Positions 1 through 64,000 of a DNA stretch of 64,000 nucleotides are shown here, piece by piece. Within the stretch, counting starts at the first letter, position 1; each line of letters starts with the position of its first letter. The stretch comes from a virus (lineage: Duplodnaviria; Caudoviricetes), in the IMG/VR virus record IMGVR_UViG_3300031853_000003, positions 64,001 to 128,000 of that record; one strand, given 5' to 3'. Below the pieces are notes generated by a model. That model saw only the letters and a list, made by a program, of their open reading frames with translations, made no database searches and was not told the origin of the DNA. Position numbers and translations under genes: made by a program.

Positions 1-135
1 GATCCTGATGTATACACCATTGAGGACGATCGTACTCGTGGAGTTACATCGCCCAGACCTGCTGTCAATCCGATTATGGGTACAATTGGTGACGCTATAT
101 CTCTTGCAGAAGATGAATGGAAGCAGGGAAGCTAA
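1..135 (+). CDS. 3' end of a hypothetical (probably tail/baseplate) protein, truncated by the window
   Basis: Frame 1 is open from base 1 (DPDVYTIEDD...EWKQGS*); its TAA overlaps the next ATG (TAATG). Confidence 0.6.
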   Translation, partial: DPDVYTIEDDRTRGVTSPRPAVNPIMGTIGDAISLAEDEWKQGS

Positions 136-794
136 TGATACAAAGATACACAAAAGTAGATTTCAGTAGGAATCTCATCAATCTACTGAACGGCGTTTAC
201 AATGTGTCAAATGACAACTATGAATATGAGCTTGTAATCAGCAACAATCATATACAGGTTCATGGATCTGTCAAAACTGTTGGCACATTCATATCACGAA
301 TACCAGTTGCGGTACAGCCACCATTGTATAAGAATGTATGGTACACTTTCTCTGCTCAGAATATTGTATCTGAGGGAGAAAGTAGAGGACTTACTTCACT
401 TTACTGTTCGCAGATGAGCGGTAGCAAGTATTGGGGCGGACGTCTTCCACTTATCGGTAGTGGTGTTACAGACGGAGTATCGGTCAAGTCCTCAATTGGT
501 TTCTGCGATAGATATGTTGCGGACGGCGGAAGATATGTTCCAAATACTGCAACCGCCTGGTCTTTATATCTGTACATGGTAGGTAGTGGCACACAGGGGC
601 TTGCTTTCAATCTATCATTTGACCTGATGTTAGATCTGGGACATACTGCTACAGAGTTCGAACCATACGACAAGACCAAATCTGTATACATCACACGAAC
701 AATGCTGTTGTATCCTGCAACAGATCTATTCCCGTCTACAGAGCTGTTCCCAGTAGATCCAAAATATGGTCTTCAGATCAGAGAAGAACACTGA
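135..794 (+). CDS. hypothetical beta-rich protein, probable tail/baseplate component
   Basis: ATG overlaps the upstream stop; RNLINL...ATEFEPY and LYPATDLFPSTELFP segments are typical of Firmicutes phage tail proteins. Confidence 0.5.
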   Translation: MIQRYTKVDFSRNLINLLNGVYNVSNDNYEYELVISNNHIQVHGSVKTVGTFISRIPVAVQPPLYKNVWYTFSAQNIVSEGESRGLTSLYCSQMSGSKYWGGRLPLIGSGVTDGVSVKSSIGFCDRYVADGGRYVPNTATAWSLYLYMVGSGTQGLAFNLSFDLMLDLGHTATEFEPYDKTKSVYITRTMLLYPATDLFPSTELFPVDPKYGLQIREEH

Positions 795-841
795 TTACTA
801 CCTTTTATACTCATGTATACATGAAGTAAGGAGTGATTGTG

Positions 842-1108
842 ATGCCTGCAAATCGTCCATTGGTAGGTCAAGGTAAAGCTGTGATCGCAGATGAATATGA
901 ACTTGAAAAAGACGCAGCAGGATTTACACATCCTAATCTGCACAGACGAATAGTAGACGATCCACTCCTGGAACCTGATGGTGTTGTTAGCAAGTCATAT
1001 GAATTAGAAATTCAAGGACTTGATTCATATAGAGCTGTTCATACAGCATATCACAATGAAGAAGAAACAAATGCTGATGGATCGCCTAACGAAGATGAAA
1101 CCCCGTAG
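842..1108 (+). CDS. hypothetical protein
   Basis: AGGAG RBS; follows the ACCTTTTATA motif at 800. Confidence 0.6.
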   Translation: MPANRPLVGQGKAVIADEYELEKDAAGFTHPNLHRRIVDDPLLEPDGVVSKSYELEIQGLDSYRAVHTAYHNEEETNADGSPNEDETP

Positions 1109-1119
1109 GAGGTAAAATA

Positions 1120-2067
1120 ATGAAAGTTCTAAGACGCAGCATTACAGCTGCAGAAGATGATTACATAAGAATTGGTAACAGACTCTATCCGAAGAACGCG
1201 ATGGACTATCCTGAGGGCATGACTGCTGATCAGATTTCTCGAGAAGCTACCAGACGTCGTAACGCAGAGATTGAGCAAGAGAAAGCTGATGCCCGTTCTG
1301 CTGAACTTGCTGCAAAAGCTGAACCGCTTAAACAGGCCATTGCAGATAGAATCGACAACGGAGAAGATCCGCTTGAAGCATATTTCGCCGAACTTGTACC
1401 AGATCGTGGAATTGCTGATACCGTAGCCGGTGAAATCACAAGAGCTGCTATGAGAATACTTTACCGTGATTACAATGACGGTGACAGATTCTTTTCTGGA
1501 TACGGTCTTGAAACTTGCGGAAGTTCTGCTGAGTATCTCATCAATCAGATTGGTGATGAGATGTACGATGTGATGGAGGATATTGCATGTAGAGATCTAG
1601 ACGGAAACGAATATACACGTGCAATTAACTCTATGGCATCAGATGTAGTAAACTATCTTGATACACACCCAGAATTACTTGCAACTGAGAACACAGAGGA
1701 CTCTCGAGAAGGTAGTTGCCCTACTATCAAAGAGTGGGAACCTAAATATGACGAAAGCTGGTTGATTCCTGACAGCATCCAGGAACATATCAATAGAGGG
1801 GACATCGATGATACAGAATTCCAGTGGGAAGTAGAAAGCTGGCTGAACAATCAAGATGACGCTCGTGTTGATATCTACGGAGATACAATTGAATTAAGCG
1901 AGATGAATGAGGATACATACTCCGATCTTGTTACCTACGGTGGATTCTCACGTGAACTCGAGTCCTACGCAGAATCACTGGATGAAGAGTACGGCGATCC
2001 TTGGGGAGACGAGGACGAACTCGATGAAGAATACGATGAGGTAGAAGAGTCTACATCGATTAGATGA
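1120..2067 (+). CDS. acidic protein, putative internal head protein
   Basis: GGAGG RBS; basic leader MKVLRRSITA followed by a D/E-rich body. Confidence 0.6.
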   Translation: MKVLRRSITAAEDDYIRIGNRLYPKNAMDYPEGMTADQISREATRRRNAEIEQEKADARSAELAAKAEPLKQAIADRIDNGEDPLEAYFAELVPDRGIADTVAGEITRAAMRILYRDYNDGDRFFSGYGLETCGSSAEYLINQIGDEMYDVMEDIACRDLDGNEYTRAINSMASDVVNYLDTHPELLATENTEDSREGSCPTIKEWEPKYDESWLIPDSIQEHINRGDIDDTEFQWEVESWLNNQDDARVDIYGDTIELSEMNEDTYSDLVTYGGFSRELESYAESLDEEYGDPWGDEDELDEEYDEVEESTSIR

Positions 2068-2078
2068 GGTGTTGATTG

Positions 2079-3041
2079 ATGAACAAACTAACAGCTAAAC
2101 GAAACTTAGGTCTTGTTCACAACGTAACTATCAACGTCATTGATGAAGCCACTCAGAAAATAGTATTCTCTCATTCAGGTCATAACAACGCCACCAACGG
2201 TATGCTAACTGGAATAGGATATTATCTTACAGGACAAGGTGTGCTGAATCAAGGCAGCGCACTTTTGTCGCAATTTGTGCCTAAGTACATATCGCTCGGT
2301 ACAATGGGCTTGAAGTCGCAGACACCTATCAACTTCAACGGGTACAAAGCACCGCATATCGGTGTAATGGATCATTCTACCCAGACATACGCTCAGCTCT
2401 CTGCTGAAGATCTTGCATATCTTGGAGTATCTAGCAGCTCATCCAGAATCACAGTACAACATCAGCAGATGCTTGATTACAGAGATTACATGAAGCAAGT
2501 TCCTGGATTTGGTGCTGACGGATATGACGTAAACAGCAACAACGGTAGGGCATATATGGGTATCGGCAGACGTTATCCTGACAGACCTTCTAGCGACGCA
2601 GTCAATTGTGAGCTGATTGCTGATACATTTCCTAGGGCAACTATTTCATTCCGGGATGTAGTTCCTGAAATTGAAGCAGAGTTTGCAGAGACAATTGACG
2701 TTGTATTCAGTGCAATGATATCAACAGGTGCGCTTGCAAAATTTCGAGGCGATAACGACTGTATATACATAACAGAAGCCGGTCTTTGGTCAATGCCTAA
2801 TTGGTTGACTGATGAAACTGGTGCATATGATTATACAGGATACAACGGACTACTCGCAGGATACAGAATAGTTCCATCAGATTATAAGAAATGGGACATG
2901 AGCAAAGCTGAAAATCGTGATGCTCTTAATCGCAGTATTCTACGAGTAGGCAAGAACCAGGTTGTACAAGTTGTTTGGAAGATCCAGATCGGCAGCATTC
3001 GACAGCTGACTGGTCGTGAAGAAATAAGTGAGTTACAGTAG
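2079..3041 (+). CDS. putative baseplate / tail-collar protein
   Basis: YISLGT...YITEAGLWS...VVWKIQI pattern resembles tail-collar/baseplate domains. Confidence 0.45.
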   Translation: MNKLTAKRNLGLVHNVTINVIDEATQKIVFSHSGHNNATNGMLTGIGYYLTGQGVLNQGSALLSQFVPKYISLGTMGLKSQTPINFNGYKAPHIGVMDHSTQTYAQLSAEDLAYLGVSSSSSRITVQHQQMLDYRDYMKQVPGFGADGYDVNSNNGRAYMGIGRRYPDRPSSDAVNCELIADTFPRATISFRDVVPEIEAEFAETIDVVFSAMISTGALAKFRGDNDCIYITEAGLWSMPNWLTDETGAYDYTGYNGLLAGYRIVPSDYKKWDMSKAENRDALNRSILRVGKNQVVQVVWKIQIGSIRQLTGREEISELQ

Positions 3042-3055
3042 TGAGGTGACATTAG

Positions 3056-3427
3056 ATGGCAAGAGAAGAAATAGTATTCACTTCAGGAGCATTGCTTGAT
3101 TTGCTTTCTCAGATAGATGAGTTAGCTGATAAATCTATTGCCCTCGGTACAGCTGATGGCGAAGTTCCTGAACTATATATAGATAACACGACATACCGGT
3201 TGAGCAACGCTGGTATTGAGGATGTACAAGTTGATTCATCTGCAGTCAGAGATGTTGCTTCACTAAGTCGTGAAGTTCTTGATGAGGTTGACAGTCGCCA
3301 GGAACCTTTAGTGGAAGACGGAGATGCTGAAAATCTCGAACCTGTTGAATCAGGAATAATCAAACAAGCTGTTAAGACGTTACTCATAGGCGGACTTGTC
3401 CGACTTACAAGTAAACTTCTTAAATAG
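3056..3427 (+). CDS. hypothetical head-module protein
   Basis: GAGGTG RBS; directly upstream of the protease. Confidence 0.6.
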   Translation: MAREEIVFTSGALLDLLSQIDELADKSIALGTADGEVPELYIDNTTYRLSNAGIEDVQVDSSAVRDVASLSREVLDEVDSRQEPLVEDGDAENLEPVESGIIKQAVKTLLIGGLVRLTSKLLK

Positions 3428-3438
3428 GAGGTACGCAG

Positions 3439-4830
3439 ATGAATAGGAAAAAAGTAACTGCTGCAGCAGCCACAAGTTCTATCTTAGGAACATATGAAGG
3501 CGAATGCGCAGATGCTAATATCACCAACCTGAACGGTCTAGATATAACCAGACCTGTTTGGGAAGCAGTATTCGACTCAGACGAATACAAGCGTGCTATC
3601 GAGATGGGCTGGTACATAGGATTCTTAGGTCACCCAGAGGATCCGAATTGTATGGACTTCGAACACGCCTGTATAGTTATGACGGATGGATACATCGACG
3701 ATGACGGAAAGGTCTACGGTAAGTTCAATCTCATTGATACTCCAGTAGGCCGTGTCGTCAAAGCATTTCAGGACGCAGGTGTAACCTTCGGCATATCAGT
3801 AAGAGGTGCAGGAGATATCATCGACAACTCAGTTGACCCCGAAACATTTGTATTCAGAGGATTTGACCTAGTGTCGTTCCCTGCCTTCCCTGAATCAATT
3901 CCGACATTCACTCAGGTAGCTGCTTCTACTGATGCATTGCAGAGAAAGAAGTATCAAAAGGTATGTGCTGCAGTTAGTGCGGAACTTCCGAAGATAACAA
4001 TGGGGGAGACCCTCGACATTCTTCAATCTCAGTTTGCAAAGCAGTCTGATGAATACAGTGCTATTGAAGCACATAAACACGAAGTATGTCCCGACTGTGA
4101 CGAATGCAGCGATGAAGAGTGTGCAGACGGTATCACAGATCTCGCAGATCAAAAGATAAACGCAATGACTACTCTTTACATTGAGGCCATTGAAGCTAAC
4201 AAGAAGATTTCAAGGAGCGTAGAATCATTACGTCGTCAGCTGGCCACTACTCAATCAAGTTGTAAGCGAAAAGTTGCAAGCATTGAAAGAATTGTATCAG
4301 CACAAGAGTCTGATATGCGTTCTGAGATGTCGAAAAAAGACGAAGTAATCGCTTCGTTGAGGTCCTCTAACAAGCGATTAGTAACGTCGAATTCACAACT
4401 TCGAGAATACAACCTTAAATATAAACAGAATATCGCCGCAAGCGAATCTAGAATCCGTTCCCAGAAAGATACTATTTCCCAGCTTAATTCTAAGCTCAGC
4501 GAAACTGTCACTGCTGCAAAGAATATGAAGACGGGAACATCTAACTTGGATGCAGAGAATAGACAGCTCAGGAAGAGGATTGAAGCCTGCGAGAAAATCA
4601 TCGAAGGCTATCAAGATTCGCACGCACGCATCTTTGCACATGCGATAGGCGCCGATATTGATCACCTAGATGTAACTGCTGAAACAACAGTCGAGCAACT
4701 CGAAAAGATGATTTCAAGTAGCACATCTACTGCCAACATGTCTGCTGCTTTCACAGAGCCTACTCCGCTAGAACTTGCGGATGATGAAGACGAGTACGAA
4801 AGCTACATACATGATATCGTTTCAACCTAA
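3439..4830 (+). CDS. T4 gp21-like prohead protease fused to a C-terminal coiled-coil (scaffold-like) region
   Basis: Motifs GFLGHPED, GISVRGAG, FDLVSFPA; long heptad-rich C-terminal half; upstream of the capsid gene. Confidence 0.85.
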   Translation: MNRKKVTAAAATSSILGTYEGECADANITNLNGLDITRPVWEAVFDSDEYKRAIEMGWYIGFLGHPEDPNCMDFEHACIVMTDGYIDDDGKVYGKFNLIDTPVGRVVKAFQDAGVTFGISVRGAGDIIDNSVDPETFVFRGFDLVSFPAFPESIPTFTQVAASTDALQRKKYQKVCAAVSAELPKITMGETLDILQSQFAKQSDEYSAIEAHKHEVCPDCDECSDEECADGITDLADQKINAMTTLYIEAIEANKKISRSVESLRRQLATTQSSCKRKVASIERIVSAQESDMRSEMSKKDEVIASLRSSNKRLVTSNSQLREYNLKYKQNIAASESRIRSQKDTISQLNSKLSETVTAAKNMKTGTSNLDAENRQLRKRIEACEKIIEGYQDSHARIFAHAIGADIDHLDVTAETTVEQLEKMISSSTSTANMSAAFTEPTPLELADDEDEYESYIHDIVST

Positions 4831-4876
4831 GTTTATCTTACACACAATTAAATATCAAATAGGAGCGTGTAACATT

Positions 4877-6355
4877 ATGATTACTAAGACCTCAAAGACA
4901 CGTAGAGTGTCCATCGGTAATAGAGGTACCGCAAGTAGATCCGTAATGGCCAACCAGTCTATCACTTCTGGTGTCCGCAATCGTTCAGGTCAGAAGGCTA
5001 ACCCTGCCTCCGAGAGATCGCAGGCTATCCTGGCCAGCCTTACTCCTGAGAAGAGACGTTTTGCTAAGACTCTGCAGAACACTCATCGCCAGATTGCTAA
5101 GTCCATCACCGCTGCTACCAACACCTCTAACATCATGGCAAGACCTGATTTCGTCGAACTCCTGCCTCTGTTCGTTCAGAAGCTCCTGGTTCTCGATGCA
5201 TATGGTTCTGTCGCAATGAAGAGCAGATCCCAGGTTATCCCCTACTTCAAGTTCGTCGCTGAGAACACCAAGGGCGAGACTGCTGCTGGCACTGTTCTTT
5301 CTTCTCCGTTCGTCAATCGTCAGGGCGTTGACCCGAACTTCACCGGCCGCGTTATCAAGGGCGAAGGCATCGCAATTGGCGATACTTCCTACATGGGCGT
5401 TGCTTACACTCCTGTACTTCCTGGTACGGTCACCGTCCAGACCATCATCGGCGGTGTAACCACTCCTTATACCGACAACGGTATGGGCGAGCTGGTCAGT
5501 GCTGCTAACGCAGTAGTCGGTACTATCAACTACTCCGACGGTACTGTTGTTCTCGATTCTACTGCCCTCTCCGGCTTCGGTGCAAACGACATGGTTAAGG
5601 CCACTTACCAGTACGACAACGAGACTGTCGGTCCCGACGCTGCTGGTAACTACGGTGCAAAGATGGGCAAGGGCTACCTTGATCTCGACGAGTTCACCCT
5701 CAAGGCTGAAGCTCATGAAATTGCTTGCTACTGGTCGATCTTCTCCGCGTTCGCTGCTCAGCAGGAATACGGCGCTAACATCGGCGAGCTTGCTAAGGAA
5801 GCTGCTTTCGGCGAGCTGACCGCTGAGATGAATACCCTCGCATTTGCGAAGCTCCGTCAGGCTGCTGCTAAGAATCCTGTTTTCAACTGGGATGCAAGCG
5901 CAATCCTGTCCGGCTCCGTTGTTCCGAAGGATTACCTCAACATGTTCAAGCTGAAGCTGAACCAGGCTGCTGATAATATCTATCAGAGAACCCGTCTTGC
6001 TCGTGGTAACACAATCGTTGCTGGTACCAACGCAGGCGGCTACTTCAGAATGCTCGAAGGCTTCAACGGCGAGAGCGTTGCTGACGCAGTCGGTCCTTAC
6101 AAGCTCGGTACGCTTGATGGCGACTTCAACATCTTCGTTGATCCCAACTACAATCCCGATACTTGGGTACTCAGCTGCAAGTCCGACGACATCCGTCGTA
6201 ACTCCGCGCTCTTCGGCGAGTATATGCCGTTCGCTGACACCCAGGCTCTCGGTCTTGCGAATGCTTCCGTACAGCAGGGTTACGCTAACATGTACGCCAT
6301 GGAAGTTGTCAATCCTGACACTGTCGTCAGCGGCAAGATCATCGGCTTGTTCTAA
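4877..6355 (+). CDS. major capsid protein, T4 gp23-like, with a basic N-terminal propeptide
   Basis: AGGAG RBS before ATG 4877; LLVLDAYGSVAMKS...YFKF resembles the gp23 AFDICGVQPM block; strongly biased codon usage; position after the protease. Confidence 0.9.
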   Translation: MITKTSKTRRVSIGNRGTASRSVMANQSITSGVRNRSGQKANPASERSQAILASLTPEKRRFAKTLQNTHRQIAKSITAATNTSNIMARPDFVELLPLFVQKLLVLDAYGSVAMKSRSQVIPYFKFVAENTKGETAAGTVLSSPFVNRQGVDPNFTGRVIKGEGIAIGDTSYMGVAYTPVLPGTVTVQTIIGGVTTPYTDNGMGELVSAANAVVGTINYSDGTVVLDSTALSGFGANDMVKATYQYDNETVGPDAAGNYGAKMGKGYLDLDEFTLKAEAHEIACYWSIFSAFAAQQEYGANIGELAKEAAFGELTAEMNTLAFAKLRQAAAKNPVFNWDASAILSGSVVPKDYLNMFKLKLNQAADNIYQRTRLARGNTIVAGTNAGGYFRMLEGFNGESVADAVGPYKLGTLDGDFNIFVDPNYNPDTWVLSCKSDDIRRNSALFGEYMPFADTQALGLANASVQQGYANMYAMEVVNPDTVVSGKIIGLF

Positions 6356-6369
6356 TAGCTGTATCGTCA

Positions 6370-6410
6370 TCTCACCCTTGTCGATCATGATCTTATCGGC
6401 AAGGGTGGGA
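6370..6410 (+). terminator. stem-loop after the capsid gene (terminator/stabiliser)
   Basis: TCTCACCCTTGTCGAT / ATCGGCAAGGGTGGGA inverted repeat. Confidence 0.6.
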
Positions 6411-6452
6411 CTTAACAGTTCAACAAATAAATAATATTCGGAGGAATTTAAC

Positions 6453-6989
6453 ATGGCTAGTAAGACAGTTACTATCAAGTTTGTCGGCGTTCCTGCTGAT
6501 ATCGTGAGATCAGGCCTTGACATCTTCAATTCCTGGACTCCTTCCGGCGGTTATGCTGACTCTGATCCATATGCAAATGGCCAGTACACTCTGCTCACCG
6601 CAGCTCCTGCTGACTGGGCCACCAATTACAAGAACTATTTCACAAAGTCCAACGGCGCATATGTTCCCGTAACCGGCGACTCTGCTCCCACTTTCGGCAA
6701 TGGCACCTACTATGCCGCGACTGGCAAGTCCGTATATGCTACTCACGTCGGCAAGTTCGGCGAGATCGACTCCGCTGACTTCCTTAAGGGTCTTCTGCCC
6801 ATGGCGACCAGCCCGCAGCTTATCGCCCAGTTCGAGCGTGCTATCATCTCTGCTAAGAACGCAGCTGATGCAGGCACTACTGATCAGGGCATTTCGTTCA
6901 GCATCGGCGAGGATTACAAGGAAGAGCTCTACTGGTCTCAGATCAGCAACGGCGTAAAGGCTCAGGGCTTTACCGTAACCATCGCGTAA
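6453..6989 (+). CDS. putative head decoration / virion protein
   Basis: Follows the capsid gene with the same codon bias; carries a PADW...YFTK...APT module also found in the 45676 protein. Confidence 0.6.
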   Translation: MASKTVTIKFVGVPADIVRSGLDIFNSWTPSGGYADSDPYANGQYTLLTAAPADWATNYKNYFTKSNGAYVPVTGDSAPTFGNGTYYAATGKSVYATHVGKFGEIDSADFLKGLLPMATSPQLIAQFERAIISAKNAADAGTTDQGISFSIGEDYKEELYWSQISNGVKAQGFTVTIA

Positions 6990-7026
6990 GTAATTTTTAC
7001 AGTCTAGATAGGGGGTCTAGTAGACA

Positions 7027-7737
7027 ATGAATATGTCCGAGATAGTTGATCAAGTCAGCTTTATGCTAGGCCTCCCGTCTAACAGCAATGTCGAAAATCT
7101 CGACATCAAGAGAGCTGTACTGATTGCTTTTCGTGAATTGAAACGGTACATGAAAACTCCTGTAGATAAAACAGTACCGTTTGCAACACGAATAGACCTT
7201 AAGAAGCTAGGTATCAAGCCTGTGAAGATTCTTTACGTTTATGCTTCGACACCTAGAATAGGTCTAACAATGAATTCTATTGACAGCGGCAATGTTTTCC
7301 AGGTTGCCGCATCTGTCAACACCTACAGTGCAATTGGTCAGACAAGTGCAATAAATATCGACCCTATTGTAACTGAAATGGGCATGGCTCAAGTCCGTAA
7401 TACACTATCTACTGATTTCCAGTGGAAACATGATCCGGATAACGAGGTGTTATATGTTACGCACAGAGATCCGCGCCCAACACAAGTTACAATTCGATAT
7501 GTACCTGACTACCAAGATGTTTCTGAAATCAAGAGTCCTACATGGATTGATTATCTTATTCGCCTGAGTGAGGCAAACATGAAGAAGGCTCTTGGTCGTT
7601 CTCGTTCCAAGTACACAATAGAGGGTTCTAACGTGTCACTTGACGGTGATGTACTTCTGCAGGAAGCTAATTCAGAGTTAGAAACAATACGTGCTGAACT
7701 GGAAGCTAAGAAGAGTAAATTAGTTGTCCTGAACTAA
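7027..7737 (+). CDS. neck / head-tail adaptor, T4 gp13-like
   Basis: C-terminal KKALGRSRSKY...VSLDGDVLLQEA..ELETIRAEL resembles gp13-type neck proteins. Confidence 0.7.
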   Translation: MNMSEIVDQVSFMLGLPSNSNVENLDIKRAVLIAFRELKRYMKTPVDKTVPFATRIDLKKLGIKPVKILYVYASTPRIGLTMNSIDSGNVFQVAASVNTYSAIGQTSAINIDPIVTEMGMAQVRNTLSTDFQWKHDPDNEVLYVTHRDPRPTQVTIRYVPDYQDVSEIKSPTWIDYLIRLSEANMKKALGRSRSKYTIEGSNVSLDGDVLLQEANSELETIRAELEAKKSKLVVLN

Positions 7738-7787
7738 TTTAATATAAATCGATTTACATTAAATAACACGTAAAGGAGAATTGACAC

Positions 7788-8156
7788 ATGTTCATTCAGA
7801 GAAAGAGAATCGTAGCTGACGAAGAGCTTGATACTACTCCCGTTGCTACTGCTGATGTTGATCCTGAGGCTACTGACCTGCTGTTCGAGGCAGAGGACGT
7901 TGCCGAGCTCGTTGCCGAAGTTACCGGCGAGCCTGTTGAAGTTACCGTAGAAGACGATTCCGTCAAGTTCGCTGTCGGCGACGACGAGTTCCTGGTTGAG
8001 CCGGAAGGCGACGAGGAGATCCTCGAGGCTGTGAGACTGCCCCGCAAGAAGAAGGCTGTTGCCGCTTCTACTCGTAGACCTGCAAGACGCCCCGCTCCCG
8101 CGAAGAAGCCTGTGAAGAGCTCACGCACCATCCGCAAGGCTCCCGCGAGCAAGTAA
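7788..8156 (+). CDS. acidic/basic bipartite protein, putative prohead core protein
   Basis: Leader MFIQRKRIVA, acidic core, K/R/P-rich tail; capsid-like codon bias. Confidence 0.55.
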   Translation: MFIQRKRIVADEELDTTPVATADVDPEATDLLFEAEDVAELVAEVTGEPVEVTVEDDSVKFAVGDDEFLVEPEGDEEILEAVRLPRKKKAVAASTRRPARRPAPAKKPVKSSRTIRKAPASK

Positions 8157-8178
8157 TTACCTTGTATATCAATACAGT

Positions 8179-8213
8179 GAAGCCCTTAGCTGATGCTGAG
8201 GGCTTCTAATTTT
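8179..8213 (+). terminator. putative intrinsic terminator
   Basis: GAAGCCCTTAGC/GCTGAGGGCTTC hairpin followed by TAATTTT. Confidence 0.55.
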
Positions 8214-8228
8214 ATCAGGAGGTAGCCG

Positions 8229-9296
8229 ATGAAGATACAATCTAGTGTGATCTCTGATCTCACAAAACTGCTTAAAACTGTAGCTGATTTCATATTCAAG
8301 GGAGTCGATATGCTCACTACAATGGGATATGAAACCATAGACGCGAAAGAACACAAGGACGGTTCCTATGAAATCAAGCACAAGTCCGAGGATGGGACAA
8401 TCGTCATTGAAAAGGGCAAGCCTATTAAGTGGGACGACAATGGTAAAGCAACTGTATACAACATCGTGCTTATCAATAAATCAAACAATAAATCAGCAAA
8501 GCTGAACAACATCTCTCAAGATGTCTTCAAGGACAAAGCTAAGTTCGAGAAGATGTTCGGTAATGCGCTGAATGAGATAGGAGCTGGACAATTCATCATG
8601 AATTCAAAGAAACTGCAAGTTACACTGAAGAAGGTAACATCTGGTACTGAAGCAACCATTGAGCTTACAGCTATCAATGCAAACTATGCGCCAGATGCTG
8701 CGTTAAGTGATCTTGACGCTATACTCTCTGACGACGAGTTCGCTGCTCAAATCACTGAGGAACCGGTGTCGTATGAGATTACAGACGAAGGTGAGTCTTT
8801 TGACATTGAGTCCATTGCATCTGTAGACACTGCATCGGCAGCGATCTCTGTATACAAGACTGCATTTGCTTTAGAGCAGAATCTTCGTTATGTCTATTTC
8901 GTATGTTCGGGTTCAGAGGTGGAGAATGTCCGTCACAGCATTGATCGAGTTCGCTGGATGGTTTCATCTATGGTAGATACTACTGCAGGATGGATCATCG
9001 AGAAAGACGGTACTATTCCGTATCCGCTGGAGTGTATGCAAGAAGGTGGCAGCGTAATCGACTGCTCACTCCCGAATGATGCACAAGCTATCCTGCGTCA
9101 GATTCAATCGGCTGTGTGGAATATGATTGCAATTCTCGATCTCAATCTTGTCAACTTCGACACCGACATGCAGGGCATGATCAACTGCTGGCTGAGAGAC
9201 TGCAAAGACCTTGCAGACCATGTTATCAAGCAGTATCTTGACGGCGGTACTCTTCCGAAAGATGAGATTGTAGCCGTTCCTACACTTATGCCCTAA
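8229..9296 (+). CDS. hypothetical late protein
   Basis: GGAGG RBS; 355-aa ORF. Confidence 0.65.
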   Translation: MKIQSSVISDLTKLLKTVADFIFKGVDMLTTMGYETIDAKEHKDGSYEIKHKSEDGTIVIEKGKPIKWDDNGKATVYNIVLINKSNNKSAKLNNISQDVFKDKAKFEKMFGNALNEIGAGQFIMNSKKLQVTLKKVTSGTEATIELTAINANYAPDAALSDLDAILSDDEFAAQITEEPVSYEITDEGESFDIESIASVDTASAAISVYKTAFALEQNLRYVYFVCSGSEVENVRHSIDRVRWMVSSMVDTTAGWIIEKDGTIPYPLECMQEGGSVIDCSLPNDAQAILRQIQSAVWNMIAILDLNLVNFDTDMQGMINCWLRDCKDLADHVIKQYLDGGTLPKDEIVAVPTLMP

Positions 9297-9350
9297 TCAA
9301 ATCGTTAAAGTACACATAATCGACAATACTGCGCACGGAGGCAATAGATT

Positions 9351-9803
9351 ATGTGTACATTACACCATGAAAATTCTGCAGAGCTCAAAGGTTCACAGAG
9401 AATCCGAGAATACATTCTAGGTGGCAACGGAATTGTAACTCTTTTATCACCTAGTCATAAGTGGAGAACATATAGGTTCGAGCTTCCTAGGGTGAAGGGT
9501 AAATTTCCGAACGGTACACTCTTTGTATATGTGAAGATGAAACATGATCGCTGGGCATATGTTGGTATGTTAAGTGATAGTCGTCAATCTTTTCGCAGTA
9601 CTAGAGGTTCAAGATTCTCTTGGACATCTCCGGAGTACAAAGGTGCGCTGTACCTCACTCATATGATGTACAAGGATTTTGAAACTCCTATGAAGGTGTT
9701 CCATGAAGGCGTATGCGGAGTTTGCGGTAGACCGCTTACTCGTCCTAAGTCCATAGAATCAGGTATCGGTCCTATCTGCAGAAAGAAGTTACTTAGCGTA
9801 TAA
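9351..9803 (+). CDS. DUF6011-like zinc-binding phage protein
   Basis: C-terminal CGVCGRPLTRPKSIESGIGPIC. Confidence 0.7.
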   Translation: MCTLHHENSAELKGSQRIREYILGGNGIVTLLSPSHKWRTYRFELPRVKGKFPNGTLFVYVKMKHDRWAYVGMLSDSRQSFRSTRGSRFSWTSPEYKGALYLTHMMYKDFETPMKVFHEGVCGVCGRPLTRPKSIESGIGPICRKKLLSV

Positions 9804-10192
9804 TGTCATTACACATCAAAGAATTCCAACATATTGCTAAATCATTTGACTCTATTTACGGTGCTACAATGTATGTAGCAAAGACCGCTAGACGATATGC
9901 AGAGAAAACAAATAATCGAGTTCTACATTCCGAAGCAATTGATTGGGTACTGACTGGAGAAACTCCTGAGATACTTAACCAATCTCACAGACGTGCAATA
10001 TCATACATCGATGATCTTCTTTCAGAAGTATCTGATAGTTTGGTATGCAGGTCTGTGAGATGCTCTGTGTACGAAAGTATACAAACCAAGCACCTTATAT
10101 ATAGATACATTGATGTAGATGATGAACCACGGCGTGCCCGTGTTCGTGTACTGACCAATATGATATGGTACAGAGCATCAAATGATTTCTAA
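9803..10192 (+). CDS. protein with an N-terminal RNA polymerase omega (RpoZ)-like segment
   Basis: SFDSIYGATMYVAKTARRY...EAIDWVLTG parallels the omega pattern DSKYxLVxxAAKRARQL...ALxEIxxG. Confidence 0.4.
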   Translation: MSLHIKEFQHIAKSFDSIYGATMYVAKTARRYAEKTNNRVLHSEAIDWVLTGETPEILNQSHRRAISYIDDLLSEVSDSLVCRSVRCSVYESIQTKHLIYRYIDVDDEPRRARVRVLTNMIWYRASNDF

Positions 10193-10212
10193 CAGTAAGG
10201 AGAGATGATACC

Positions 10213-10743
10213 ATGGCTACTGAAAAGAAAACAGAAGAAATGGTTGATATTGAAACTGCTGATCTTGATACGGTCGCAGAAGAAGTGACAACTACTGATA
10301 CAATCGAAGAGCCTGAAACCAATGTTGTAGAGGATACTGCTGAAGAGCCTGCTGAGGAGACTACCGAAGAGTCAGTTGAAGCACCTGCAGAGGAAACAGC
10401 CGACAAGCCTGCGGAGAAGACCGAGGAAGAGCCTGTTGCAGAGACCGCTGAAACCGCTGAGGGAGAGCCCGCTGCGGAGACTGCTGAAGAGGTTCCTGAA
10501 GCAGAACCAGTTGTAGACGAATTTACTACTGTACCGCCTACAAACGTAGATGTACCGGATATGGTGCAGCGTAACAACGTGCCTGTATACCAGACACCTG
10601 CATCCGCTGCTCCGTTTACATATGTATCGGGTACATTCAAGGTACTGGGACCTGTTATCAACGGTCGTGTTCGAGTAGCATTCAACATTGGCGGAATTGG
10701 TCGCACTAATGGTTTCGCTGAGACAAAGTACTTCAATTTCTAA
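10213..10743 (+). CDS. acidic low-complexity protein with a C-terminal SH3-like domain
   Basis: E/A/T/P-rich repeats (AEEPAEET) followed by a small beta domain. Confidence 0.55.
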   Translation: MATEKKTEEMVDIETADLDTVAEEVTTTDTIEEPETNVVEDTAEEPAEETTEESVEAPAEETADKPAEKTEEEPVAETAETAEGEPAAETAEEVPEAEPVVDEFTTVPPTNVDVPDMVQRNNVPVYQTPASAAPFTYVSGTFKVLGPVINGRVRVAFNIGGIGRTNGFAETKYFNF

Positions 10744-10782
10744 TACAGCTGCTCAGTAGAGGAACCAAGGAGTGTTGGGCAA

Positions 10783-11082
10783 ATGGTTGAGAATATATTA
10801 CTAGTTGGTTCAATCTGTACCGCCGTCTTAGCATTTATAGGTGTGGTCGCTAAGCTCATTCATATGATCATCAAGCTAACGAAGATGGTCAAAGATGTTC
10901 TAGAAAAGACAGATAAGAACTATATGAACAATCTGAAACTTGTTATAATGTCTGATGAAATGCCTATTGAAGAAAGATTACGTGCCGGTGAGGAATATGT
11001 TTCACATGACGGCAATGGGCAAGTCAAGGCATACTATCACAAGTTGAAGTTGGAATATGAGAAAAATGTGAAGATTTCGTAA
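10783..11082 (+). CDS. single-TM membrane protein, holin-like / lysis accessory
   Basis: N-terminal hydrophobic helix; GNGQVKAYY motif; next to the holin and lysin. Confidence 0.55.
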   Translation: MVENILLVGSICTAVLAFIGVVAKLIHMIIKLTKMVKDVLEKTDKNYMNNLKLVIMSDEMPIEERLRAGEEYVSHDGNGQVKAYYHKLKLEYEKNVKIS

Positions 11083-11182
11083 GTTAGCGTTGTTGTTGTA
11101 AAAAGTTCACTTATTACCTTATATATGGGTGATAGGTGATCTTTTTATTTATGTGGAAGATCGCCAAATATTATAATATGAG

Positions 11183-11389
11183 GTGAATAATATGAAGGAA
11201 TGGATCAAGGCTGCTGGTATTCGTGCACTCAAGACTGTTGCACAGACTGCTATCGCTACTATCGGCACTACTGCTCTCATCACTGAAGTCAACTGGGGCG
11301 TTGTCGCTGCCGCTGCTGCTCTTGCAGGTGTACTCAGTTTGCTCACCAGTCTCGCAGGTCTGCCGGAGTTGGAAGATAAGAAGAAGTAA
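11183..11389 (+). CDS. holin, r1t family
   Basis: WIKAAGIRALKTVAQTAIA...LSLLTSLAGLPE signature. Confidence 0.9.
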   Translation: MNNMKEWIKAAGIRALKTVAQTAIATIGTTALITEVNWGVVAAAAALAGVLSLLTSLAGLPELEDKKK

Positions 11390-11431
11390 TCTAACTTCCT
11401 AATCTTCTAATAACAGCGGAGGTGTTATATC

Positions 11432-13192
11432 ATGAGTCTAGCAAACAAGAAGGGCGTTGACATCTCGTATGCAAACGGCAACATAGATCTTGCAAAGGTC
11501 AAAGCTGCTGGATATGAATTCGTCATGATACGTTGTGGCTACGGTGACAACTTAGCGTATCAGGATGACGACTACTTCGAGACCAACGTCGCAAAGGCTG
11601 AGAATCTCGGTATTCCGTGGGGTACATATCTGTTCTCGTATGCTTGTTCATCTGATCAAGCAAGGAACGAAGTTGCTCACGTGAAGAGACTTCTTGAAAC
11701 TGTAGCTAAGAAAGGCTACAAACCAACTATGCCAGTTGCATTAGACATTGAACCTACTTCATATGTCAAGAACAACGGCGGTTGGAACGCCTCAAACATC
11801 AACAATGTAACCACCATCTGGTTGGAGGAAATCGCTAAACTCGGTTACTACCCGATGATCTACACAGGTTATTCCGAGTTAGACAATTTCATGTCCAAGC
11901 ACGTCAGAGAAGATTTTGACTGCTGGTTTGCACAGTGGCACACTTCACCTGCTGATTACAAGTATAACAGACTTGGAATTTGGCAGTACGGCGGAGAGTA
12001 TAACGTCATCGACGGAAACTCTATCGCAGGTGTAGGTGTCATCGACAAGAATAAGTCCTATAAGGATTATCCGACGATCATAAAGAACGGCGGTTACAAC
12101 GGCTGGAAGAAATCTACTCCGACACCTACTCCGACACCTACACCTTCGTCAGGCATCACAGAAGCTCAACTTCGTCAGAAGGTCGCAAATGTTATGCTTG
12201 AATGGAAGAAGCTCAGTGACGCTGAGAAGACATCTACTGCACATGCAGAGATCATTAAGATCTACAATGCTCAGAAGCCACTACCTGTCGATTATGCGAT
12301 GAAGGATTCTGACGCATGGTGTGCTGCTACTGTATCAGCTGCCTGGCTGAAAGTCGGTATCGCTGAATATATCACAACCGAGTGCGGATGTGGTCGTTTC
12401 AGAGATAACGCCAAGAAGCTTGGTATCTGGATAGAGAATGATGCTTACAAGCCGAAGGTCGGCGACGCTATCATTTACTACTGGGGAGACGACGGTGTAG
12501 GTGACTGCGACTACGGTGCAGACCACATAGGTATCGTCACTGCTGTAAATGGTAACACGTTCACCGTTACAGAAGGTAACATGGGCAACGGCATTGTCGG
12601 CAACCGTTCAGTTCAAGTCAATGGACGTTTCATCAGAGGCTTCATTGCTCCTGACTACGCAGCAATTGCGAAGAAAGTCAACGGAAAGGTTACTCCTGAT
12701 CCTACTCCGTCTCCGACACCAACACCTTCCGTCGCTAAGCCTTCTATCACTATCCGAGGTGTTGCAAGCGGAAAATGGCTAGGCTACATCACAGATGGTG
12801 AAGACTATTCTGGTATCCTTGGAAACATGCTTGTTGCACTTGCAGCGAAAGTTACTAAGGGTAGCATCGAATATAGTGTCCACATCAGAGGCGGAAGTTG
12901 GCTTGGTAAGGTCACAGGCTTCGACGCAAATGACTATTACAACGGATATGCCGGTAACGGTAATCCGGCTACCAAGGGCAGCGCAATCGACTGCATCAAG
13001 ATGTACTACGATACACCTTCTGATGTTGTCAGTGCGTATGGTTACTACAAGGTAGCATATCAGGTACACGTACTTGGAGGCGGCTGGCTTGATTGGCAGT
13101 ACGATACCGAGACGACCGGCGGTCAGGACGGATACGCAGGATACTACGGTTGCATTATCGATGGTGTTCGTGCGAAGCTTGTCAAGGCCTAA
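11432..13192 (+). CDS. modular endolysin: GH25 muramidase + CHAP + ChW-like cell-wall repeats
   Basis: GVDIS...FVMIRCGYG...ALDIE...IWQY (GH25); PT linkers; WCAA/HIGIV/EGN (CHAP); YxVHxxGGxWL repeats. Confidence 0.9.
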   Translation: MSLANKKGVDISYANGNIDLAKVKAAGYEFVMIRCGYGDNLAYQDDDYFETNVAKAENLGIPWGTYLFSYACSSDQARNEVAHVKRLLETVAKKGYKPTMPVALDIEPTSYVKNNGGWNASNINNVTTIWLEEIAKLGYYPMIYTGYSELDNFMSKHVREDFDCWFAQWHTSPADYKYNRLGIWQYGGEYNVIDGNSIAGVGVIDKNKSYKDYPTIIKNGGYNGWKKSTPTPTPTPTPSSGITEAQLRQKVANVMLEWKKLSDAEKTSTAHAEIIKIYNAQKPLPVDYAMKDSDAWCAATVSAAWLKVGIAEYITTECGCGRFRDNAKKLGIWIENDAYKPKVGDAIIYYWGDDGVGDCDYGADHIGIVTAVNGNTFTVTEGNMGNGIVGNRSVQVNGRFIRGFIAPDYAAIAKKVNGKVTPDPTPSPTPTPSVAKPSITIRGVASGKWLGYITDGEDYSGILGNMLVALAAKVTKGSIEYSVHIRGGSWLGKVTGFDANDYYNGYAGNGNPATKGSAIDCIKMYYDTPSDVVSAYGYYKVAYQVHVLGGGWLDWQYDTETTGGQDGYAGYYGCIIDGVRAKLVKA

Positions 13193-13234
13193 TTCAATAC
13201 CTGTAACAGGTTCTTAGAATCTGCTGCATATAGG

Positions 13235-13265
13235 AGCGCTGTTCCAATAGGGGCAGCGCTTTATT
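13235..13265 (+). terminator. intrinsic terminator after the endolysin
   Basis: AGCGCTGTTCC/GGGGCAGCGCT hairpin followed by TTATT. Confidence 0.7.
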
Positions 13266-13321
13266 ATGTAAAATCGTTAAATACTACATAATAAACTATC
13301 ACTAAGGAGTTGTATTTTATT

Positions 13322-13753
13322 ATGTTGTATGAAGTAATCAATCAAGATGGTAAGGTCATGGCAGGTACTACATATAAATCCTGTATCTATCCAATGGATC
13401 TGATGATACGTATGAACGACAATGGATGGAGATTCCGCATAGACGGCAAGCTTGTTCCTAAAACCAATTTCAAATCTTCTATGGAGCAGGCCATTGCTAA
13501 TGCTGTATGCGAACATGGTACAGAGTACAATCCTGATGGAGATGAGCCTTCCGAGAAGAAGTCTACTCCTGCTGTTCATCCTGTGCAGCGTACAAGACGC
13601 GGAGGAAAGGTTCGTTGCCTCGACAACGGCAAGATCTACAATTCACAATCTGAAGCTGCAAAAGCTCTCAAGATTGACCCTGCACAGGTCAGCGATAGCA
13701 TCAAGACCGGCAGACCTCGTAGCGGATATACATTCGAGAGGGTGGAAGAATGA
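13322..13753 (+). CDS. NUMOD1-type DNA-binding protein
   Basis: C-terminal KVRCLDNGKIYNSQSEAAKAL...GYTF; no nuclease motif seen. Confidence 0.65.
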   Translation: MLYEVINQDGKVMAGTTYKSCIYPMDLMIRMNDNGWRFRIDGKLVPKTNFKSSMEQAIANAVCEHGTEYNPDGDEPSEKKSTPAVHPVQRTRRGGKVRCLDNGKIYNSQSEAAKALKIDPAQVSDSIKTGRPRSGYTFERVEE

Positions 13754-13950
13754 GAAAGAGGTGGAAGATCAAGGGTGAAGTATTCTGCCCGTACTACATC
13801 GACATCTGGTACACCAATACTGTAGTTATCTACATCAGAGCGTTTACACAGTCTGGTGCAGAACGTAAAGGTCTTAGAAAGCTTCGTCGTAGATATAAGA
13901 CCGATGAGGTGAAAGTCATTCGAGTACGCCAAATGAAATCAGAACGGTGA
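13750..13950 (+). CDS. small basic hypothetical protein
   Basis: ATGA overlap with the upstream gene. Confidence 0.5.
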   Translation: MRKRWKIKGEVFCPYYIDIWYTNTVVIYIRAFTQSGAERKGLRKLRRRYKTDEVKVIRVRQMKSER

Positions 13951-13954
13951 TTAT

Positions 13955-15784
13955 ATGATAACAATTCGACAAAACAAGGATATGGACGTCTACGAGATCA
14001 TATTCAAGTATGATCCACTAGCGATTTCACTTGTTAAAAATGTACCAGGTAGACGTTGGGACAACCAGCATAAATTCTGGACAGTCCCTACAAACATGTT
14101 AGGCTGGTTGATAGGCGAACTCAAAAACAGTCCATACTCTAATCAATACTACATTCAATCTGAAGAAGACATCAATGTGAATTCAACAGTAGATGATACT
14201 ACAGTTATCCCTAACGTAGACCTCACAGGTATCCCTTACTATGTAAAGAAAGGCGAGAAGCCGTTTGCACATCAGCTTGACTTCATGAGGTTCGCTATTG
14301 ATAGAGATAGACGAGGTCTGCACAGTGGATTCATTGTAGGAGACGATCAAGGTCTTGCCAAAACCAATGAGTCTATGAACTGGGCCATCTATCAAAGACG
14401 CACTAAGGGCTACAAACATTGTCTTGTTATCTGCTGTATAAACAATTCAAAATATAACTGGGTCAAGGACATCCAAGAACACACAGATGGCAAAGAAGTA
14501 CCATACATCCTCGGTAGCCGACTGAAACGTGATAAGGTAACTGTTGTTTGTAGAAACAGCGCAGAGAAATTTGAGGACTTGACCTGCGGTAAGATGTATG
14601 GCAAAAAAGGTGATACTGATTTACCTTACTTTCTTGTATTGAATATCGAGGCGCTGCGGGCGAAAACTGGCAAGAGGTATTACATTACCGATGAGTTGAT
14701 AAAATGGGTCAATGACGGCGAGATCGGCATGATCATTATAGATGAGGTACATAAGAATGTATCACCATCGTCGTCACAAGGAAAGCAGCTCATTCGGCTC
14801 AAAACAGCTACAGGTAAAGCGTGTGAATGGTTACCGATGTCAGGTACGCCCATCACTAAAAGGCCTACAGATGTATATCTTCCACTCAAACTTGTCGACG
14901 GTCACAATTTCAATAGTTTCTACATGTGGCAACAGCAGTTCTGTCTGTTTGGCGGATTTGGAGATCACGATGTTGTAGGATACAAAAACATCCCGAGATT
15001 GAAGTCTATGCTGCAAGGCAACATGATTCGTCGACTAAAATCTAAAGTACTGGATCTACCTCCTAAGATAAGATATACTCGTTATGTAGATAACACCAAC
15101 TATCAGAATAGACTCTATGCAAAAGTTGTTGCAAATATGCGTGCAAACAAAGAATCAATCCTTGCTAAGTCCAATCCCTTGGTAGAGTTTCTCCAGTTAC
15201 GACAAGTAAATGGCTCACCTGAACTCATTGATGACACACTTGCAGTGGATAAGAATTATCTCAAGTACAACGCTAAACTGCAGGAGTTACTTCTCATATT
15301 AGAAGAAGTACATGAACGTAGAGAAAAAATTGTGGTGCTCTCTAACTGGGTTGAGCCGTTGAGAACCTTATATAAATTCGTATCTCAGAAATACAAAACA
15401 TGTTGTTTCACAGGTACTATGAAGGAAGAAGTGAGGCAGAAGCATAAAGAAGTGTTTCTCACCAATCCCGAATACACAGTGCTGTTAGGTACTACTCCTG
15501 CGCTAGGTACAACACATACGTTGACCAGCGCGGTTAACTTATGTTTCTACGACGAACCCTGGAACCCGAATGATAAGGAACAGGGCGAAGATAGAATATA
15601 CAGAATTGGTACAAAGCAATCTGTAAACATATATACTATACTGTCACGAAACACAGTTGATGATAAGGTACATGATATCCTCTATACCAAAGACCTTATT
15701 GCAAAGTACATTGTGGACAACAAACTTGATATTCGGAAGAACCCGGAGGTATTCGATATGCTTCTAGGTGATACACTATTATAG
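13955..15784 (+). CDS. SNF2-family helicase with an N-terminal HARP-like domain
   Basis: DDQGLAKT, IIDEVH, MSGTP, QGEDRIYRIG; N-terminal FKYD...PGRRWD..KFWTVP. Confidence 0.9.
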   Translation: MITIRQNKDMDVYEIIFKYDPLAISLVKNVPGRRWDNQHKFWTVPTNMLGWLIGELKNSPYSNQYYIQSEEDINVNSTVDDTTVIPNVDLTGIPYYVKKGEKPFAHQLDFMRFAIDRDRRGLHSGFIVGDDQGLAKTNESMNWAIYQRRTKGYKHCLVICCINNSKYNWVKDIQEHTDGKEVPYILGSRLKRDKVTVVCRNSAEKFEDLTCGKMYGKKGDTDLPYFLVLNIEALRAKTGKRYYITDELIKWVNDGEIGMIIIDEVHKNVSPSSSQGKQLIRLKTATGKACEWLPMSGTPITKRPTDVYLPLKLVDGHNFNSFYMWQQQFCLFGGFGDHDVVGYKNIPRLKSMLQGNMIRRLKSKVLDLPPKIRYTRYVDNTNYQNRLYAKVVANMRANKESILAKSNPLVEFLQLRQVNGSPELIDDTLAVDKNYLKYNAKLQELLLILEEVHERREKIVVLSNWVEPLRTLYKFVSQKYKTCCFTGTMKEEVRQKHKEVFLTNPEYTVLLGTTPALGTTHTLTSAVNLCFYDEPWNPNDKEQGEDRIYRIGTKQSVNIYTILSRNTVDDKVHDILYTKDLIAKYIVDNKLDIRKNPEVFDMLLGDTLL

Positions 15785-15791
15785 GAGGAAT

Positions 15792-16031
15792 ATGATGAAG
15801 CGTGTACGCACATATGTTAGATCTGCTGCTGATGACAGTGGTAAGACCAAACTTGATATCCTCATGGATTCACTCAAAGATGATTTCGACTATGTGATGT
15901 CGGGTCTTGATAAGCTTGCAAGAGACGGCGGTGAGTCCGAGAATTCTGGTACTACTATTGCTCAGGATCTTTCCGATACACTTCAAGGCGTTATTCAGAG
16001 AATCGCCGGAATCCAAGGAGGTAACCAGTAA
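15792..16031 (+). CDS. small putative virion protein
   Basis: GGAGG RBS; basic leader ending VRSA. Confidence 0.55.
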   Translation: MMKRVRTYVRSAADDSGKTKLDILMDSLKDDFDYVMSGLDKLARDGGESENSGTTIAQDLSDTLQGVIQRIAGIQGGNQ

Positions 16032-16837
16032 TGAGAATCACATCTGCCTCTAAACGTCCTATTCAGGACATTCGTGACGATATCGCTCGTCGCAAGAGAG
16101 AATACAACGAAGCAAGAGACCGCGTGCAAAAGGCTGATGAAGAGTCCAGCAGGGCTTTCCGCAGAGCTACACAGGAAGTCATTCAGCCTGTTATCGACGA
16201 GTTGAACGCAGCTTTTGAACAGTGGGAGACCATTCATCCTGAGATCACTGCCGATATCGGCTGGGGTGATGGATATGAGATCAGTATCCGTTGCGACCGT
16301 GGAAAGAATGCAAACAATGCTCTCCAGTGGACATATGACGTCAAGCTCAACGACGACGGTTCTGTTCGTGCAAAGACTTCATCTTGGTCAGGTCTTGACG
16401 GTACTACTGAGGCGCAGCTTCATTCTCTAGAGCAAGTTATCGCAGCTCTCAGATATCTCAATTCTCTTGATTGGGCAACTCTTCTTAACAAGCAAGTTCC
16501 TGATTACAATGATTTCCGTCACAACCTCACCAAACCTCCATTCGAGGACTTTGACCAAGAGCTAGCAGACGCAGAGCTTGCCGACTGCATCGGTGAAAAC
16601 AAACTCATTCGCGTCAAGCCTTGGGGAGAAACTTGTCCATATAGAAATGAGCTGTATATCCGCATCATCCGAGAAACTCCTTCACAGTATGTCATCAATA
16701 TCGTACCGACATATGCAGCACTCAGCAATAACAGGTCTGATATCGACAAGTATCTCGGAGACGATAAATACGACACATACAGGGTAAGAAAGACTTCTAT
16801 CAAGCCTGTGTTCCCTGTAGACACTATTGACCTATAA
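16031..16837 (+). CDS. hypothetical protein (putative virion-packaged)
   Basis: TAATG coupling; leader MRITSA. Confidence 0.6.
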   Translation: MRITSASKRPIQDIRDDIARRKREYNEARDRVQKADEESSRAFRRATQEVIQPVIDELNAAFEQWETIHPEITADIGWGDGYEISIRCDRGKNANNALQWTYDVKLNDDGSVRAKTSSWSGLDGTTEAQLHSLEQVIAALRYLNSLDWATLLNKQVPDYNDFRHNLTKPPFEDFDQELADAELADCIGENKLIRVKPWGETCPYRNELYIRIIRETPSQYVINIVPTYAALSNNRSDIDKYLGDDKYDTYRVRKTSIKPVFPVDTIDL

Positions 16838-16850
16838 AAGGTGATACATA

Positions 16851-17570
16851 ATGAGAGTTCGTAAGAATATGAAGAAAGGCTCGCCAGAGGAGTTCATGCA
16901 AGCTGTTAACAACAAGATTCAAGATCTCGGCGGATCCGCTGGCTCAGTTGAGTCTGCTACTGCTGTAACCGCAGGTGTTTCGCTTTCGAGAGGCCTGCAA
17001 GCCGTATGGGATAAGATCAACAGAGGTGTTGGCAGCAGAGCCGGTGCTCAGCTTGCTATCATTGTAAATGCTGGTGACGGTTCTACAATGGCTGTTATCT
17101 CAGAAGATGAGAACAACGGCGAAGAATTCTACATCAACTACTGCCCAGCACAAGCTGACAGCGTTGTTGAAACTGAAGACGACGCTGCTAACGAGATCAT
17201 TTCACTCTGGGCAGACGACGTAGAATCCAGCGATAACATAGAAGAATGCGATGACACATTTGAGCCGATTGAGGCTGCGGACGAGCCCGAAATCACAGAT
17301 GAGATCGTCAACTACGCAACCGATGTAGGCCAACGTGTTGTAGAGATGCTCAAAGACGCTGGTATGAATGCTGATGTCACAGTCGTAGATAACTCATATC
17401 TTCAGATCACAATCGAGGATGAGCCCGGCTTAGGTGACGCCAACAGCTATGAACACATCTTAGACCTTGATGCGTTCGTTCCCGAAGAAGATCCTGAAGA
17501 CGATGCTGAGACGGTCTATGACAACATCTTATCTGAGATTCATGAGATGATTGAGGGTGACAGCGAATGA
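16851..17570 (+). CDS. acidic protein, putative processed internal head protein
   Basis: Repeated VESA/VTAG/VESS/IEAA motifs between acidic segments. Confidence 0.55.
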   Translation: MRVRKNMKKGSPEEFMQAVNNKIQDLGGSAGSVESATAVTAGVSLSRGLQAVWDKINRGVGSRAGAQLAIIVNAGDGSTMAVISEDENNGEEFYINYCPAQADSVVETEDDAANEIISLWADDVESSDNIEECDDTFEPIEAADEPEITDEIVNYATDVGQRVVEMLKDAGMNADVTVVDNSYLQITIEDEPGLGDANSYEHILDLDAFVPEEDPEDDAETVYDNILSEIHEMIEGDSE

Positions 17571-18391
17571 GAGACTGGTACTTCGGTAAAGACGAGGCAG
17601 AGAGATTCGGGGATCTGATCTGTGAGAAGCTTGCAGGCAAGACTGTATCTAAACGCAAAGACCTCGCAGAAGAGCCCGGCGGCCTGATCTACGAAGCAAA
17701 CAGACTCGGTATTGAAGATTTCTTCGACCTCCTCAAAGCCCTTGAAGGTCTGTGCTATCAGGGCAAGGCTGCCGAGATCGATGACTCTACTTACAAAGTA
17801 TATGGATGTGACAGCGTAACGTCTGCTGAAGAACCTACTATTCAGGATTACACAGTGGATGATAAGCTTCAACGCTATATCCATTCGCTTATAGGTCAGA
17901 TTGAGATACTCGCTGACGATTACGGTGTAACTATTCTGAAAGCAGACATCGAAGGAGATCAGTTCGTTGTTGTAGTTGACGGACATTCTGAAGTAGATGT
18001 TCCGCTTGAGTGTATTGTACCAGACTTCAAGTCGCTCGACAACGATGCGGAAGGTATCCTCCAGGTTGCACTAGGTATGGCGACGTTTGAAGACATATCT
18101 AGCTGCGATGATGTAATGTCCTCAGATGAAATTGTTGTTGATGACACATGGACTTGGATAGATTCTAAGACAGTATCTGACGGAGACGGCTTCCTCACAG
18201 AGTACACCTTATATCATAATGAGGCAACTGGTATGTATGTTTGCATCTTCGGAGATTCTGATCTGTATGGTCCTGAAGATACTGAGCCAGATTTCGAGAC
18301 GGACTCTGAGGAAGAGGCGTACGAGTGGTTCAATTCATACACCGGACTTGATGATGACGATGACTGGTCATTGTATGACGAGGAGATTTGA
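17567..18391 (+). CDS. acidic multi-segment protein, putative internal head protein
   Basis: ATGA overlap; internal VTSA and ISSC/VMSS motifs. Confidence 0.55.
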   Translation: MRDWYFGKDEAERFGDLICEKLAGKTVSKRKDLAEEPGGLIYEANRLGIEDFFDLLKALEGLCYQGKAAEIDDSTYKVYGCDSVTSAEEPTIQDYTVDDKLQRYIHSLIGQIEILADDYGVTILKADIEGDQFVVVVDGHSEVDVPLECIVPDFKSLDNDAEGILQVALGMATFEDISSCDDVMSSDEIVVDDTWTWIDSKTVSDGDGFLTEYTLYHNEATGMYVCIFGDSDLYGPEDTEPDFETDSEEEAYEWFNSYTGLDDDDDWSLYDEEI

Positions 18392-18873
18392 TGGCAGGAT
18401 CTGAAATCGGCAAGAAAGCCGAAGATAAAATCAAACAATGGTTAGATAGACCTGACGAAGGTTACTCCTTTGACAGAATCTATGACCAGATGACTGGATT
18501 CTACGGAAGCAAAAACATCGCTGATTTCACCTGTTTCAAATCACCTAATGAATACTACATCGAAAGCAAAGCAACCTGGGAAGATAGATTTGACTTCAAC
18601 ATGATAACAGATACACAGCGAGAAGGACTTCTGCAAAAGTCAAAGATCGAAAACGTGTATGGTTGGGTTGTTGTCCTATTTGCTTCTCACAAGCGAGCTT
18701 TCGTACTTGATATTCGAGACATTGAGAGATGTCGTACGGAGCTAGGTCAGAAATCTCTCAATATAAGAAAGATAATGAAATGGCCAATTCCGTACAAAGA
18801 GATTCGAACTGTTCCTAACAATCGAAAGCAACTGCTTGATTATACGGGAGAGATCGAAGAATATATTCGCTAA
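18391..18873 (+). CDS. RecU-like Holliday junction resolvase / PD-(D/E)xK nuclease
   Basis: GKKAE...ADF...IESKAT...Q motif arrangement. Confidence 0.7.
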   Translation: MAGSEIGKKAEDKIKQWLDRPDEGYSFDRIYDQMTGFYGSKNIADFTCFKSPNEYYIESKATWEDRFDFNMITDTQREGLLQKSKIENVYGWVVVLFASHKRAFVLDIRDIERCRTELGQKSLNIRKIMKWPIPYKEIRTVPNNRKQLLDYTGEIEEYIR

Positions 18874-18931
18874 CTTCTTGACCATTTGCCGGATGGTCTT
18901 TGTTTAGGCATAAAATACCTCCTTTCAAAAG

Positions 18932-18972
18932 AACAGATGCTCGTCACGGGTCAGGTGGCGAGCATTTGTTTT
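18932..18972 (+). terminator. intrinsic terminator
   Basis: AACAGATGCTCGTCAC/GTGGCGAGCATTTGTT hairpin followed by TT. Confidence 0.7.
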
Positions 18973-19003
18973 ATCATCAAATTTCGTTAAATGTAGTAGA
19001 GAG

Positions 19004-19423
19004 GTGATATGTATGTGTAAATTGTGTGATACATACGATTTCAATCAGGTTCAGATATTGGATCAGCTTGGAGAAACTACTATTGCACTTAGAAGTGGAT
19101 CAGCGCCCTTCCCTATGTCAGAGCACTTTCAACACTGCCCGCTGTGTGGCAGACACATTTTCTATGATGAATTCAGTAAGGGTTCCGAACACATCTTCGT
19201 TGTGAAACATGATGAAGACTTTGAAGATGTATACTACGGCAGGATCATCAGTGTATTCGGCAATGATGTAACCTTCATAACTATGCTAACAGATCAGCCT
19301 GTTAGCTTCACTGTCAAGAAGGTAGATGTATTCAGCCTCTCTGAGTATCTGCATTACAAGTATATCGCATACAATGCGAACCGTACAGAGCATTTCAAGA
19401 TTGACGTGAAACTAGGCGTATAG
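19004..19423 (+). CDS. hypothetical protein with CxxC pairs
   Basis: CKLC and CPLCG; follows a TCGTTA motif. Confidence 0.55.
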   Translation: MICMCKLCDTYDFNQVQILDQLGETTIALRSGSAPFPMSEHFQHCPLCGRHIFYDEFSKGSEHIFVVKHDEDFEDVYYGRIISVFGNDVTFITMLTDQPVSFTVKKVDVFSLSEYLHYKYIAYNANRTEHFKIDVKLGV

Positions 19424-19461
19424 CCTTTCATATACATATCATTCCAAAGGAGGAACACATA

Positions 19462-19917
19462 TTGTTTAACAAACGAAAGATGAGGAAGCGAGCCTACAAA
19501 GATATGTCTGAAATGTCATTGAAGCGATTCAAGGATATGCTGATGAAGCTCGGCGGACACTGTCCGGAAGCTGCTTCTGCCATCGCACGAGAGATGCTCA
19601 GCAAGGGTGTGATCTATCCACCTGTGATGCCTAAGGATACAGTTTGGTGGGTTACACCTGTTTGTGCTGATCTCATTTTCAACAAGAGATTGCACAAGGC
19701 AAAAGTATTTTCTGTCATGTATAAAGAAGAAGGCTGTATCATTCGTCTCAAACTTAATGGAAGAAACGAAAGGGGTCGCTTCGATTCTGCGTATGTAGAC
19801 GTACCAATAACAGATCTCGGCATGGCGCTATTTTACAGGAAGGAATATGCAAGAGCAACTTGCGCAACACTTGAAAGGGACATCAAAGATGAATGTGAAA
19901 ACACTAAACGGAGCTAA
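19462..19917 (+). CDS. hypothetical phage protein (PxKxGDTVW family)
   Basis: GGAGG RBS; paralogous pattern with the next gene. Confidence 0.55.
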   Translation: MFNKRKMRKRAYKDMSEMSLKRFKDMLMKLGGHCPEAASAIAREMLSKGVIYPPVMPKDTVWWVTPVCADLIFNKRLHKAKVFSVMYKEEGCIIRLKLNGRNERGRFDSAYVDVPITDLGMALFYRKEYARATCATLERDIKDECENTKRS

Positions 19918-20182
19918 TCTTCTGCTTCCTGCCAAACCTGGTGATCATGTTTGGCTTATTGTAGGTCTTGGATTCTATGAGGTACGTGAATGTATCATTT
20001 CTCAATGGATCTACAACGAAAACGGAATCTTCTGCAAGTTGAAGTATTTGGATAAGGATACAAAGGAGCCAATTGTCGAGCTTCGTACAGACTATCCAAT
20101 TGACGACTTCTCAAAATATATCTTTTTAGCAGAATCTGATGCAAAGATGTTTTGTGATAAGTACAATGGACTAGATATGTAG
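19889..20182 (+). CDS. hypothetical phage protein (PxKxGDTVW family)
   Basis: LLPAKPGDHVW...FSKYIFLAESDA. Confidence 0.55.
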   Translation: MNVKTLNGANLLLPAKPGDHVWLIVGLGFYEVRECIISQWIYNENGIFCKLKYLDKDTKEPIVELRTDYPIDDFSKYIFLAESDAKMFCDKYNGLDM

Positions 20183-20192
20183 GAGGTATGGC

Positions 20193-20588
20193 ATGATAGA
20201 CTCAACAGAACAGACGATGTTAGGAACAATTGTAAATATAGTCAATTCTTCTAGATACTCTTCAAATCTTTCAGAGAAGATACTAGACGCTGTAAAGCAG
20301 TCACTCCCGAAATTGGTTGACCTCAATAGCTGTACTCTGAGAGATATTCGTGATACACTGGTTTCACACAACGAACTTGTTGGCATTTATGTTACAGATG
20401 ATAAATGTGAGGAAAATACTTCTCGAAGACTTGTTCGTTGCGAATTCTGGGGAGTTCCCGAAGAATTTCTTGATTGTACCGTTCGGCGAATATACGGTGC
20501 AGTAGCCGAAACTATCTATGAAAGTGATACAGTCTACATAGAGGTGTATCCAAAGGAGGGTGTAACAGATGGCGAAGTATTTTCCTAA
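20193..20588 (+). CDS. hypothetical protein
   Basis: GGAGG RBS; tight packing. Confidence 0.55.
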   Translation: MIDSTEQTMLGTIVNIVNSSRYSSNLSEKILDAVKQSLPKLVDLNSCTLRDIRDTLVSHNELVGIYVTDDKCEENTSRRLVRCEFWGVPEEFLDCTVRRIYGAVAETIYESDTVYIEVYPKEGVTDGEVFS

Positions 20589-20979
20589 GGACTGCCCAGC
20601 AAACTGTCCACATTACAGTATTGAATCTGTGCTTGGTGACAGCTGTGAAGAAATGTGTGATATCATCCAGTCACGCGAAGCAGATATTCCATCTAATACC
20701 CCTATCGTATGTCCGCTAGACGATGAATTTGAAGATGCTTCTTCTGCACGCAAGGTATCATTCACTATTCACTGCGAGATGTCTGAGAGATGGGTTGATA
20801 CATTCTGCAGTATGCTGAAACGCATGGAGTACAACGGAAGTATCGGACACAGCGAAGAAGTTACGCTATACTCAGACGGTGACGGAGATTTTCGACCGAA
20901 GTTTGAGATCTTGCAGGACTACGAAGAAGTAGAACCTACTCGCAGCACACAGTGGTCGAAGAAGTACGACGCTGGCTGA
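20569..20979 (+). CDS. hypothetical protein
   Basis: GGAGG RBS; YSDGDGDFRP motif. Confidence 0.55.
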   Translation: MAKYFPKDCPANCPHYSIESVLGDSCEEMCDIIQSREADIPSNTPIVCPLDDEFEDASSARKVSFTIHCEMSERWVDTFCSMLKRMEYNGSIGHSEEVTLYSDGDGDFRPKFEILQDYEEVEPTRSTQWSKKYDAG

Positions 20980-21018
20980 TTCGTTATACATATCACCACA
21001 ATACATAGGAGGAACACA

Positions 21019-21504
21019 ATGCCTAACAGAAAAAGGATCACAGGTACAGACTCATTTGGAGATCTGTGCTTCTTGATCAATGACACACCAATCCACTCTT
21101 CAGAAGATATGCATGGTAGCGCATTTGACATCATTCTTCACAGACTGTTTGAGTACGAACAGGCTGAGGAACACGGAGAGATCATTCGCACATCCGGCGA
21201 CATCGACGTATCCGGTACAGTAAGCTACACAGGCAAGGCCATCAGAGAGTGGGCAGAGAATGAGTGTAAGCGAGGAGAGGATCCGTACATCCAGAAGTTC
21301 TACGACAGGTACTTCGGCAAGGATGCTGAACGCATTCCAAACGATCGTGTATACTACTTCGTCAACTTCACCGGAATGTGGCGCAGCCTCGATCTCCACG
21401 GAACCGTCACCGCTTACACCGGCTACTCCATCCGCAGAGACACTGAAAAGTCCCCGAGATCGGCTCAGCCGAATGCTGATGCTCCTAAGAAATGGAGGAA
21501 GTAA
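21019..21504 (+). CDS. hypothetical protein
   Basis: AGGAGG RBS; follows a TCGTTA motif. Confidence 0.6.
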   Translation: MPNRKRITGTDSFGDLCFLINDTPIHSSEDMHGSAFDIILHRLFEYEQAEEHGEIIRTSGDIDVSGTVSYTGKAIREWAENECKRGEDPYIQKFYDRYFGKDAERIPNDRVYYFVNFTGMWRSLDLHGTVTAYTGYSIRRDTEKSPRSAQPNADAPKKWRK

Positions 21505-21505
21505 G

Positions 21506-22393
21506 ATGATCGACATCTATGAAAACAACATCAAACCTTTCCGCGAATTCCAACTGTGGTTCGCTCCGCGGTATCCCGATTGCACTGTATTCGACATCTA
21601 CAAAATCAATGAAGACGGTACGCTTGAAACAGAGCCCATCGGCGACATCTCAGTAGGCAGTATGGATTGTCGTAACACTCCTACTGACATCCTTGATCTC
21701 GTCTACACAGAGTGGAACAATTTCAAGACCCGTCCGGAGTTTTTCGTCTATGAGCTTCGTCATATGAATCCGGAAGACTTCGACAAGCTGAACAAGCAGG
21801 TCTTCTTCGACACACTCCTCATCGGTATTGCGCTGATTCGAGTTTTCAGATCGTCTCGTTCTGATCCCGATGTAGCGCTCCCCATGATCAAGAAATGCAC
21901 TGACTGGCTGCATACAACAGATTTCTACAGAGCTCCGGCATCGTCAGTCTATCATGAATGCTATGCAGGCGGGCTTGTAGATCATACCCTTACAGTTGCG
22001 ATGAATATCGCCGAACTGCGCCACGCTCCGAATTTCAAGGATGTGCGTATCGAAGATGCTGTCCTTGTTGCACTTGTCCATGACTGGTGTAAGATCGGCT
22101 ACTATGAGCCCTATCAGAAAAACGTCAAGAACGAGCAGACCGGTCAGTGGGAGAAGGTCGACGCCTTCAGACGCTCAGATGCACTGGTTCCGCTCGGCCA
22201 TGGAGTTGCTTCCATGTTTCTCGCACGTTGCTATTTCAGACTGTCCGTAGAGGAGAGCCTTGCTATCAGATGGCACATGGGTGAATACAATGTCGCTCCG
22301 AACGAGATGAACGAGCTTCACCAGGCCAACGAGAAATACCCTCTGGTACAGTTGATTCAGTTTGCTGACCGACTTTCTGTTGCAGCATACTAA
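21506..22393 (+). CDS. HD-domain phosphohydrolase (YhaM-like HD domain)
   Basis: APAS..YH...GGLVDHT, LVHDWCK, GHG, IRWHMG, AD motifs; GGAGG RBS before ATG 21506. Confidence 0.85.
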   Translation: MIDIYENNIKPFREFQLWFAPRYPDCTVFDIYKINEDGTLETEPIGDISVGSMDCRNTPTDILDLVYTEWNNFKTRPEFFVYELRHMNPEDFDKLNKQVFFDTLLIGIALIRVFRSSRSDPDVALPMIKKCTDWLHTTDFYRAPASSVYHECYAGGLVDHTLTVAMNIAELRHAPNFKDVRIEDAVLVALVHDWCKIGYYEPYQKNVKNEQTGQWEKVDAFRRSDALVPLGHGVASMFLARCYFRLSVEESLAIRWHMGEYNVAPNEMNELHQANEKYPLVQLIQFADRLSVAAY

Positions 22394-22424
22394 TCTTATA
22401 TAACAATGAAGGAGTTGATCTACA

Positions 22425-22652
22425 ATGTATAACACATTCAAAGACATCGCAGAAAAGGCAATTGCAGAAGGCAAAAACTATCCGCTCGCCGCGAAAGGTC
22501 CCGACGGCGATGACGTAATCATCGAGTCTCTCATCACTCAGGAAAAAGACGGCCGTCATTTCTTCCGTGTTGCTACTATGCAGACTGACGGAACAACTCG
22601 CATCAATCGCTACTACGAGGACGGCGAGGTCCGCGAGACCTTCGAGAAGTAA
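22425..22652 (+). CDS. hypothetical protein
   Basis: AAGGAG RBS. Confidence 0.55.
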   Translation: MYNTFKDIAEKAIAEGKNYPLAAKGPDGDDVIIESLITQEKDGRHFFRVATMQTDGTTRINRYYEDGEVRETFEK

Positions 22653-22664
22653 GGAGCGATACAC

Positions 22665-23363
22665 TTGACCAAGCTGACAGGTTCATACCTGATCAGCCAG
22701 AGTGGGAATATCATGAAAGTCGATATACATGTCCCGTCTACAACCTATATGGGTCGAGGCATATATCGACTTTCTCCTACTGATATGGAGTTCTTACTCA
22801 ACGAGGGGCTGATCACACTAGACGAAGCATATTCAATGCTTCTTCAAGATTATCTCATCTTCATAAATAACAACGGTTTCTCTCTGCTAACACCTTCGCA
22901 GTATCGAAAGTTCGCAGATTTGAAATACGCACCCAAGATGGACGAATTCATATTCAATGTATCTGCTAAGTGTAAGAGCAAAGAAGATATTGAAGAGCTG
23001 TTGAATTCCTATAAGCGTGTTCCATATGAAGAGAAACGCAGATGGTATCAATATCTGTGCGACGAGTACTGCAAACTATACATCTATAAGGATGTAGTTG
23101 AGTTCCGGATATGCGGATCATCTGGATTTGACTGGAATGAAGTCATCATAGACGATGTATTGCTGAATGATGAATATGATTTCCAAGCTAACATGAATTA
23201 CCGATTCACTATAATGCACGAAGACTCAAGTAGATACAAACCGTACTTTGTATCAGCGACACTTACTCAGATACTTGAGAATGACACAACTGTTATGTCA
23301 AGTGAGGACGTGTTTTACCGTGAACGGACAGTTACTGACGACGGAGAACTCGTTTACACATAA
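22665..23363 (+). CDS. hypothetical protein
   Basis: AAGGAG RBS, TTG start. Confidence 0.55.
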   Translation: MTKLTGSYLISQSGNIMKVDIHVPSTTYMGRGIYRLSPTDMEFLLNEGLITLDEAYSMLLQDYLIFINNNGFSLLTPSQYRKFADLKYAPKMDEFIFNVSAKCKSKEDIEELLNSYKRVPYEEKRRWYQYLCDEYCKLYIYKDVVEFRICGSSGFDWNEVIIDDVLLNDEYDFQANMNYRFTIMHEDSSRYKPYFVSATLTQILENDTTVMSSEDVFYRERTVTDDGELVYT

Positions 23364-23374
23364 GAGGTAACTCT

Positions 23375-23617
23375 ATGCTGACTTTTGAATTTGATCATGT
23401 AGTTATCCGAGATCTTTCAGCTACTGGTGTTGCAATCTTCTTCGACGATAAGAACGGTAACATCATAAAAGCTAATTACTACTATAACACATTCAGAGAT
23501 AGAGCAGCTCTCAAAGAGGCTGTTCCGGCTGAGGCTTATCAGAGAATTCTCGACGTCTGGAGCAACTATCCTGTACTCAAAGATGATTGGATGACACATA
23601 GACCTACATGCAAATGA
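23375..23617 (+). CDS. hypothetical protein
   Basis: GAGG RBS. Confidence 0.5.
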   Translation: MLTFEFDHVVIRDLSATGVAIFFDDKNGNIIKANYYYNTFRDRAALKEAVPAEAYQRILDVWSNYPVLKDDWMTHRPTCK

Positions 23618-23621
23618 TATC

Positions 23622-23653
23622 ATAAGGCGAGACGGCTGAATCTCGCCTTATTT
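23622..23653 (+). terminator. intrinsic terminator
   Basis: ATAAGGCGAGA/TCTCGCCTTAT hairpin followed by TT. Confidence 0.7.
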
Positions 23654-23704
23654 CATTGGTTGAACCTTAAATAGTATTACAACTAAGATTGGAGGACAAC
23701 CTTT

Positions 23705-24076
23705 ATGAACATAAAGAGATCACAACGAATCGTGGCTGCTGAAGGCGATGAGTTTGATGCAGATGACCTGATGTACGATGAAGACGAGAGCCTAAGCGAC
23801 ACTCTCGATGACGTTGCAGATACTGTCGAAGATATGCAGGACTCAATGGACGACATCCGAGAGGACGACGTCGATATTGAGGTTGACAACAACATCGCTG
23901 GTCACTACATCGCTGAGTGCGATAACTGCCACGGAGTATTCATATCAGCCGTTATAGAATCTGACCAGCATATTGATCATGTATCTGGCATATGCCCTCT
24001 GTGTGAAAAAGAATCAGATCAGTATCTGAAGTGGGTCATTTCAGCTGTCGAGGATAGAGATTCTGACGCAATGTAA
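23705..24076 (+). CDS. acidic zinc-ribbon protein, putative virion protein
   Basis: Leader MNIKRSQRIVA; CDNC...CPLC; ACCTTAAATA upstream. Confidence 0.6.
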   Translation: MNIKRSQRIVAAEGDEFDADDLMYDEDESLSDTLDDVADTVEDMQDSMDDIREDDVDIEVDNNIAGHYIAECDNCHGVFISAVIESDQHIDHVSGICPLCEKESDQYLKWVISAVEDRDSDAM

Positions 24077-24088
24077 GGATGATTATAA

Positions 24089-24298
24089 TTGGACGCACCA
24101 TTCCATTTCACACCTTGCTGCATCTGCGGTAAGGACTTCATAAAGAGGCCAGGCCATATCTACAAAGTGCAGTTTGCAGGTAGGGTCGAATACTGCTGTT
24201 CATATACTTGCCACAACAAAGCAATGAAAGCAAAAGAAAACTCTAACAGCAGTATGTATACTCGCATACGAAAGGAAATGAATTCATCACATGAATAA
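24089..24298 (+). CDS. small Cys-rich (TRASH/zinc-finger-like) protein
   Basis: CCICGK...YCCSYTC. Confidence 0.5.
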   Translation: MDAPFHFTPCCICGKDFIKRPGHIYKVQFAGRVEYCCSYTCHNKAMKAKENSNSSMYTRIRKEMNSSHE

Positions 24299-25376
24299 GG
24301 TAATAAGAGCAAACACGGAGAATGAACAACCAGTTACAACTCCTGAGATCGACAACTGGGAAGATTCGGAGCAAGAATTTTCATCTGAGAAGACATCTAT
24401 CAACAGCAACAAGCTGCCTGCGATATTCCGTCTGATCAAGAACTGGGCGTCAGGTACGCTGAATCTCGACTATGACGGCGGTAAGTTCGACAACGCATCA
24501 GAGTACCTTGCGGAGCTAGGTGTAACTAATCTCATCTATGATAAGTATAACAGATCCAGCGAGCATAACAACAGTGTAATTACACAGGTTCGACAGAACG
24601 GCGGAGCTGATACTTCTACGCTTTCAAATGTGCTCAACGTAATCAAAGAGAAGTCAGCAAGAATTGCTTGTCTGAAGAATATCCGTAATCTGCTGAAGCC
24701 TTCAGGCGTATTGTATGTCACAGTGTATGAGGGTTCCGGTACCGGAGAAGGGAAACCTACGTCGTCAGGCTATCAACGCAATCTCAAGACAGCGGGCTAC
24801 CTCGAAGAGATCCAAGAGATATTCCCGTCAGCATATCGCAAAGGTAAACTCATCATCTGCCCCATGCAGGAGTCTGCTAACAGCTCCAAGAAGATTGAAG
24901 CCGGTTGGGGAGTGTATGATTATCCCGAACCTCCTGATCCTAAAGAGTATCTGGAGAAGGATGATGTCGAGGACATAATCGACTTTGAAGTTGATGACAT
25001 CATCAACGTTGATGAGGACGGCGAGTGGGATTTTGAAACAGACGAGTTCCCTTGGCTCGAGCCTGAATACAATGACGGAACTTGGAGTTGCAGTGAGTAC
25101 CCAGGTATCGAGCTAGATGATGAAACCGGCGTCATTGAGAAGACATATGAATTGCTTGAGCCGTTCATTCCTGGATCCAAAGGTCGCTACAGAATCCGAG
25201 CTACTGTCACTCTCAGCTACACTGTTTCAGGTGTTGAGTACGAAATCACAGATCGTTGGACCGACGAGCGTCACGGAGACGACTGGGACGAAGAGGTCTA
25301 TACAGACAATGCCGAAGTTGAATACAACGAGAAGCTGTCAACTGTAGAAAATTTCCGATTCAGCGACGAGACGTAA
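24291..25376 (+). CDS. class I SAM-methyltransferase-like domain fused to an acidic domain
   Basis: LDYDGGK (motif I-like), YDKY, SNVLNVI, LLKPSGVLYV; acidic C-terminal half after KKIEAG. Confidence 0.6.
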   Translation: MNKVIRANTENEQPVTTPEIDNWEDSEQEFSSEKTSINSNKLPAIFRLIKNWASGTLNLDYDGGKFDNASEYLAELGVTNLIYDKYNRSSEHNNSVITQVRQNGGADTSTLSNVLNVIKEKSARIACLKNIRNLLKPSGVLYVTVYEGSGTGEGKPTSSGYQRNLKTAGYLEEIQEIFPSAYRKGKLIICPMQESANSSKKIEAGWGVYDYPEPPDPKEYLEKDDVEDIIDFEVDDIINVDEDGEWDFETDEFPWLEPEYNDGTWSCSEYPGIELDDETGVIEKTYELLEPFIPGSKGRYRIRATVTLSYTVSGVEYEITDRWTDERHGDDWDEEVYTDNAEVEYNEKLSTVENFRFSDET

Positions 25377-25469
25377 TCGATACAAAATCATAATTTCGTT
25401 AAAGTACTTGTAATCAATCATAGAGATTGGTCGCAAGTACTTTTCTTTATGTAATAAGGGGATAATATC

Positions 25470-25736
25470 ATGAAAAGAGTATTCAGAGTATTTGAAGTCA
25501 TCAACGCTATCTTAGCAGGAGGCGGATTCTTCTGCTTATGCAACATCAACGACAACGCAGAGAACTTAGTTGGTACAGCTGTTCTTCTGCTTGTTGTATC
25601 CATTGTATGCGGGCTGCTTACTGCACTGTTTGAGTATCTCCAAAGAGTAGAGATTAAACTCTCTGACAGCGCCTGCATCGTTCTTTATATCATTCAGATG
25701 CCATTTACTCACATGACCAAAAGAAGGAGTAGATAA
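25470..25736 (+). CDS. small membrane protein
   Basis: Two hydrophobic helices. Confidence 0.5.
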   Translation: MKRVFRVFEVINAILAGGGFFCLCNINDNAENLVGTAVLLLVVSIVCGLLTALFEYLQRVEIKLSDSACIVLYIIQMPFTHMTKRRSR

Positions 25737-25741
25737 TCGAC

Positions 25742-28228
25742 ATGTCGTTGAATAAACAGCAACAGGAAGCTGTAAACTCGAACTCAAAGCGACTTCTCTG
25801 CCTAGCTGGTGCAGGCACTGGCAAGACGCATTGTATGTTATCGAGAATATCTAGGCTGGTAAACGATGGCGCAGATCCGTTGTCCATTCTTGCACTTACA
25901 TTCACTAATGCTGCTGCGTTTGAGATGAAGCAGAGGTATACTGCGAGCAATCCGGGGCAGAGAATACCTGAGTTCAGAACCTTTCACAGCTTCTGCTACA
26001 GTATACTGTTAAAGAATCAAAATGTCAGAAAGGCCTTAGGATATGCTTCTATCCCAAAAGTATGTACTGCAGAAGATGTGAAGCGTATCACTGCACAAGC
26101 TATTCAGTCAATGTCAATCACATTGAGTAAAGCTAAGCTCACAGGTAAGGGGACACTAACTCCTCAAGAAGAAGCACAATACAAGCTCTACAAGAAGCAG
26201 TTCAAGCGTCTGCTTCGAAAAGAGAATCTCATCACCTTCGGTATTATGTGTTATGACATCTGCCGTCTGTTTGTGCAAGATCAGCCGTATCTTGCAGAAT
26301 ACAAGAACAGATTCAAATACATATTTGTAGATGAGTTCCAAGATACTGATACAGAGCAGTTCGACTTCGTTCAGTGTTTTCCTGATTCGTATGTTACATG
26401 CGTTGGAGATGCACTTCAATGCCAACCTGCTGGAACGCTTGTTACTATGTCTGATATGACTGTAAAACGCATAGAAGATCTAAACATCGGAGATTACTTG
26501 TTGACCTATGTTCCACGAGAAGGTAGATACGTCAGAAATCTGAGACGCAAATCAGGTAATCTCAATCGATACACAAAACGAGTTGTAGGCATATCTACCC
26601 ACTATGCAACAAATATTGTAAGATTAAGCACTGAGCATTTTTCTAGCTGTTATACAAAAGACCACATAACATATGCTAAGATACATCATGAAGGTAATGA
26701 AAAAGCGCATGTTACATATTTGATGAGTAACGACCGGGGATGGTATCGAGTAGGTAGTACGAAGCTGTTTTTGTCTTCGCAAGGATCAGCATTTGGCCCA
26801 CGGCTTAGATTGCAGAGCGAAAAAGGTGATAGGGTCTGGATACTTGGAGTATATCAGTCTGCTCAAGAAGCTTGGTTGAACGAACAGCTTGTAGCATACA
26901 AATTTGGGATACCTCAAGTAACATGGGATCATACCAACCTAAAGTTTGGCATCAACGAACTGGAGCAACTCTATGAAAATCTAGGAGATCTGTCAGAGAA
27001 AGCAATTACATGTTTATCTGCATACGGTCGTGATATGAAGTATCCGCTCTTCACAAAAGATGATCTATTCCTACACTTCTCAAAATTGCATATGTTTGAA
27101 TGTCGTGTAGGTAATCTGATACCAGGAATATTTGATCTTGTATATGTAGATCAACGATATACTAGAAGCATGGGAAACACACTTTTCAACAATTATGAAG
27201 TATTACAGTCGGTCGAACCTGTAGAAAATCAAATAGTTTATGGACTAGAGGTGGAAGGTAACCACAATTACGTAGGAGATGGGTTGCTTACGCATAATTG
27301 CATCTATTCCTTCCGTGGCGCTGACAGCTCAATCATAATGGACTGTGCAGAGAACGGTCAATGGGATGTTGTAAAGCTGTATGAAAATTATCGTTCAAAC
27401 TCAACCATCTGCAAGTTCGCAAATGAAAACAGCACCTATGCGAAAGACTCATACCGCATAGCCATTCACGGACAACGAGAAGGCGACCCTGACAGCGTAC
27501 AGGTGTTCCGAGTAGACAAGGTAGGATACGGAAAAGAGCTTTCATCTGACACAATTGAGCTCCTAAACTCATTTCCTTGGGATACCGTCAAAGGTACACT
27601 TGCTATCCTTGCGAGGAGCAACTCAGAGGTTGATGCACTCCAGGCCTATCTTACAGATCTAGGTGTACCCTTTGTGTCTGGTAGGAAGAAGTTGGACAAT
27701 GTATACATATTGAGATCGGTCATTGATTCCGAATTCATGGTAGACTGGTTGACTACTTATCTCAATGCAGATGATTATTCTAACTACATCCGATACCTCG
27801 CTATTGAAGCTGACGAAAATCCGATAAATGTGCTCCTGAATCATTTCGGTCGTCATCCTAAAATTTCGTTCTTCTTAAGGAAGATAAGTACCATTCGCAA
27901 GATATTCCAGACAGATCTGCCTAGGATGACAAAGCTCTGCAATATCCTAGAGGTTTTAGATGTCAAAGACGTGATGATTGAAGAAGAGCCTGAGAACGCA
28001 AGAGATGCTATTGATTATCTTATTCGGCTCATTGACGGTGATCCGGAATCAAACATCTATGTAGGCACAATCCACTCGTCAAAGGGCTTAGAGTACGATA
28101 CTGTTATACTCGTTGGAGTTGACAGTTACCACTTTCCGTTAAACACAGAAGAAAACAAGAACCTATACTACGTAGGTATAACAAGAGCAAAGGAGAAGCT
28201 ATATGTCTTCAAACAGCGTTACAGATAA
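25742..28228 (+). CDS. UvrD/PcrA-family SF1 helicase containing an intein
   Basis: AGAGTGKT, ALTFTNAAA, TFHSF, VDEFQD, GDALQ[intein]CIYSFRGA, NYRS, TIHSSKGLEYD, YVGITRAK. Confidence 0.92.
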   Translation: MSLNKQQQEAVNSNSKRLLCLAGAGTGKTHCMLSRISRLVNDGADPLSILALTFTNAAAFEMKQRYTASNPGQRIPEFRTFHSFCYSILLKNQNVRKALGYASIPKVCTAEDVKRITAQAIQSMSITLSKAKLTGKGTLTPQEEAQYKLYKKQFKRLLRKENLITFGIMCYDICRLFVQDQPYLAEYKNRFKYIFVDEFQDTDTEQFDFVQCFPDSYVTCVGDALQCQPAGTLVTMSDMTVKRIEDLNIGDYLLTYVPREGRYVRNLRRKSGNLNRYTKRVVGISTHYATNIVRLSTEHFSSCYTKDHITYAKIHHEGNEKAHVTYLMSNDRGWYRVGSTKLFLSSQGSAFGPRLRLQSEKGDRVWILGVYQSAQEAWLNEQLVAYKFGIPQVTWDHTNLKFGINELEQLYENLGDLSEKAITCLSAYGRDMKYPLFTKDDLFLHFSKLHMFECRVGNLIPGIFDLVYVDQRYTRSMGNTLFNNYEVLQSVEPVENQIVYGLEVEGNHNYVGDGLLTHNCIYSFRGADSSIIMDCAENGQWDVVKLYENYRSNSTICKFANENSTYAKDSYRIAIHGQREGDPDSVQVFRVDKVGYGKELSSDTIELLNSFPWDTVKGTLAILARSNSEVDALQAYLTDLGVPFVSGRKKLDNVYILRSVIDSEFMVDWLTTYLNADDYSNYIRYLAIEADENPINVLLNHFGRHPKISFFLRKISTIRKIFQTDLPRMTKLCNILEVLDVKDVMIEEEPENARDAIDYLIRLIDGDPESNIYVGTIHSSKGLEYDTVILVGVDSYHFPLNTEENKNLYYVGITRAKEKLYVFKQRYR
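26420..27298 (+). mobile_element. intein (293 aa) in helicase motif III with a GIY-YIG-like internal domain
   Basis: Begins CQPAGT, ends VYGLEVEGNHNYVGDGLLTHN, +1 residue is Cys; removal restores GDALQCIYSFRGA. Confidence 0.9.
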
Positions 28229-28412
28229 GGCAGACTACTGCGTGTACTCTGATGATCTTGAAAAGGTCATCCGTTGCAAGGGTTGCGACAAGGAGCTGAC
28301 ATACGGTCAGTCTTACACATCAAAGAATCATCTCACATCTGCAGGTTTCGGCTACTGCATATGTGAAGAGTGTATGGAGAAGGAGTGGAAAGAAAGACAT
28401 GCGAGGAAATAA
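28203..28412 (+). CDS. small zinc-finger protein
   Basis: CKGC...CEEC. Confidence 0.5.
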   Translation: MSSNSVTDKADYCVYSDDLEKVIRCKGCDKELTYGQSYTSKNHLTSAGFGYCICEECMEKEWKERHARK

Positions 28413-28794
28413 CTTAACCGAAGATCTGCTTCTTACTATATCAGATCATCTTTCCGGCAGAAAGGATTGCGTAGGTGTCGAGTATGTTGTCCGTATTGGC
28501 AAGACCGTATCTGACAAGCTGACAGATGAGGACAAGCACCATCTTGTACCATATCAAGACTATCCGGCAGAATCTATCTGTATGTATCCTTCCGTGAAAG
28601 TGTTCCCTGACATTCATCATAGGCACATTGACGACAAAGAACCGATATTGCAACACGTCATCAATCGACACTTTCCGGACCTTTCAACTAACGCAGTAAC
28701 ATATACCGGTGTTGATATCACAAAGCTGATTCCGGGTACATACAAATATGTAATGAATCCTGGAGTTAAACGTCGCCAGTGGAAGCTGCTGTGA
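28399..28794 (+). CDS. hypothetical protein
   Basis: Overlapping packing within the operon. Confidence 0.5.
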   Translation: MRGNNLTEDLLLTISDHLSGRKDCVGVEYVVRIGKTVSDKLTDEDKHHLVPYQDYPAESICMYPSVKVFPDIHHRHIDDKEPILQHVINRHFPDLSTNAVTYTGVDITKLIPGTYKYVMNPGVKRRQWKLL

Positions 28795-28831
28795 TTCGTT
28801 AAATTTTCTAACAAAGGAGGAATTCACACAT

Positions 28832-30661
28832 ATGAAAATTCAATCTATCTACATGAAGAATCTTCATCGCGTTGATGAAGCGGCCTACACATTTGATGGT
28901 CAGACATATCTCTACGGCCCGAACGGAGCTGGTAAGTCTACCATCCTCAATGCTATTCAGCTTGCCCTTCTCGGGTACATTCCGGGCACAAGTAAGAAGG
29001 TCGCTGATATCTTCAAGCACGCCAAGCGAAGCCCTATGATCGTTGAGATACGACTCGTCGGCGAGAACGGTCCGGTAACTATTCGCAGACGCTGGTCCGG
29101 TAAGAGTACAATCTCGACATCTGTCGAAGTATCACCCGAAGAGTACGACATCAAGTCAGTTATTAAGGATCTGGAACTTCCGGTCTTCAATTTCGGAGAA
29201 TTCGCAGGTATGACAGCCAACCAGCTGAAATCCTGGTTCATTCAGTTTCTGCCGGATGTTGATTCCGAAATCGACTGGAAGAGCATTCTCACATATGAGG
29301 ATGAAATCCGAGATAAGGATCTTATCCCTCAGATCCTTGCGGAGGTTGAAGCGTGCGGAAAGCATGGTGTAGACCTTGTTAAGCACATCAACACCTTCCT
29401 CAAAAACAAGCTCACATTCGTGCAGTCAGAACTCACAAGACAGTCCGCTACGGTACAGTCACTGGTCTTCTATGATGAAGAGGATCTTGGTGCAGAGGAT
29501 CCGTCCAACATCCGAGAGCAGATCAAATCTCTGACAGCTACGCGAAACAACATTGCGTCTCAGAGTAGACTTGTTGCTCAGAAGCAGTCAGTGCTGAAGC
29601 AGATCGCTGATCTCGAAGCTTCTCAGGGACTTGTTGAATCCCGGGATGCAGATGACCGTATCAAAGAGATAGATGCGAATCAGCCCAAGTTCGTCAAGAT
29701 CATCGAGCAGAACGATGCTAAGATCGAAGAGCTCAACGCAGCTATGTCTGACCTGGATCAGACAATCCACGATATGCAATCAGTAATCAACGGAAGTGGA
29801 GTATGCCCGTTCACCTCGAGCGTATGTCCGTCTATCCAGACTATGATCCAGGAGTACACTGGAAAGCTTCCGGAAATCACTAAGCAAAGAGATGAGATGC
29901 TCGCTCAGCGTAATGCACTTCGCAGAGAAAGAGATGACGCATCTACTAAGATGCACACCGACATCCAGACGAAACTCGTACTGTCAAGTGCGTACGGACA
30001 GAGAAATGGCCTCAAGGACACGCTGGCCACTATGTCAGACGTTCCGGATACCGTTCAGACAACTGAGGAAATCGACAAGCAAATTGACCATCTCCAGGAC
30101 ACACTCGTCAAACTCGAAGCGAATGAGAGGTACAATCAGCTCATTGACACCCTCACAGCATCTAAGTATATGCTCGAGCAAGATATCATCATTCTCAAAT
30201 CCTGGATCAAGGCAACTGATGCAAATGGTCTCCAGTCTCGAATGATGTCTGAGCCTTTCAAAGAGCTTGCCGACGATCTTGACAACTACATCCTCGAGAT
30301 GATGCCCGATAACGTATCCAAGGTCAACTTCAACGTATCCGAGAAAGCTAACAGCTTCAGCTTCGGCTTGACCCGCAAGTACGGCGACCAGGAAGTATAC
30401 ATCCCGTATGACATCTTATCAAGCGGAGAGAAGTGTATGTACACAATCGGATTGATGATGTATATCATTGATCACACCAATTCTCCTCTTAAGGTCATTC
30501 TCATCGACGACCTTCTCGACCATGTTGATACAAATCAGCTCAGTAAGTTATGGGATTGGTTGTCTACAACCGACATCCAGATGATCTTCGCAGGTGTTCG
30601 TCAGTGCGACGCTATCGGTGAAGACAGTCCCTGGAACATCGTCAATGTCGAAAGGAAGTAA
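28832..30661 (+). CDS. Rad50/SbcC/SMC-like ATPase
   Basis: Walker A GPNGAGKS, coiled coil with central CPFTSSVC hook, LSSGE signature, ILIDD Walker B. Confidence 0.85.
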   Translation: MKIQSIYMKNLHRVDEAAYTFDGQTYLYGPNGAGKSTILNAIQLALLGYIPGTSKKVADIFKHAKRSPMIVEIRLVGENGPVTIRRRWSGKSTISTSVEVSPEEYDIKSVIKDLELPVFNFGEFAGMTANQLKSWFIQFLPDVDSEIDWKSILTYEDEIRDKDLIPQILAEVEACGKHGVDLVKHINTFLKNKLTFVQSELTRQSATVQSLVFYDEEDLGAEDPSNIREQIKSLTATRNNIASQSRLVAQKQSVLKQIADLEASQGLVESRDADDRIKEIDANQPKFVKIIEQNDAKIEELNAAMSDLDQTIHDMQSVINGSGVCPFTSSVCPSIQTMIQEYTGKLPEITKQRDEMLAQRNALRRERDDASTKMHTDIQTKLVLSSAYGQRNGLKDTLATMSDVPDTVQTTEEIDKQIDHLQDTLVKLEANERYNQLIDTLTASKYMLEQDIIILKSWIKATDANGLQSRMMSEPFKELADDLDNYILEMMPDNVSKVNFNVSEKANSFSFGLTRKYGDQEVYIPYDILSSGEKCMYTIGLMMYIIDHTNSPLKVILIDDLLDHVDTNQLSKLWDWLSTTDIQMIFAGVRQCDAIGEDSPWNIVNVERK

Positions 30662-30662
30662 T

Positions 30663-30818
30663 ATGTCACCTCAGGATATCTTGAATTCTGTGAAAGAAGC
30701 GATGCCGGGCCTTGATGGTCCGGCAAAGTACGCTGAATATGAAAGAGCAAAGCAACAATTGTTGTCACAAGGCTACTATGGATATGAGAAGGAGCTTGCA
30801 GACATACTCAACATCTAA
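30663..30818 (+). CDS. small hypothetical protein
   Basis: AGGA RBS; 51 aa filling the gap. Confidence 0.45.
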   Translation: MSPQDILNSVKEAMPGLDGPAKYAEYERAKQQLLSQGYYGYEKELADILNI

Positions 30819-30864
30819 CCTTCCATATGAGTACAATATTGTTATATGGAGGAATACTATACAC

Positions 30865-31350
30865 ATGTTAGAGCTAACAATTGGTGAGAAGCACCGAGTG
30901 AAGGTGGTCAAGTATCTGTCTAAGGGCATACTTGTCAAAGTTGAGGGAGACAACAGTGATAACACAATGTTTATTCATCTGTCGAAGATATCCCCTAAAT
31001 TTGTCACAGACGTATCCGATTTCGTGACGATGGGAGAAGTCTACGAAGCAGAAGTCGTACCTAGTCCTATTCCCGACAAACCATTTGAGTTGTCGCTGCT
31101 TGCGCTGAATCTTCATTCCAAAGCACCTTACACACCTCGTGCTACTTATTCAGATGGTTCGTTAAATAAATCACAGCAATCACATAGAACCCAACCTCCT
31201 AGAGGACATTCTGATCACAAGCCAAAGTATAACAAACAGCGTTCCGAAAGGTCACTTGATGACATGATCAAAGACGTTGAAGCGTCGTACAATGATAAGT
31301 TTCGTGGTAAGGGAGAACCTAGGGGAAGACGACGCAGAAGTCGTAGATAA
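30865..31350 (+). CDS. S1 RNA-binding domain protein (YugI/GSP13-like) with a basic tail
   Basis: IGEKHRVKVVKYLSKGILV...FIHLSKIS..FVTDVSDFV..GEVYEAEV. Confidence 0.8.
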   Translation: MLELTIGEKHRVKVVKYLSKGILVKVEGDNSDNTMFIHLSKISPKFVTDVSDFVTMGEVYEAEVVPSPIPDKPFELSLLALNLHSKAPYTPRATYSDGSLNKSQQSHRTQPPRGHSDHKPKYNKQRSERSLDDMIKDVEASYNDKFRGKGEPRGRRRRSRR

Positions 31351-31361
31351 GGAGAATCAAT

Positions 31362-31754
31362 ATGTCCCCATACAGAGTATTGGCACGATCCAAAGATGGT
31401 AAGCATCTAGTCCTTGCCGCCATGTTGTCAGTAGACAAGAAGTCCCAAGAACGACGAATATTTATCGTTGAAAAGGTGGTTCCAATTTGGGGACAGGAGC
31501 CTAAGAAAGAACGAGTTGAAGAGCTCGCTGATATCGCACATGCGATGGTGACCCGAAAGAATTCATCTATTCTCGCTCAATACAAGATCATAAAGACAGA
31601 GCAGATGACCAAACCGTATAAGGTTTCACGTGTCACATTCAGTAAGACTCTTTACATACTTTCCGGTATGCAGTATCTCCAGTCAGGTTGCTTAGTTGCA
31701 GCTATGGAAGACTTCTGCATCCGAGCAGGTTTTGACATTCTCTATCAATTTTAA
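31362..31754 (+). CDS. hypothetical protein
   Basis: AAGGAG RBS. Confidence 0.55.
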   Translation: MSPYRVLARSKDGKHLVLAAMLSVDKKSQERRIFIVEKVVPIWGQEPKKERVEELADIAHAMVTRKNSSILAQYKIIKTEQMTKPYKVSRVTFSKTLYILSGMQYLQSGCLVAAMEDFCIRAGFDILYQF

Positions 31755-31760
31755 GGACTG

Positions 31761-32015
31761 ATGACAATAGCTAGTTCCACACCTAACAACATCGAGTTTG
31801 ATCTGGATCAGATGACTCTGTTTATCGACACTGTACGTAATCAGAAGATTGCAGAGATCGATCAACTGGTATCTGAATTCGATGAATTACGGAAAGAATA
31901 TATGTCTGAGATAGACAAATTGAGGTCTTTCTACGGGCCTCAATTTGTTGCAATCTTAGCACAGATACAATCTAACAACAGGTTCATAGGCGAGGTATCA
32001 GATGTTAACAAATGA
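31761..32015 (+). CDS. hypothetical protein
   Basis: Operon packing. Confidence 0.45.
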   Translation: MTIASSTPNNIEFDLDQMTLFIDTVRNQKIAEIDQLVSEFDELRKEYMSEIDKLRSFYGPQFVAILAQIQSNNRFIGEVSDVNK

Positions 32016-32325
32016 TGATATGCAGATAATTGCGAAGATAGCAGCTGAATGCATTTCGCAAGCTAAGATAATGGAGAGTATTGACTCACTATCAAGCTCG
32101 CAGAGTACTATATGTAAGCTACTTGACGGTGTTCGACAGCTCACAGAGAAATACAGATTCGAACTCGCAGCCAACGACCTCTTCTTGAGAGAAGTCATAT
32201 TCTCAAAAGGTCTATCCTCTAAAGAAGTATATGACAACTGGATAAAGGAATTCTATCGAATCAACCAAGAACAGTATCAAGAGGCCATCAAACCGTTATA
32301 TCACGATGACGATTCAGAAGAATAA
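32002..32325 (+). CDS. hypothetical protein
   Basis: GAGG RBS. Confidence 0.5.
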   Translation: MLTNDDMQIIAKIAAECISQAKIMESIDSLSSSQSTICKLLDGVRQLTEKYRFELAANDLFLREVIFSKGLSSKEVYDNWIKEFYRINQEQYQEAIKPLYHDDDSEE

Positions 32326-32381
32326 ATTTTTCAAAATATTTTGAAAAATCGCTTGACTTTTTGAATCAATCCGTCTATAAT
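32326..32381 (+). promoter_or_regulatory. host sigmaA promoter preceded by a perfect 24-bp AT-rich palindrome
   Basis: TTGACT(32353)-17 bp-TATAAT(32376); ATTTTTCAAAATATTTTGAAAAAT at 32326-32349. Confidence 0.85.
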
Positions 32382-32433
32382 ATACTTGTAAGGACATATA
32401 ACACCTACTATTCAACACAAAGGAGATTACATC

Positions 32434-33045
32434 ATGGCTAAAGTACAACTTATCAAGAAAGCAAGAAAAGCTTGGTGCTGCCAGAAATGTCACGCAGAGA
32501 TCAAAGTCGGCGACCCGTACTACAGAGCAGAAGTCAACTTCGGTCCTGTATTCATCAGATGCACATCCTGCGGACTCAAGTCCTACGAAGCAACAACTTC
32601 CGAGTATACACAGCGTGTAGGTCAGCTCGTCAATGAGTGGGTCGACATCTACGGTGTCAACGAAGATGCTCTTGAAGACATAAAGTCCGAGATCGAAGAG
32701 ATCAGAGACGAAGTAGAGAGCCGTCTCGATGAGATGCCGGATCAGCTCAGAGATTCCAGTTCCTCAGGTGAGCTCCTCCAGGAACGTCTCGACAATCTCG
32801 AGAGCGCATATGATGATCTCGATGCTATCGACGTCGACGACATGAAGCGTGAAGCTGTCCTGGAGTTTGACGATGATCTCGTTGAACACTACAGAGTAGA
32901 CCTGGATGAACATGACGACTTCGACTATGATGAGGTCATCGCGGACGACTCACTCGATGAAGACCTTAGAGAGCAGATCGAGTCCTCTTTCAAGGACACC
33001 CTTGAATCCGCTATCGAGGACGCCATCGGCTCGCTTGAGTACTGA
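32434..33045 (+). CDS. early zinc-ribbon + highly acidic protein
   Basis: CQKC...CTSC followed by D/E-rich helices; first gene after the sigmaA promoter. Confidence 0.65.
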   Translation: MAKVQLIKKARKAWCCQKCHAEIKVGDPYYRAEVNFGPVFIRCTSCGLKSYEATTSEYTQRVGQLVNEWVDIYGVNEDALEDIKSEIEEIRDEVESRLDEMPDQLRDSSSSGELLQERLDNLESAYDDLDAIDVDDMKREAVLEFDDDLVEHYRVDLDEHDDFDYDEVIADDSLDEDLREQIESSFKDTLESAIEDAIGSLEY

Positions 33046-33059
33046 GAGGAGAAGGCAAG

Positions 33060-33455
33060 ATGATCAAGAAGTATTATCATGCGACCAGCGAGGAGTGTGC
33101 TAAGTCGATTGTCCGTGACGGCAAGATCAAGTGCAACTACGGTGAGATCTTTCTCGCAGAGACAATCGACGATGCCCTCAAGTTCCTCTTCTTCCGACAG
33201 CTTGACAAGGTCGTCATATTCGAGGTAGAGCTTGATGAAGACAAGGTGGTTGAGTCATTTGACCATAACGCAGCATTCTTCGGCTGCAGAGCCTGGATGA
33301 CGTTCGAGGACATACCTGTTACCTCTGAAACATCTGCTTACATCCAGGACATGTCGGAGATCTACCAACAGGTTAATCACAGAGTTACTCCTGATGAAAA
33401 CAACGTCGCAGTTGTCGCGGGTGATGTACTGCAAGACGCTGTTTCAAACAGGTAA
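33060..33455 (+). CDS. ADP-ribosyltransferase-fold-like protein
   Basis: YYHATS...SIVRDG...IFLAETIDDALKF...VIFEV resembles the H-x-T ART/KptA-like fold. Confidence 0.4.
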   Translation: MIKKYYHATSEECAKSIVRDGKIKCNYGEIFLAETIDDALKFLFFRQLDKVVIFEVELDEDKVVESFDHNAAFFGCRAWMTFEDIPVTSETSAYIQDMSEIYQQVNHRVTPDENNVAVVAGDVLQDAVSNR

Positions 33456-33466
33456 CTATATTTCAT

Positions 33467-33889
33467 GGGCGTGCCAGGTTTCGACGGGGCGCGAGAACAA
33501 ATAAGCTACGCTAGTATGCCACCGCTAAAGGGGCAACCTAAAAATAACTGACAAAGTTGTTTCTATTCACCCCGCTGCTATTGCTGCTCTTTTCGCAAGA
33601 AAGGCTGTAGCTTAATCAGCGATTTCGGGTACCAAAACGATATGGCCTGCTACTCGACGCATATCTGAGGTTCAAGGAAGTAGTAGCATCACAGTTCGTC
33701 ATCTCTGTAAAAGATGACTGGTGGAGCGATGAAACTTTTTCATCCCTAAGAGGGTAGCTGCCCTCAAGCTTCGGCTTGAACCAAACGACGTTGACAACCC
33801 GTACACAGCTTGAAATTTGTCTATGGCGTAAGAAATGCTTATTCAAGTATTCGTTTCGGACGCGGGTTCGACTCCCGCCACGTCCACCA
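33467..33889 (+). ncRNA. ssrA: tmRNA (transfer-messenger RNA)
   Basis: GGGCGTG/CACGTCC acceptor stem with G3.U70, GGTTTCGACGGG 5' motif, T arm GCGGGTTCGACTCCCGC, ACCA end; tag ORF 33550-33615 after AATAACT. Confidence 0.93.
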
Positions 33890-34071
33890 CAAGGCAAAGT
33901 GAGCCTTCTCTGATTTGCAAGTCAGGTCAATCACCGTGAGATGCGAACTCGTACAGGCCGAACTGCTCTAACGCGTGTACAAAAAGCTAACCCGGGGTCA
34001 CTGAAAGTTATAAAATACAGTGTCAAGAAACCTCGCCGGTGGGCTACGAGCAGCGCTGCACCGGCATACCT

Positions 34072-34146
34072 TGGGTAGTAGCCAAGCGGTAAGGCAACGG
34101 ACTTTGACTCCGTCATCCGTGAGTTCGAACCTCGCCTACCCAGCCA
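34072..34146 (+). tRNA. tRNA-Gln(UUG)
   Basis: Complete cloverleaf, anticodon loop CTTTGAC, encoded CCA. Confidence 0.93.
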
Positions 34147-34255
34147 TCGCAGTCGAGACCGCCTTCCTTCGACTGAGAACAAGCCGGTAGTGAGCGGACA
34201 AAAACAAGTTTGCCAAAGGCAGAGAACAAGTTGACTACCCAACTTGTTTTCACAT

Positions 34256-34419
34256 GGTTGATGTTTGTAGTGGCGGAATATGTAGACGCGGAGAAATGTT
34301 TGACAGGCCCTGTAGTTAAAGACTGATTGGCAGTAAGGGGCAAAGACGGTTCGAAACCCACTAATCCGAGCAGATACCGGCTCATGTGAGGTGCAAATCC
34401 TCACCTACAAACATTGACC
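34256..34419 (+). ncRNA. tRNA-Leu-like RNA with a 15-bp closing stem and an expanded anticodon region
   Basis: GGTTGATGTTTGTAG/CTACAAACATTGACC stem; D arm GCGGAATATGTAGACGC; variable arm GAGC/GCTC; T arm GTGAGG-TGCAAAT-CCTCAC. Confidence 0.6.
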
Positions 34420-34451
34420 TATTTCCTAGTTTATTTTAGGAGTGTTATCTG

Positions 34452-34943
34452 ATGTTACAACCTGCAATCCTTTATAAAGACGCAATTGAGGCCGCATTTA
34501 GCGCACAGTTATATACAGAAGATTTCTTCTATTATGCTGGATATAGAGGAGCCACTTATATCCCTGAAATAAAGCGCGAAGATTTCGTTTACCAATATGC
34601 TATAGTAGATCCTACTAAGGACAAAGGTAACGAATTGATCGGATACTTTTCTTACCAATTTGACACACTCAACGATACAGCACGCAATTTCGGGTTGTAC
34701 TCATTTGATCGAGGTAATAAGATCATCGGCAGAGACATAATCAAAAAGATGCGAGAGTTAGTACAGTCACATCATCGTGTAGAGTGGCGCATGATAGGTG
34801 GCAATCCTGTGAAGCGACATTACGACAAGTTCTGCCGTCGATACGGAGGTAATGTTGTAAAACTACACGAAGTTGTAAAGTCTCCATCTGGAAAATATGT
34901 AGATGAATACCTGTACGAAATTGTCAATACCGACAAACATTGA
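34452..34943 (+). CDS. GNAT-like protein
   Basis: LIGYFSY...VEWRMIGGNPVKRHYDKF...GG pattern. Confidence 0.45.
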   Translation: MLQPAILYKDAIEAAFSAQLYTEDFFYYAGYRGATYIPEIKREDFVYQYAIVDPTKDKGNELIGYFSYQFDTLNDTARNFGLYSFDRGNKIIGRDIIKKMRELVQSHHRVEWRMIGGNPVKRHYDKFCRRYGGNVVKLHEVVKSPSGKYVDEYLYEIVNTDKH

Positions 34944-34953
34944 GGAATTTCAC

Positions 34954-35364
34954 ATGATTAGACCAAAAGTTTGCCCAAATTGTGGCGGTCGAATTGATTT
35001 AGCTACATATAGATGTCAATACTGCGATACTCAGTTTTATCGAGATGACGAAGAAGACCTAGTTGAGTATGGGTACAATAACAACTTTCACCCTGCGCTA
35101 GTTGACGGTGACTATGCAACAGTAGCTACACAGATACAGATGCGAGAAGAAGATATACTTCGATTTGAGCAAGATGTTGCGTTTAGAAATCAAGTGGCGG
35201 AAGAACTCGCTGCAAACTTGGCCAATGCGCTCATTAGATATATGTATTTCAATATAACTGATTCTGTAGACGATAATGAAAAAGGCATACGTGGGTATTT
35301 GAAGGTGAAGCGATATTCTGCGCCGCAAGAAGCTGACATACTTAAGAAATTTGGACTCAGCTGA
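34954..35364 (+). CDS. zinc-ribbon protein
   Basis: CPNCGG...CQYC. Confidence 0.55.
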   Translation: MIRPKVCPNCGGRIDLATYRCQYCDTQFYRDDEEDLVEYGYNNNFHPALVDGDYATVATQIQMREEDILRFEQDVAFRNQVAEELAANLANALIRYMYFNITDSVDDNEKGIRGYLKVKRYSAPQEADILKKFGLS

Positions 35365-35415
35365 CTCGTTACATAAGCGGTGCATTGGTGGAGAACGATA
35401 TGATGATGAGGATAA

Positions 35416-35637
35416 ATGATGGATTATGAAGATTGGGCAAAAAGTTACGAACAAACAGCAGAACAACTAAGGCGAATCATAGTTCGTAATCAAGAGCTTC
35501 TCCGGCATAATGATTTATCTTCTAGTTGCAGAGAGCTAATATCTGCTCAGATACAGCAGCATAGAAAACTAGTTAAACACTGTTTAAGAACAGCTAGGGA
35601 GCTAAGAAAGCAAGGAGAGACACATGAAATTCAATAG
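35416..35637 (+). CDS. hypothetical protein
   Basis: GAGG RBS; after a TCGTTA motif. Confidence 0.45.
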   Translation: MMDYEDWAKSYEQTAEQLRRIIVRNQELLRHNDLSSSCRELISAQIQQHRKLVKHCLRTARELRKQGETHEIQ

Positions 35638-35833
35638 AAAATGCCCAATCTGTCGGCGTAAAGCTACACACAGATTTGGTAAACTCGATTTCTGTGATGA
35701 TCATTACAAAGATGTTCGGAAGTCGGATTGCTGCAAGCGCAGAAAAGCAACCACAGTTTGGGCTGAACGCTATGTAGGAATGTTCAGCTCGGATTGCAAA
35801 ATCTATAGAGATTATCTCGTCAAGATTCACTAA
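35624..35833 (+). CDS. small Cys-rich protein
   Basis: AAGGAG RBS; CPIC...CDDH. Confidence 0.45.
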   Translation: MKFNRKCPICRRKATHRFGKLDFCDDHYKDVRKSDCCKRRKATTVWAERYVGMFSSDCKIYRDYLVKIH

Positions 35834-35837
35834 TCTT

Positions 35838-36176
35838 ATGAGGAATAGGACGATGGAACGACTCAAGTGGCACAAATGGGAATATGCCGCAGGAGCAGAT
35901 CGCAAAGAGACATACCTTTCCTTATTTGAATTGCGATATGCAAACAACAAGACGTTATTTTCTGTAGAATTTCGCATTGATGTTTATTATTCTGGAGCGC
36001 GACAGCATAGAGCTCCTGACATTTCTGTTTACTATGTGCTGGGTGCAGATGAAGATCGAAATGATTATGAACTCTTTTCACTTAATGCAATCTCGTCTGT
36101 TGACATAGCTAAATCTCTATGTGAGCAAGAGTTACGAACGATGCTATTGCAACTACATCGAGGTTCTAAGGCATAG
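35838..36176 (+). CDS. hypothetical protein
   Basis: C-terminal AKSLCEQEL resembles AMQMCEDEL of the 50287 protein. Confidence 0.45.
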   Translation: MRNRTMERLKWHKWEYAAGADRKETYLSLFELRYANNKTLFSVEFRIDVYYSGARQHRAPDISVYYVLGADEDRNDYELFSLNAISSVDIAKSLCEQELRTMLLQLHRGSKA

Positions 36177-36217
36177 AATCGTTATATTGATCAGCTAGAT
36201 TACAAGGAGATTTAGAT

Positions 36218-36400
36218 ATGAAAGATCATCTGCGATACGAAATATATTCTGATGAAGAGCAACGAGTGATCGACTACTGCTCAAATAAGCAAGGCGCCAT
36301 TGCTCGCGCCTATGAACTTATGCGTAGATACGGTCCAATGTCCGTTATCAGAAGTAAGACAGGTGAGATAGTGTTCGAGACTCATCCCGATTGGCCTTGA
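36218..36400 (+). CDS. small hypothetical protein
   Basis: AAGGAG RBS; after a TCGTTA motif. Confidence 0.5.
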   Translation: MKDHLRYEIYSDEEQRVIDYCSNKQGAIARAYELMRRYGPMSVIRSKTGEIVFETHPDWP

Positions 36401-36503
36401 TCATTTCAGATCAGCTAAAGATGGCTGTATTTAATATATTGAAAGCTGCATCCGAGATAGATCATATTTGCATGAGTTGTACATTACTTGTGCAAACACA
36501 TCT

Positions 36504-36579
36504 GCACCGTTAGCTCAGCTGGTAGAGCAGCAAACTCATAATTTGCAAGTGCAGGGTTCGAGTCCCTGACGGTGCACCA
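36504..36579 (+). tRNA. tRNA with CAU anticodon (elongator Met, or more likely Ile2/lysidine)
   Basis: GCACCGT/ACGGTGC acceptor (G1-C72, so not initiator; C4-G69 and C5-G68 as in Ile2), loop CTCATAA, ACCA. Confidence 0.88.
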
Positions 36580-36705
36580 TAAGATCCTGGCCGACAAAAA
36601 CGACAGTAAAGACACAGATATGGGCAAATGCGTGTATTGGGATCAGGCGGGAACGCCAAAATGTAGTTGAAAATAGAGCGGGGAATATCAACTACGACTT
36701 TATAT

Positions 36706-36790
36706 GCGGGTATGGCGGAACAGGCAGACGCCCCAGATTTAGGTTCTGGTATCTCTTGATGTGCAGGTTCAAGTCCTGTTACCCGCACCA
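36706..36790 (+). tRNA. tRNA-Leu(UAG)
   Basis: Class II cloverleaf, loop TTTAGGT, ACCA. Confidence 0.92.
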
Positions 36791-36794
36791 ACAT

Positions 36795-36869
36795 GGCCAG
36801 GTAGTCAAGTGGTTAAGACACTACCCTTTCACGGTGGTAACCGGAGTTCGAATCTCCGTCTGGTCACCA
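36795..36869 (+). tRNA. tRNA-Glu(UUC)
   Basis: Cloverleaf, loop CTTTCAC, ACCA. Confidence 0.92.
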
Positions 36870-36901
36870 ACATCTGCTTACTAAACTTTAGGAGGTTCAA
36901 T

Positions 36902-37246
36902 ATGGCTATTCATAGTTATTTCTTCAAGTATGACTTAAATTCAAAATCATTTAAGTTTTGTGCCGAAGCACACGGCGTTGAGGATGTGGAAGCCGTTAGG
37001 TTAGAGCAGAATCCTAAAGAAATGTATGTAGAATGGAGTTTCGATACTCCTCAAGATGATATAGATGATATCACGAGAAAGGTTAACTACAGGTATCAAG
37101 ATAATAACTATTTCCGTTGCAAAGATTGCGGAGAGATAGTATATCTTACACCAGATGAAGAATGGTGGTTTAAGTCTAGGGGATTCAATATTCCTAAGAG
37201 ATGCTATGTCTGCAGAAAACATCGCAAAGGAGAAAACACAAATTAA
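36902..37246 (+). CDS. zinc-ribbon (zf-trcl-like) protein
   Basis: CKDCGE...WFKSRGFNIPKRCYVCR; AGGAGG RBS. Confidence 0.7.
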   Translation: MAIHSYFFKYDLNSKSFKFCAEAHGVEDVEAVRLEQNPKEMYVEWSFDTPQDDIDDITRKVNYRYQDNNYFRCKDCGEIVYLTPDEEWWFKSRGFNIPKRCYVCRKHRKGENTN

Positions 37247-37265
37247 AATCATTAGGAGGTCAAAT

Positions 37266-37802
37266 ATGGGCTGGATCAAGGCCATTTCGTCAAAACATCT
37301 CAATGATAAGATTCACTGCTATCATGGTACCTGGAATCCAGAAATGGATCGCTGTTGGATCCGAGAAGAGGACGGTCTCTGTGTGCAGTCTCGTCTTATC
37401 CGAGTACCAGAAGCGTTCGGCGGAAAAGTCGAACACGTTACAATCACTAAGAAAGGAATCTCAACAGACGGTTCCGGCGGCCTTACTTGGGCTGAGAAAC
37501 AGCAGATCAAAGATGAGCTCTTCGGTGAGAACCGAACTGCTGTAGAGGTCTTTCCGAAACAGAAGATGCTTGTCGACGTTTGCGATGTATATCATCTGTG
37601 GGTGTTCGACAAGAAGTTCGAGCTTCCGTTCGGAATTCATCCGAAGCAGTATACAAAAGCTATCAACAGAGGTTACAACATCACTCCCGATGAGATGTGT
37701 ACCCTCCAGGCCTACTACAAGAAGCGAGATGAGCTGGCCGCTGCTGCTAAGGCTGCTGCGCTTTCAGAGACAGCAGAGGTAACTGATGAAGCAGAAACAT
37801 AA
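37266..37802 (+). CDS. conserved phage protein
   Basis: EHVTI...TWAEKQQIKDELFG..AVEVFP...YHLW motif; AGGAGG RBS. Confidence 0.65.
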   Translation: MGWIKAISSKHLNDKIHCYHGTWNPEMDRCWIREEDGLCVQSRLIRVPEAFGGKVEHVTITKKGISTDGSGGLTWAEKQQIKDELFGENRTAVEVFPKQKMLVDVCDVYHLWVFDKKFELPFGIHPKQYTKAINRGYNITPDEMCTLQAYYKKRDELAAAAKAAALSETAEVTDEAET

Positions 37803-38481
37803 ATTCTCTACAGAGCTATCTTACGTCATCGGCCTCATTCTCATAGCTATCGGCACAGGTACTGTTACACGTTCTAATCTCGGTATTGGAATTGTTGTAG
37901 CTCCGGCATACATCTTTCATAGATGGTTGTCTACTATCAATCCATTCTTCTCGTTCGGTGTGTGCCAATACCTGTTTCAAGCTCTGCTACTTCTCCTGAT
38001 ATGTACGATACGACGCAGATTTCGACTTACATATCTGTTTGCATTCATATCTGCGGTGATAGAAGGCTATCTTCTAGATGCTGTTATGTATGTTGTACCT
38101 GAATGTAGTTCTCACATCGTCATACAACTTCTGATGTTTGCAGCAGGACAAGTAGTATGCTCCCTTGGAATAGCTTTCATGTTGAAAACATACATAACAC
38201 CTGAAGTGTATGAAGTAGCTGTGAATGAATTTACAGAACAATTCTGTTGGGCAACTACCTCGTACACAATCAGTGTAGTGAAGACTATTTATGATTGCGC
38301 AAGCGGCGTGATTGCAATAGGGCTTTCGTTCCTGATCTTTCATGAACTGATTGGTGTAGGTATTGGTACAATACTCAGTGCTATCGTCAGCGGATGGCTG
38401 ATTGGTATGTTCACTAAGTTAGCAGACAGTCATCTTGAATTCACTGACACATTCAAACTACGCAAGCTCTTTGAGAAATAG
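37786..38481 (+). CDS. YczE/YyaS/YitT-like multi-pass membrane protein
   Basis: Six hydrophobic helices; SNLGIG...IGVGIGTILSA. Confidence 0.7.
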   Translation: MKQKHKFSTELSYVIGLILIAIGTGTVTRSNLGIGIVVAPAYIFHRWLSTINPFFSFGVCQYLFQALLLLLICTIRRRFRLTYLFAFISAVIEGYLLDAVMYVVPECSSHIVIQLLMFAAGQVVCSLGIAFMLKTYITPEVYEVAVNEFTEQFCWATTSYTISVVKTIYDCASGVIAIGLSFLIFHELIGVGIGTILSAIVSGWLIGMFTKLADSHLEFTDTFKLRKLFEK

Positions 38482-38531
38482 CGTACTACAAAACCTTTAT
38501 TGATATGGTGACACTCAATGGAGGTGATACA

Positions 38532-38690
38532 ATGAAAAAGTATACTAGTCCTTCGTTAAATGTGGTGCAGATACATCTGACGAAGGACATTTTATCTGGC
38601 AGCGTCGAAGAATTCAACTCTTACATAGACGGTCCAGGCGATTGGGGAGATGATCCAATCATTGACCCTGATGACGATATAATCTGGTAA
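38532..38690 (+). CDS. small peptide with a YxxPxL leader and acidic tail
   Basis: GGAGGTG RBS; MKKYTSPSLNVV...DILSGS. Confidence 0.55.
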   Translation: MKKYTSPSLNVVQIHLTKDILSGSVEEFNSYIDGPGDWGDDPIIDPDDDIIW

Positions 38691-38711
38691 TTCGTTAAAC
38701 ACAGTAGATTC

Positions 38712-38787
38712 CGGGGTGTAGCGCAGCCGGAAGCGCGCCTGGTTTGGGACCAGGATGTCGGGGGTTCAAATCCCTTCACTCCGACCA
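38712..38787 (+). tRNA. tRNA-Pro(UGG)
   Basis: CGGGGTG/CACTCCG acceptor, loop TTTGGGA, ACCA. Confidence 0.92.
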
Positions 38788-38789
38788 TA

Positions 38790-39275
38790 TACTGACGCAG
38801 TTCTGTTTCTGTCTGCGTTACAGTCGAGCCTACCAATGGTGAAATGATATATCCGTGTAGGACAGGGCTGGCCTATCTCAACTAGGTGTGTACAATAGTT
38901 AATAAGAAGAGTATTGCGAGAACCTTATCGCACCTGATGACGACGAAAGTATGTTGAGTAAACTAAGTGGACATCGGGAGTGCAAGCAAGTCCGAGGGGA
39001 GAAACACCATCTAACATATGAAGCTAGTAGCTGTAACTTCTGGCCAGGACGTTTCAGATGAAGTATTTCAACTTCCGTTTGAGATCCTTCAGCGGCTGTC
39101 TAGTAGCGAGAGTGGTAGCATTGCTGCAAGATTCATGAATCACTGAGTGAACGACTTCCGATGCTAGTTATTCATACCGGTATTCGATGTTAGATGACGA
39201 GGGACGTTAATTGGATACGCAAAGGAGCTGGAGTAACACCTCTGCCAGCTGTGTAGGACGAACTTGTATCTTAGG
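38790..39275 (+). ncRNA. candidate large structured ncRNA (about 480 nt)
   Basis: No credible ORF; many hairpins and a perfect long-range 10-bp helix (39008-39017 with 39187-39196). Confidence 0.55.
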
Positions 39276-39284
39276 AGGTAACAC

Positions 39285-39542
39285 ATGTACAAAGTAAGAT
39301 GTATAAGACCTGGATATTGCGGATACTCATCTAGGACGTATTTCAGAACATTCAATACATTGTCACAGGTAGCTGCCTTCATAGAAGATTTCACCAATCC
39401 TGTTTACAAGATAGAGAATCTTACAGCTAAAGAAAGAAGCATCTTATGGATGAAATGTCTTTCAATTGAGAAGAAAGAGAATCCATCGCTTCGTAACATT
39501 TGGCAAACAAAAGCAGCCGATAGATATAGACGCTGTGTTTGA
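39285..39542 (+). CDS. hypothetical protein
   Basis: AGGAGG RBS. Confidence 0.55.
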   Translation: MYKVRCIRPGYCGYSSRTYFRTFNTLSQVAAFIEDFTNPVYKIENLTAKERSILWMKCLSIEKKENPSLRNIWQTKAADRYRRCV

Positions 39543-39547
39543 TACAT

Positions 39548-39619
39548 ACTACTATAGCTCAGTTGGTAGAGCAGCCCTCGGGAGGAGGGAAGACACTTGT
39601 TTGATCCAAGTTGGTAGTT
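39548..39619 (+). ncRNA. aberrant tRNA-like element (pseudo-tRNA)
   Basis: All four arms pair, but it has G33, loop CGGGAGG, T loop TTTGATC and no CCA. Confidence 0.65.
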
Positions 39620-40017
39620 GTCGGTCACGCACTTGGCCTACTGTCAGATGACAGACTCTCTGGAGATGTGCCAGTTGGTTTTGAAGTCCTGCCTGTAATA
39701 GCGATAGAGGGTACCAGCCTAGGAAAGACCCAACCTACAGGGAACATATCTTACTGGGAGATATGTAAACACACAATTTCATACCTAGTGCGATAATACA
39801 GTCGGCCTCATAGCTTGAGATACTTGTCCGCACGTGCACGCGGATATGGCCGCCGTATCCAGTAGTTATCGTTAAATGGAGTTAGACGAACAGCTAGGCA
39901 CACTTCCTTTAGCCCACCACACCTTATCTGATATTTTTCCCAACCCCACAGATGACCTCTTAATCAGGTGATTCGTTATTTATCACATAACAAACACCTT
40001 ATTAGGAGGTCATTTGT

Positions 40018-42045
40018 ATGTCACTCAAATCAGAACTCGAAAGAAAGATCCGTGAATCTTCGCAGAAGTATTACACAGATGGAACATCCGATATGACTGA
40101 TGCTGAATTTGATTCAGCGTTGGCGGAACTTAAGGAGATAGACCCTAAGAACTCGCTTGTGAATTCCGTAGGTCATGGATACTCCGTAAATCAGGACACA
40201 ACATACGGGCAGAAGAAGAAACACAAGTACGGAGTCGCTGGATCACTTCCAAAGTGTCATAACTGGAAAGAGATCAGCGGATTACTCAAAGAATCACTTG
40301 AGAAAGCTGAAGCAGCTGACTGGCTCAACGATATAACCGCTAGGATGAAGAATTCGCTGACGCTTTCGCTCAAACTCGACGGCCTCAGCTGCGTGTTATA
40401 TTACAAGAAAGGCAAACTTGTTGAAGCTCTTACACGAGGAGACGGTACTACTGGTGTTGTCATTACAGATAAGGTCAAGATGTGCTTGTCCGATGTAAGC
40501 AAAGATTTCACACTCAACAAACACCTTGAAACACCTTGCACGTTTACAGGAGCAATTCGCGGTGAGATCATTATGCCGCTGGAAACATATGAAGAGTACA
40601 AAGAGGAGAACTCCGAAGCGAAGAATGCTCGCAATGTTGCAGCAGGCCTCATCAATGCCAAGACAATTTCTCCTTGGGTCAGCAGACTTGCACTCATTCC
40701 GTACAATGTCGTAGGATATGAAAAGAGCGAAGACATCTATGACGGCGTCGCTTATGACTTCCATTACATTGAAGATCACTTCTCGTTCATTTCAAACTTC
40801 TTCTCTTATCCATATCAGACTCCTCACCAGGCTGTCTTTTCACTTCCAAAAACTGATGAAGGCCTCATTGACGCGTTGTCGAAGCTGTTCGATAGTGCAA
40901 AAGAATTCATCAAGTCCGATGGTATCGTCATCAACCATCCTTGTTGCACAATTGACGAGAACGGATATGTTCAGCCTGTTGATGCACAGGCGTTCAAGTT
41001 CAAGTCATCTACAGCAAACGCAACAGTAGAGGATGTAGAATGGAGTCTTACAAAGACCCGATACCTGATGCCGAGAGTAAGGATCACACCTGTCGAGCTT
41101 GAAGATACAATCGTACAGTATTGCACTGGTTACAACGCACAGTATATTCGGGATAACAAGATAGGACCTGGAGCCATTGTAGAGGTGGAAAAACGTGGCG
41201 ATATCGTGCCGAACATCAACAAGGTATTGCAGCCTGGTGTGACCTATATCCCTTCAAATTGCCCCGATTGCGGCCAGAAACTCGTATGGAATGGCGTCCA
41301 TCTGCAATGTGTCAACGAGGACTGCAGTAATGCTGCAATTCAAGATCTCAACATTTGGATTGAGAATATCGCACCTGTAGAAGGTTTCAAAGAGAAACTT
41401 CGTGTAAAGATGTTATCTGATATCTTTGGAGAGCGCCTAACTATTGAAGATGTTATGTCCGCCAAAGACATGACCATACAGTTTGGACGAAGTGGTCACA
41501 AGAAACTCCTTTCAGATATGTTCTATCAGCTCTATCATAGAAAAGACATTCCGCTCTCATCTGCATTGAAAGCCCTTAACATTCCACGACTTGGAGATAA
41601 GACTGCAGATAAGTTTGCGCAGTATCCTGTTATCATTCACGATATACTGAGTAATCTCAGAGTAGGTGTGGGACAACCTACCATTGATAGACTAAAAGAA
41701 TATACAGAGATTGCAATCGGTAAAGCGAATGCTGATTCTATCTTCAATAATCTCGATAAATTTAGACGAATGATGCTGATAGAAGATCGAATTCAGTGGG
41801 ATGTGATCTCTCAAGACAAAGCAGAGAGCAGAGGTAAAGTTGCTATCACAGGTAAGCTATCTGTAAAGAGGTCAGATTTCGAGAAGGAACTCAAAGCTGC
41901 TGGATTCACTGTAAGCGATATCAGCAAATCAACGGATTTTCTCATTACAGATGATCCGACATCTGCTTCTAGTAAAAATAAGAAAGCAGACCAGTGGGGA
42001 ATCGTTAAGATTACTGAAGCCGAATTCAGAAAGAAGTATCTGTAA
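40018..42045 (+). CDS. ligA: NAD-dependent DNA ligase
   Basis: YY...DAEFD domain Ia, KLDG, TRGDG, IRGE, DGIV, CPDC...C...C zinc finger, C-terminal BRCT (VAITG...ITE). Confidence 0.92.
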   Translation: MSLKSELERKIRESSQKYYTDGTSDMTDAEFDSALAELKEIDPKNSLVNSVGHGYSVNQDTTYGQKKKHKYGVAGSLPKCHNWKEISGLLKESLEKAEAADWLNDITARMKNSLTLSLKLDGLSCVLYYKKGKLVEALTRGDGTTGVVITDKVKMCLSDVSKDFTLNKHLETPCTFTGAIRGEIIMPLETYEEYKEENSEAKNARNVAAGLINAKTISPWVSRLALIPYNVVGYEKSEDIYDGVAYDFHYIEDHFSFISNFFSYPYQTPHQAVFSLPKTDEGLIDALSKLFDSAKEFIKSDGIVINHPCCTIDENGYVQPVDAQAFKFKSSTANATVEDVEWSLTKTRYLMPRVRITPVELEDTIVQYCTGYNAQYIRDNKIGPGAIVEVEKRGDIVPNINKVLQPGVTYIPSNCPDCGQKLVWNGVHLQCVNEDCSNAAIQDLNIWIENIAPVEGFKEKLRVKMLSDIFGERLTIEDVMSAKDMTIQFGRSGHKKLLSDMFYQLYHRKDIPLSSALKALNIPRLGDKTADKFAQYPVIIHDILSNLRVGVGQPTIDRLKEYTEIAIGKANADSIFNNLDKFRRMMLIEDRIQWDVISQDKAESRGKVAITGKLSVKRSDFEKELKAAGFTVSDISKSTDFLITDDPTSASSKNKKADQWGIVKITEAEFRKKYL

Positions 42046-42440
42046 TGAAGTACAACGCACTATCGCCTATTTTCAAGATCCGGTTTGAAGCTGCTAAGGA
42101 GCTGTATAGGCTGTGGTCAGACTCAAACATGACATTGACGGAGATAGCGAGAGCATTTCAAGTATCTGATACCACTGTAACAAACCGTGTAAAGTGGTAT
42201 CGGAAGCTGACTGAATCCGAGTCAGAGTATCTTGATAGATCTGACCATATATTCAACCTAGATACAACTTGCAGGAACATGGAAACCCTGCTGAAGCACA
42301 ACATACATTCCATAGAAACAATTCGTAACTATTCTACCACAACGCTGATGACCATATTCAGCCTGCCAACTCTTCAAGCTGAGTGGTTACGAAACGCTGT
42401 TACAAGGTGGGAGAAATCTCAGAAAGGTAAGAAATCATGA
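42045..42440 (+). CDS. HTH protein with a C-terminal RNAP alpha-CTD-like segment
   Basis: MTLTEIARAFQVSDTTV (HTH); CRNMETLLKHNIHSIETI resembles alpha-CTD RSYNCLKRAGINTVQEL. Confidence 0.45.
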   Translation: MKYNALSPIFKIRFEAAKELYRLWSDSNMTLTEIARAFQVSDTTVTNRVKWYRKLTESESEYLDRSDHIFNLDTTCRNMETLLKHNIHSIETIRNYSTTTLMTIFSLPTLQAEWLRNAVTRWEKSQKGKKS

Positions 42441-43180
42441 AACGTACTCCGTTCTTAGTATGCACAGTCATGATGAGACGTGACGAGGAACAGACCATCC
42501 ACGCTCGATGGGATACAGTCATGGCCATCGATGGGTCATTAGCGAAGCAACAACTTCTAACCGGCATCAGCTACGAGCTGAGAGATTGCGCTGCTGTTAG
42601 TCAGTATGCAATACCTCTTGCATCTGGGCCATCTCATTATCCACTCTCAATTAGTCATGCGGAGTTCTTCTCATCTCCGTATGGTATGAAATGTAAGATG
42701 GTTTATGAATTCATGGTATGGGCTCTCAACAGCTTAGGATTCAAATTCGCGGATACGCCTGGTGAAAAGTACCAGATTGCTATCAACCTTCTTGCAAAGT
42801 ACTATAATCTGACAGAGTCTGATGTCACATCTATGATGAGTGATTACTTATCGCTCGTTACCAGTATGTGCAGGTTGGAGCTGAAATCGAGATATGCGAT
42901 AACCTTCAACACAGCAGAAGAAGCTAGAAGAGCTAGATCGTCTGATTCTTATGACATCCACAAGACGATCGCAGTAGTACCATTTGAAGCAGAAGACTTC
43001 CGTACACTTGTGAACAATGATGTTCCTTCAGTTCAACAGCTTCTCAATATCCGAGACGAATATCATCTCAGGAAACTCCTTCAGCACATAGATGATTCAC
43101 AAGTGGATCGCATTTGGGACACTGTCAAATTCTGTGTTCTAATACCTAAAGACCTGAGAGGTATCATCTTCGATGACTAA
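42437..43180 (+). CDS. hypothetical protein
   Basis: ATGA overlap. Confidence 0.55.
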   Translation: MKRTPFLVCTVMMRRDEEQTIHARWDTVMAIDGSLAKQQLLTGISYELRDCAAVSQYAIPLASGPSHYPLSISHAEFFSSPYGMKCKMVYEFMVWALNSLGFKFADTPGEKYQIAINLLAKYYNLTESDVTSMMSDYLSLVTSMCRLELKSRYAITFNTAEEARRARSSDSYDIHKTIAVVPFEAEDFRTLVNNDVPSVQQLLNIRDEYHLRKLLQHIDDSQVDRIWDTVKFCVLIPKDLRGIIFDD

Positions 43181-43322
43181 CAAGACTGTAAAACATCCCT
43201 GTATCGGCTGCATATATTTCAAGACGTGCGGGAGCACAGGTCGTACAGTACCGTGTGAAGGAAGGACACTCAAATCTGATATCCGAGGTGATAAACATGC
43301 GAGTACAGATTCACAAAAATAG
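43173..43322 (+). CDS. 49-aa Cys-rich protein (below the ORF-track cutoff)
   Basis: GAGG RBS; MTNKTVKHPCIGCIYFKTCG...VPC; fills the intergenic gap. Confidence 0.45.
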   Translation: MTNKTVKHPCIGCIYFKTCGSTGRTVPCEGRTLKSDIRGDKHASTDSQK

Positions 43323-43554
43323 TATTGTTGAGATCAAATCTGCGACTATAGAACGCGACAACGATTCTGGAGTAGATTACATCTTAGTTGAAAACTCCTC
43401 GGCAGTATACAGAATTCTTCCGTCTGTTCCCAGAGGATACATTCAGGACGTTGAACAATACAACAAGATCGTCAAGATGACATTCGACAAGTTACTTCGT
43501 CAAGGTTTCTTAGAGTGCGACGGACTTGATATAGTACTATGGGAGGAGAAATAA
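43297..43554 (+). CDS. hypothetical protein
   Basis: GAGGTG RBS. Confidence 0.5.
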   Translation: MRVQIHKNSIVEIKSATIERDNDSGVDYILVENSSAVYRILPSVPRGYIQDVEQYNKIVKMTFDKLLRQGFLECDGLDIVLWEEK

Positions 43555-43556
43555 CA

Positions 43557-43868
43557 GTGCGAATACTCTACATGCGAGAATCGTCTAGGACAGGCTTGAA
43601 AGAGCTGCAAGTACGCGAATTCTCTCGTGCTGCAGCACATGTTGAGGGCAAAGAGAAATACATCGATTTCTGGGGAGGTCCGTCAGGCGGTTGTTTAAGA
43701 TTCCGTCTATACGATGCATGCTGCCCAGACGTAATTCTCGAACACATTGCTGAATCAGGGTACACAGATATGACAATGTTCCCATATACACGTATCTCAA
43801 GCCACAGCAATATCAGTCAGTATGATCAGCAAGTCGAGCAACCGCTTGATGAAGCTCTATCAGTATAA
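43557..43868 (+). CDS. hypothetical protein
   Basis: GGAGGAG RBS, GTG start. Confidence 0.5.
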   Translation: MRILYMRESSRTGLKELQVREFSRAAAHVEGKEKYIDFWGGPSGGCLRFRLYDACCPDVILEHIAESGYTDMTMFPYTRISSHSNISQYDQQVEQPLDEALSV

Positions 43869-43887
43869 TACAAAGGAGTAGATTTCA

Positions 43888-44853
43888 ATGAGATTTATTG
43901 AACCGTCAGCTTCTGTTGTAGTAGAATCTAACCCTCTCAAGAAAATTGAGCGAGTAGGTCGAACCTGCTACAAGTCAGAATCCGCTATCACAGAAGAAAG
44001 CGCCGAGAAGTTCGTCAACGGACTGGCCAGCAGAAAGCATTTCGCAATGCTTGAGCATGCAGTTATTCATTTCAAGTACGTTTCAAGCCCCGGTACCGCG
44101 ATGTCTGTTGGACAGTTTATTCATGCGTTCGCCGATAGCAATGAATTCACAAAGTTTGATGAAGTTGCAAAATCCTGCGGCGACGGTGAATGGGAGACTG
44201 TTCAATACCTGACGGTCAGCTTCTCCCACCTCTTCCGTCCTGACGTAGAGGATCCGATGATCCAAAAACAGCTCCGAGATATGGTGGACACGTATCTCAA
44301 AGACGGAACAAACGTCTTTTCAGGAACCGAAGGCAAGTTCTATATCATCCCTGATGAAGATCTGAAGACGGAACTGCACGACTGGCCTAACCTCTACGAA
44401 AAACATATGTTCTACACGTTCCATTTCGTCTGCGACCGAGGTGTATCTCATGAGCTGGTAAGGCACCGCTGCAGCTTCGGTCAAGAGTCAACCCGCTACT
44501 GCAACTACGTCAAAGACAAATTCGGCAGCGAGCTATCTTTCATCTTGCCGTCTACCTTCAATGACTGGCCCGACACAATGAAAGAGCTGTTCTACAGAGA
44601 GCTAAACGTGATCGAGCAGGGCTACATCGACATGATCAAGGCCGGGTTACAGCCGCAGCAGGCTCGCGCAATCTTGCCGAATGCTCTCAAGACAGAGGTC
44701 ATGATGACTGCGCCTATCAAGCAATGGATCCATTTCACCAATCTTCGTAGCAAAGGTATAACAGGAGCTCCGCACCCTGATATGAAAGTCGTTGCTGACA
44801 TGGTACTCAGCAAACTCGCTGAGCTCGAACCTGAGCATTTCACGGTTGACTGA
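43888..44853 (+). CDS. thyX: FAD-dependent thymidylate synthase
   Basis: RGVSHELVRHR-CSFGQESTRY signature; ARAILPNA; AHPD-like APHPDM. Confidence 0.92.
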   Translation: MRFIEPSASVVVESNPLKKIERVGRTCYKSESAITEESAEKFVNGLASRKHFAMLEHAVIHFKYVSSPGTAMSVGQFIHAFADSNEFTKFDEVAKSCGDGEWETVQYLTVSFSHLFRPDVEDPMIQKQLRDMVDTYLKDGTNVFSGTEGKFYIIPDEDLKTELHDWPNLYEKHMFYTFHFVCDRGVSHELVRHRCSFGQESTRYCNYVKDKFGSELSFILPSTFNDWPDTMKELFYRELNVIEQGYIDMIKAGLQPQQARAILPNALKTEVMMTAPIKQWIHFTNLRSKGITGAPHPDMKVVADMVLSKLAELEPEHFTVD

Positions 44854-44870
44854 TAATATCATATGAATAC

Positions 44871-44904
44871 ATCACCGCCTGGACATTGCGCTGGGCGGTG
44901 ATTT
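44871..44904 (+). terminator. intrinsic terminator
   Basis: ATCACCGCCTGG/CTGGGCGGTGAT hairpin followed by TT. Confidence 0.7.
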
Positions 44905-44956
44905 GTTGTTGAGAACCTTGTATATCAGTATCAAAATTGGAGGTGCAGATAAAGCT

Positions 44957-45190
44957 ATGTGTAACGCTTGCAAACTTCAAATTCCTGGAACCTCTCAATA
45001 CATCGAAGATGGATCAAGACTCAAACTTGGAAGGTTTGATACTGATAGATGGATTGCTCGACATGGATGGTACACCTGGGGAGGTAACCGACCTGTATGT
45101 GGGTGGTACCTTACAGATCTAGACGGTGGCAACATCAAACCTCTACAGAAGACTGATCTTGATGACATCTATCTCGTAGAAAGGGGATAA
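44957..45190 (+). CDS. small late protein (paralog of the next gene's N-terminus)
   Basis: WIARHGWY...GWYL versus WISQHDWY...GWYF. Confidence 0.55.
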   Translation: MCNACKLQIPGTSQYIEDGSRLKLGRFDTDRWIARHGWYTWGGNRPVCGWYLTDLDGGNIKPLQKTDLDDIYLVERG

Positions 45191-45193
45191 CTA

Positions 45194-45664
45194 ATGGCAT
45201 CAACAGACAACTTCATCGCAACACAATTTCATCAGATGTTTTCTGGTGATATTGTAACCATAGATGGGTATGACGGAATAAAGTGGATCAGTCAACACGA
45301 TTGGTACATCTACAACAATCAGCGACAGCTCGGATGGTACTTCATATCAATTCCAGAAGGAGTTATTCTGCCATTCAGCGAAGTATCGCTTGATAAGGTA
45401 CATGTTATAACAGTCGATAGAATTCGACATTTCGACTACGGCGAAGAGAAGCCTGATCCATTTGTAGTATTTGATCAGACAATGCGATCTGCTTTTGTTA
45501 CTGTAGATACGCTTGCTGACAGAGATGCAATCAAAGACCTTTATCCTATCCCGCACGGAAAGATGGTTAAGGTGAACGAAGTATCAAAGATATACTCCTA
45601 CGATGAACCGACTTCAACTTGGGTAGAATGCTTACTTGTTGTACCCGTTAATTCTGAAACCTGA
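45194..45664 (+). CDS. putative tail-associated protein
   Basis: VDTLADRDAI...GKMVKV...Y...WVE motif typical of tail-fibre modules. Confidence 0.5.
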   Translation: MASTDNFIATQFHQMFSGDIVTIDGYDGIKWISQHDWYIYNNQRQLGWYFISIPEGVILPFSEVSLDKVHVITVDRIRHFDYGEEKPDPFVVFDQTMRSAFVTVDTLADRDAIKDLYPIPHGKMVKVNEVSKIYSYDEPTSTWVECLLVVPVNSET

Positions 45665-45675
45665 GGAGTGAAACA

Positions 45676-48600
45676 ATGGGTGTAAAAATCTATAATGAAG
45701 GTAGAGTAGTAGGTTACAGTGCATACGAACTTTACGTCAAGCACTCACTGAGCGAAGATCCTAATACTCCACCTGCAACTGAGCTTGAATGGCTCTCATC
45801 TACAATAGCGATGGGCTCCTCAATGTTATTGAAGATCCCGACCGACGAAGTAAGCGGTCACCATCTTGTAGATTTTCAACTTCCTGAAAATACAAAACTT
45901 GCAGCTGCAAATACAATCCTTGGATCTCTCTTCCTAGGAGAAGCGGTAGTAGACGAAACCGGTTGGGCACAGAAAGTGACCAGTTACGGTCCACTTCTAA
46001 CAAATTCAACTGCAAGACCTATATCTGGTCAGCATACTGCTGAAAGCACAGAGTATCCGACATCACTTTCGTCTCAGCTCAGTACTACACAGCAGAAACA
46101 GATTCTCAACTACATGAAGGTTGTAGATGGTATTGTTATTCAGCCAGGCAACTGGTCTGCGACAAATAGTACGCCTGCAAAGGATATGTCGCCTGTACTG
46201 TCTGAGAGACCTAGAGTGAGGATCTTCTTAAGTGACGCAGTCAAAGAAGCATTCTACGTTCTGCTAACAGGTTTCACACTACGCACAGTACTTGCAGGAG
46301 TAAGCGGACTCGATGGTTCCACTGATACGTCAAATAACATTCCGGAAGACGGAGCATTCTTAGGACCTGGAATATTCCCGTGGGCAAACAAGATAGTATT
46401 CTCTATTCCGTCGATGTATGCTACATACTTCCTTGATAACAAGTATTCAAGAAAGATGTCAACAAACGGCAATCCGTCAACGAAGGAATCGTCAGCGAAA
46501 GAAGTTCATAGAATTCCTGTAGTAGATATGGAGACAACAGATCCTGCTACTTACTACTCGTCTAACTTCTCTGATAGCAGAGTACCTCTAGATGTAGTAG
46601 ATCTAAACAAGATCAACGGAGATGCTGTTTTAACTGTGTATCAAAGAGATGTAGCGTTCCCGCCTGCCCTCTTCGGTACAAAGGTCACAGCGACTGGCGA
46701 GCAGTATGCAAGTCCGCTAGATACAGTAGCTCCTGGAACAGTAAAGATGTTCAATGACACTGATAGAAGTGCTGCAGCTAGTAAGGCGATAAGTTTCCAG
46801 GATAAAATCAAGAATAACTACGCATTCTTCCGTGATACCCATGATTATGTAGTAAGGCAAATCAATCACACAGTATCCAGCAGTTCCAGCAACTGGGTTG
46901 ATATACCGGTAGCTGATACTTATGTAGATTCTATCTACGGAGCACTTGAAGATTCAGAAGTTATTCCGCCATTCTTCGTTAAACAATCAAATAGTGGAGA
47001 TCCATCAGATTATGCAGCGGTAACTACCATGTATACTCGTAGGATCCGAGGTAAAGTTTCAGATCAGTTTAGAACGGATTTTGGAATTGATCCTGCAACT
47101 ACGCAAGGATACAATTTCTTGCAATTGTTGATGCGGACAATCAACAGATCTGACACTAATCAGATAGATATATCAATAAACCATTCAATGTATGATTACA
47201 TCAAAGATGTCCCAGACTGGAAGTCGAAATATTTCTTCATCCTGCAAGGTAGCACAACTTTCAATGGAAATCATGTAAACAGCTTAACACTTGTTCCGGT
47301 AGCAAAACCTGTTGCAGGCGATGTTTCTCCCAGTAACACATTTGATTACATCTATAAATCCTATGGTCCTCAATTCAAGATACCTGTTTTACTTCCTACA
47401 TCTAGCACACTTGCAAATACTGCTGGAAGTTATGGACAGTACTTAGGCGGATATTGGAATGGAGAGGGTCCTACATCTCATAAGTCCATACTTGAGTATC
47501 TGACAACAGTATGTGATATAAATCCAGTCGCCCTTATGGACTACAGACGTAAAGTTCCTGAGGTAGACGGATATACAGATTGGAGAGATGCATACTCTGC
47601 AATAACTGTTAAGAATTTTGTATCCGCTGTAAGAGCAGATGCAGTAAACAGAGGAATAATTCCGTCTTCTGTAACACTTCAAAATATTCTGGATGGTGAA
47701 TACACATATACATATCCGACTCCTGATGGTTCTGGAAATTATAGAAGCATCACCTTCCAGAAGATTGCAACACAGTATAGAACTAAGACACTATCAGAGG
47801 TTTTTGAACTTGCAAAGTTCTACGATCTTAGCACAGGACAAGAGCTTAACAACGGTATCTCATTGAGGACACATTATGCTAAAGTAGCCAGCATTGAACT
47901 TACTGTAAATGGATCTGCAATGACATTGTCTGATGCACCTACATTGGTTATTGACTGGGATGACCAAGATTCACTGTATGAGCTTACAACATCTGAACCG
48001 TCTGACTGGTCAACTAGATTCAGACATTATTTTACAAAGAGCGGATCTAATTACAGTAAAGTATCTGGTGATACTGCACCTGCATGGGCAGCAAGTACCT
48101 ATTACAAGCCCATATATGAACTGTCTAACATCAAGTACACAGATACGTTGACATTCCAAACATCTGTACAGAAAGATTCTCCTGAGACCATTGCACTTCC
48201 TTGGCCACAAGATTCTTCTCAGTATGTATTCAGTTCAGGTCCTCTCAACGTAACAAATGTTGCAGGTCTACATCAGACAAAGTCACTATCTGTTGCAGAT
48301 AGCAGTGGTAAGATTTATGATATGTCAGGTGAAGGTGGAACTATCACAGATATGAAAGATGGTAACATTCACTGGGATGACATACTCAATGCACTTGTCA
48401 ATAACAAGGCGATAGATGTTTTCAACACTACTCGATTCGCCAATGAGTTTTACAATCGTATTGTCGCAGGCGATGGCATCAAAGTAACACGTGACCCTAA
48501 TGATGCTACGAAAACAAAGATATCAACTTATTTTGCTAAAGGACCCGGTATAGAATTATCAGCGGTAACAGACGCACACGGAGATACCTTCATACAGATA

Positions 48601-49476
48601 ACAAACACAGCAATGTACCCAGGTTCTGCAGCTGGATATCGAACCGTTGGTAGAAGTCATTACAATGCTGCATTCTTTGGAAACTTTGTATCTGTTGATA
48701 CAGGTACTAGCGAAGCACCTGGATTTGAAGATATTACACCAGCTTCCGGTAAGACGAAGTCTGCTATGTTAAGCTACTGTACTACATCTCCTAAGATAAC
48801 AGTTAGTTTATTGCCTATTTTCAATGTAAATGGTGATGTAGATCAATGTTATATAAAAATAGCAGGTTCTGGATCAGAAGTTGATGGAAACGGTAAAACA
48901 CATCTGTATCATCTAGGAAATAAAGAATTCAGTGCTGATAAATTCCAGCTAGGACACTCTAATGGATATGACGGTCAGCCTCTATCTAAAATATTCCATA
49001 TACAGTTTAAGAATGAGGATTGGATTTACAAAGGTAAGTTGACAACTTCTCAGCCAGCTGATTGGGACACCAATTGGACAAACTATGCTACATATGTCAA
49101 TGGTGAATACGTCAGGTTGTCTGGAAGCAAGCCTACTTGGCAAGCAAAGTCAGGCAGCTTCAACGGTTATTACAAGATAACTGATCATTTCAATTTATCT
49201 ACATTACATTCAATGAGTTTCCAAGAAAACATGTCCGGTAATGATATCTGGAACATTCGAGGTATGTCAAGAGGATCTTGGACAGTTATCTGCGATCTAA
49301 ACAAAACAAGTGCAAACGATCAGCACGAAAGTGCTGGATGGCTTGTATGTAACGCAGGATCAATCGCAGATGGGTTCAATAGCCAGCTAGACGTTCTAGC
49401 TGCAACCGAAAGTAAGCAAGATAGCGATCTCTTTGCAGATTGGTTGAACCTGTTCCTACAAGGTATGTTCTACTAA
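45676..49476 (+). CDS. large tail fibre / receptor-binding-like virion protein
   Basis: 1266 aa, S/T/G/Y-rich; GYSAYE...EWL N-terminal motif; AGDGIKV / GPGIEL repeats; two PxDW modules. Confidence 0.65.
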   Translation: MGVKIYNEGRVVGYSAYELYVKHSLSEDPNTPPATELEWLSSTIAMGSSMLLKIPTDEVSGHHLVDFQLPENTKLAAANTILGSLFLGEAVVDETGWAQKVTSYGPLLTNSTARPISGQHTAESTEYPTSLSSQLSTTQQKQILNYMKVVDGIVIQPGNWSATNSTPAKDMSPVLSERPRVRIFLSDAVKEAFYVLLTGFTLRTVLAGVSGLDGSTDTSNNIPEDGAFLGPGIFPWANKIVFSIPSMYATYFLDNKYSRKMSTNGNPSTKESSAKEVHRIPVVDMETTDPATYYSSNFSDSRVPLDVVDLNKINGDAVLTVYQRDVAFPPALFGTKVTATGEQYASPLDTVAPGTVKMFNDTDRSAAASKAISFQDKIKNNYAFFRDTHDYVVRQINHTVSSSSSNWVDIPVADTYVDSIYGALEDSEVIPPFFVKQSNSGDPSDYAAVTTMYTRRIRGKVSDQFRTDFGIDPATTQGYNFLQLLMRTINRSDTNQIDISINHSMYDYIKDVPDWKSKYFFILQGSTTFNGNHVNSLTLVPVAKPVAGDVSPSNTFDYIYKSYGPQFKIPVLLPTSSTLANTAGSYGQYLGGYWNGEGPTSHKSILEYLTTVCDINPVALMDYRRKVPEVDGYTDWRDAYSAITVKNFVSAVRADAVNRGIIPSSVTLQNILDGEYTYTYPTPDGSGNYRSITFQKIATQYRTKTLSEVFELAKFYDLSTGQELNNGISLRTHYAKVASIELTVNGSAMTLSDAPTLVIDWDDQDSLYELTTSEPSDWSTRFRHYFTKSGSNYSKVSGDTAPAWAASTYYKPIYELSNIKYTDTLTFQTSVQKDSPETIALPWPQDSSQYVFSSGPLNVTNVAGLHQTKSLSVADSSGKIYDMSGEGGTITDMKDGNIHWDDILNALVNNKAIDVFNTTRFANEFYNRIVAGDGIKVTRDPNDATKTKISTYFAKGPGIELSAVTDAHGDTFIQITNTAMYPGSAAGYRTVGRSHYNAAFFGNFVSVDTGTSEAPGFEDITPASGKTKSAMLSYCTTSPKITVSLLPIFNVNGDVDQCYIKIAGSGSEVDGNGKTHLYHLGNKEFSADKFQLGHSNGYDGQPLSKIFHIQFKNEDWIYKGKLTTSQPADWDTNWTNYATYVNGEYVRLSGSKPTWQAKSGSFNGYYKITDHFNLSTLHSMSFQENMSGNDIWNIRGMSRGSWTVICDLNKTSANDQHESAGWLVCNAGSIADGFNSQLDVLAATESKQDSDLFADWLNLFLQGMFY

Positions 49477-49509
49477 GGATCGCCATATAAATTATAAGGA
49501 AGTGTATCT

Positions 49510-49761
49510 ATGAAGCGCAAAATAATTTCCGCAGAAGATCTCGGTTCAAAACAACTATTGAGTCAAGCGAATCAATCCCTATATGATACTTGGTACAATT
49601 ACGCAGAAGACGGCGTATCGTATTCTTGGGTTGTGAAACATGTACAAGATACTGTGGAGCTTGCTTTTGAAGATGATGATATAGAACTACCAGCTAAATG
49701 GAGATCTCAAGTTAGAAAATATGTGAAAGATCATTATAATGACTATGATTGGAACTACTGA
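49510..49761 (+). CDS. small putative virion protein
   Basis: Leader MKRKIISA. Confidence 0.5.
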   Translation: MKRKIISAEDLGSKQLLSQANQSLYDTWYNYAEDGVSYSWVVKHVQDTVELAFEDDDIELPAKWRSQVRKYVKDHYNDYDWNY

Positions 49762-49771
49762 GGAGAATCTC

Positions 49772-50170
49772 ATGAAAATACTTTGCAAATCAGCACAACA
49801 GATTCCTGCAAGTACACAAGTGAAACGAGTAGGAAAGTATCTGTATAAACACCTCGAAACCTCATATGACTTCAATTCTGGTTCTAACATGTATGACGTG
49901 TATTTTACACTGTATTATCAGAAGAAGCATCCTAAACTTGGTATCGCTATCAATGGTATACAAGAGATACAGATCAACATCAACATAACTACATATCAGA
50001 ACAAATTGAGGGTGAACACTATAGAGGTTACACCTCAAGCAAGGACACTCGGATTTGATCTATTTACTCCGGATAAGCTCAATGATCTACAATCTGCAAT
50101 GAAACTGATTATGCAAAAAGTTGTAAGACGTGTAGAGAAAGCATATGAAGGTTTTGACATACTATTTTAA
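49772..50170 (+). CDS. hypothetical protein
   Basis: GAGGAG RBS. Confidence 0.55.
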   Translation: MKILCKSAQQIPASTQVKRVGKYLYKHLETSYDFNSGSNMYDVYFTLYYQKKHPKLGIAINGIQEIQININITTYQNKLRVNTIEVTPQARTLGFDLFTPDKLNDLQSAMKLIMQKVVRRVEKAYEGFDILF

Positions 50171-50204
50171 CCAACCCCTAACATTTCGATAGAAGCCGTA
50201 GCAG

Positions 50205-50240
50205 AATTGCCCTTCAGTCTGACCGCTGAGGGGCAGTTTT
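50205..50240 (+). terminator. intrinsic terminator
   Basis: AATTGCCCTTCAG/CTGAGGGGCAGTT hairpin followed by TT. Confidence 0.7.
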
Positions 50241-50286
50241 GTGTAAATTCGTTAAATATCATACAATGATCTAGGAGGTTGTTGAT

Positions 50287-50721
50287 ATGCCAAGTAGGAT
50301 CAGTTGGAGCATAATCGGTCCTGACACAAATGGTTACACATACATTCTAGGCAAGTATGCTATCTATCTTCATATGATGAGATTCATGATAGGATTTCGT
50401 ATAGTGTCGTATTCGCATAAGGTAACAGATATCGAAGTATCTGTTACACCTGGCGAAGCTATTTCAATCTACGATAGTACGAAATGTAATACTGTAGAGC
50501 AGGCTATGCAGATGTGCGAGGATGAATTGAGCGAACTCTTTCGAGATGCTCAAAGCATCATGCGTGACCTCATTGCTGCGCTAGATGATCTTATTCATGA
50601 GAAATCAAATAACCTTGGCGTCGATGTTGATGATTCAGAGATTCAACAGCTTGTTTCAAAACGAGCTATCTGGGTGAAAGAACTCAACGAACTGGAGAAA
50701 AATATCAGAAAGGACGGATGA
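50287..50721 (+). CDS. hypothetical protein
   Basis: AGGAGG RBS; after a TCGTTA motif. Confidence 0.55.
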   Translation: MPSRISWSIIGPDTNGYTYILGKYAIYLHMMRFMIGFRIVSYSHKVTDIEVSVTPGEAISIYDSTKCNTVEQAMQMCEDELSELFRDAQSIMRDLIAALDDLIHEKSNNLGVDVDDSEIQQLVSKRAIWVKELNELEKNIRKDG

Positions 50722-50722
50722 T

Positions 50723-51190
50723 ATGTCAACACATTATTCTGCATTATGCACAACAACTATGCCGTCGTTGGTACTCCCTACAGGAGAAATATCTGAAGAA
50801 TTCGCAAGATTTCTCACCGCATTTGAAGAGTGCATCAAGTATTCTAACTGGTCAGAGCTATACAAACTGACCGACATGGCATACTACGAAGATGAATTCT
50901 GCGACGCTATCAAGTCTATGCACGGTAAACACTGGGACGAATATCGTTCATCATCGGAAAGATGTAGAGGCCTCTCCATCACAATTGATGCTGAAAGCTT
51001 CAACGAGATCAGCAGCTGCCAGCTTGCACGTATTCATGTAATCACATACATGTTGGTTGACGGTGAGGGTGGTCCCATTACACAGCAAGAGAAAACACTG
51101 CAACGTCATCATATGGACTGGTGGTTCACATATAAACGTGATAAATTCGTTATTGTAAGTGCGATACCTGAGGTGAAGATCATAACATAA
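50723..51190 (+). CDS. hypothetical protein
   Basis: Operon packing. Confidence 0.5.
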   Translation: MSTHYSALCTTTMPSLVLPTGEISEEFARFLTAFEECIKYSNWSELYKLTDMAYYEDEFCDAIKSMHGKHWDEYRSSSERCRGLSITIDAESFNEISSCQLARIHVITYMLVDGEGGPITQQEKTLQRHHMDWWFTYKRDKFVIVSAIPEVKIIT

Positions 51191-51224
51191 CTTTCACCTT
51201 GTATAACTATCCAGGTGATGTCAT

Positions 51225-51488
51225 ATGAAGATGAGAGTTGAATACGTCAAAAGACGCCCTAATCAACTTGAGGAGGGCGTTTTATACATATGCAAAGAAT
51301 GTGAAGTTGCGTTTCATCTTTGCCCGTGCGGTTGCGGTGAGGAAGTAGTAACTCCTCTAGGTAATGAAGGCTGGCAACTGTTGGAACATGAAGATGGAGT
51401 AGTATCTCTGTATCCTTCAATCGGTAACTTCTCGTTCAGATGTCAAGCACATTACTTCATCATACAAAATGAAGTAGCGTTCGTCTGA
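51225..51488 (+). CDS. DUF6527-like Cys/His protein
   Basis: HLCPCGCGEEVVTPL...W...SLYPSIGN..FRCQAHYFI. Confidence 0.7.
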   Translation: MKMRVEYVKRRPNQLEEGVLYICKECEVAFHLCPCGCGEEVVTPLGNEGWQLLEHEDGVVSLYPSIGNFSFRCQAHYFIIQNEVAFV

Positions 51489-51547
51489 TGGAGAGGAGAT
51501 GAGTAGAATGAAGAAGATCCTTATCTGATGTAAACATCATAGGCCAC

Positions 51548-51604
51548 GCGGAGTTTTGTAATCTTCTGACAGCCTCCGCATACAACAAATCAAAAATAAA
51601 GGAG
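51548..51604 (+). promoter_or_regulatory. riboswitch-like leader (hairpin plus A-rich tail running into the SD)
   Basis: GCGGAG/CTCCGC stem; loop TTTTG complementary to CAAAA just upstream of AAAGGAG. Confidence 0.35.
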
Positions 51605-51614
51605 TAATTCAATC

Positions 51615-52361
51615 ATGAGAAAATTAACAACCGAAATCAAAGAAACACTCAGATCAATACCAGGGCTTGTCACGACGATATTCATCTTATCTTGCGTATG
51701 TATGAATCTCCTCGCCAACAAGTCTATTTTTAATACGCAGTACCTCGCGGTTACAGCTGGTATCTTCTTCTCCTGGATCGCTTTCCTCTGCATGGATTGC
51801 GTCTGCAAGAGATTTGGATCGCGTGCTGCGACGATTCTCAACACTACGGCAACGGTCATTGCGCTGGTTACCTCTCTGCTGTTTGCACTCATTGTCAAAG
51901 TTCCTGGTATCTGGGCATCTGTTTTCTCTGCACCGGAAGGTACCGGCGACGCTGTAAACACAGCCCTTGACGGAACATTTTCATCAACTTGGTACATTGT
52001 TGTAGGTTCTACTATCGCACTCTTCTTAGGTGGACTTACAAACTCTATCGTCAACAAGCTGATTGGCAAGAAAGCAGACAATGGAACATTCAAAGGATTT
52101 GCGATTCGTAGCTATCTGTCTACTGCGGCTGGCCAATTTGTAGACAACATCGTGTTTGCATTCTTCGTATCTTACATGTTCTTTGGATGGAGTATCCCTC
52201 AGGTGATCGGGTGTTCATTCTTCGGAATGCTTCTTGAGCTTGTTATTGAGATCGTCTTCTCTCCCCTTGGCTATCATGTTTCCAAGAAGTGGAAAGACGA
52301 AAACGTCGGCTCAGAGTATCTGAAGAAATATGCTTCCAAGGAGACAACTAATGCAGCTTGA
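51615..52361 (+). CDS. VUT/YhhQ-family (queuosine precursor-type) transporter
   Basis: MNLLANK, FLCMD...FG, IRSYLSTAAGQFVDNIVF signature; multiple TM helices. Confidence 0.8.
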   Translation: MRKLTTEIKETLRSIPGLVTTIFILSCVCMNLLANKSIFNTQYLAVTAGIFFSWIAFLCMDCVCKRFGSRAATILNTTATVIALVTSLLFALIVKVPGIWASVFSAPEGTGDAVNTALDGTFSSTWYIVVGSTIALFLGGLTNSIVNKLIGKKADNGTFKGFAIRSYLSTAAGQFVDNIVFAFFVSYMFFGWSIPQVIGCSFFGMLLELVIEIVFSPLGYHVSKKWKDENVGSEYLKKYASKETTNAA

Positions 52362-53808
52362 GACCTTATCAGCTGTGCAAATCGGGGACCTCGTCAACAA
52401 AGGCGAGGTCTCGCCGGTTGAAGTTATCAGATACTTCGCACAGCGTATTGATACACTGAATCCAAAGGTAAATGCTTTCACTTACACTAAAGTCGATGAA
52501 GCAATCAAAGAAGCTGAGAAGCTTGAATTGAGAATTCTAAAAGGCGAATACGGCGGACCGTTTGCAGGTGTACCTGTAGGCTTGAAAGACTTTCTCAACT
52601 CAAAGAAAGGCTGGTCAAACACTCATGGAGGAGTACCTGCTCTCAAGGCGATTGACACCTGCAACTCCAGGTTCTACTCTGCTGCGAAGAAGTTAGGAGC
52701 GATTGCTATCGGTAAGACCAATGCCCCTCCGTTTGGATTCAAAGGTACTTGTGATAACACAATGTACGGACCTACGCACAATCCTTACAACTTGGAATAC
52801 AATTCCGGTGGATCTTCCGGAGGTACTGCAGCAGCTGTTGCAAGCGGAATGATTCCTCTAGGAGAGGGCGGAGATGCCGGTGGATCCATTCGCATACCTG
52901 CAGCTTGGTGTAACTGTTTTGGCTTCAAGGCAGGCTTAGGATCTGTTCCGAGCGTATGCAGACCAGACGGTTGGACTGCTACACATCCGTATTGCTTCAA
53001 CGGCAGCATTACTAAGACGGTTGAGGATAGTGCAATCCTCTTCGATGCTATGAATCAGTATGACCCGCGTGATCCGATCAGCTTACCATTCAAGCACACC
53101 GCTAGATTAAAGATGAGTAATCCTATACGAGGAAGGAAAGTTGTTTTCACACCTGATTTTGGAATCTTTCCAGTTGATCCAAGGATCGCTTCCCTGGTAG
53201 AGTCGGCTGCGAAAGAGTTCCGACATGCCGGTGCAATCGTGCTGAATGACGACATCCACTTCCAGCACTCGTTGGATGAACTTGCTAGATGCTGGTGTAG
53301 ATCTATTTCATTAGATACTACATTAGATATCCAAGAGTGGAAACGCAATGGGTTAGATCTGATAGGCGACCATAGCGATGAACTCACTCCTGAATTCATC
53401 TATTGGTATCATAAGACTCTTGAGACAGATATCTTCGATATTCGAGAGTTCAACGAAATCCGCACTGATGTCTTAGACACATTTGAGAATGCGTTCAAAG
53501 ATGCAGATATCATCATCTCTCCAGTATCAGGATGTATGCCTCTTAAGAATTCAGAGCAGACTCCTGAGGCAATCCGAAAGATTGCAGGAACCGAGTTAAG
53601 CAAAGATACAGATTTCATATCATTTGCAATGACGTTCCCGATCAACTTCGTCGGATATCCTGCAGCATCTATTCCGATCGGGTTCATTGACGGACTTCCT
53701 GTAGGTATGCAGATAGTTGCACGTCAGTACCATGACGCAGATGTATTCATGTTTGCTCATGCGTATGAGAAGATGCATTCGTACTATCTTACACGCCCTA
53801 CCATCTGA
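52351..53808 (+). CDS. amidase-signature family amidase (not GatA)
   Basis: GVPVGLKD, GKTN, GGSSGG, GDAGGSIRIPA, GLPVGMQI. Confidence 0.88.
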   Translation: MQLETLSAVQIGDLVNKGEVSPVEVIRYFAQRIDTLNPKVNAFTYTKVDEAIKEAEKLELRILKGEYGGPFAGVPVGLKDFLNSKKGWSNTHGGVPALKAIDTCNSRFYSAAKKLGAIAIGKTNAPPFGFKGTCDNTMYGPTHNPYNLEYNSGGSSGGTAAAVASGMIPLGEGGDAGGSIRIPAAWCNCFGFKAGLGSVPSVCRPDGWTATHPYCFNGSITKTVEDSAILFDAMNQYDPRDPISLPFKHTARLKMSNPIRGRKVVFTPDFGIFPVDPRIASLVESAAKEFRHAGAIVLNDDIHFQHSLDELARCWCRSISLDTTLDIQEWKRNGLDLIGDHSDELTPEFIYWYHKTLETDIFDIREFNEIRTDVLDTFENAFKDADIIISPVSGCMPLKNSEQTPEAIRKIAGTELSKDTDFISFAMTFPINFVGYPAASIPIGFIDGLPVGMQIVARQYHDADVFMFAHAYEKMHSYYLTRPTI

Positions 53809-53871
53809 TACAACCTTCGTTAATAGTATAGTGTAAGCATCCTGTTTGCACTATACTATATTTATGATGAG

Positions 53872-54666
53872 GTGAATATCATGAATGGTAAACACTGTAA
53901 GCCGAGACTGAGATCTCGAGTTACTGAGATAGGTTTTGTTATACTGATGTTTTGTGTTGTAGCAATACTGTTAGGCTTCATGATTAAAGCAGAGATCTAT
54001 GACCAACCTGCAGAACCTACGCATGCAACTGATACTGCTACAATGTCAAAGGCCACCACAGAGTATCCAACAGAACAAGAGCTTCTGCAGTATGATCTCC
54101 TACTTGTTAACAGAGAAAGTAAGTTACCACATGATTACACTGTCAACCTCGTGAAACTAGAAAACGGTCTACAAGTATCATCAGAATGCTACGATGCATT
54201 ACAGAAGTTATTAGATGATTGCATAGCTGCAGGTAACACACCGGTAGTTTGCTCAGCTTATAGATCTGTGGATGAACAGGCAGAATTGTTTGATGATAAG
54301 GTCTCAGAGCTGATGCGCGTATACAACTACTCCGAGAGCAAGGCGAAACAAGAAGCTGCGAAATCTGTTTCACCTCCAGGATACTCTGAGCATCATACAG
54401 GTCTTGCAGTTGATATAGTTGATATCGACAACCAAAACCTCGAAACCTACCAAGAGGATACAGATACACAACAATGGTTGATAGCACATTCGTGGGAATA
54501 CGGGTTCATTCTCAGATATCCAGAGGGCAAGAGTAGTCAAACTGGAGTTGGGTATGAACCCTGGCATTACAGATATGTAGGAGAGCACGTGGCTGCTGAA
54601 TTACATGAGTCAGGTATGTGCTTCGAAGAGTATGTAGTAGGACCTGGATACTTTAACTATGAATGA
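53872..54666 (+). CDS. membrane-anchored M15B D,D-carboxypeptidase (VanY-like)
   Basis: N-terminal TM helix; SAYRS, SEHHTGLAVD, EPWHYRYVG. Confidence 0.88.
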   Translation: MNIMNGKHCKPRLRSRVTEIGFVILMFCVVAILLGFMIKAEIYDQPAEPTHATDTATMSKATTEYPTEQELLQYDLLLVNRESKLPHDYTVNLVKLENGLQVSSECYDALQKLLDDCIAAGNTPVVCSAYRSVDEQAELFDDKVSELMRVYNYSESKAKQEAAKSVSPPGYSEHHTGLAVDIVDIDNQNLETYQEDTDTQQWLIAHSWEYGFILRYPEGKSSQTGVGYEPWHYRYVGEHVAAELHESGMCFEEYVVGPGYFNYE

Positions 54667-54857
54667 GATAATACAGATAGGCTACTGGGTCTATGAGATG
54701 CCTGATGAAGGTGTAGAGTTAAGAGCTTCTAATCGCATTGAACCAGATGACGTAGATATGTCACTAGTAGAATCGTTAAACTCAATACAACAGCAACACA
54801 TCAAAAACAATCAACAAATGTAAACAGAAACCAAATTCATGCTGTTGGGAGGAACTT

Positions 54858-55175
54858 ATGAGAAGCTACAATGTAAAACCCAGAAATTCAACATCCAGAA
54901 TCGCGGTCACATTTGATGACCACAACCTGCCGAGAGTACGCTTGGAGAATGTGTCGGAGGAGCAGTTACAGTCTGCTGGACTCTTCCTGCAGAACATCTC
55001 GCGAGATTACGTCATGCCGACCCCTCGCAAAAGAAAGCGTCGCTCTCTGAGAAAAGCGTTCATGAGAATGCTTCGTGCAATGACACAGGCATTCACAGAT
55101 CACAGCAAGTTTGTCAAAGAAACATCTCTTGCTGTCTATAAAGGTACACGGAGGTCTAGTATAGTTGACCAGTAA
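54858..55175 (+). CDS. basic hypothetical protein
   Basis: GGAGG RBS; after a TCGTTA motif. Confidence 0.5.
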   Translation: MRSYNVKPRNSTSRIAVTFDDHNLPRVRLENVSEEQLQSAGLFLQNISRDYVMPTPRKRKRRSLRKAFMRMLRAMTQAFTDHSKFVKETSLAVYKGTRRSSIVDQ

Positions 55176-55428
55176 GGGCAAGCAACGCTGTAAGATGTGT
55201 AAGAGACGAGATTGTCTATACCACGCATCTCCAAAATCACATAACGCTTGTGATTACATTCTCTGCACAGGAAGGCGTAGAGATTGCCCTACAGGTGAAT
55301 TATGCAACAAATATGTTAAAGCAACTTCTGCGGAGCAGTCAGCTATTGCAGAACGAACCTGGAAACATTACAACTGGAACTACTCCGAAGACGGAACACC
55401 ATACTTGGAGGTATTTAGCAGATGGTGA
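55165..55428 (+). CDS. small Cys-rich protein
   Basis: CKMC..CLY...CDY...C...C. Confidence 0.5.
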   Translation: MTSKGKQRCKMCKRRDCLYHASPKSHNACDYILCTGRRRDCPTGELCNKYVKATSAEQSAIAERTWKHYNWNYSEDGTPYLEVFSRW

Positions 55429-55661
55429 ATAACAACATCTTTCTTGTAATCGGACTTGTACTTGAGCTGATACTCCTGATAACAGCTATCATACTGCTTG
55501 TAGCAGCTATCATCACTATCCGGAAGCTGCGTAAATCAGTAGAGGAATACTCAGAAGTATCATCAAAGTCGTTTTACCACACACAACAGCTTATCAGCGG
55601 CCAAATCCGGAAAGCTGAATCAGACATAATGAAACACTTAGACCCTAATTACATGAGGTGA
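55422..55661 (+). CDS. single-TM membrane protein
   Basis: Long hydrophobic N-terminal helix; GGAGG RBS. Confidence 0.55.
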   Translation: MVNNNIFLVIGLVLELILLITAIILLVAAIITIRKLRKSVEEYSEVSSKSFYHTQQLISGQIRKAESDIMKHLDPNYMR

Positions 55662-55665
55662 TATC

Positions 55666-56067
55666 ATGAGGTGTTCATATTATCTGAGTCATAAGAGCGA
55701 CAGGAAGGGCAAGCTCAATATGGACGACATACTTCCGGGATTCTCAGAAAATCCTATGCTTTCCACAATGATGTTGACAGATGCACTTCATCATAAGCAC
55801 GCCGCAGATATGCAAGAACGTCGATTGGCAGTTGAAAAGCAGCTGTATCAACTCTACTATACAGAATCTGGTGAACTCAAAGAAGAGTATGCCGATAAGT
55901 CCTATCCGTTGATCCCGTTTCCGCTTATACATTCCAAAGGATGGAGATGTCCTGACTGCCAGATCAAATCATTTGACCCGGATACAATCGGCAAGATTGA
56001 CAAATGTCCTAATTGTGGTCATCGACTTCAGTGGCCTGAAGGCAGCACAGATGCTGATAATGAATGA
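55666..56067 (+). CDS. zinc-ribbon protein
   Basis: CPDC...CPNCG. Confidence 0.5.
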   Translation: MRCSYYLSHKSDRKGKLNMDDILPGFSENPMLSTMMLTDALHHKHAADMQERRLAVEKQLYQLYYTESGELKEEYADKSYPLIPFPLIHSKGWRCPDCQIKSFDPDTIGKIDKCPNCGHRLQWPEGSTDADNE

Positions 56068-56129
56068 TGTTCTTAGGTGGTTGATATGCCGTCAGCCACC
56101 TTATATATTTGTACGGAGGTGATTACTAG

Positions 56130-56912
56130 GTGAGCTACCTGCGATTCGATAAGATGACAATAGATAACATAGATTGCTACGTGCATGCAAACATTTCAAT
56201 CGTGCAAGATCTCGCGGATTCTCAATGGTATATCAGGATACGTGAAAACGGTGTGTGGAATTATCCGTCTTGGGAGCATCCATCGTTCAAGACAGTTCAG
56301 GCCGCAACAAAATGGTTATCGACAAAAGACCTGGATACAATAACATCTTCTTCTGTATCAATGAATAGAGATATTCAAGATGTAACTAAGATACTCGGGT
56401 TCAACGAAGTAGCCGACGGTGAATACGTACATTGTGATGATGACCCTAAGATGACGCTGTCTATCACTGCTAGCAGCTTCCGTCTTGACTATCTGGGTAC
56501 ATATCAATCCATACATTCTTGCACCGCGCTGATACGCGTAGTAGAGGGTTTGATTAAAGCACATGGTCGACAGCTTGGAGGAGAAATACCAGTTGCACCA
56601 GTCATGGCTGCAATCAACACGCGTAACCTAGCACAAAACATTGTACGTGTAAAATCCTCTAACGTATGGGGATACACTATCAATGTGAAGGATAGGAAAT
56701 CCAAATTCGGGGACGTTATCGTGCAGTTCAAAGGCGAGCACGGTGGTCCTGGTGATATCTATATCTATTATGATGTACCTGTATTAACTTATCGCAGATG
56801 GCATTCTGCGCCGAGTAAGGGGCATTACTTCTGGGTATACATAAGAAACAATTTCAGATACAGCAAGCTGACTGGCGATAAGCGAGGAAAGCTTCGTAAT
56901 GCTGTAAATTAA
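56130..56912 (+). CDS. protein with a C-terminal KTSC domain
   Basis: VKSSNV...VQFK...YIYYDVP...APSKGHYF..YIR; GGAGGTG RBS. Confidence 0.75.
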   Translation: MSYLRFDKMTIDNIDCYVHANISIVQDLADSQWYIRIRENGVWNYPSWEHPSFKTVQAATKWLSTKDLDTITSSSVSMNRDIQDVTKILGFNEVADGEYVHCDDDPKMTLSITASSFRLDYLGTYQSIHSCTALIRVVEGLIKAHGRQLGGEIPVAPVMAAINTRNLAQNIVRVKSSNVWGYTINVKDRKSKFGDVIVQFKGEHGGPGDIYIYYDVPVLTYRRWHSAPSKGHYFWVYIRNNFRYSKLTGDKRGKLRNAVN

Positions 56913-56919
56913 GGAGGAC

Positions 56920-57672
56920 ATGATGACTAATTTCGGATATCTTATATCAAAGATTGTTGTATACAAACTTCGTCAGATGTTCGGAGCAGATCAGGTGACA
57001 TACGATGATGCTACTGGCAACATCTCAGTATCTGGTATAGACTTCGAGATTCATGAGACATCTGGTTTAACTGCACTCAATGCACTCGTAGTTGACCAGA
57101 CACTCGGCTACTCAAAGGAGGTTCATGAAGACAGCGAAGCTAAGTTTGCTTCTGCGATAGCAGACTACATCTTCGATACAGCTTCGGAGTATCTAGACGA
57201 GGGTCAGCATCAATCTATTGAAGAGTCACAGACGATCACAGCTGCACAGACCGTAGGAACTGTATTCTACCAGGTTACAGAAGATAACGTGAAAGACGCC
57301 CTTCACGGAGACAAAGGTAATATGTGGATGGCCGCTGAATTTGACAGATACAGCTGGGACTGCATTGATGCAGACAAGTCCCTATATGGAAGCGTAGTTG
57401 TAGACGATACGCTGTACCTTTGCGTCACAGACGGACAAGATATCTCTGTTGCTGGCGAGATGGTCAATCCTGAGGAAGCACTTGAGAAATATGACCTGGA
57501 AACTCTTACATCTTACATTCAGGAATCTACGCCTGATATCATCTTGAGATACATCACCGAGTACGAGATCAAATTCAAGGACATTGAGGATACAGCAATA
57601 TATCTCCTGGAGGACGGTAACTCCTTTGCTGATATCGTTGAGGCTGCTTCTGACATCGACATTATCGAGTAA
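56920..57672 (+). CDS. acidic two-segment protein, putative virion protein
   Basis: Internal SIEESQTITAAQ motif; AGGAGG RBS. Confidence 0.55.
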   Translation: MMTNFGYLISKIVVYKLRQMFGADQVTYDDATGNISVSGIDFEIHETSGLTALNALVVDQTLGYSKEVHEDSEAKFASAIADYIFDTASEYLDEGQHQSIEESQTITAAQTVGTVFYQVTEDNVKDALHGDKGNMWMAAEFDRYSWDCIDADKSLYGSVVVDDTLYLCVTDGQDISVAGEMVNPEEALEKYDLETLTSYIQESTPDIILRYITEYEIKFKDIEDTAIYLLEDGNSFADIVEAASDIDIIE

Positions 57673-57775
57673 TATCGTTCATTAGCCGAGGCAAAAGACG
57701 GTTATTGTAAAATCGTTAATTAGTGTGTAGATGACAAATCATAGTTGTCTACACACTATTTTACTGTAAGGAGAA

Positions 57776-58435
57776 ATGTATATGCCAAAACAACACCCGT
57801 TATCTGATTTCGAGCTATCTGTTCGCAAGGCATATGGTGACGCTATCTTGCGTCTGAGATCTACTCTCGGCTGGACTCGCAGACAGCTCGCGGCCTGCAC
57901 ATCTCGGTCTCACAGTTCTATCAAGGACTACGAGATGAACCTCGCTGGTATGCGTTCAAATGTCATGAATCAGATCGCTCGTGCTTTCAACTTTCCGATT
58001 TCGCGATTATTTCCTGATATCAAAGATGCATTTGATCTCAAGAAATATATCGAGGACATCGATGTGATGAACGACGAGATGCTTGCACGTGTTCGAGTTG
58101 CCGGAGGATGGATTGAACCACCTGTTATTGTTAAGAAGCTTGGGACAACTGCCGACGCTGATGCATCCGCAATCGGCTCAGATTCTACAGAACCTTCTGA
58201 GGAGAATCCTTTCCAGATCATCGCCAAGCTGATTGATACAATCGGTGAAGTTAAACTCTGCAACACGACAGAGTCTAAGCAAGCTCCTGTGTATGGAACC
58301 TTTGCTACTTCGTATTCTATCATCGTAAAAATGCAGAATAAGAACATGATCTCCGACGACGTAGCTGTTGCCGCTAAGAAATCGCTCATCGAACACTATT
58401 CAAGAGGTGATGTTAAGTTTGACTCTGAATCCTAA
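57776..58435 (+). CDS. XRE-family HTH transcription regulator
   Basis: [13 protein letters not shown]...SIKDYE...[13 protein letters not shown]. Confidence 0.75.
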
Positions 58436-59417
58436 ATCTATCAAGGCTCTGCTCGATAAAAGTATCGTCGGGCAAGACGACGCTAAGAAAGCTCTAAGCA
58501 TCGCAGTCTACAATCATTGCATACGCTGCAACAATCCGTCAGCTGGTATTGAGAAATCAAACATCTTGATGATTGGACCTACAGGTACCGGCAAGACGCT
58601 GCTTGCAAAGACGCTTGCAAGTAAGTTAAACATTCCGATCGCTATTGCTGATGCAACATCTCTCACGCAGGCTGGATACGTCGGAGAAGATGTAGAAAAC
58701 TGCTTGCTGAGATTGTATCAAGCTGCAAACGGCAACCTGAATGCTGCCGAACACGGAATCTTATTCATTGATGAGATTGATAAGATAGGTCGTAAAGCTG
58801 AAAGTGCATCTATCACTCGTGATGTATCAGGTGAAGGAGTTCAGCAAGCTCTTCTGAAGATGCTTGAAGGATCTACCGTCAATGTTCCAGCATCTGGAGG
58901 ACGTAAAAGGCCTGACGGAGCTGACTACATAAAGATGGATACGTCTAACATACTTTTCATCTGCGCAGGTGCCTTTGAAGGTATCAACTACAATAAGCCT
59001 ATCACCACGTCAGAACTTCAGAAATTCGGCATGATGCCTGAATTACTTGGACGTCTTCCTGTTGTAACTCAGCTCAATCCGATGACTGAAGAAGATCTCA
59101 TTCACATTCTGACTGTTCCGGAAAATTCAATCGTCAAGCAGTACCAGAAGCTATTTGAGTTGAATCACTGCTCTCTCAAGTTCGAAGCATCAGCCTTATC
59201 TTGTATAGCAGACTACGCTATGAAAAAGAAGATTGGGGCAAGAGGTCTTCGTACAATCATGGAGAAAGTCCTTCAAGATCACATGTTTGATTTTCCAGAT
59301 GCTGGATCTGTTTCTATCTCAAAATTTGATGTAATGTCGAAGTTCAGTGCTGAAATTGATGATACAGGTCTATATGCTGTAGATGTACCACGTAACCTGA
59401 AATTCCTGAATCGTTAA
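58419..59417 (+). CDS. clpX: ClpX-like AAA+ unfoldase lacking the Zn-binding domain and the IGF loop
   Basis: [53 protein letters not shown]; GAGGTG RBS before TTG 58419. Confidence 0.9.
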
Positions 59418-59490
59418 ACAAAAGTGAGATAAGGTCAGTAGATACACAACTTGCTGACTACGTCATCTACAATATCAAGGAGGAATACAA

Positions 59491-60465
59491 ATGTCTGCAA
59501 ACATTGACACTATGCTGTACGTAGGAGAGACTCCGTGGCACGGACTCGGCGTAAAGTATGACGCACCGCCCAAAACTTCAGAAGAGATCATCAACGGTGC
59601 CTCCCTCGGCTGGGAAGTAGGCGCAGAGCCTATGAAGACAGATCTTCACGATAAGATCTACGGCTACCATGCTATCTATCGCAAAGACAACAACGAGGTG
59701 CTCGGCGTTGTAAACAACGGCCACCCTCAGATCGTTCAGAACCGCGATACGTTCAACACCTTCAACAGAATGATCGGAAGTGATCTCGATGTTGAGACCG
59801 CTGCCAGCCTAGGACGCGGAGAAACCGTATTCGGCTGCTTCAAGATCAACGGCGGATTCAAGGTCATTGATGACGATGTAGACCATTACTTCGTCGTTCT
59901 CAACGACCATCTCCGACCCGACGGTAAGATCACAGTCCTCAACACTCCGGTACGTGTTGTATGTCAGAACACACTGTCTGCTGCGCTCAGCAACAGCGCC
60001 TACAAGCTGAGAATCCCGATCATAGATGATTTCAGCGTCAACGAGTCGATGGCCATCAAGCTCAAAGAGTCTGTCGGCACCGCTATCGACAGCCTGAATC
60101 GCAGAGCTGAAAAGATGCTCAAGATGAAGATTACCCGCTCCGAGATCGACACCATCCTCGACGAGCTGTTCCCGTACATGACAGGCTCCGACGGAACTAT
60201 GCTCGACAATGCAGCAAACATGAACCAGTCAGTTGTCCGCGATACGTTCACACAGTGCCTTGCTGTCGACAACCTCGCGAACTACAGAGGTACTGCATGG
60301 CAGATCATGAACGCTCTGACAGACTTCACTCAGCATTATTACAAGAAGGTTGAGAAGAGCTTCGACCTCAACTACCGCATGAAGAAGCTGCCCGGCGTCG
60401 GACAGCCTACCGAGACAGATCTCGTCGCCAAGTATCTCAAGATGGCAGACAAGCTCGTCGCCTAA
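59491..60465 (+). CDS. DUF932 (TIGR03299-like) phage/plasmid protein
   Basis: TPWHGLG, IVQN, ETAASL..G, TPVRVVCQNTL, GTAW..NA. Confidence 0.85.
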   Translation: MSANIDTMLYVGETPWHGLGVKYDAPPKTSEEIINGASLGWEVGAEPMKTDLHDKIYGYHAIYRKDNNEVLGVVNNGHPQIVQNRDTFNTFNRMIGSDLDVETAASLGRGETVFGCFKINGGFKVIDDDVDHYFVVLNDHLRPDGKITVLNTPVRVVCQNTLSAALSNSAYKLRIPIIDDFSVNESMAIKLKESVGTAIDSLNRRAEKMLKMKITRSEIDTILDELFPYMTGSDGTMLDNAANMNQSVVRDTFTQCLAVDNLANYRGTAWQIMNALTDFTQHYYKKVEKSFDLNYRMKKLPGVGQPTETDLVAKYLKMADKLVA

Positions 60466-60480
60466 CATACACAAAGAAAC

Positions 60481-60513
60481 AGCCGGTGGTAAGATAAACC
60501 ACCGGCTATATTT
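60481..60513. terminator. terminator between convergent genes
   Basis: AGCCGGTGGT/ACCACCGGCT hairpin. Confidence 0.7.
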
Positions 60514-60522
60514 ATGTAAACA

Positions 60523-61293
60523 TCAATCTTCGATGAAATCAACCTGTTGTTGTAATGCTGTTCGGAGCTTCTTTTCTGCTCCTGGTAATAGTCGTTTCAG
60601 TTCCCAGAAGTCTAGACCGTATATGTCCGCCATCTCATACAGCTTATCATCTGTGAGTCTACACTCTTGAGAAACCATTTCATGTATAAGCAATTCTTCG
60701 AGCGAATTGTAATTGTCATTCATTGTATCAAGAATACTTGTGTGTTGTTTTGGAGCTTCTATAAACAATGCAGACGTTTCTAGATCTGCCCAGTACACTG
60801 TTCCGAATATGGCCTTGAGAGAGTTTAACTTATCAGCTGGTAGATTTACTTTACTGAGATCTTCGTAGCGTACTTTGCCCCAATGCTTGCCAAGCTGTGC
60901 ACCTGCTTCCATACACAACGACCGTCTTACTGAATACTTGACTTCGTTGAGCTCTCGTTCAATCATCTCACCTACACGAGGTTTGAAAAACACTGTGAAT
61001 GATAGATCCTGACGATATCCCTTATGATTCTCATCGCCTTTCCACTTGTACCACCACCAGCATTCACAAAAATGCATCAGAGCCGATTGAAACTTATCCT
61101 CGTATGTAACAGATGAATTATGTATGTAGGTATGTGTAGCAACATATCCAAAGAACGCATAATTGAGTTCAACTATTTCATCCCGAGCATCTAAACACTT
61201 TATTCGCTGTTCTTTATCTTGTGGAAGTGAGTCATATATCTCAAGTGTTCGTTGTTTTACTTGTTCTGATTTTGATAACTTGTTATCCGCCAT
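60523..61293 (-). CDS. divergent sigma70-family phage sigma factor
   Basis: ARDEIVELNYAFFGYVA...YEDKFQSALMHF...SFTVFFKPRVGEMIERELN aligns by eye to sigma region 2; C-terminal HTH-like region 4 segment. Confidence 0.6.
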   Translation of the reverse strand: MADNKLSKSEQVKQRTLEIYDSLPQDKEQRIKCLDARDEIVELNYAFFGYVATHTYIHNSSVTYEDKFQSALMHFCECWWWYKWKGDENHKGYRQDLSFTVFFKPRVGEMIERELNEVKYSVRRSLCMEAGAQLGKHWGKVRYEDLSKVNLPADKLNSLKAIFGTVYWADLETSALFIEAPKQHTSILDTMNDNYNSLEELLIHEMVSQECRLTDDKLYEMADIYGLDFWELKRLLPGAEKKLRTALQQQVDFIED

Positions 61294-61489
61294 ATACGTC
61301 TTTCCTTCACAATACACAAAGTACTTCGCCTAATTCTATAACGATTTCCATTCAATTATTCATCAATTTGTTGGTTTTCGCCAAAGTTTGAAGAATTGGC
61401 CAAAAACGCCAAAGTTGATAGATTTCATCAGAATCATAAAATTTTTCTTATGAAATTCAAATGAAAATTATCCATCTTCCTACAATAAA

Positions 61490-61518
61490 ATTATATAAAA
61501 TTCTGGGTGAAAAGTCAA
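61490..61518 (-). promoter_or_regulatory. host sigmaA promoter for the sigma-factor gene
   Basis: Minus-strand TTGACT-17 bp-TATAAT. Confidence 0.8.
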
Positions 61519-61524
61519 GTGGTA

Positions 61525-62154
61525 TCACAATATTTCTATATCAGATGGTTCTTCGCCATCAAGATAGAACTTCCGTAGTTGATCAATAGACGACATAGTT
61601 TTGCCATATTCTATAACTTCTCCTGCACTTATGAATAGCCCCTTAGACGGATATACATAGGACCTGCTATCAAGGAATTCAAAATGATATCCAAAACAAT
61701 GGTCCCCACTCTTGCAAGCAGCTTCAATGGCGTATCTCGGAATACCCAGTATAGCTTCTGCAGCCTGTAATGTTGTGAATACTTTATCAAGTTCTTTGCA
61801 CAGAACTTGTTTACCAGTATACTGTCCAGTTCGATAACCATGAAGTGTATTTTCTGCATAAGTAGACCACTCTAAGTTGGTGACACAGTTGTTGGACTTG
61901 TTACCATCTATGTGGTTGACGACTTTCTTATTCTCAGGATTTGGTATGAACGCTGTTGCTACAAGTGTATGAACACGCGGTTGTTTACCTAGAATTGACA
62001 CAGTTTGATATCCATCAGTTGTTTGGTGCAACTGTACATAAGATACACGATCTCCATAGTTGATGCGAATACGTCCTTTGTTGGATACCTCATATCCTAG
62101 CGGATACCCTTCCATATGTTCCCAGTATTCTTTTGGCGCTACAGGTGAGCTCAT
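61525..62154 (-). CDS. NUMOD4-HNH-NUMOD1 homing endonuclease
   Basis: YEVSNKGRI, VHTLVATAF, VNHIDGNKSNNCVTNLEW; GGAGG RBS. Confidence 0.88.
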   Translation of the reverse strand: MSSPVAPKEYWEHMEGYPLGYEVSNKGRIRINYGDRVSYVQLHQTTDGYQTVSILGKQPRVHTLVATAFIPNPENKKVVNHIDGNKSNNCVTNLEWSTYAENTLHGYRTGQYTGKQVLCKELDKVFTTLQAAEAILGIPRYAIEAACKSGDHCFGYHFEFLDSRSYVYPSKGLFISAGEVIEYGKTMSSIDQLRKFYLDGEEPSDIEIL

Positions 62155-62203
62155 AGTTATTCCTCCTAAATGATTGATATGTAGTTCTATGACGAACAGC
62201 TTT

Positions 62204-62232
62204 ATTATAAGATATACATACAAATTTGTCAA
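62204..62232 (-). promoter_or_regulatory. host sigmaA promoter
   Basis: Minus-strand TTGACA-17 bp-TATAAT. Confidence 0.85.
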
Positions 62233-62331
62233 TACCTTTTTGGATGTTTTTTGTTGAATTTGTCAGACTCTTTATTGATTACAGTTGAAAGTTAAATGAG
62301 TAATTTGATTGAAAACGTTCAAATCTGTGTA

Positions 62332-62480
62332 TACAAATTCGGCTGAAAACAGTAACACATGGTACAAATTCGGCTGAAAAACACCAAGTTGACCACATAA
62401 ATATAAAATATATATAATAAATAATATATAACAAACATTATATCAAAAAATAAAATAATTAAATTATTAAGTAAAATTAA
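62332..62480. repeat. 18-bp direct repeat pair plus AT-rich tract (origin-like)
   Basis: TACAAATTCGGCTGAAAA at 62332 and 62363; almost pure A/T at about 62398-62480. Confidence 0.55.
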
Positions 62481-62567
62481 GCCCTGGTGTGATTTTACTA
62501 GTGATACGCATTGACGTTGTTTCATGCGGTTTTTCAAAAATTTTCTTGAGAAATTTTGATTTACCCC

Positions 62568-62596
62568 TTGACAAAATTCTTCGTAGGGCTTATAAT
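62568..62596 (+). promoter_or_regulatory. host sigmaA promoter
   Basis: TTGACA-17 bp-TATAAT. Confidence 0.85.
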
Positions 62597-62602
62597 AACA
62601 CA

Positions 62603-62786
62603 TGTAGTCAATAGACAGAATTCAGCGAAGTGAGGACGTTGGATTTGTGAAGCATGGTGAGATGGCGCCTCACTCGTCGTCTTACACGGTTTCAATTTTA
62701 AGGTATTCCGAATGTCCCGGGAACATTGTCGTGAGAAACCTGCCGGAAGAGAGTGCTTCATGAATCCAACGTCCTCACTTTTGCTA
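62603..62786 (+). ncRNA. candidate sigmaA-driven structured RNA (6S-like rod)
   Basis: About 31-bp closing stem, 62624-62654 with 62754-62785, containing G.U pairs; internal hairpins. Confidence 0.55.
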
Positions 62787-62834
62787 TGTGCGATTCGTCA
62801 TATACTATGAAGAGATTTAGAAAGGTGGTGTACT

Positions 62835-63731
62835 ATGGACATATACGGTGCAGAACAGAATGCAAAGAAACTGCTCAAATATGTTCAAGACATCGCTGCT
62901 AACAGACCAAGAATGTACGGACCTACTCGTGACAGATTGAAGCACGTTGCGTCAGTCTGTGAGAGTATTGTAGGAACTGTATCAGCATTCTTAGAAGAGG
63001 AGATCCTCGCTGCTGAAGATACAGAGGAATTTGAAAGAGATAATTCAGACATACAAGATGTTCTATCTAATATCCAATCCAGTATCTCGCAGTTGCAGAA
63101 TTTCATCACACCTCAACCTGTAGTGAGTCAAACGTCAGAGGGTCAAACTTCAGATAAGTTGTCGTCGCAGAATAAGAAGAAACTGGTTTCTATCTACTTC
63201 GATATGCTGAACAAGACTCGGTGTGACGAGAGTAAATCTGCTCAAGAGTGTGTAGATATACTTCGACTATGGTATCGAAGTAGATTCTTTGATTCTAAGA
63301 ATACTGGGTTCAGATACAATGTGCGTAGGATACCTTCTTGGATAATCAGCATTGTAATAGCATATGGCAAAAGCATACATGACGGAAATCAGTCATCATT
63401 TGTCTACACGTTTACAAGCTGGTGTGAGTCACTGAAGGAGAAAGATGCGTCTGTACCATATGCTGTTCCATATGATATATATCAGATATGCTCTAACATC
63501 TCCGCAGATGATATCACATTACAGGCTGTAATACTTTGGGACATCTTATGGAGTAATGGGTTCAATAGAATTGATCAGTCTGAGGATGATTCATATGAAT
63601 CGGCGGTGTATCAGAAATGTGTCGAGTTGAATCCATCTGAATTAGATAAGTATCGGAACTATCAATCTGATTCATCTGTGATACGAGAATTTCATCTAGA
63701 TTATTCATCATCAGGAGGTGAAGTCATATGA
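62835..63731 (+). CDS. hypothetical protein
   Basis: AAAGGTGG RBS; 298 aa. Confidence 0.6.
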   Translation: MDIYGAEQNAKKLLKYVQDIAANRPRMYGPTRDRLKHVASVCESIVGTVSAFLEEEILAAEDTEEFERDNSDIQDVLSNIQSSISQLQNFITPQPVVSQTSEGQTSDKLSSQNKKKLVSIYFDMLNKTRCDESKSAQECVDILRLWYRSRFFDSKNTGFRYNVRRIPSWIISIVIAYGKSIHDGNQSSFVYTFTSWCESLKEKDASVPYAVPYDIYQICSNISADDITLQAVILWDILWSNGFNRIDQSEDDSYESAVYQKCVELNPSELDKYRNYQSDSSVIREFHLDYSSSGGEVI

Positions 63732-64000
63732 ATATAGAATTCACTCAGATTCCAGACAAACTGAAGTACCCGCCTAGGCACAAAGCAATTTTATCTACTA
63801 TGCACTCTGATGTAATCGCCTATGTGTCATCACATTTCAAGAATACGTATTCATATAGATCTAAAGTAACTGCTGTGATGAATACATTATCATATATCAT
63901 ACTCAACGGAGAGGCTATGCCATTCAGTTGGAACCCTAATGCTCCGCTGAGTTTAGATACTGTAGATGAGTTTATGTGTAAGTCATCACTAGGTGATCTG
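63728..64000 (+). CDS. hypothetical protein, truncated at the window end
   Basis: GGAGGTG RBS; ATGA overlap; open to base 64000. Confidence 0.55.
   Translation, partial: MNIEFTQIPDKLKYPPRHKAILSTMHSDVIAYVSSHFKNTYSYRSKVTAVMNTLSYIILNGEAMPFSWNPNAPLSLDTVDEFMCKSSLGDL

Follow-up and report, generated by a model that had tools for sequence, protein, structure and literature searches.

An apparently undescribed family of structured RNAs in phage tRNA arrays, usually followed by a small basic open reading frame

The window analysed here is a 64,000-nucleotide stretch of DNA corresponding to bases 64001-128000 of a complete phage genome from the cattle rumen (155,391 bp, direct terminal repeats), and the sequencing runs containing the stretch were, where labelled, mostly bovine gut metagenomes. 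Approximately 93.5% of the genome lies under ORFs. The region behind tRNA-Pro(UGG), which a preliminary description of this DNA had counted among the longest ORF-free stretches of a densely coding genome, is the second-largest ORF-free gap; the largest lies just before the window (genome 62368-62872, 505 nt, 48% GC) and begins at a TCGTTA motif. The neighbourhood contains a tmRNA (33467-33889) with a tag starting DKVVSIHPA, similar to the tag start in the related phage lineage L086, together with six tRNA calls, an NAD-dependent DNA ligase and thyX. Two relatives of the ligase were named from Lachnospiraceae and Clostridium MAGs, which makes a clostridial host for the phage plausible. Outside the window, at genome 17312-20117, there is a diversity-generating retroelement encoding a 435-aa reverse transcriptase, with a template repeat at 18379-18498 and a variable repeat at 17312-17431 that ends a 1150-aa gene; 12 of the 12 differences between the repeats fall at template adenines.

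On the plus strand a TCGTTA motif (38692-38697) lies 14 nt ahead of tRNA-Pro (38712-38787), whose CCA is encoded, and the non-coding stretch begins immediately 3' of the tRNA. Across the genome A/T-flanked TCGTTA occurs 39 times on the plus strand and twice on the minus strand, and 26 of 57 plus-strand copies of the motif are intergenic, with intergenic DNA making up 8.7%. This strand bias and intergenic placement suggest that the motif behaves as a phage promoter; a sigma70 region-2 search of the genome returned no match. Since neither another TCGTTA copy nor a terminator-like site lies between 38692 and 39869, co-transcription with tRNA-Pro is likely, and the promoter that had been proposed as shared by the tRNA and the non-coding stretch probably drives the tRNA, the RNA and a small ORF behind it as one transcript. 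A long hairpin further downstream (39948-40017), which may regulate translation of the DNA ligase, contains a TCGTTA copy (39973) together with the ligase gene's ribosome-binding site.

The RNA covers approximately 470 nt of the plus strand (38788-39260), with its ends placed by the tRNA CCA and by the last motif conserved in homologs. RNA contigs were found in three rumen metatranscriptomes from three studies, covering 38801-39180 (depth 91), 38764-39260 (depth 22) and 38839-39219 (depth 31), with the flanking ORFs at a depth of 0-3 and a DNA run flat at approximately 28 in the same coverage analysis; contigs of this kind, from runs picked for containing the stretch, give neither strand, ends nor true level, and suggest that the RNA is transcribed and accumulates as a stable, abundant species. 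Taken by itself the single RNA sequence is not beyond chance. Its single-sequence folding is unremarkable (MFE z = +0.43) and 8% of dinucleotide shuffles contain a perfect 10-bp inverted repeat. The duplicated 9-mer picked out in the preliminary description is real, but 34% of shuffles have one and homologs lend its meaning no support. It is the covarying helices in homologs that carry the case for structure. Among 21 close strains, one of which (L003) is 97% identical, 7.8% of the RNA columns vary; for third codon positions of the next ORF the figure is 28% (24/86). No paralog of the RNA was found in its own genome. The earlier proposal of a structured, apparently transcribed non-coding RNA behind tRNA-Pro is supported by covariation and by the RNA contigs, and we regard it as almost certain that the RNA is real and structured and very likely that it falls outside current Rfam families.

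Simple similarity searches did not reveal the distant homologs. In a BLAST search of GenBank phages the matches listed span the tRNA only and coverage of the query stays below 80% in every record, exact patterns gave one chance match for the long helix described below and none for 38985-39004, and a BLAST-level search of 30 ligase-related phages missed homologs later found by a covariance model. Distant relatives of the 85-aa ORF downstream of the RNA led to lineages L085-L093, in all of which a related RNA lies immediately ahead of the ORF, and a motif taken from the shared 3' end of these RNAs matched only true members in viral and metagenome collections; L110 and L166 were added by looser patterns. 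A covariance model of the 3' core recovers members outside its training set, ten further phage records and L166, with one match per genome and E values of 1e-10 to 1e-12. In GTDB genomes a strict pattern gave 0 matches and a relaxed pattern six, of which one is real: L166, a contig from a MAG that carries a tRNA array and is possibly phage-derived. The collection of homologs proposed in the preliminary description yields a covarying core and a family of approximately 12 lineages, mostly of gut phages. Every copy lies in or beside a tRNA array and, where the 5' flank is present, most start just after a tRNA (Pro, Met, Leu, Gly, Asn, Cys, Tyr or Val); RNA length ranges from approximately 225 to 510 nt. 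The literature searched on such settings covers ROOL, GOLLD, OLE and theta ribozymes, and the family, which is not described there, is apparently undescribed.

The tRNA arrays of these phages hold other ORF-poor sequence. The 793-nt gap that contains the family RNA in L100 probably holds further RNAs too. ORF-free, slightly GC-rich gaps of 800-1500 nt are found at L086:2436-3270, L007:3377-4443, L010:486-1553, L016:5924-6897, L026:3103-4603 and L012:2547-3843; those of L007, L016, L026 and L086 are essentially unmatched in Rfam, and such gaps likely represent more uncatalogued large RNAs. Upstream of the family RNA in L094 lies an ORF-poor stretch of approximately 740 nt (minus strand, ~6400-5660) with no Rfam match, in which 30 nt match positions 1059-1088 of E. 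coli 23S rRNA, the L11-binding region, at 93% (E 1.4e-5). The match apparently continues approximately 230 nt later, and the stretch has a 20-nt word in common with the 5' part of the L100 gap; it is a candidate for a phage RNA that mimics rRNA.

Compared across homologs, the defining part of the RNA is a core of approximately 150 nt carrying variable arms and not the ornate 480-nt whole. In 5' to 3' order there are variable hairpins, a helix P-a on a helix P-b, a linker of 14-26 nt, GAGGG, an optional arm, a G-run with helix P-c, AAGG, helix P-d and GUGUA. The variable 5' domain (38788-38913) has three hairpins, one of which bears a GGUGAAA loop (38838-38844) present in some homologs; the domain is absent in L110 and shows only one-sided changes among close strains. 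The paired motifs listed in the preliminary description at 38791-38824, 38829-38833/38857-38861 and 38871-38875/38883-38887, as well as those of P-a and P-d, were all located at these positions. P-a (38915-38919/38928-38932) stacks on the 7-bp P-b (38933-38939/38972-38978), which encloses 31-55 nt. Because automatic helix finders gave mixed registers, for P-c as well, P-a and P-b were anchored by hand, and in ten hand-anchored sequences 4/4 core pairs of P-a are kept and P-b is complete. In an automatic alignment of six sequences RNAalifold gave two-sided changes at 5/7 pairs of P-b. Both helices are missing altogether in L110 and neither was found in L100. The GAAA-tetraloop stem described earlier (38942-38950) is present but homologs do not support it.

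The near-invariant GAGGG (38994-38998) probably forms the 5' side of a 4-bp pseudoknot with 39239-39242, as the loop of P-d contains CCUC, complementary to GAGG. The L110 loop has CCUA instead, and UAGGG stands in the equivalent context, one candidate compensatory change (UAGG/CCUA) that is ambiguous, with a further GAGGG 20 nt upstream in the same RNA, and for this reason we consider the pseudoknot only probable. Behind GAGGG, an arm of approximately 190 nt (39008-39196) is closed by the perfect 10-bp long-range helix of the preliminary description (39008-39017/39187-39196), which is continued by 39018-39027/39164-39175 after an 11-nt bulge on the 3' side. The helix is consistent within its clade, but the arm is an optional, lineage-specific insert, replaced by a 17-nt hairpin in L085 and by unrelated arms in others and absent in L095 and L123. 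The segment 39197-39220 comprises the G-run and P-c (39205-39207/39217-39219) with a conserved unpaired GGAU; P-c has 4 bp in most homologs and is 79% paired, and in other phages its loop accommodates as much as 190 nt of inserted sequence.

The terminal core (39221-39255) consists of AAGG, P-d, a loop with RGUAA and CCUCUG, and the invariant GUGUA. P-d is a 6-bp helix (39226-39231/39245-39250) with a conserved loop of 13-15 nt; 15 sequences retain 89 of 90 pairs, each of the six positions shows two-sided changes, and its 98.6% pairing was reached by 0/500 shuffles. The 3' domain that had been drawn around this helix stands in part, as P-d covaries but the enclosing GGATAC/GTATCT helix (39213-39218/39266-39271) is not kept in homologs. 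In total the conserved 3' core spans approximately 65 nt.

A Shine-Dalgarno sequence (39273-39278) and an ORF for a basic protein of 85 aa (39285-39542, plus strand) follow the RNA. Both this ORF and the probable pseudoknot were missed in the preliminary description. Homologous ORFs lie directly behind the RNA, approximately 25-45 nt after GUGUA, in eight lineages and encode basic proteins of 70-97 aa, the most distant of which share 15-26% identity; the ORF is absent in three lineages (L100, L110 and L166) and one lineage cannot be judged. The protein was the route to three of these eight lineages; the lineages found via the RNA give four with the ORF, three without and one unknown. In a profile search of 35 phage records the ORF was found beside the RNA in 13, with one more where the contig ends before it, and the RNA without the ORF in two; two weak matches elsewhere in these records (E ~0.01) were discounted. 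The profile was built from the same RNA loci, and the informative part of this result is the absence of the ORF elsewhere. Linkage is one-way: the ORF was seen only with the RNA, and the RNA was sometimes seen without the ORF. An AlphaFold model of the 85-aa protein (pLDDT 77) has the order beta-beta-alpha-beta-alpha-alpha. The protein found no name in Pfam, PHROG or the ESM Atlas and no clear fold match, with a best VIA-align Z of 4.6 and no match to the RnpA Pfam family; a weak Foldseek likeness (E 0.29) to the epsilon subunit of RNA polymerase is a lead only.

Behind the ORF lies a second non-coding, apparently transcribed element (39548-39909; RNA contigs at depth 2-19). It begins with a tRNA-like structure, called by ARAGORN as tRNA-Ser with an odd anticodon arm, and its Rfam match is only to tRNA. 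Approximately 355 nt of it are missing between short direct repeats in 19/21 close strains, yet L003-L006 and L084 have it, the most distant relative among them. The element is probably another, dispensable non-coding RNA.

Rfam 15 scans at both gathering and E-value level left the RNA in the window and all homolog cores unmatched, so that the covariance scan proposed in the preliminary description found no known family for this RNA and its suggestion of a possibly new class, neither ROOL nor GOLLD, holds. Several specific candidates were also rejected. A reverse transcriptase-associated RNA (retron, DRT or UG27) does not fit, as the reverse transcriptase of this genome is 83 kb away in the diversity-generating retroelement and the 14 other RNA-bearing records gave no reverse-transcriptase match. 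Neither the repeated pseudoknot array nor the terminator nor the ToxN-like nuclease of a type III toxin-antitoxin system was found at the locus. As a mimic of 16S rRNA helix 23 the terminal hairpin scored 11 against a null mean of 18 in a shuffle test, and words resembling hammerhead, twister and twister-sister ribozymes were, on inspection and in Rfam, not conserved or of the wrong topology.

The reading we favour, at a probability of roughly 0.45, is that these RNAs form a new family of trans-acting, structured scaffold or binding RNAs of phages that bind the downstream basic protein and have a role like that of ROOL and GOLLD, as a separate family. A single transcript from the TCGTTA promoter would carry tRNA-Pro, the RNA and the 85-aa ORF; the RNA would be cut free during tRNA maturation and, as the RNA contigs suggest, would accumulate as a stable RNA. 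It folds into a compact conserved core carrying exchangeable arms, the helices being shown by covariation and the pseudoknot probable, and would most likely serve the phage translation module in an architectural or binding role, much as ROOL, GOLLD and OLE do; gene linkage points to the small basic protein encoded right behind it as its putative partner. The three lineages without the ORF fit with a free-standing RNA. OLE (RF01071) is likewise a large RNA with protein partners, but it is a bacterial RNA of extremophiles and gave no match to the family. Against the scaffold reading, a nanocage of fixed geometry is hard to reconcile with arms so large and variable.

An alternative that we consider unlikely, though the best placed of those below, is a new ribozyme class whose pseudoknotted core with invariant unpaired purines is a catalytic centre that would cut or process tRNA-array transcripts, with the protein as an optional cofactor like RnpA. 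Approximately 24 invariant positions are grouped in junctions and one loop, and the helices and arms turn over, a pattern seen in large ribozymes. With RNase P RNA and RnpA the family has in common a core that is probably pseudoknotted, a variable periphery, a small basic protein and a tRNA context. The order of helices differs, however, and RF00011 and RF00010, including their P4 regions, gave no match where the controls are detected in 11 genomes; neither the group I intron model (RF00028) nor any other Rfam ribozyme matched. The family core also lies 200-450 nt from the tRNA end at a distance that is not conserved, and the RNA runs contain no joint skipping the element, a weak argument. Gut phages do place theta (HDV-like) ribozymes at the 3' end of tRNAs (PMC10879173), but in the family the sequence adjoining the tRNA is the least conserved part, with no conserved HDV fold there and no HDV-like match in Rfam.

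Less probable again is a cis-regulatory leader, a riboswitch or autogenous control element of the small ORF. All ORF-bearing copies do have a ribosome-binding site approximately 15-30 nt behind the invariant GUGUA. Against this, the full 3' core is kept in L100, L110 and L166 with no ORF behind it, the RNA contigs reach a far greater depth than the ORF does and end before it, and no conserved alternative helix that would sequester the Shine-Dalgarno sequence was found.

We think it improbable that the family is a strongly reduced, divergent ROOL or GOLLD, two RNAs that occupy the same genomic setting (bioRxiv 10.1101/2024.12.08.627333). Like ROOL, the family consists of large, structured, probably pseudoknotted and apparently abundant RNAs right behind tRNAs in rumen or gut phages, and a GGUGAAA loop and a hairpin-loop GAGGG with CCUC further 3' are found in a true ROOL as well. 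Yet ROOL measures approximately 530-660 nt and the family a very variable 225-510 nt, and the family is usually paired with a small ORF, a candidate partner that ROOL lacks. In the window neither ROOL (RF03087, cut-off 99.1 bits) nor GOLLD (RF02032, including its 3' domain) matched at E <= 10, with ROOL itself serving as a positive control and no true GOLLD available as one. Two phage genomes (G033 and G034) each carry a separate 290-bit ROOL 4.4 kb from their own unmatched family RNA, and the ROOL model and our family model R1 each fail to match the other RNA. The control ROOL has the helix joining its 5' and 3' ends and the P1-P16/19 architecture, whereas family homologs have no common 5' end or closing helix. 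GOLLD too follows tRNAs and has a variable 5' and a conserved 3' part, but its model spans 416 positions against approximately 65 nt for the family 3' core. The two ROOLs lie at G033:C1:139180-139798 and G034:C1:97342-97960 (L116 and L117), the former starting 7 nt after a tRNA-Ala, and the same phages carry the shortest member of the family.

Type III antitoxins are pseudoknots, and the ORF was never seen without the RNA, but an RNA antitoxin to a protein toxin, or a decoy against host tRNA-cutting defences, is the least probable of these explanations given that neither repeats nor a terminator lie between RNA and ORF and that the protein is approximately half the size of ToxN-like nucleases and matches none.

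Few classes of large non-coding RNA are known from bacteria or phages (ROOL, GOLLD, OLE and raiA), most of them with a function still to be settled, and the family adds an independent one in the tRNA-array setting. It offers easier access than those classes do, with a candidate protein partner, a minimal natural version of 226 nt in L110, and arms whose exchange between lineages marks out the core. Small pieces of the family might be present among the 10,006 unnamed viral candidates of 30-151 nt in PMC10690425. If the RNA proved to be catalytic it would represent a new ribozyme class. The tRNA arrays of gut phages of 100-160 kb hold several uncatalogued RNAs.

Follow-up and report, generated by a model that had tools for sequence, protein, structure and literature searches.

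A conserved plus-strand RNA family between an origin-like region and the replication genes of uncultivated phages: a possible leader attenuator with a competitor loop

Introduction

6S RNAs (RF00013; 6S-1 and 6S-2 in B. subtilis) sequester core polymerase together with sigma, and an alternative pairing of 6S-1 drives release after pRNA synthesis. In lambda, the nutR/boxB-tR1 module is located upstream of the replication genes O and P, and the N leader has an RNase III-sensitive hairpin. The rep-leader attenuators of Firmicute plasmids (pT181; pIP501/pAMbeta1 family) use two mutually exclusive pairings of the terminator 5' strand (preemptor versus terminator), with an antisense countertranscript as the switch. 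About 10 bp suffice for a terminator, whereas RNase III requires roughly 20 bp of double-stranded RNA. The early RNAs of SP82/SPO1 are cut by Bs-RNase III; like those of T7, these sites span 40-60 nt with an internal loop and are found repeatedly between genes. Lactococcal c2-type phages have as their origin the non-coding DNA that separates the first two early promoters, and its non-coding transcript, PE1-T, is considered crucial for replication; these origins need host proteins only (PMC7150918).

Here, an element from an uncultivated phage of about 155 kb is compared with these systems. It shares with 6S RNA a predicted length of about 185 nt, a long closing stem, a promoter of the housekeeping-sigma type and a built-in alternative pairing. 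Its fold, a three-way junction or a simple hairpin, differs from that of 6S RNA, as do its terminator U tract and its role, in several phages, as the leader of a gene. Like the lambda nutR/boxB-tR1 module and N leader, it follows directly on an early host-type promoter, precedes replication genes and combines a phage-specific hairpin loop, a candidate terminator that would gate the genes behind it and a hairpin long enough for RNase III. Unlike the lambda modules, to which it has no sequence or covariance model (CM) relation, it has neither boxA/boxB nor an identified N-like protein, and its hairpin loop can pair with the 5' strand of the element's own terminator; lambda has no such loop. With the pT181 and pIP501-type attenuators, it shares the position of a leader before replication genes and next to an origin (here putative), and two mutually exclusive pairings of the terminator 5' strand. 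Its differences from them are that no antisense promoter was seen at the element in the promoter scan, that the competitor is included in the terminator hairpin and that the stem is three times longer. As at phage RNase III sites (T7 R0.3 to R1.3; SP82/SPO1), a long hairpin separates an early promoter from the first gene in a phage whose host possesses RNase III; in contrast to the T7 and SP82 sites, the element occurs once per genome, encloses a structured interior of 36-150 nt and has a U tract. Like PE1-T, it would be a non-coding transcript from a first early promoter, ending before a second promoter, located in or next to an origin and type-specific in sequence (PMC7150918). By analogy, its action would come nearest to that of plasmid rep-leader attenuators and of the lambda early-operon control region; it is a member of neither.

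The element belongs to an uncatalogued family of structured RNAs with strong covariation support, found in a clade of uncultivated phages of 90-250 kb whose relatives occur in Ruminococcus genomes and in gut or rumen Clostridia assemblies. A covarying decoy loop in an outsized candidate terminator is an unusual design. Since the RNA is located at the junction of a likely origin, a rare host-type promoter and replication genes, it offers a handle on the timing of phage replication. The 6S label, tempting for an RNA of this kind, is unsupported and is corrected below.

Genes surrounding the element

The window (the whole stretch of 64,000 nucleotides that was analysed) corresponds to bases 64001-128000 of a 155,391-bp IMG/VR virus record, whose termini overlap exactly over 127 bp. 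Positions are those of the window unless given as genome positions. The left-hand neighbours of the element are a DUF932 gene (+ strand), a gene encoding a 264-aa protein (- strand), an HNH/NUMOD4 gene (- strand) and an intergenic region of 600 bp. The HNH/NUMOD4 gene (61525-62232) encodes a homing-type endonuclease and is flanked by the 264-aa gene and the origin-like region. Among the relatives, L125/L127 and L128 have it and L126 does not, as expected of a mobile insertion.

On the right, a plus-strand block includes, in this order, p298, p372, p208 and genes for a DnaB-type helicase, an RNase H (PF00075, 1e-44) and a DnaG-type primase; an 874-aa ORF is found further on. The first gene of this replication block, p298 (62835-63731, + strand), is fast-evolving. 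Its product has no Pfam match, no PHROGs match and no usable ESM Atlas match, and the protein search found no relatives of it in the 'phages' set or in IMG/VR. The second gene, p372 (genome 127728-128846, starting at 63728), likewise encodes a protein devoid of a Pfam match and of a usable ESM Atlas match. Its alignment gave no match to PDB sequence profiles, and its model (pLDDT 90) gave nothing in Foldseek at E <= 0.001 and nothing in VIA at Z >= 5. The product of p208 has no family match and is taken from its position to be a helicase loader.

The sigma-like protein and a phage-type promoter motif

The 264-aa protein (60523-61317, - strand), which is transcribed divergently from the replication block, has a fold resembling that of sigma factors. 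Its AlphaFold model has a pLDDT of 81, and all of the top approximately 50 PDB matches found by Foldseek are sigma factors (probability 0.63-1.0, E 2e-3 to 0.2). This likeness was identified by the fold search alone; no match was found in Pfam, in PHROGs or among PDB sequence profiles. The 'adjacent phage sigma' of the preliminary description is thereby supported at the level of the fold, and the protein may be a very divergent phage sigma, transcribed from the divergent promoter on the origin side.

The next gene had also been said to have a TCGTCA motif of its own. This motif, TTCGTCATA (62794-62802, + strand), begins 8 nt past the closing stem and is a variant of a phage-type promoter-like motif, [AT]TCGT[TC]A[TA]A, which is strongly strand-biased and is found in front of genes genome-wide: 36 copies are on the + strand versus 6 on the - strand of the whole genome, and about 15 of the plus-strand copies lie 15-36 nt upstream of a Shine-Dalgarno (SD) sequence and start codon. 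Examples are found at 9301, 20980, 28795, 50248 and 62794. Equivalent places in relatives carry the motif AATCGTTATA. Plausibly, [AT]TCGT[TC]A[TA]A is a candidate class of single-element promoters read by a phage sigma.

Origin-like region and host-type promoter

The region from 62241 to 62561 (no strand assigned) is inferred from its repeats and base composition to be a likely, still putative, replication origin. It includes an AT-rich tract and two 18-bp direct repeats, TACAAATTCGGCTGAAAA, at 62332-62349 and 62363-62380 (spacing 31). The 200-nt windows with the lowest GC content of the whole 155-kb genome are all located within it, and the consensus promoters on its two flanks diverge and are inverted repeats of one another. 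Relatives have an AT-rich tract and iterons, unrelated to these in sequence, at the equivalent place. GC skew gives no location for the origin in the 155-kb genome, because nearly all genes are on one strand.

The promoter on the right flank (62568-62596, + strand) is of the host sigmaA/sigma70 type, TTGACA-17-TATAAT, and matches the consensus at 12 of 12 positions, so that it had rightly been called perfect. The transcription start is predicted near 62603, and the closing stem begins about 20 nt later. Such promoters are rare: only 7 sites fitting TTGACn-16..18-TATAAT are found in the 155-kb genome, 4 of them clustered at this locus. In the family described below, a similar promoter is found 9-64 nt upstream of the outermost G-C pair of the stem in 15 of 25 members (these being related, this and the other counts out of 25 do not refer to independent events), and a recognisable sigmaA-type promoter within 110 nt is missing in the other 10.

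The three further consensus promoters of the genome (genome 35838, 96353 and 133082; the second at window 32353) are near-identical, TTGACTTTT...AATCCGTCTATAAT. They may form a small regulon of host-type promoters that share a spacer element.

Structure of the RNA in the window

The closing stem, P1, is formed by AGCGAAGUGAGGACGUUGGAUUUGUGAAGCAU (62624-62655, + strand) and GUGCUUCAUGAAUCCAACGUCCUCACUUUUGCU (62753-62785, + strand). It includes 32 pairs, 4 of them G.U, with one bulged U and no A.C mismatch, much as first described (a long closing stem with G.U pairs and one bulge). The minimum free energy (MFE) of the fold is -77.8 kcal/mol (z = -7.0), and none of 200 shuffled sequences is as stable; in a comparison of strands, the + strand gave -75.8 and the - strand -63.6. 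The 5' arm is G-rich (12 G versus 3 C over 31 nt from 62625). The 3' arm has a GC-rich base, CGUCCUCAC, followed by UUUU (62779-62782).

P1 encloses P2 and a head arm. P2 (62657-62685, + strand), defined by homology and covariation, is an 11-bp hairpin with a 7-nt loop, CCUCACU (62668-62674). The inner GTGAG/CTCAC hairpin of the preliminary description is not the conserved fold; CCUCACU is a loop. This loop repeats the CCUCACU of the 3' arm (62773-62779) and is complementary to AGUGAGG in the 5' arm (62629-62635, + strand). The head arm (P3-P5), with its junction strands (62686-62752, + strand), carries the family-conserved stretches ACGGUUUCAAUUUUAAGG and CCGGAAGAGAG.

The transcript is predicted to be about 185 nt long, from about 62603 to about 62786-62790, which fits the promoter and the U tract. 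The discrete early RNA that had been proposed is probably made, to judge from the promoter, the terminator-like U tract and covariation.

The RNA family

Relatives were collected via the helicase and then via the p372 alignment, which gave 56 IMG/VR loci sharing the gene order. At the syntenic site, between an iteron/AT-rich origin-like region and replication genes, 26 distinct elements were found in related uncultivated phages. Their closing stems have 23-38 bp and differ in sequence, the enclosed interior of 36-150 nt is structured, and the folding z-scores of all elements are between -4 and -11. The element occurs in one copy in each of the four full records with a CM match, and the family has no conserved ORF.

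A CM built from three relatives (L147, L154, L179), with the window element excluded from the seed, finds the window copy with 72.5 bits (E = 2e-18); minus-strand scores are always far lower. When 7 distinct members are aligned to the CM, 96.6% of the cells pair and 38 of 48 modelled pairs show compensatory change, in an alignment that is itself fitted to the model; none of 500 shuffles reaches the observed value, and slid controls pair at 31-46%. The covariation check proposed in the preliminary description thus favours the fold. Among 711 P1 pairs of 25 elements, 74 are G.U and 6 are A.C (binomial 5e-16), G.U pairs making up 10% and mismatches being few. Since G.U is far above A.C, selection sees the plus strand as a single strand; together with covariation, this bears out the earlier claim of selection on the plus strand.

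Two forms are found. The large form is a three-way junction of P1, P2 and the head arm P3-P5 (window, L134, L140, L147, L150, L153/L168, L154, L179, L167, L189). The small form has P1 and one or two hairpins (L129, L132, L137, L144, L160-L174, L165, L166). About half of the family lacks the head arm and consists of plain hairpins of 90-120 nt, with the stem and one inner hairpin. Large and small forms occur side by side among close relatives, which marks the head arm as dispensable and leaves P1 and P2 as the core. The unpaired stretches conserved in the large form are ACAGUUCC-AUUUUA and GCUGGGAGAGAGG.

Homology within the family is apparent solely via structure and short motifs. A nucleotide search of 'phages' with the region gave no match, and blastn and nhmmer searches with the RNA against the first five relatives gave nothing. 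A 14-nt stem pattern gave only chance matches in viral contigs. The arms were unreliable in a MAFFT alignment of all large-type members; the CM was therefore seeded from three well-aligned members.

In Rfam 15, no family matches window positions 61000-64000 at E <= 10 (cmscan, permissive filters) and none matches seven other family members at E <= 1; literature searches found no description of the RNA. The element is the window copy of a new, conserved and uncatalogued family of non-coding plus-strand RNAs.

Terminator signature and leader position

In the window, the GC-rich base CGUCCUCAC and the UUUU that follows it are the features of an intrinsic terminator on the transcribed strand. In 21 of 25 members, 5 or more of 7 nt at the P1 3' end are U, versus 18% of random windows; the mirror control, an A run on the 5' side, gives 3 of 25. 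The element is not listed by a simple terminator scanner because the scanner accepts only loops of 3-8 nt. U tracts are stronger in members with a separate TCGTYA motif downstream (5.6 versus 4.7 U in 7; p = 0.007).

In several relatives (L153/L168, L167, L172, L132, L150), an SD sequence or start codon is found 12-31 nt after P1 with no promoter motif in between, so that the gene can be expressed only by read-through and the element is its leader. Where relatives are devoid of the RNA (L135, L149, L152, L158, L162), the slot is occupied by a short terminator of the ordinary kind together with AATCGTTATA motifs. Taken together, the leader position, the link between U-tract strength and the downstream motif, and these short terminators suggest that the slot has a conserved job, which is to halt or meter the transcription that arrives from the origin-side promoter before it enters the replication genes.

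The competitor loop

In sequence, the P2 loop repeats the 3' arm, being the reverse complement of part of the 5' arm. Loop and 5' arm of the same element can form 6 or more consecutive Watson-Crick pairs in 20 of 25 members, versus 3% for shuffled arms and 2% for arms of non-cognate motif classes. An alternative pairing that competes for a strand of the terminator, as in attenuators, is thus available in these 20 members. Loops fall into six motif classes (CCGCA, CCUCAC, CCUGCA, CGGCAU, CCGGUAU and GCUACGACC), and loop and arm change together between lineages. The target of the loop is usually in the lower part of P1, beside the U tract. In the window, the duplex of the loop region with the 5' arm, flanks included, has -19 kcal/mol. 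In nascent RNAs devoid of the 3' arm, the MFE structure pairs the arm with the loop motif in four small-type members (L137, L160, L161, L165).

Because loop registers shift between rows of the CM alignment, column-wise counting of loop-arm pairs was dropped and a per-sequence test was used instead. Targets of the P2 loop in trans are not enriched in the phage genome (23 8-mers found versus 28 expected).

One element, L129:286-407, carries a second inner hairpin right after the first. The loop of each is GCCUGCAA and is complementary to one and the same segment of the 5' arm, so that the decoy hairpin is duplicated.

Proposed mode of action

The element is here read, with a confidence that stays somewhat short of even, as a leader or attenuator that would meter early transcription by the host polymerase into the replication genes and leave a stable terminated RNA. 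Host RNA polymerase with sigmaA would initiate from the consensus promoter that borders the origin-like region and transcribe the G-rich 5' arm, P2, the head arm (in the large form) and the C-rich 3' arm, in this order. The 32-bp P1 would zip behind the polymerase, and its GC-rich base with UUUU would act as an intrinsic terminator, releasing a very stable RNA of about 185 nt with paired ends. Termination would limit the early host-type transcription that runs into the replication genes, and a fraction would read through to p298 and onward. Before the true 3' arm is made, the P2 loop, an internal copy of the terminator 3' strand, may hold the 5' strand of the stem base; this antiterminator-like pairing would set or regulate the fraction of read-through, possibly via a P2-binding protein. 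Cleavage of P1 by host RNase III, expected from its 23-38 near-perfect bp, would separate the folded head from the read-through mRNA.

The action of the loop in cis is probably limited in time. From helix lengths, a loop on an 11-bp hairpin is estimated to be unable to reach the stem base once the upper 20 bp of P1 have formed, and P1 is far more stable than the loop-arm pairing. Competition in cis would thus be brief unless it is stabilised by a factor or acts in trans. Moreover, the conservation of 23-38 bp in P1 and of unpaired nucleotides in the head arm suggests that the RNA has another partner, outside the proposed scheme.

An unlikely extension of the attenuator reading is a self-timing switch. 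The free P2 loops of early terminated copies would pair in trans with nascent 5' arms and cause read-through into the initiator and helicase genes; or a phage protein would read the loop, as N reads boxB. Bound in trans, a loop would be free of the limit that the length of the P2 hairpin sets in cis, and could block completion of the terminator base. If true, this would be an unreported kind of antitermination, with a decoy of the terminator strand inside the terminator's own loop.

Alternative explanations

A doubtful alternative is a stable early small RNA of about 185 nt acting in trans, which would titrate a host or phage protein or pair through the P2 loop; the 6S-like RNA of the preliminary description is one version of it. 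The rarity of the promoter (one of only 7 host-type consensus sites) and the divergent transcription of the sigma-like gene from the same region would suit such an RNA; so would the stability suggested by paired 5' and 3' ends and a very low folding energy, and the conservation of unpaired head-arm nucleotides across distant members. However, the covarying partner of the P2 loop is the RNA's own arm and its targets in the phage genome are not in excess, about half of the members have no head arm, and several phages have the element just as a leader to the following gene. The 6S version is very improbable. The proposed comparison with RF00013 gave no 6S match at E <= 10 in 61000-64000 and none at the gathering score in the whole window, nor did the element match any other Rfam family; the consensus fold is P1 with a three-way junction, devoid of a central bubble between closing and terminal stems, and about half of the members are plain hairpins. 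Two testable defining features of 6S RNA, a CM match and a rod with a central bubble, are thus absent. Furthermore, a 6S RNA would not help a phage sigma that itself needs core polymerase. Among the fallback readings of the preliminary description (antitoxin, decoy or replication-control RNA), it is the last that comes nearer to the attenuator reading. The length of P1 has its own, rather improbable, explanation: an RNase III processing stalk or mRNA-end element only, in which cutting of P1 would set the 5' end and the stability of the replication mRNA, with no role in termination. P1, with 32 bp in the window, is a candidate substrate (at least about 20 bp of near-continuous double-stranded RNA). 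Its 23-38 near-perfect bp in all members exceed both this requirement and the need of a terminator, and the leader position straight after an early promoter is suitable. This explanation nevertheless leaves aside the strand-specific U tract, the link between U-tract strength and the downstream promoter motif, and the covarying P2 loop.

Two further explanations arise from the neighbouring origin-like region. It is unlikely that the RNA, or its transcription, activates the adjacent origin, whether through topology, a transient R-loop of the G-rich 5' arm or an RNase H-processed primer for phage PolA; in this explanation, the 3' arm and the P2 loop would serve to limit the RNA-DNA hybrid. The promoter abuts the iterons and the region of lowest GC, relatives show the same arrangement of iterons, AT tract, promoter and RNA in unrelated sequences, G exceeds C in the 5' arm of 22 of 25 members, and RNase H, primase, helicase and a candidate PolA are encoded directly downstream; the PE1-T transcript of c2-type phages is a precedent (PMC7150918). 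However, PE1-T (about 330 nt), folded for comparison, has no long closing stem and no comparable fold (z = -0.37). A tightly self-folded, terminator-ended transcript would be a poor persistent hybrid or primer, transcription heads away from the AT-rich tract, and GC skew is uninformative. A folded signal in plus-strand single-stranded DNA, such as a priming site of the sso/ssi or Frpo-like type exposed on opening of the origin, is barely credible. DNA hairpins tolerate G.T wobbles, so that strand asymmetry alone fits both RNA and plus-strand DNA, and the element adjoins the origin-like region. Yet the consensus promoter at a short and fairly constant upstream distance (15 of 25 members), the U/T tract on the 3' side only and the ribosome site directly after the element in several members are signals of gene expression, of no use to a DNA hairpin, and for these reasons an RNA is favoured.

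Hosts and other features of the phages

In a scan of bacterial genomes, homologues of p372 were found in the chromosome of Ruminococcus callidus ATCC 27760, in R. flavefaciens 007c and in Clostridia MAGs. The kind of host is suggested by these homologues, gut or rumen Clostridia being the likely hosts of the 155-kb phage. The R. callidus locus (L188, 1534609-1543712) and the R. flavefaciens locus (L191) hint at integrated or carried relatives; the RNA was not found in either locus.

p372 is kept across the whole clade and has invariant motifs such as YVVRRYLLERD and NIIKYPH (alignment A7). It is fused to p208 in L152, L158, L162 and L177 (575-617 aa). The first three of these loci lack the RNA, and L177 has only an atypical long stem, devoid of a loop complement and of a U tract.

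The phage also carries a tmRNA gene (33467-33889; Rfam, 72 bits), with the tag peptide DKVVSIHPAAIAALFARKAVA, and six tRNA genes (Gln, Met, Leu, Glu, Pro, Ser), located between 34072 and 39619.
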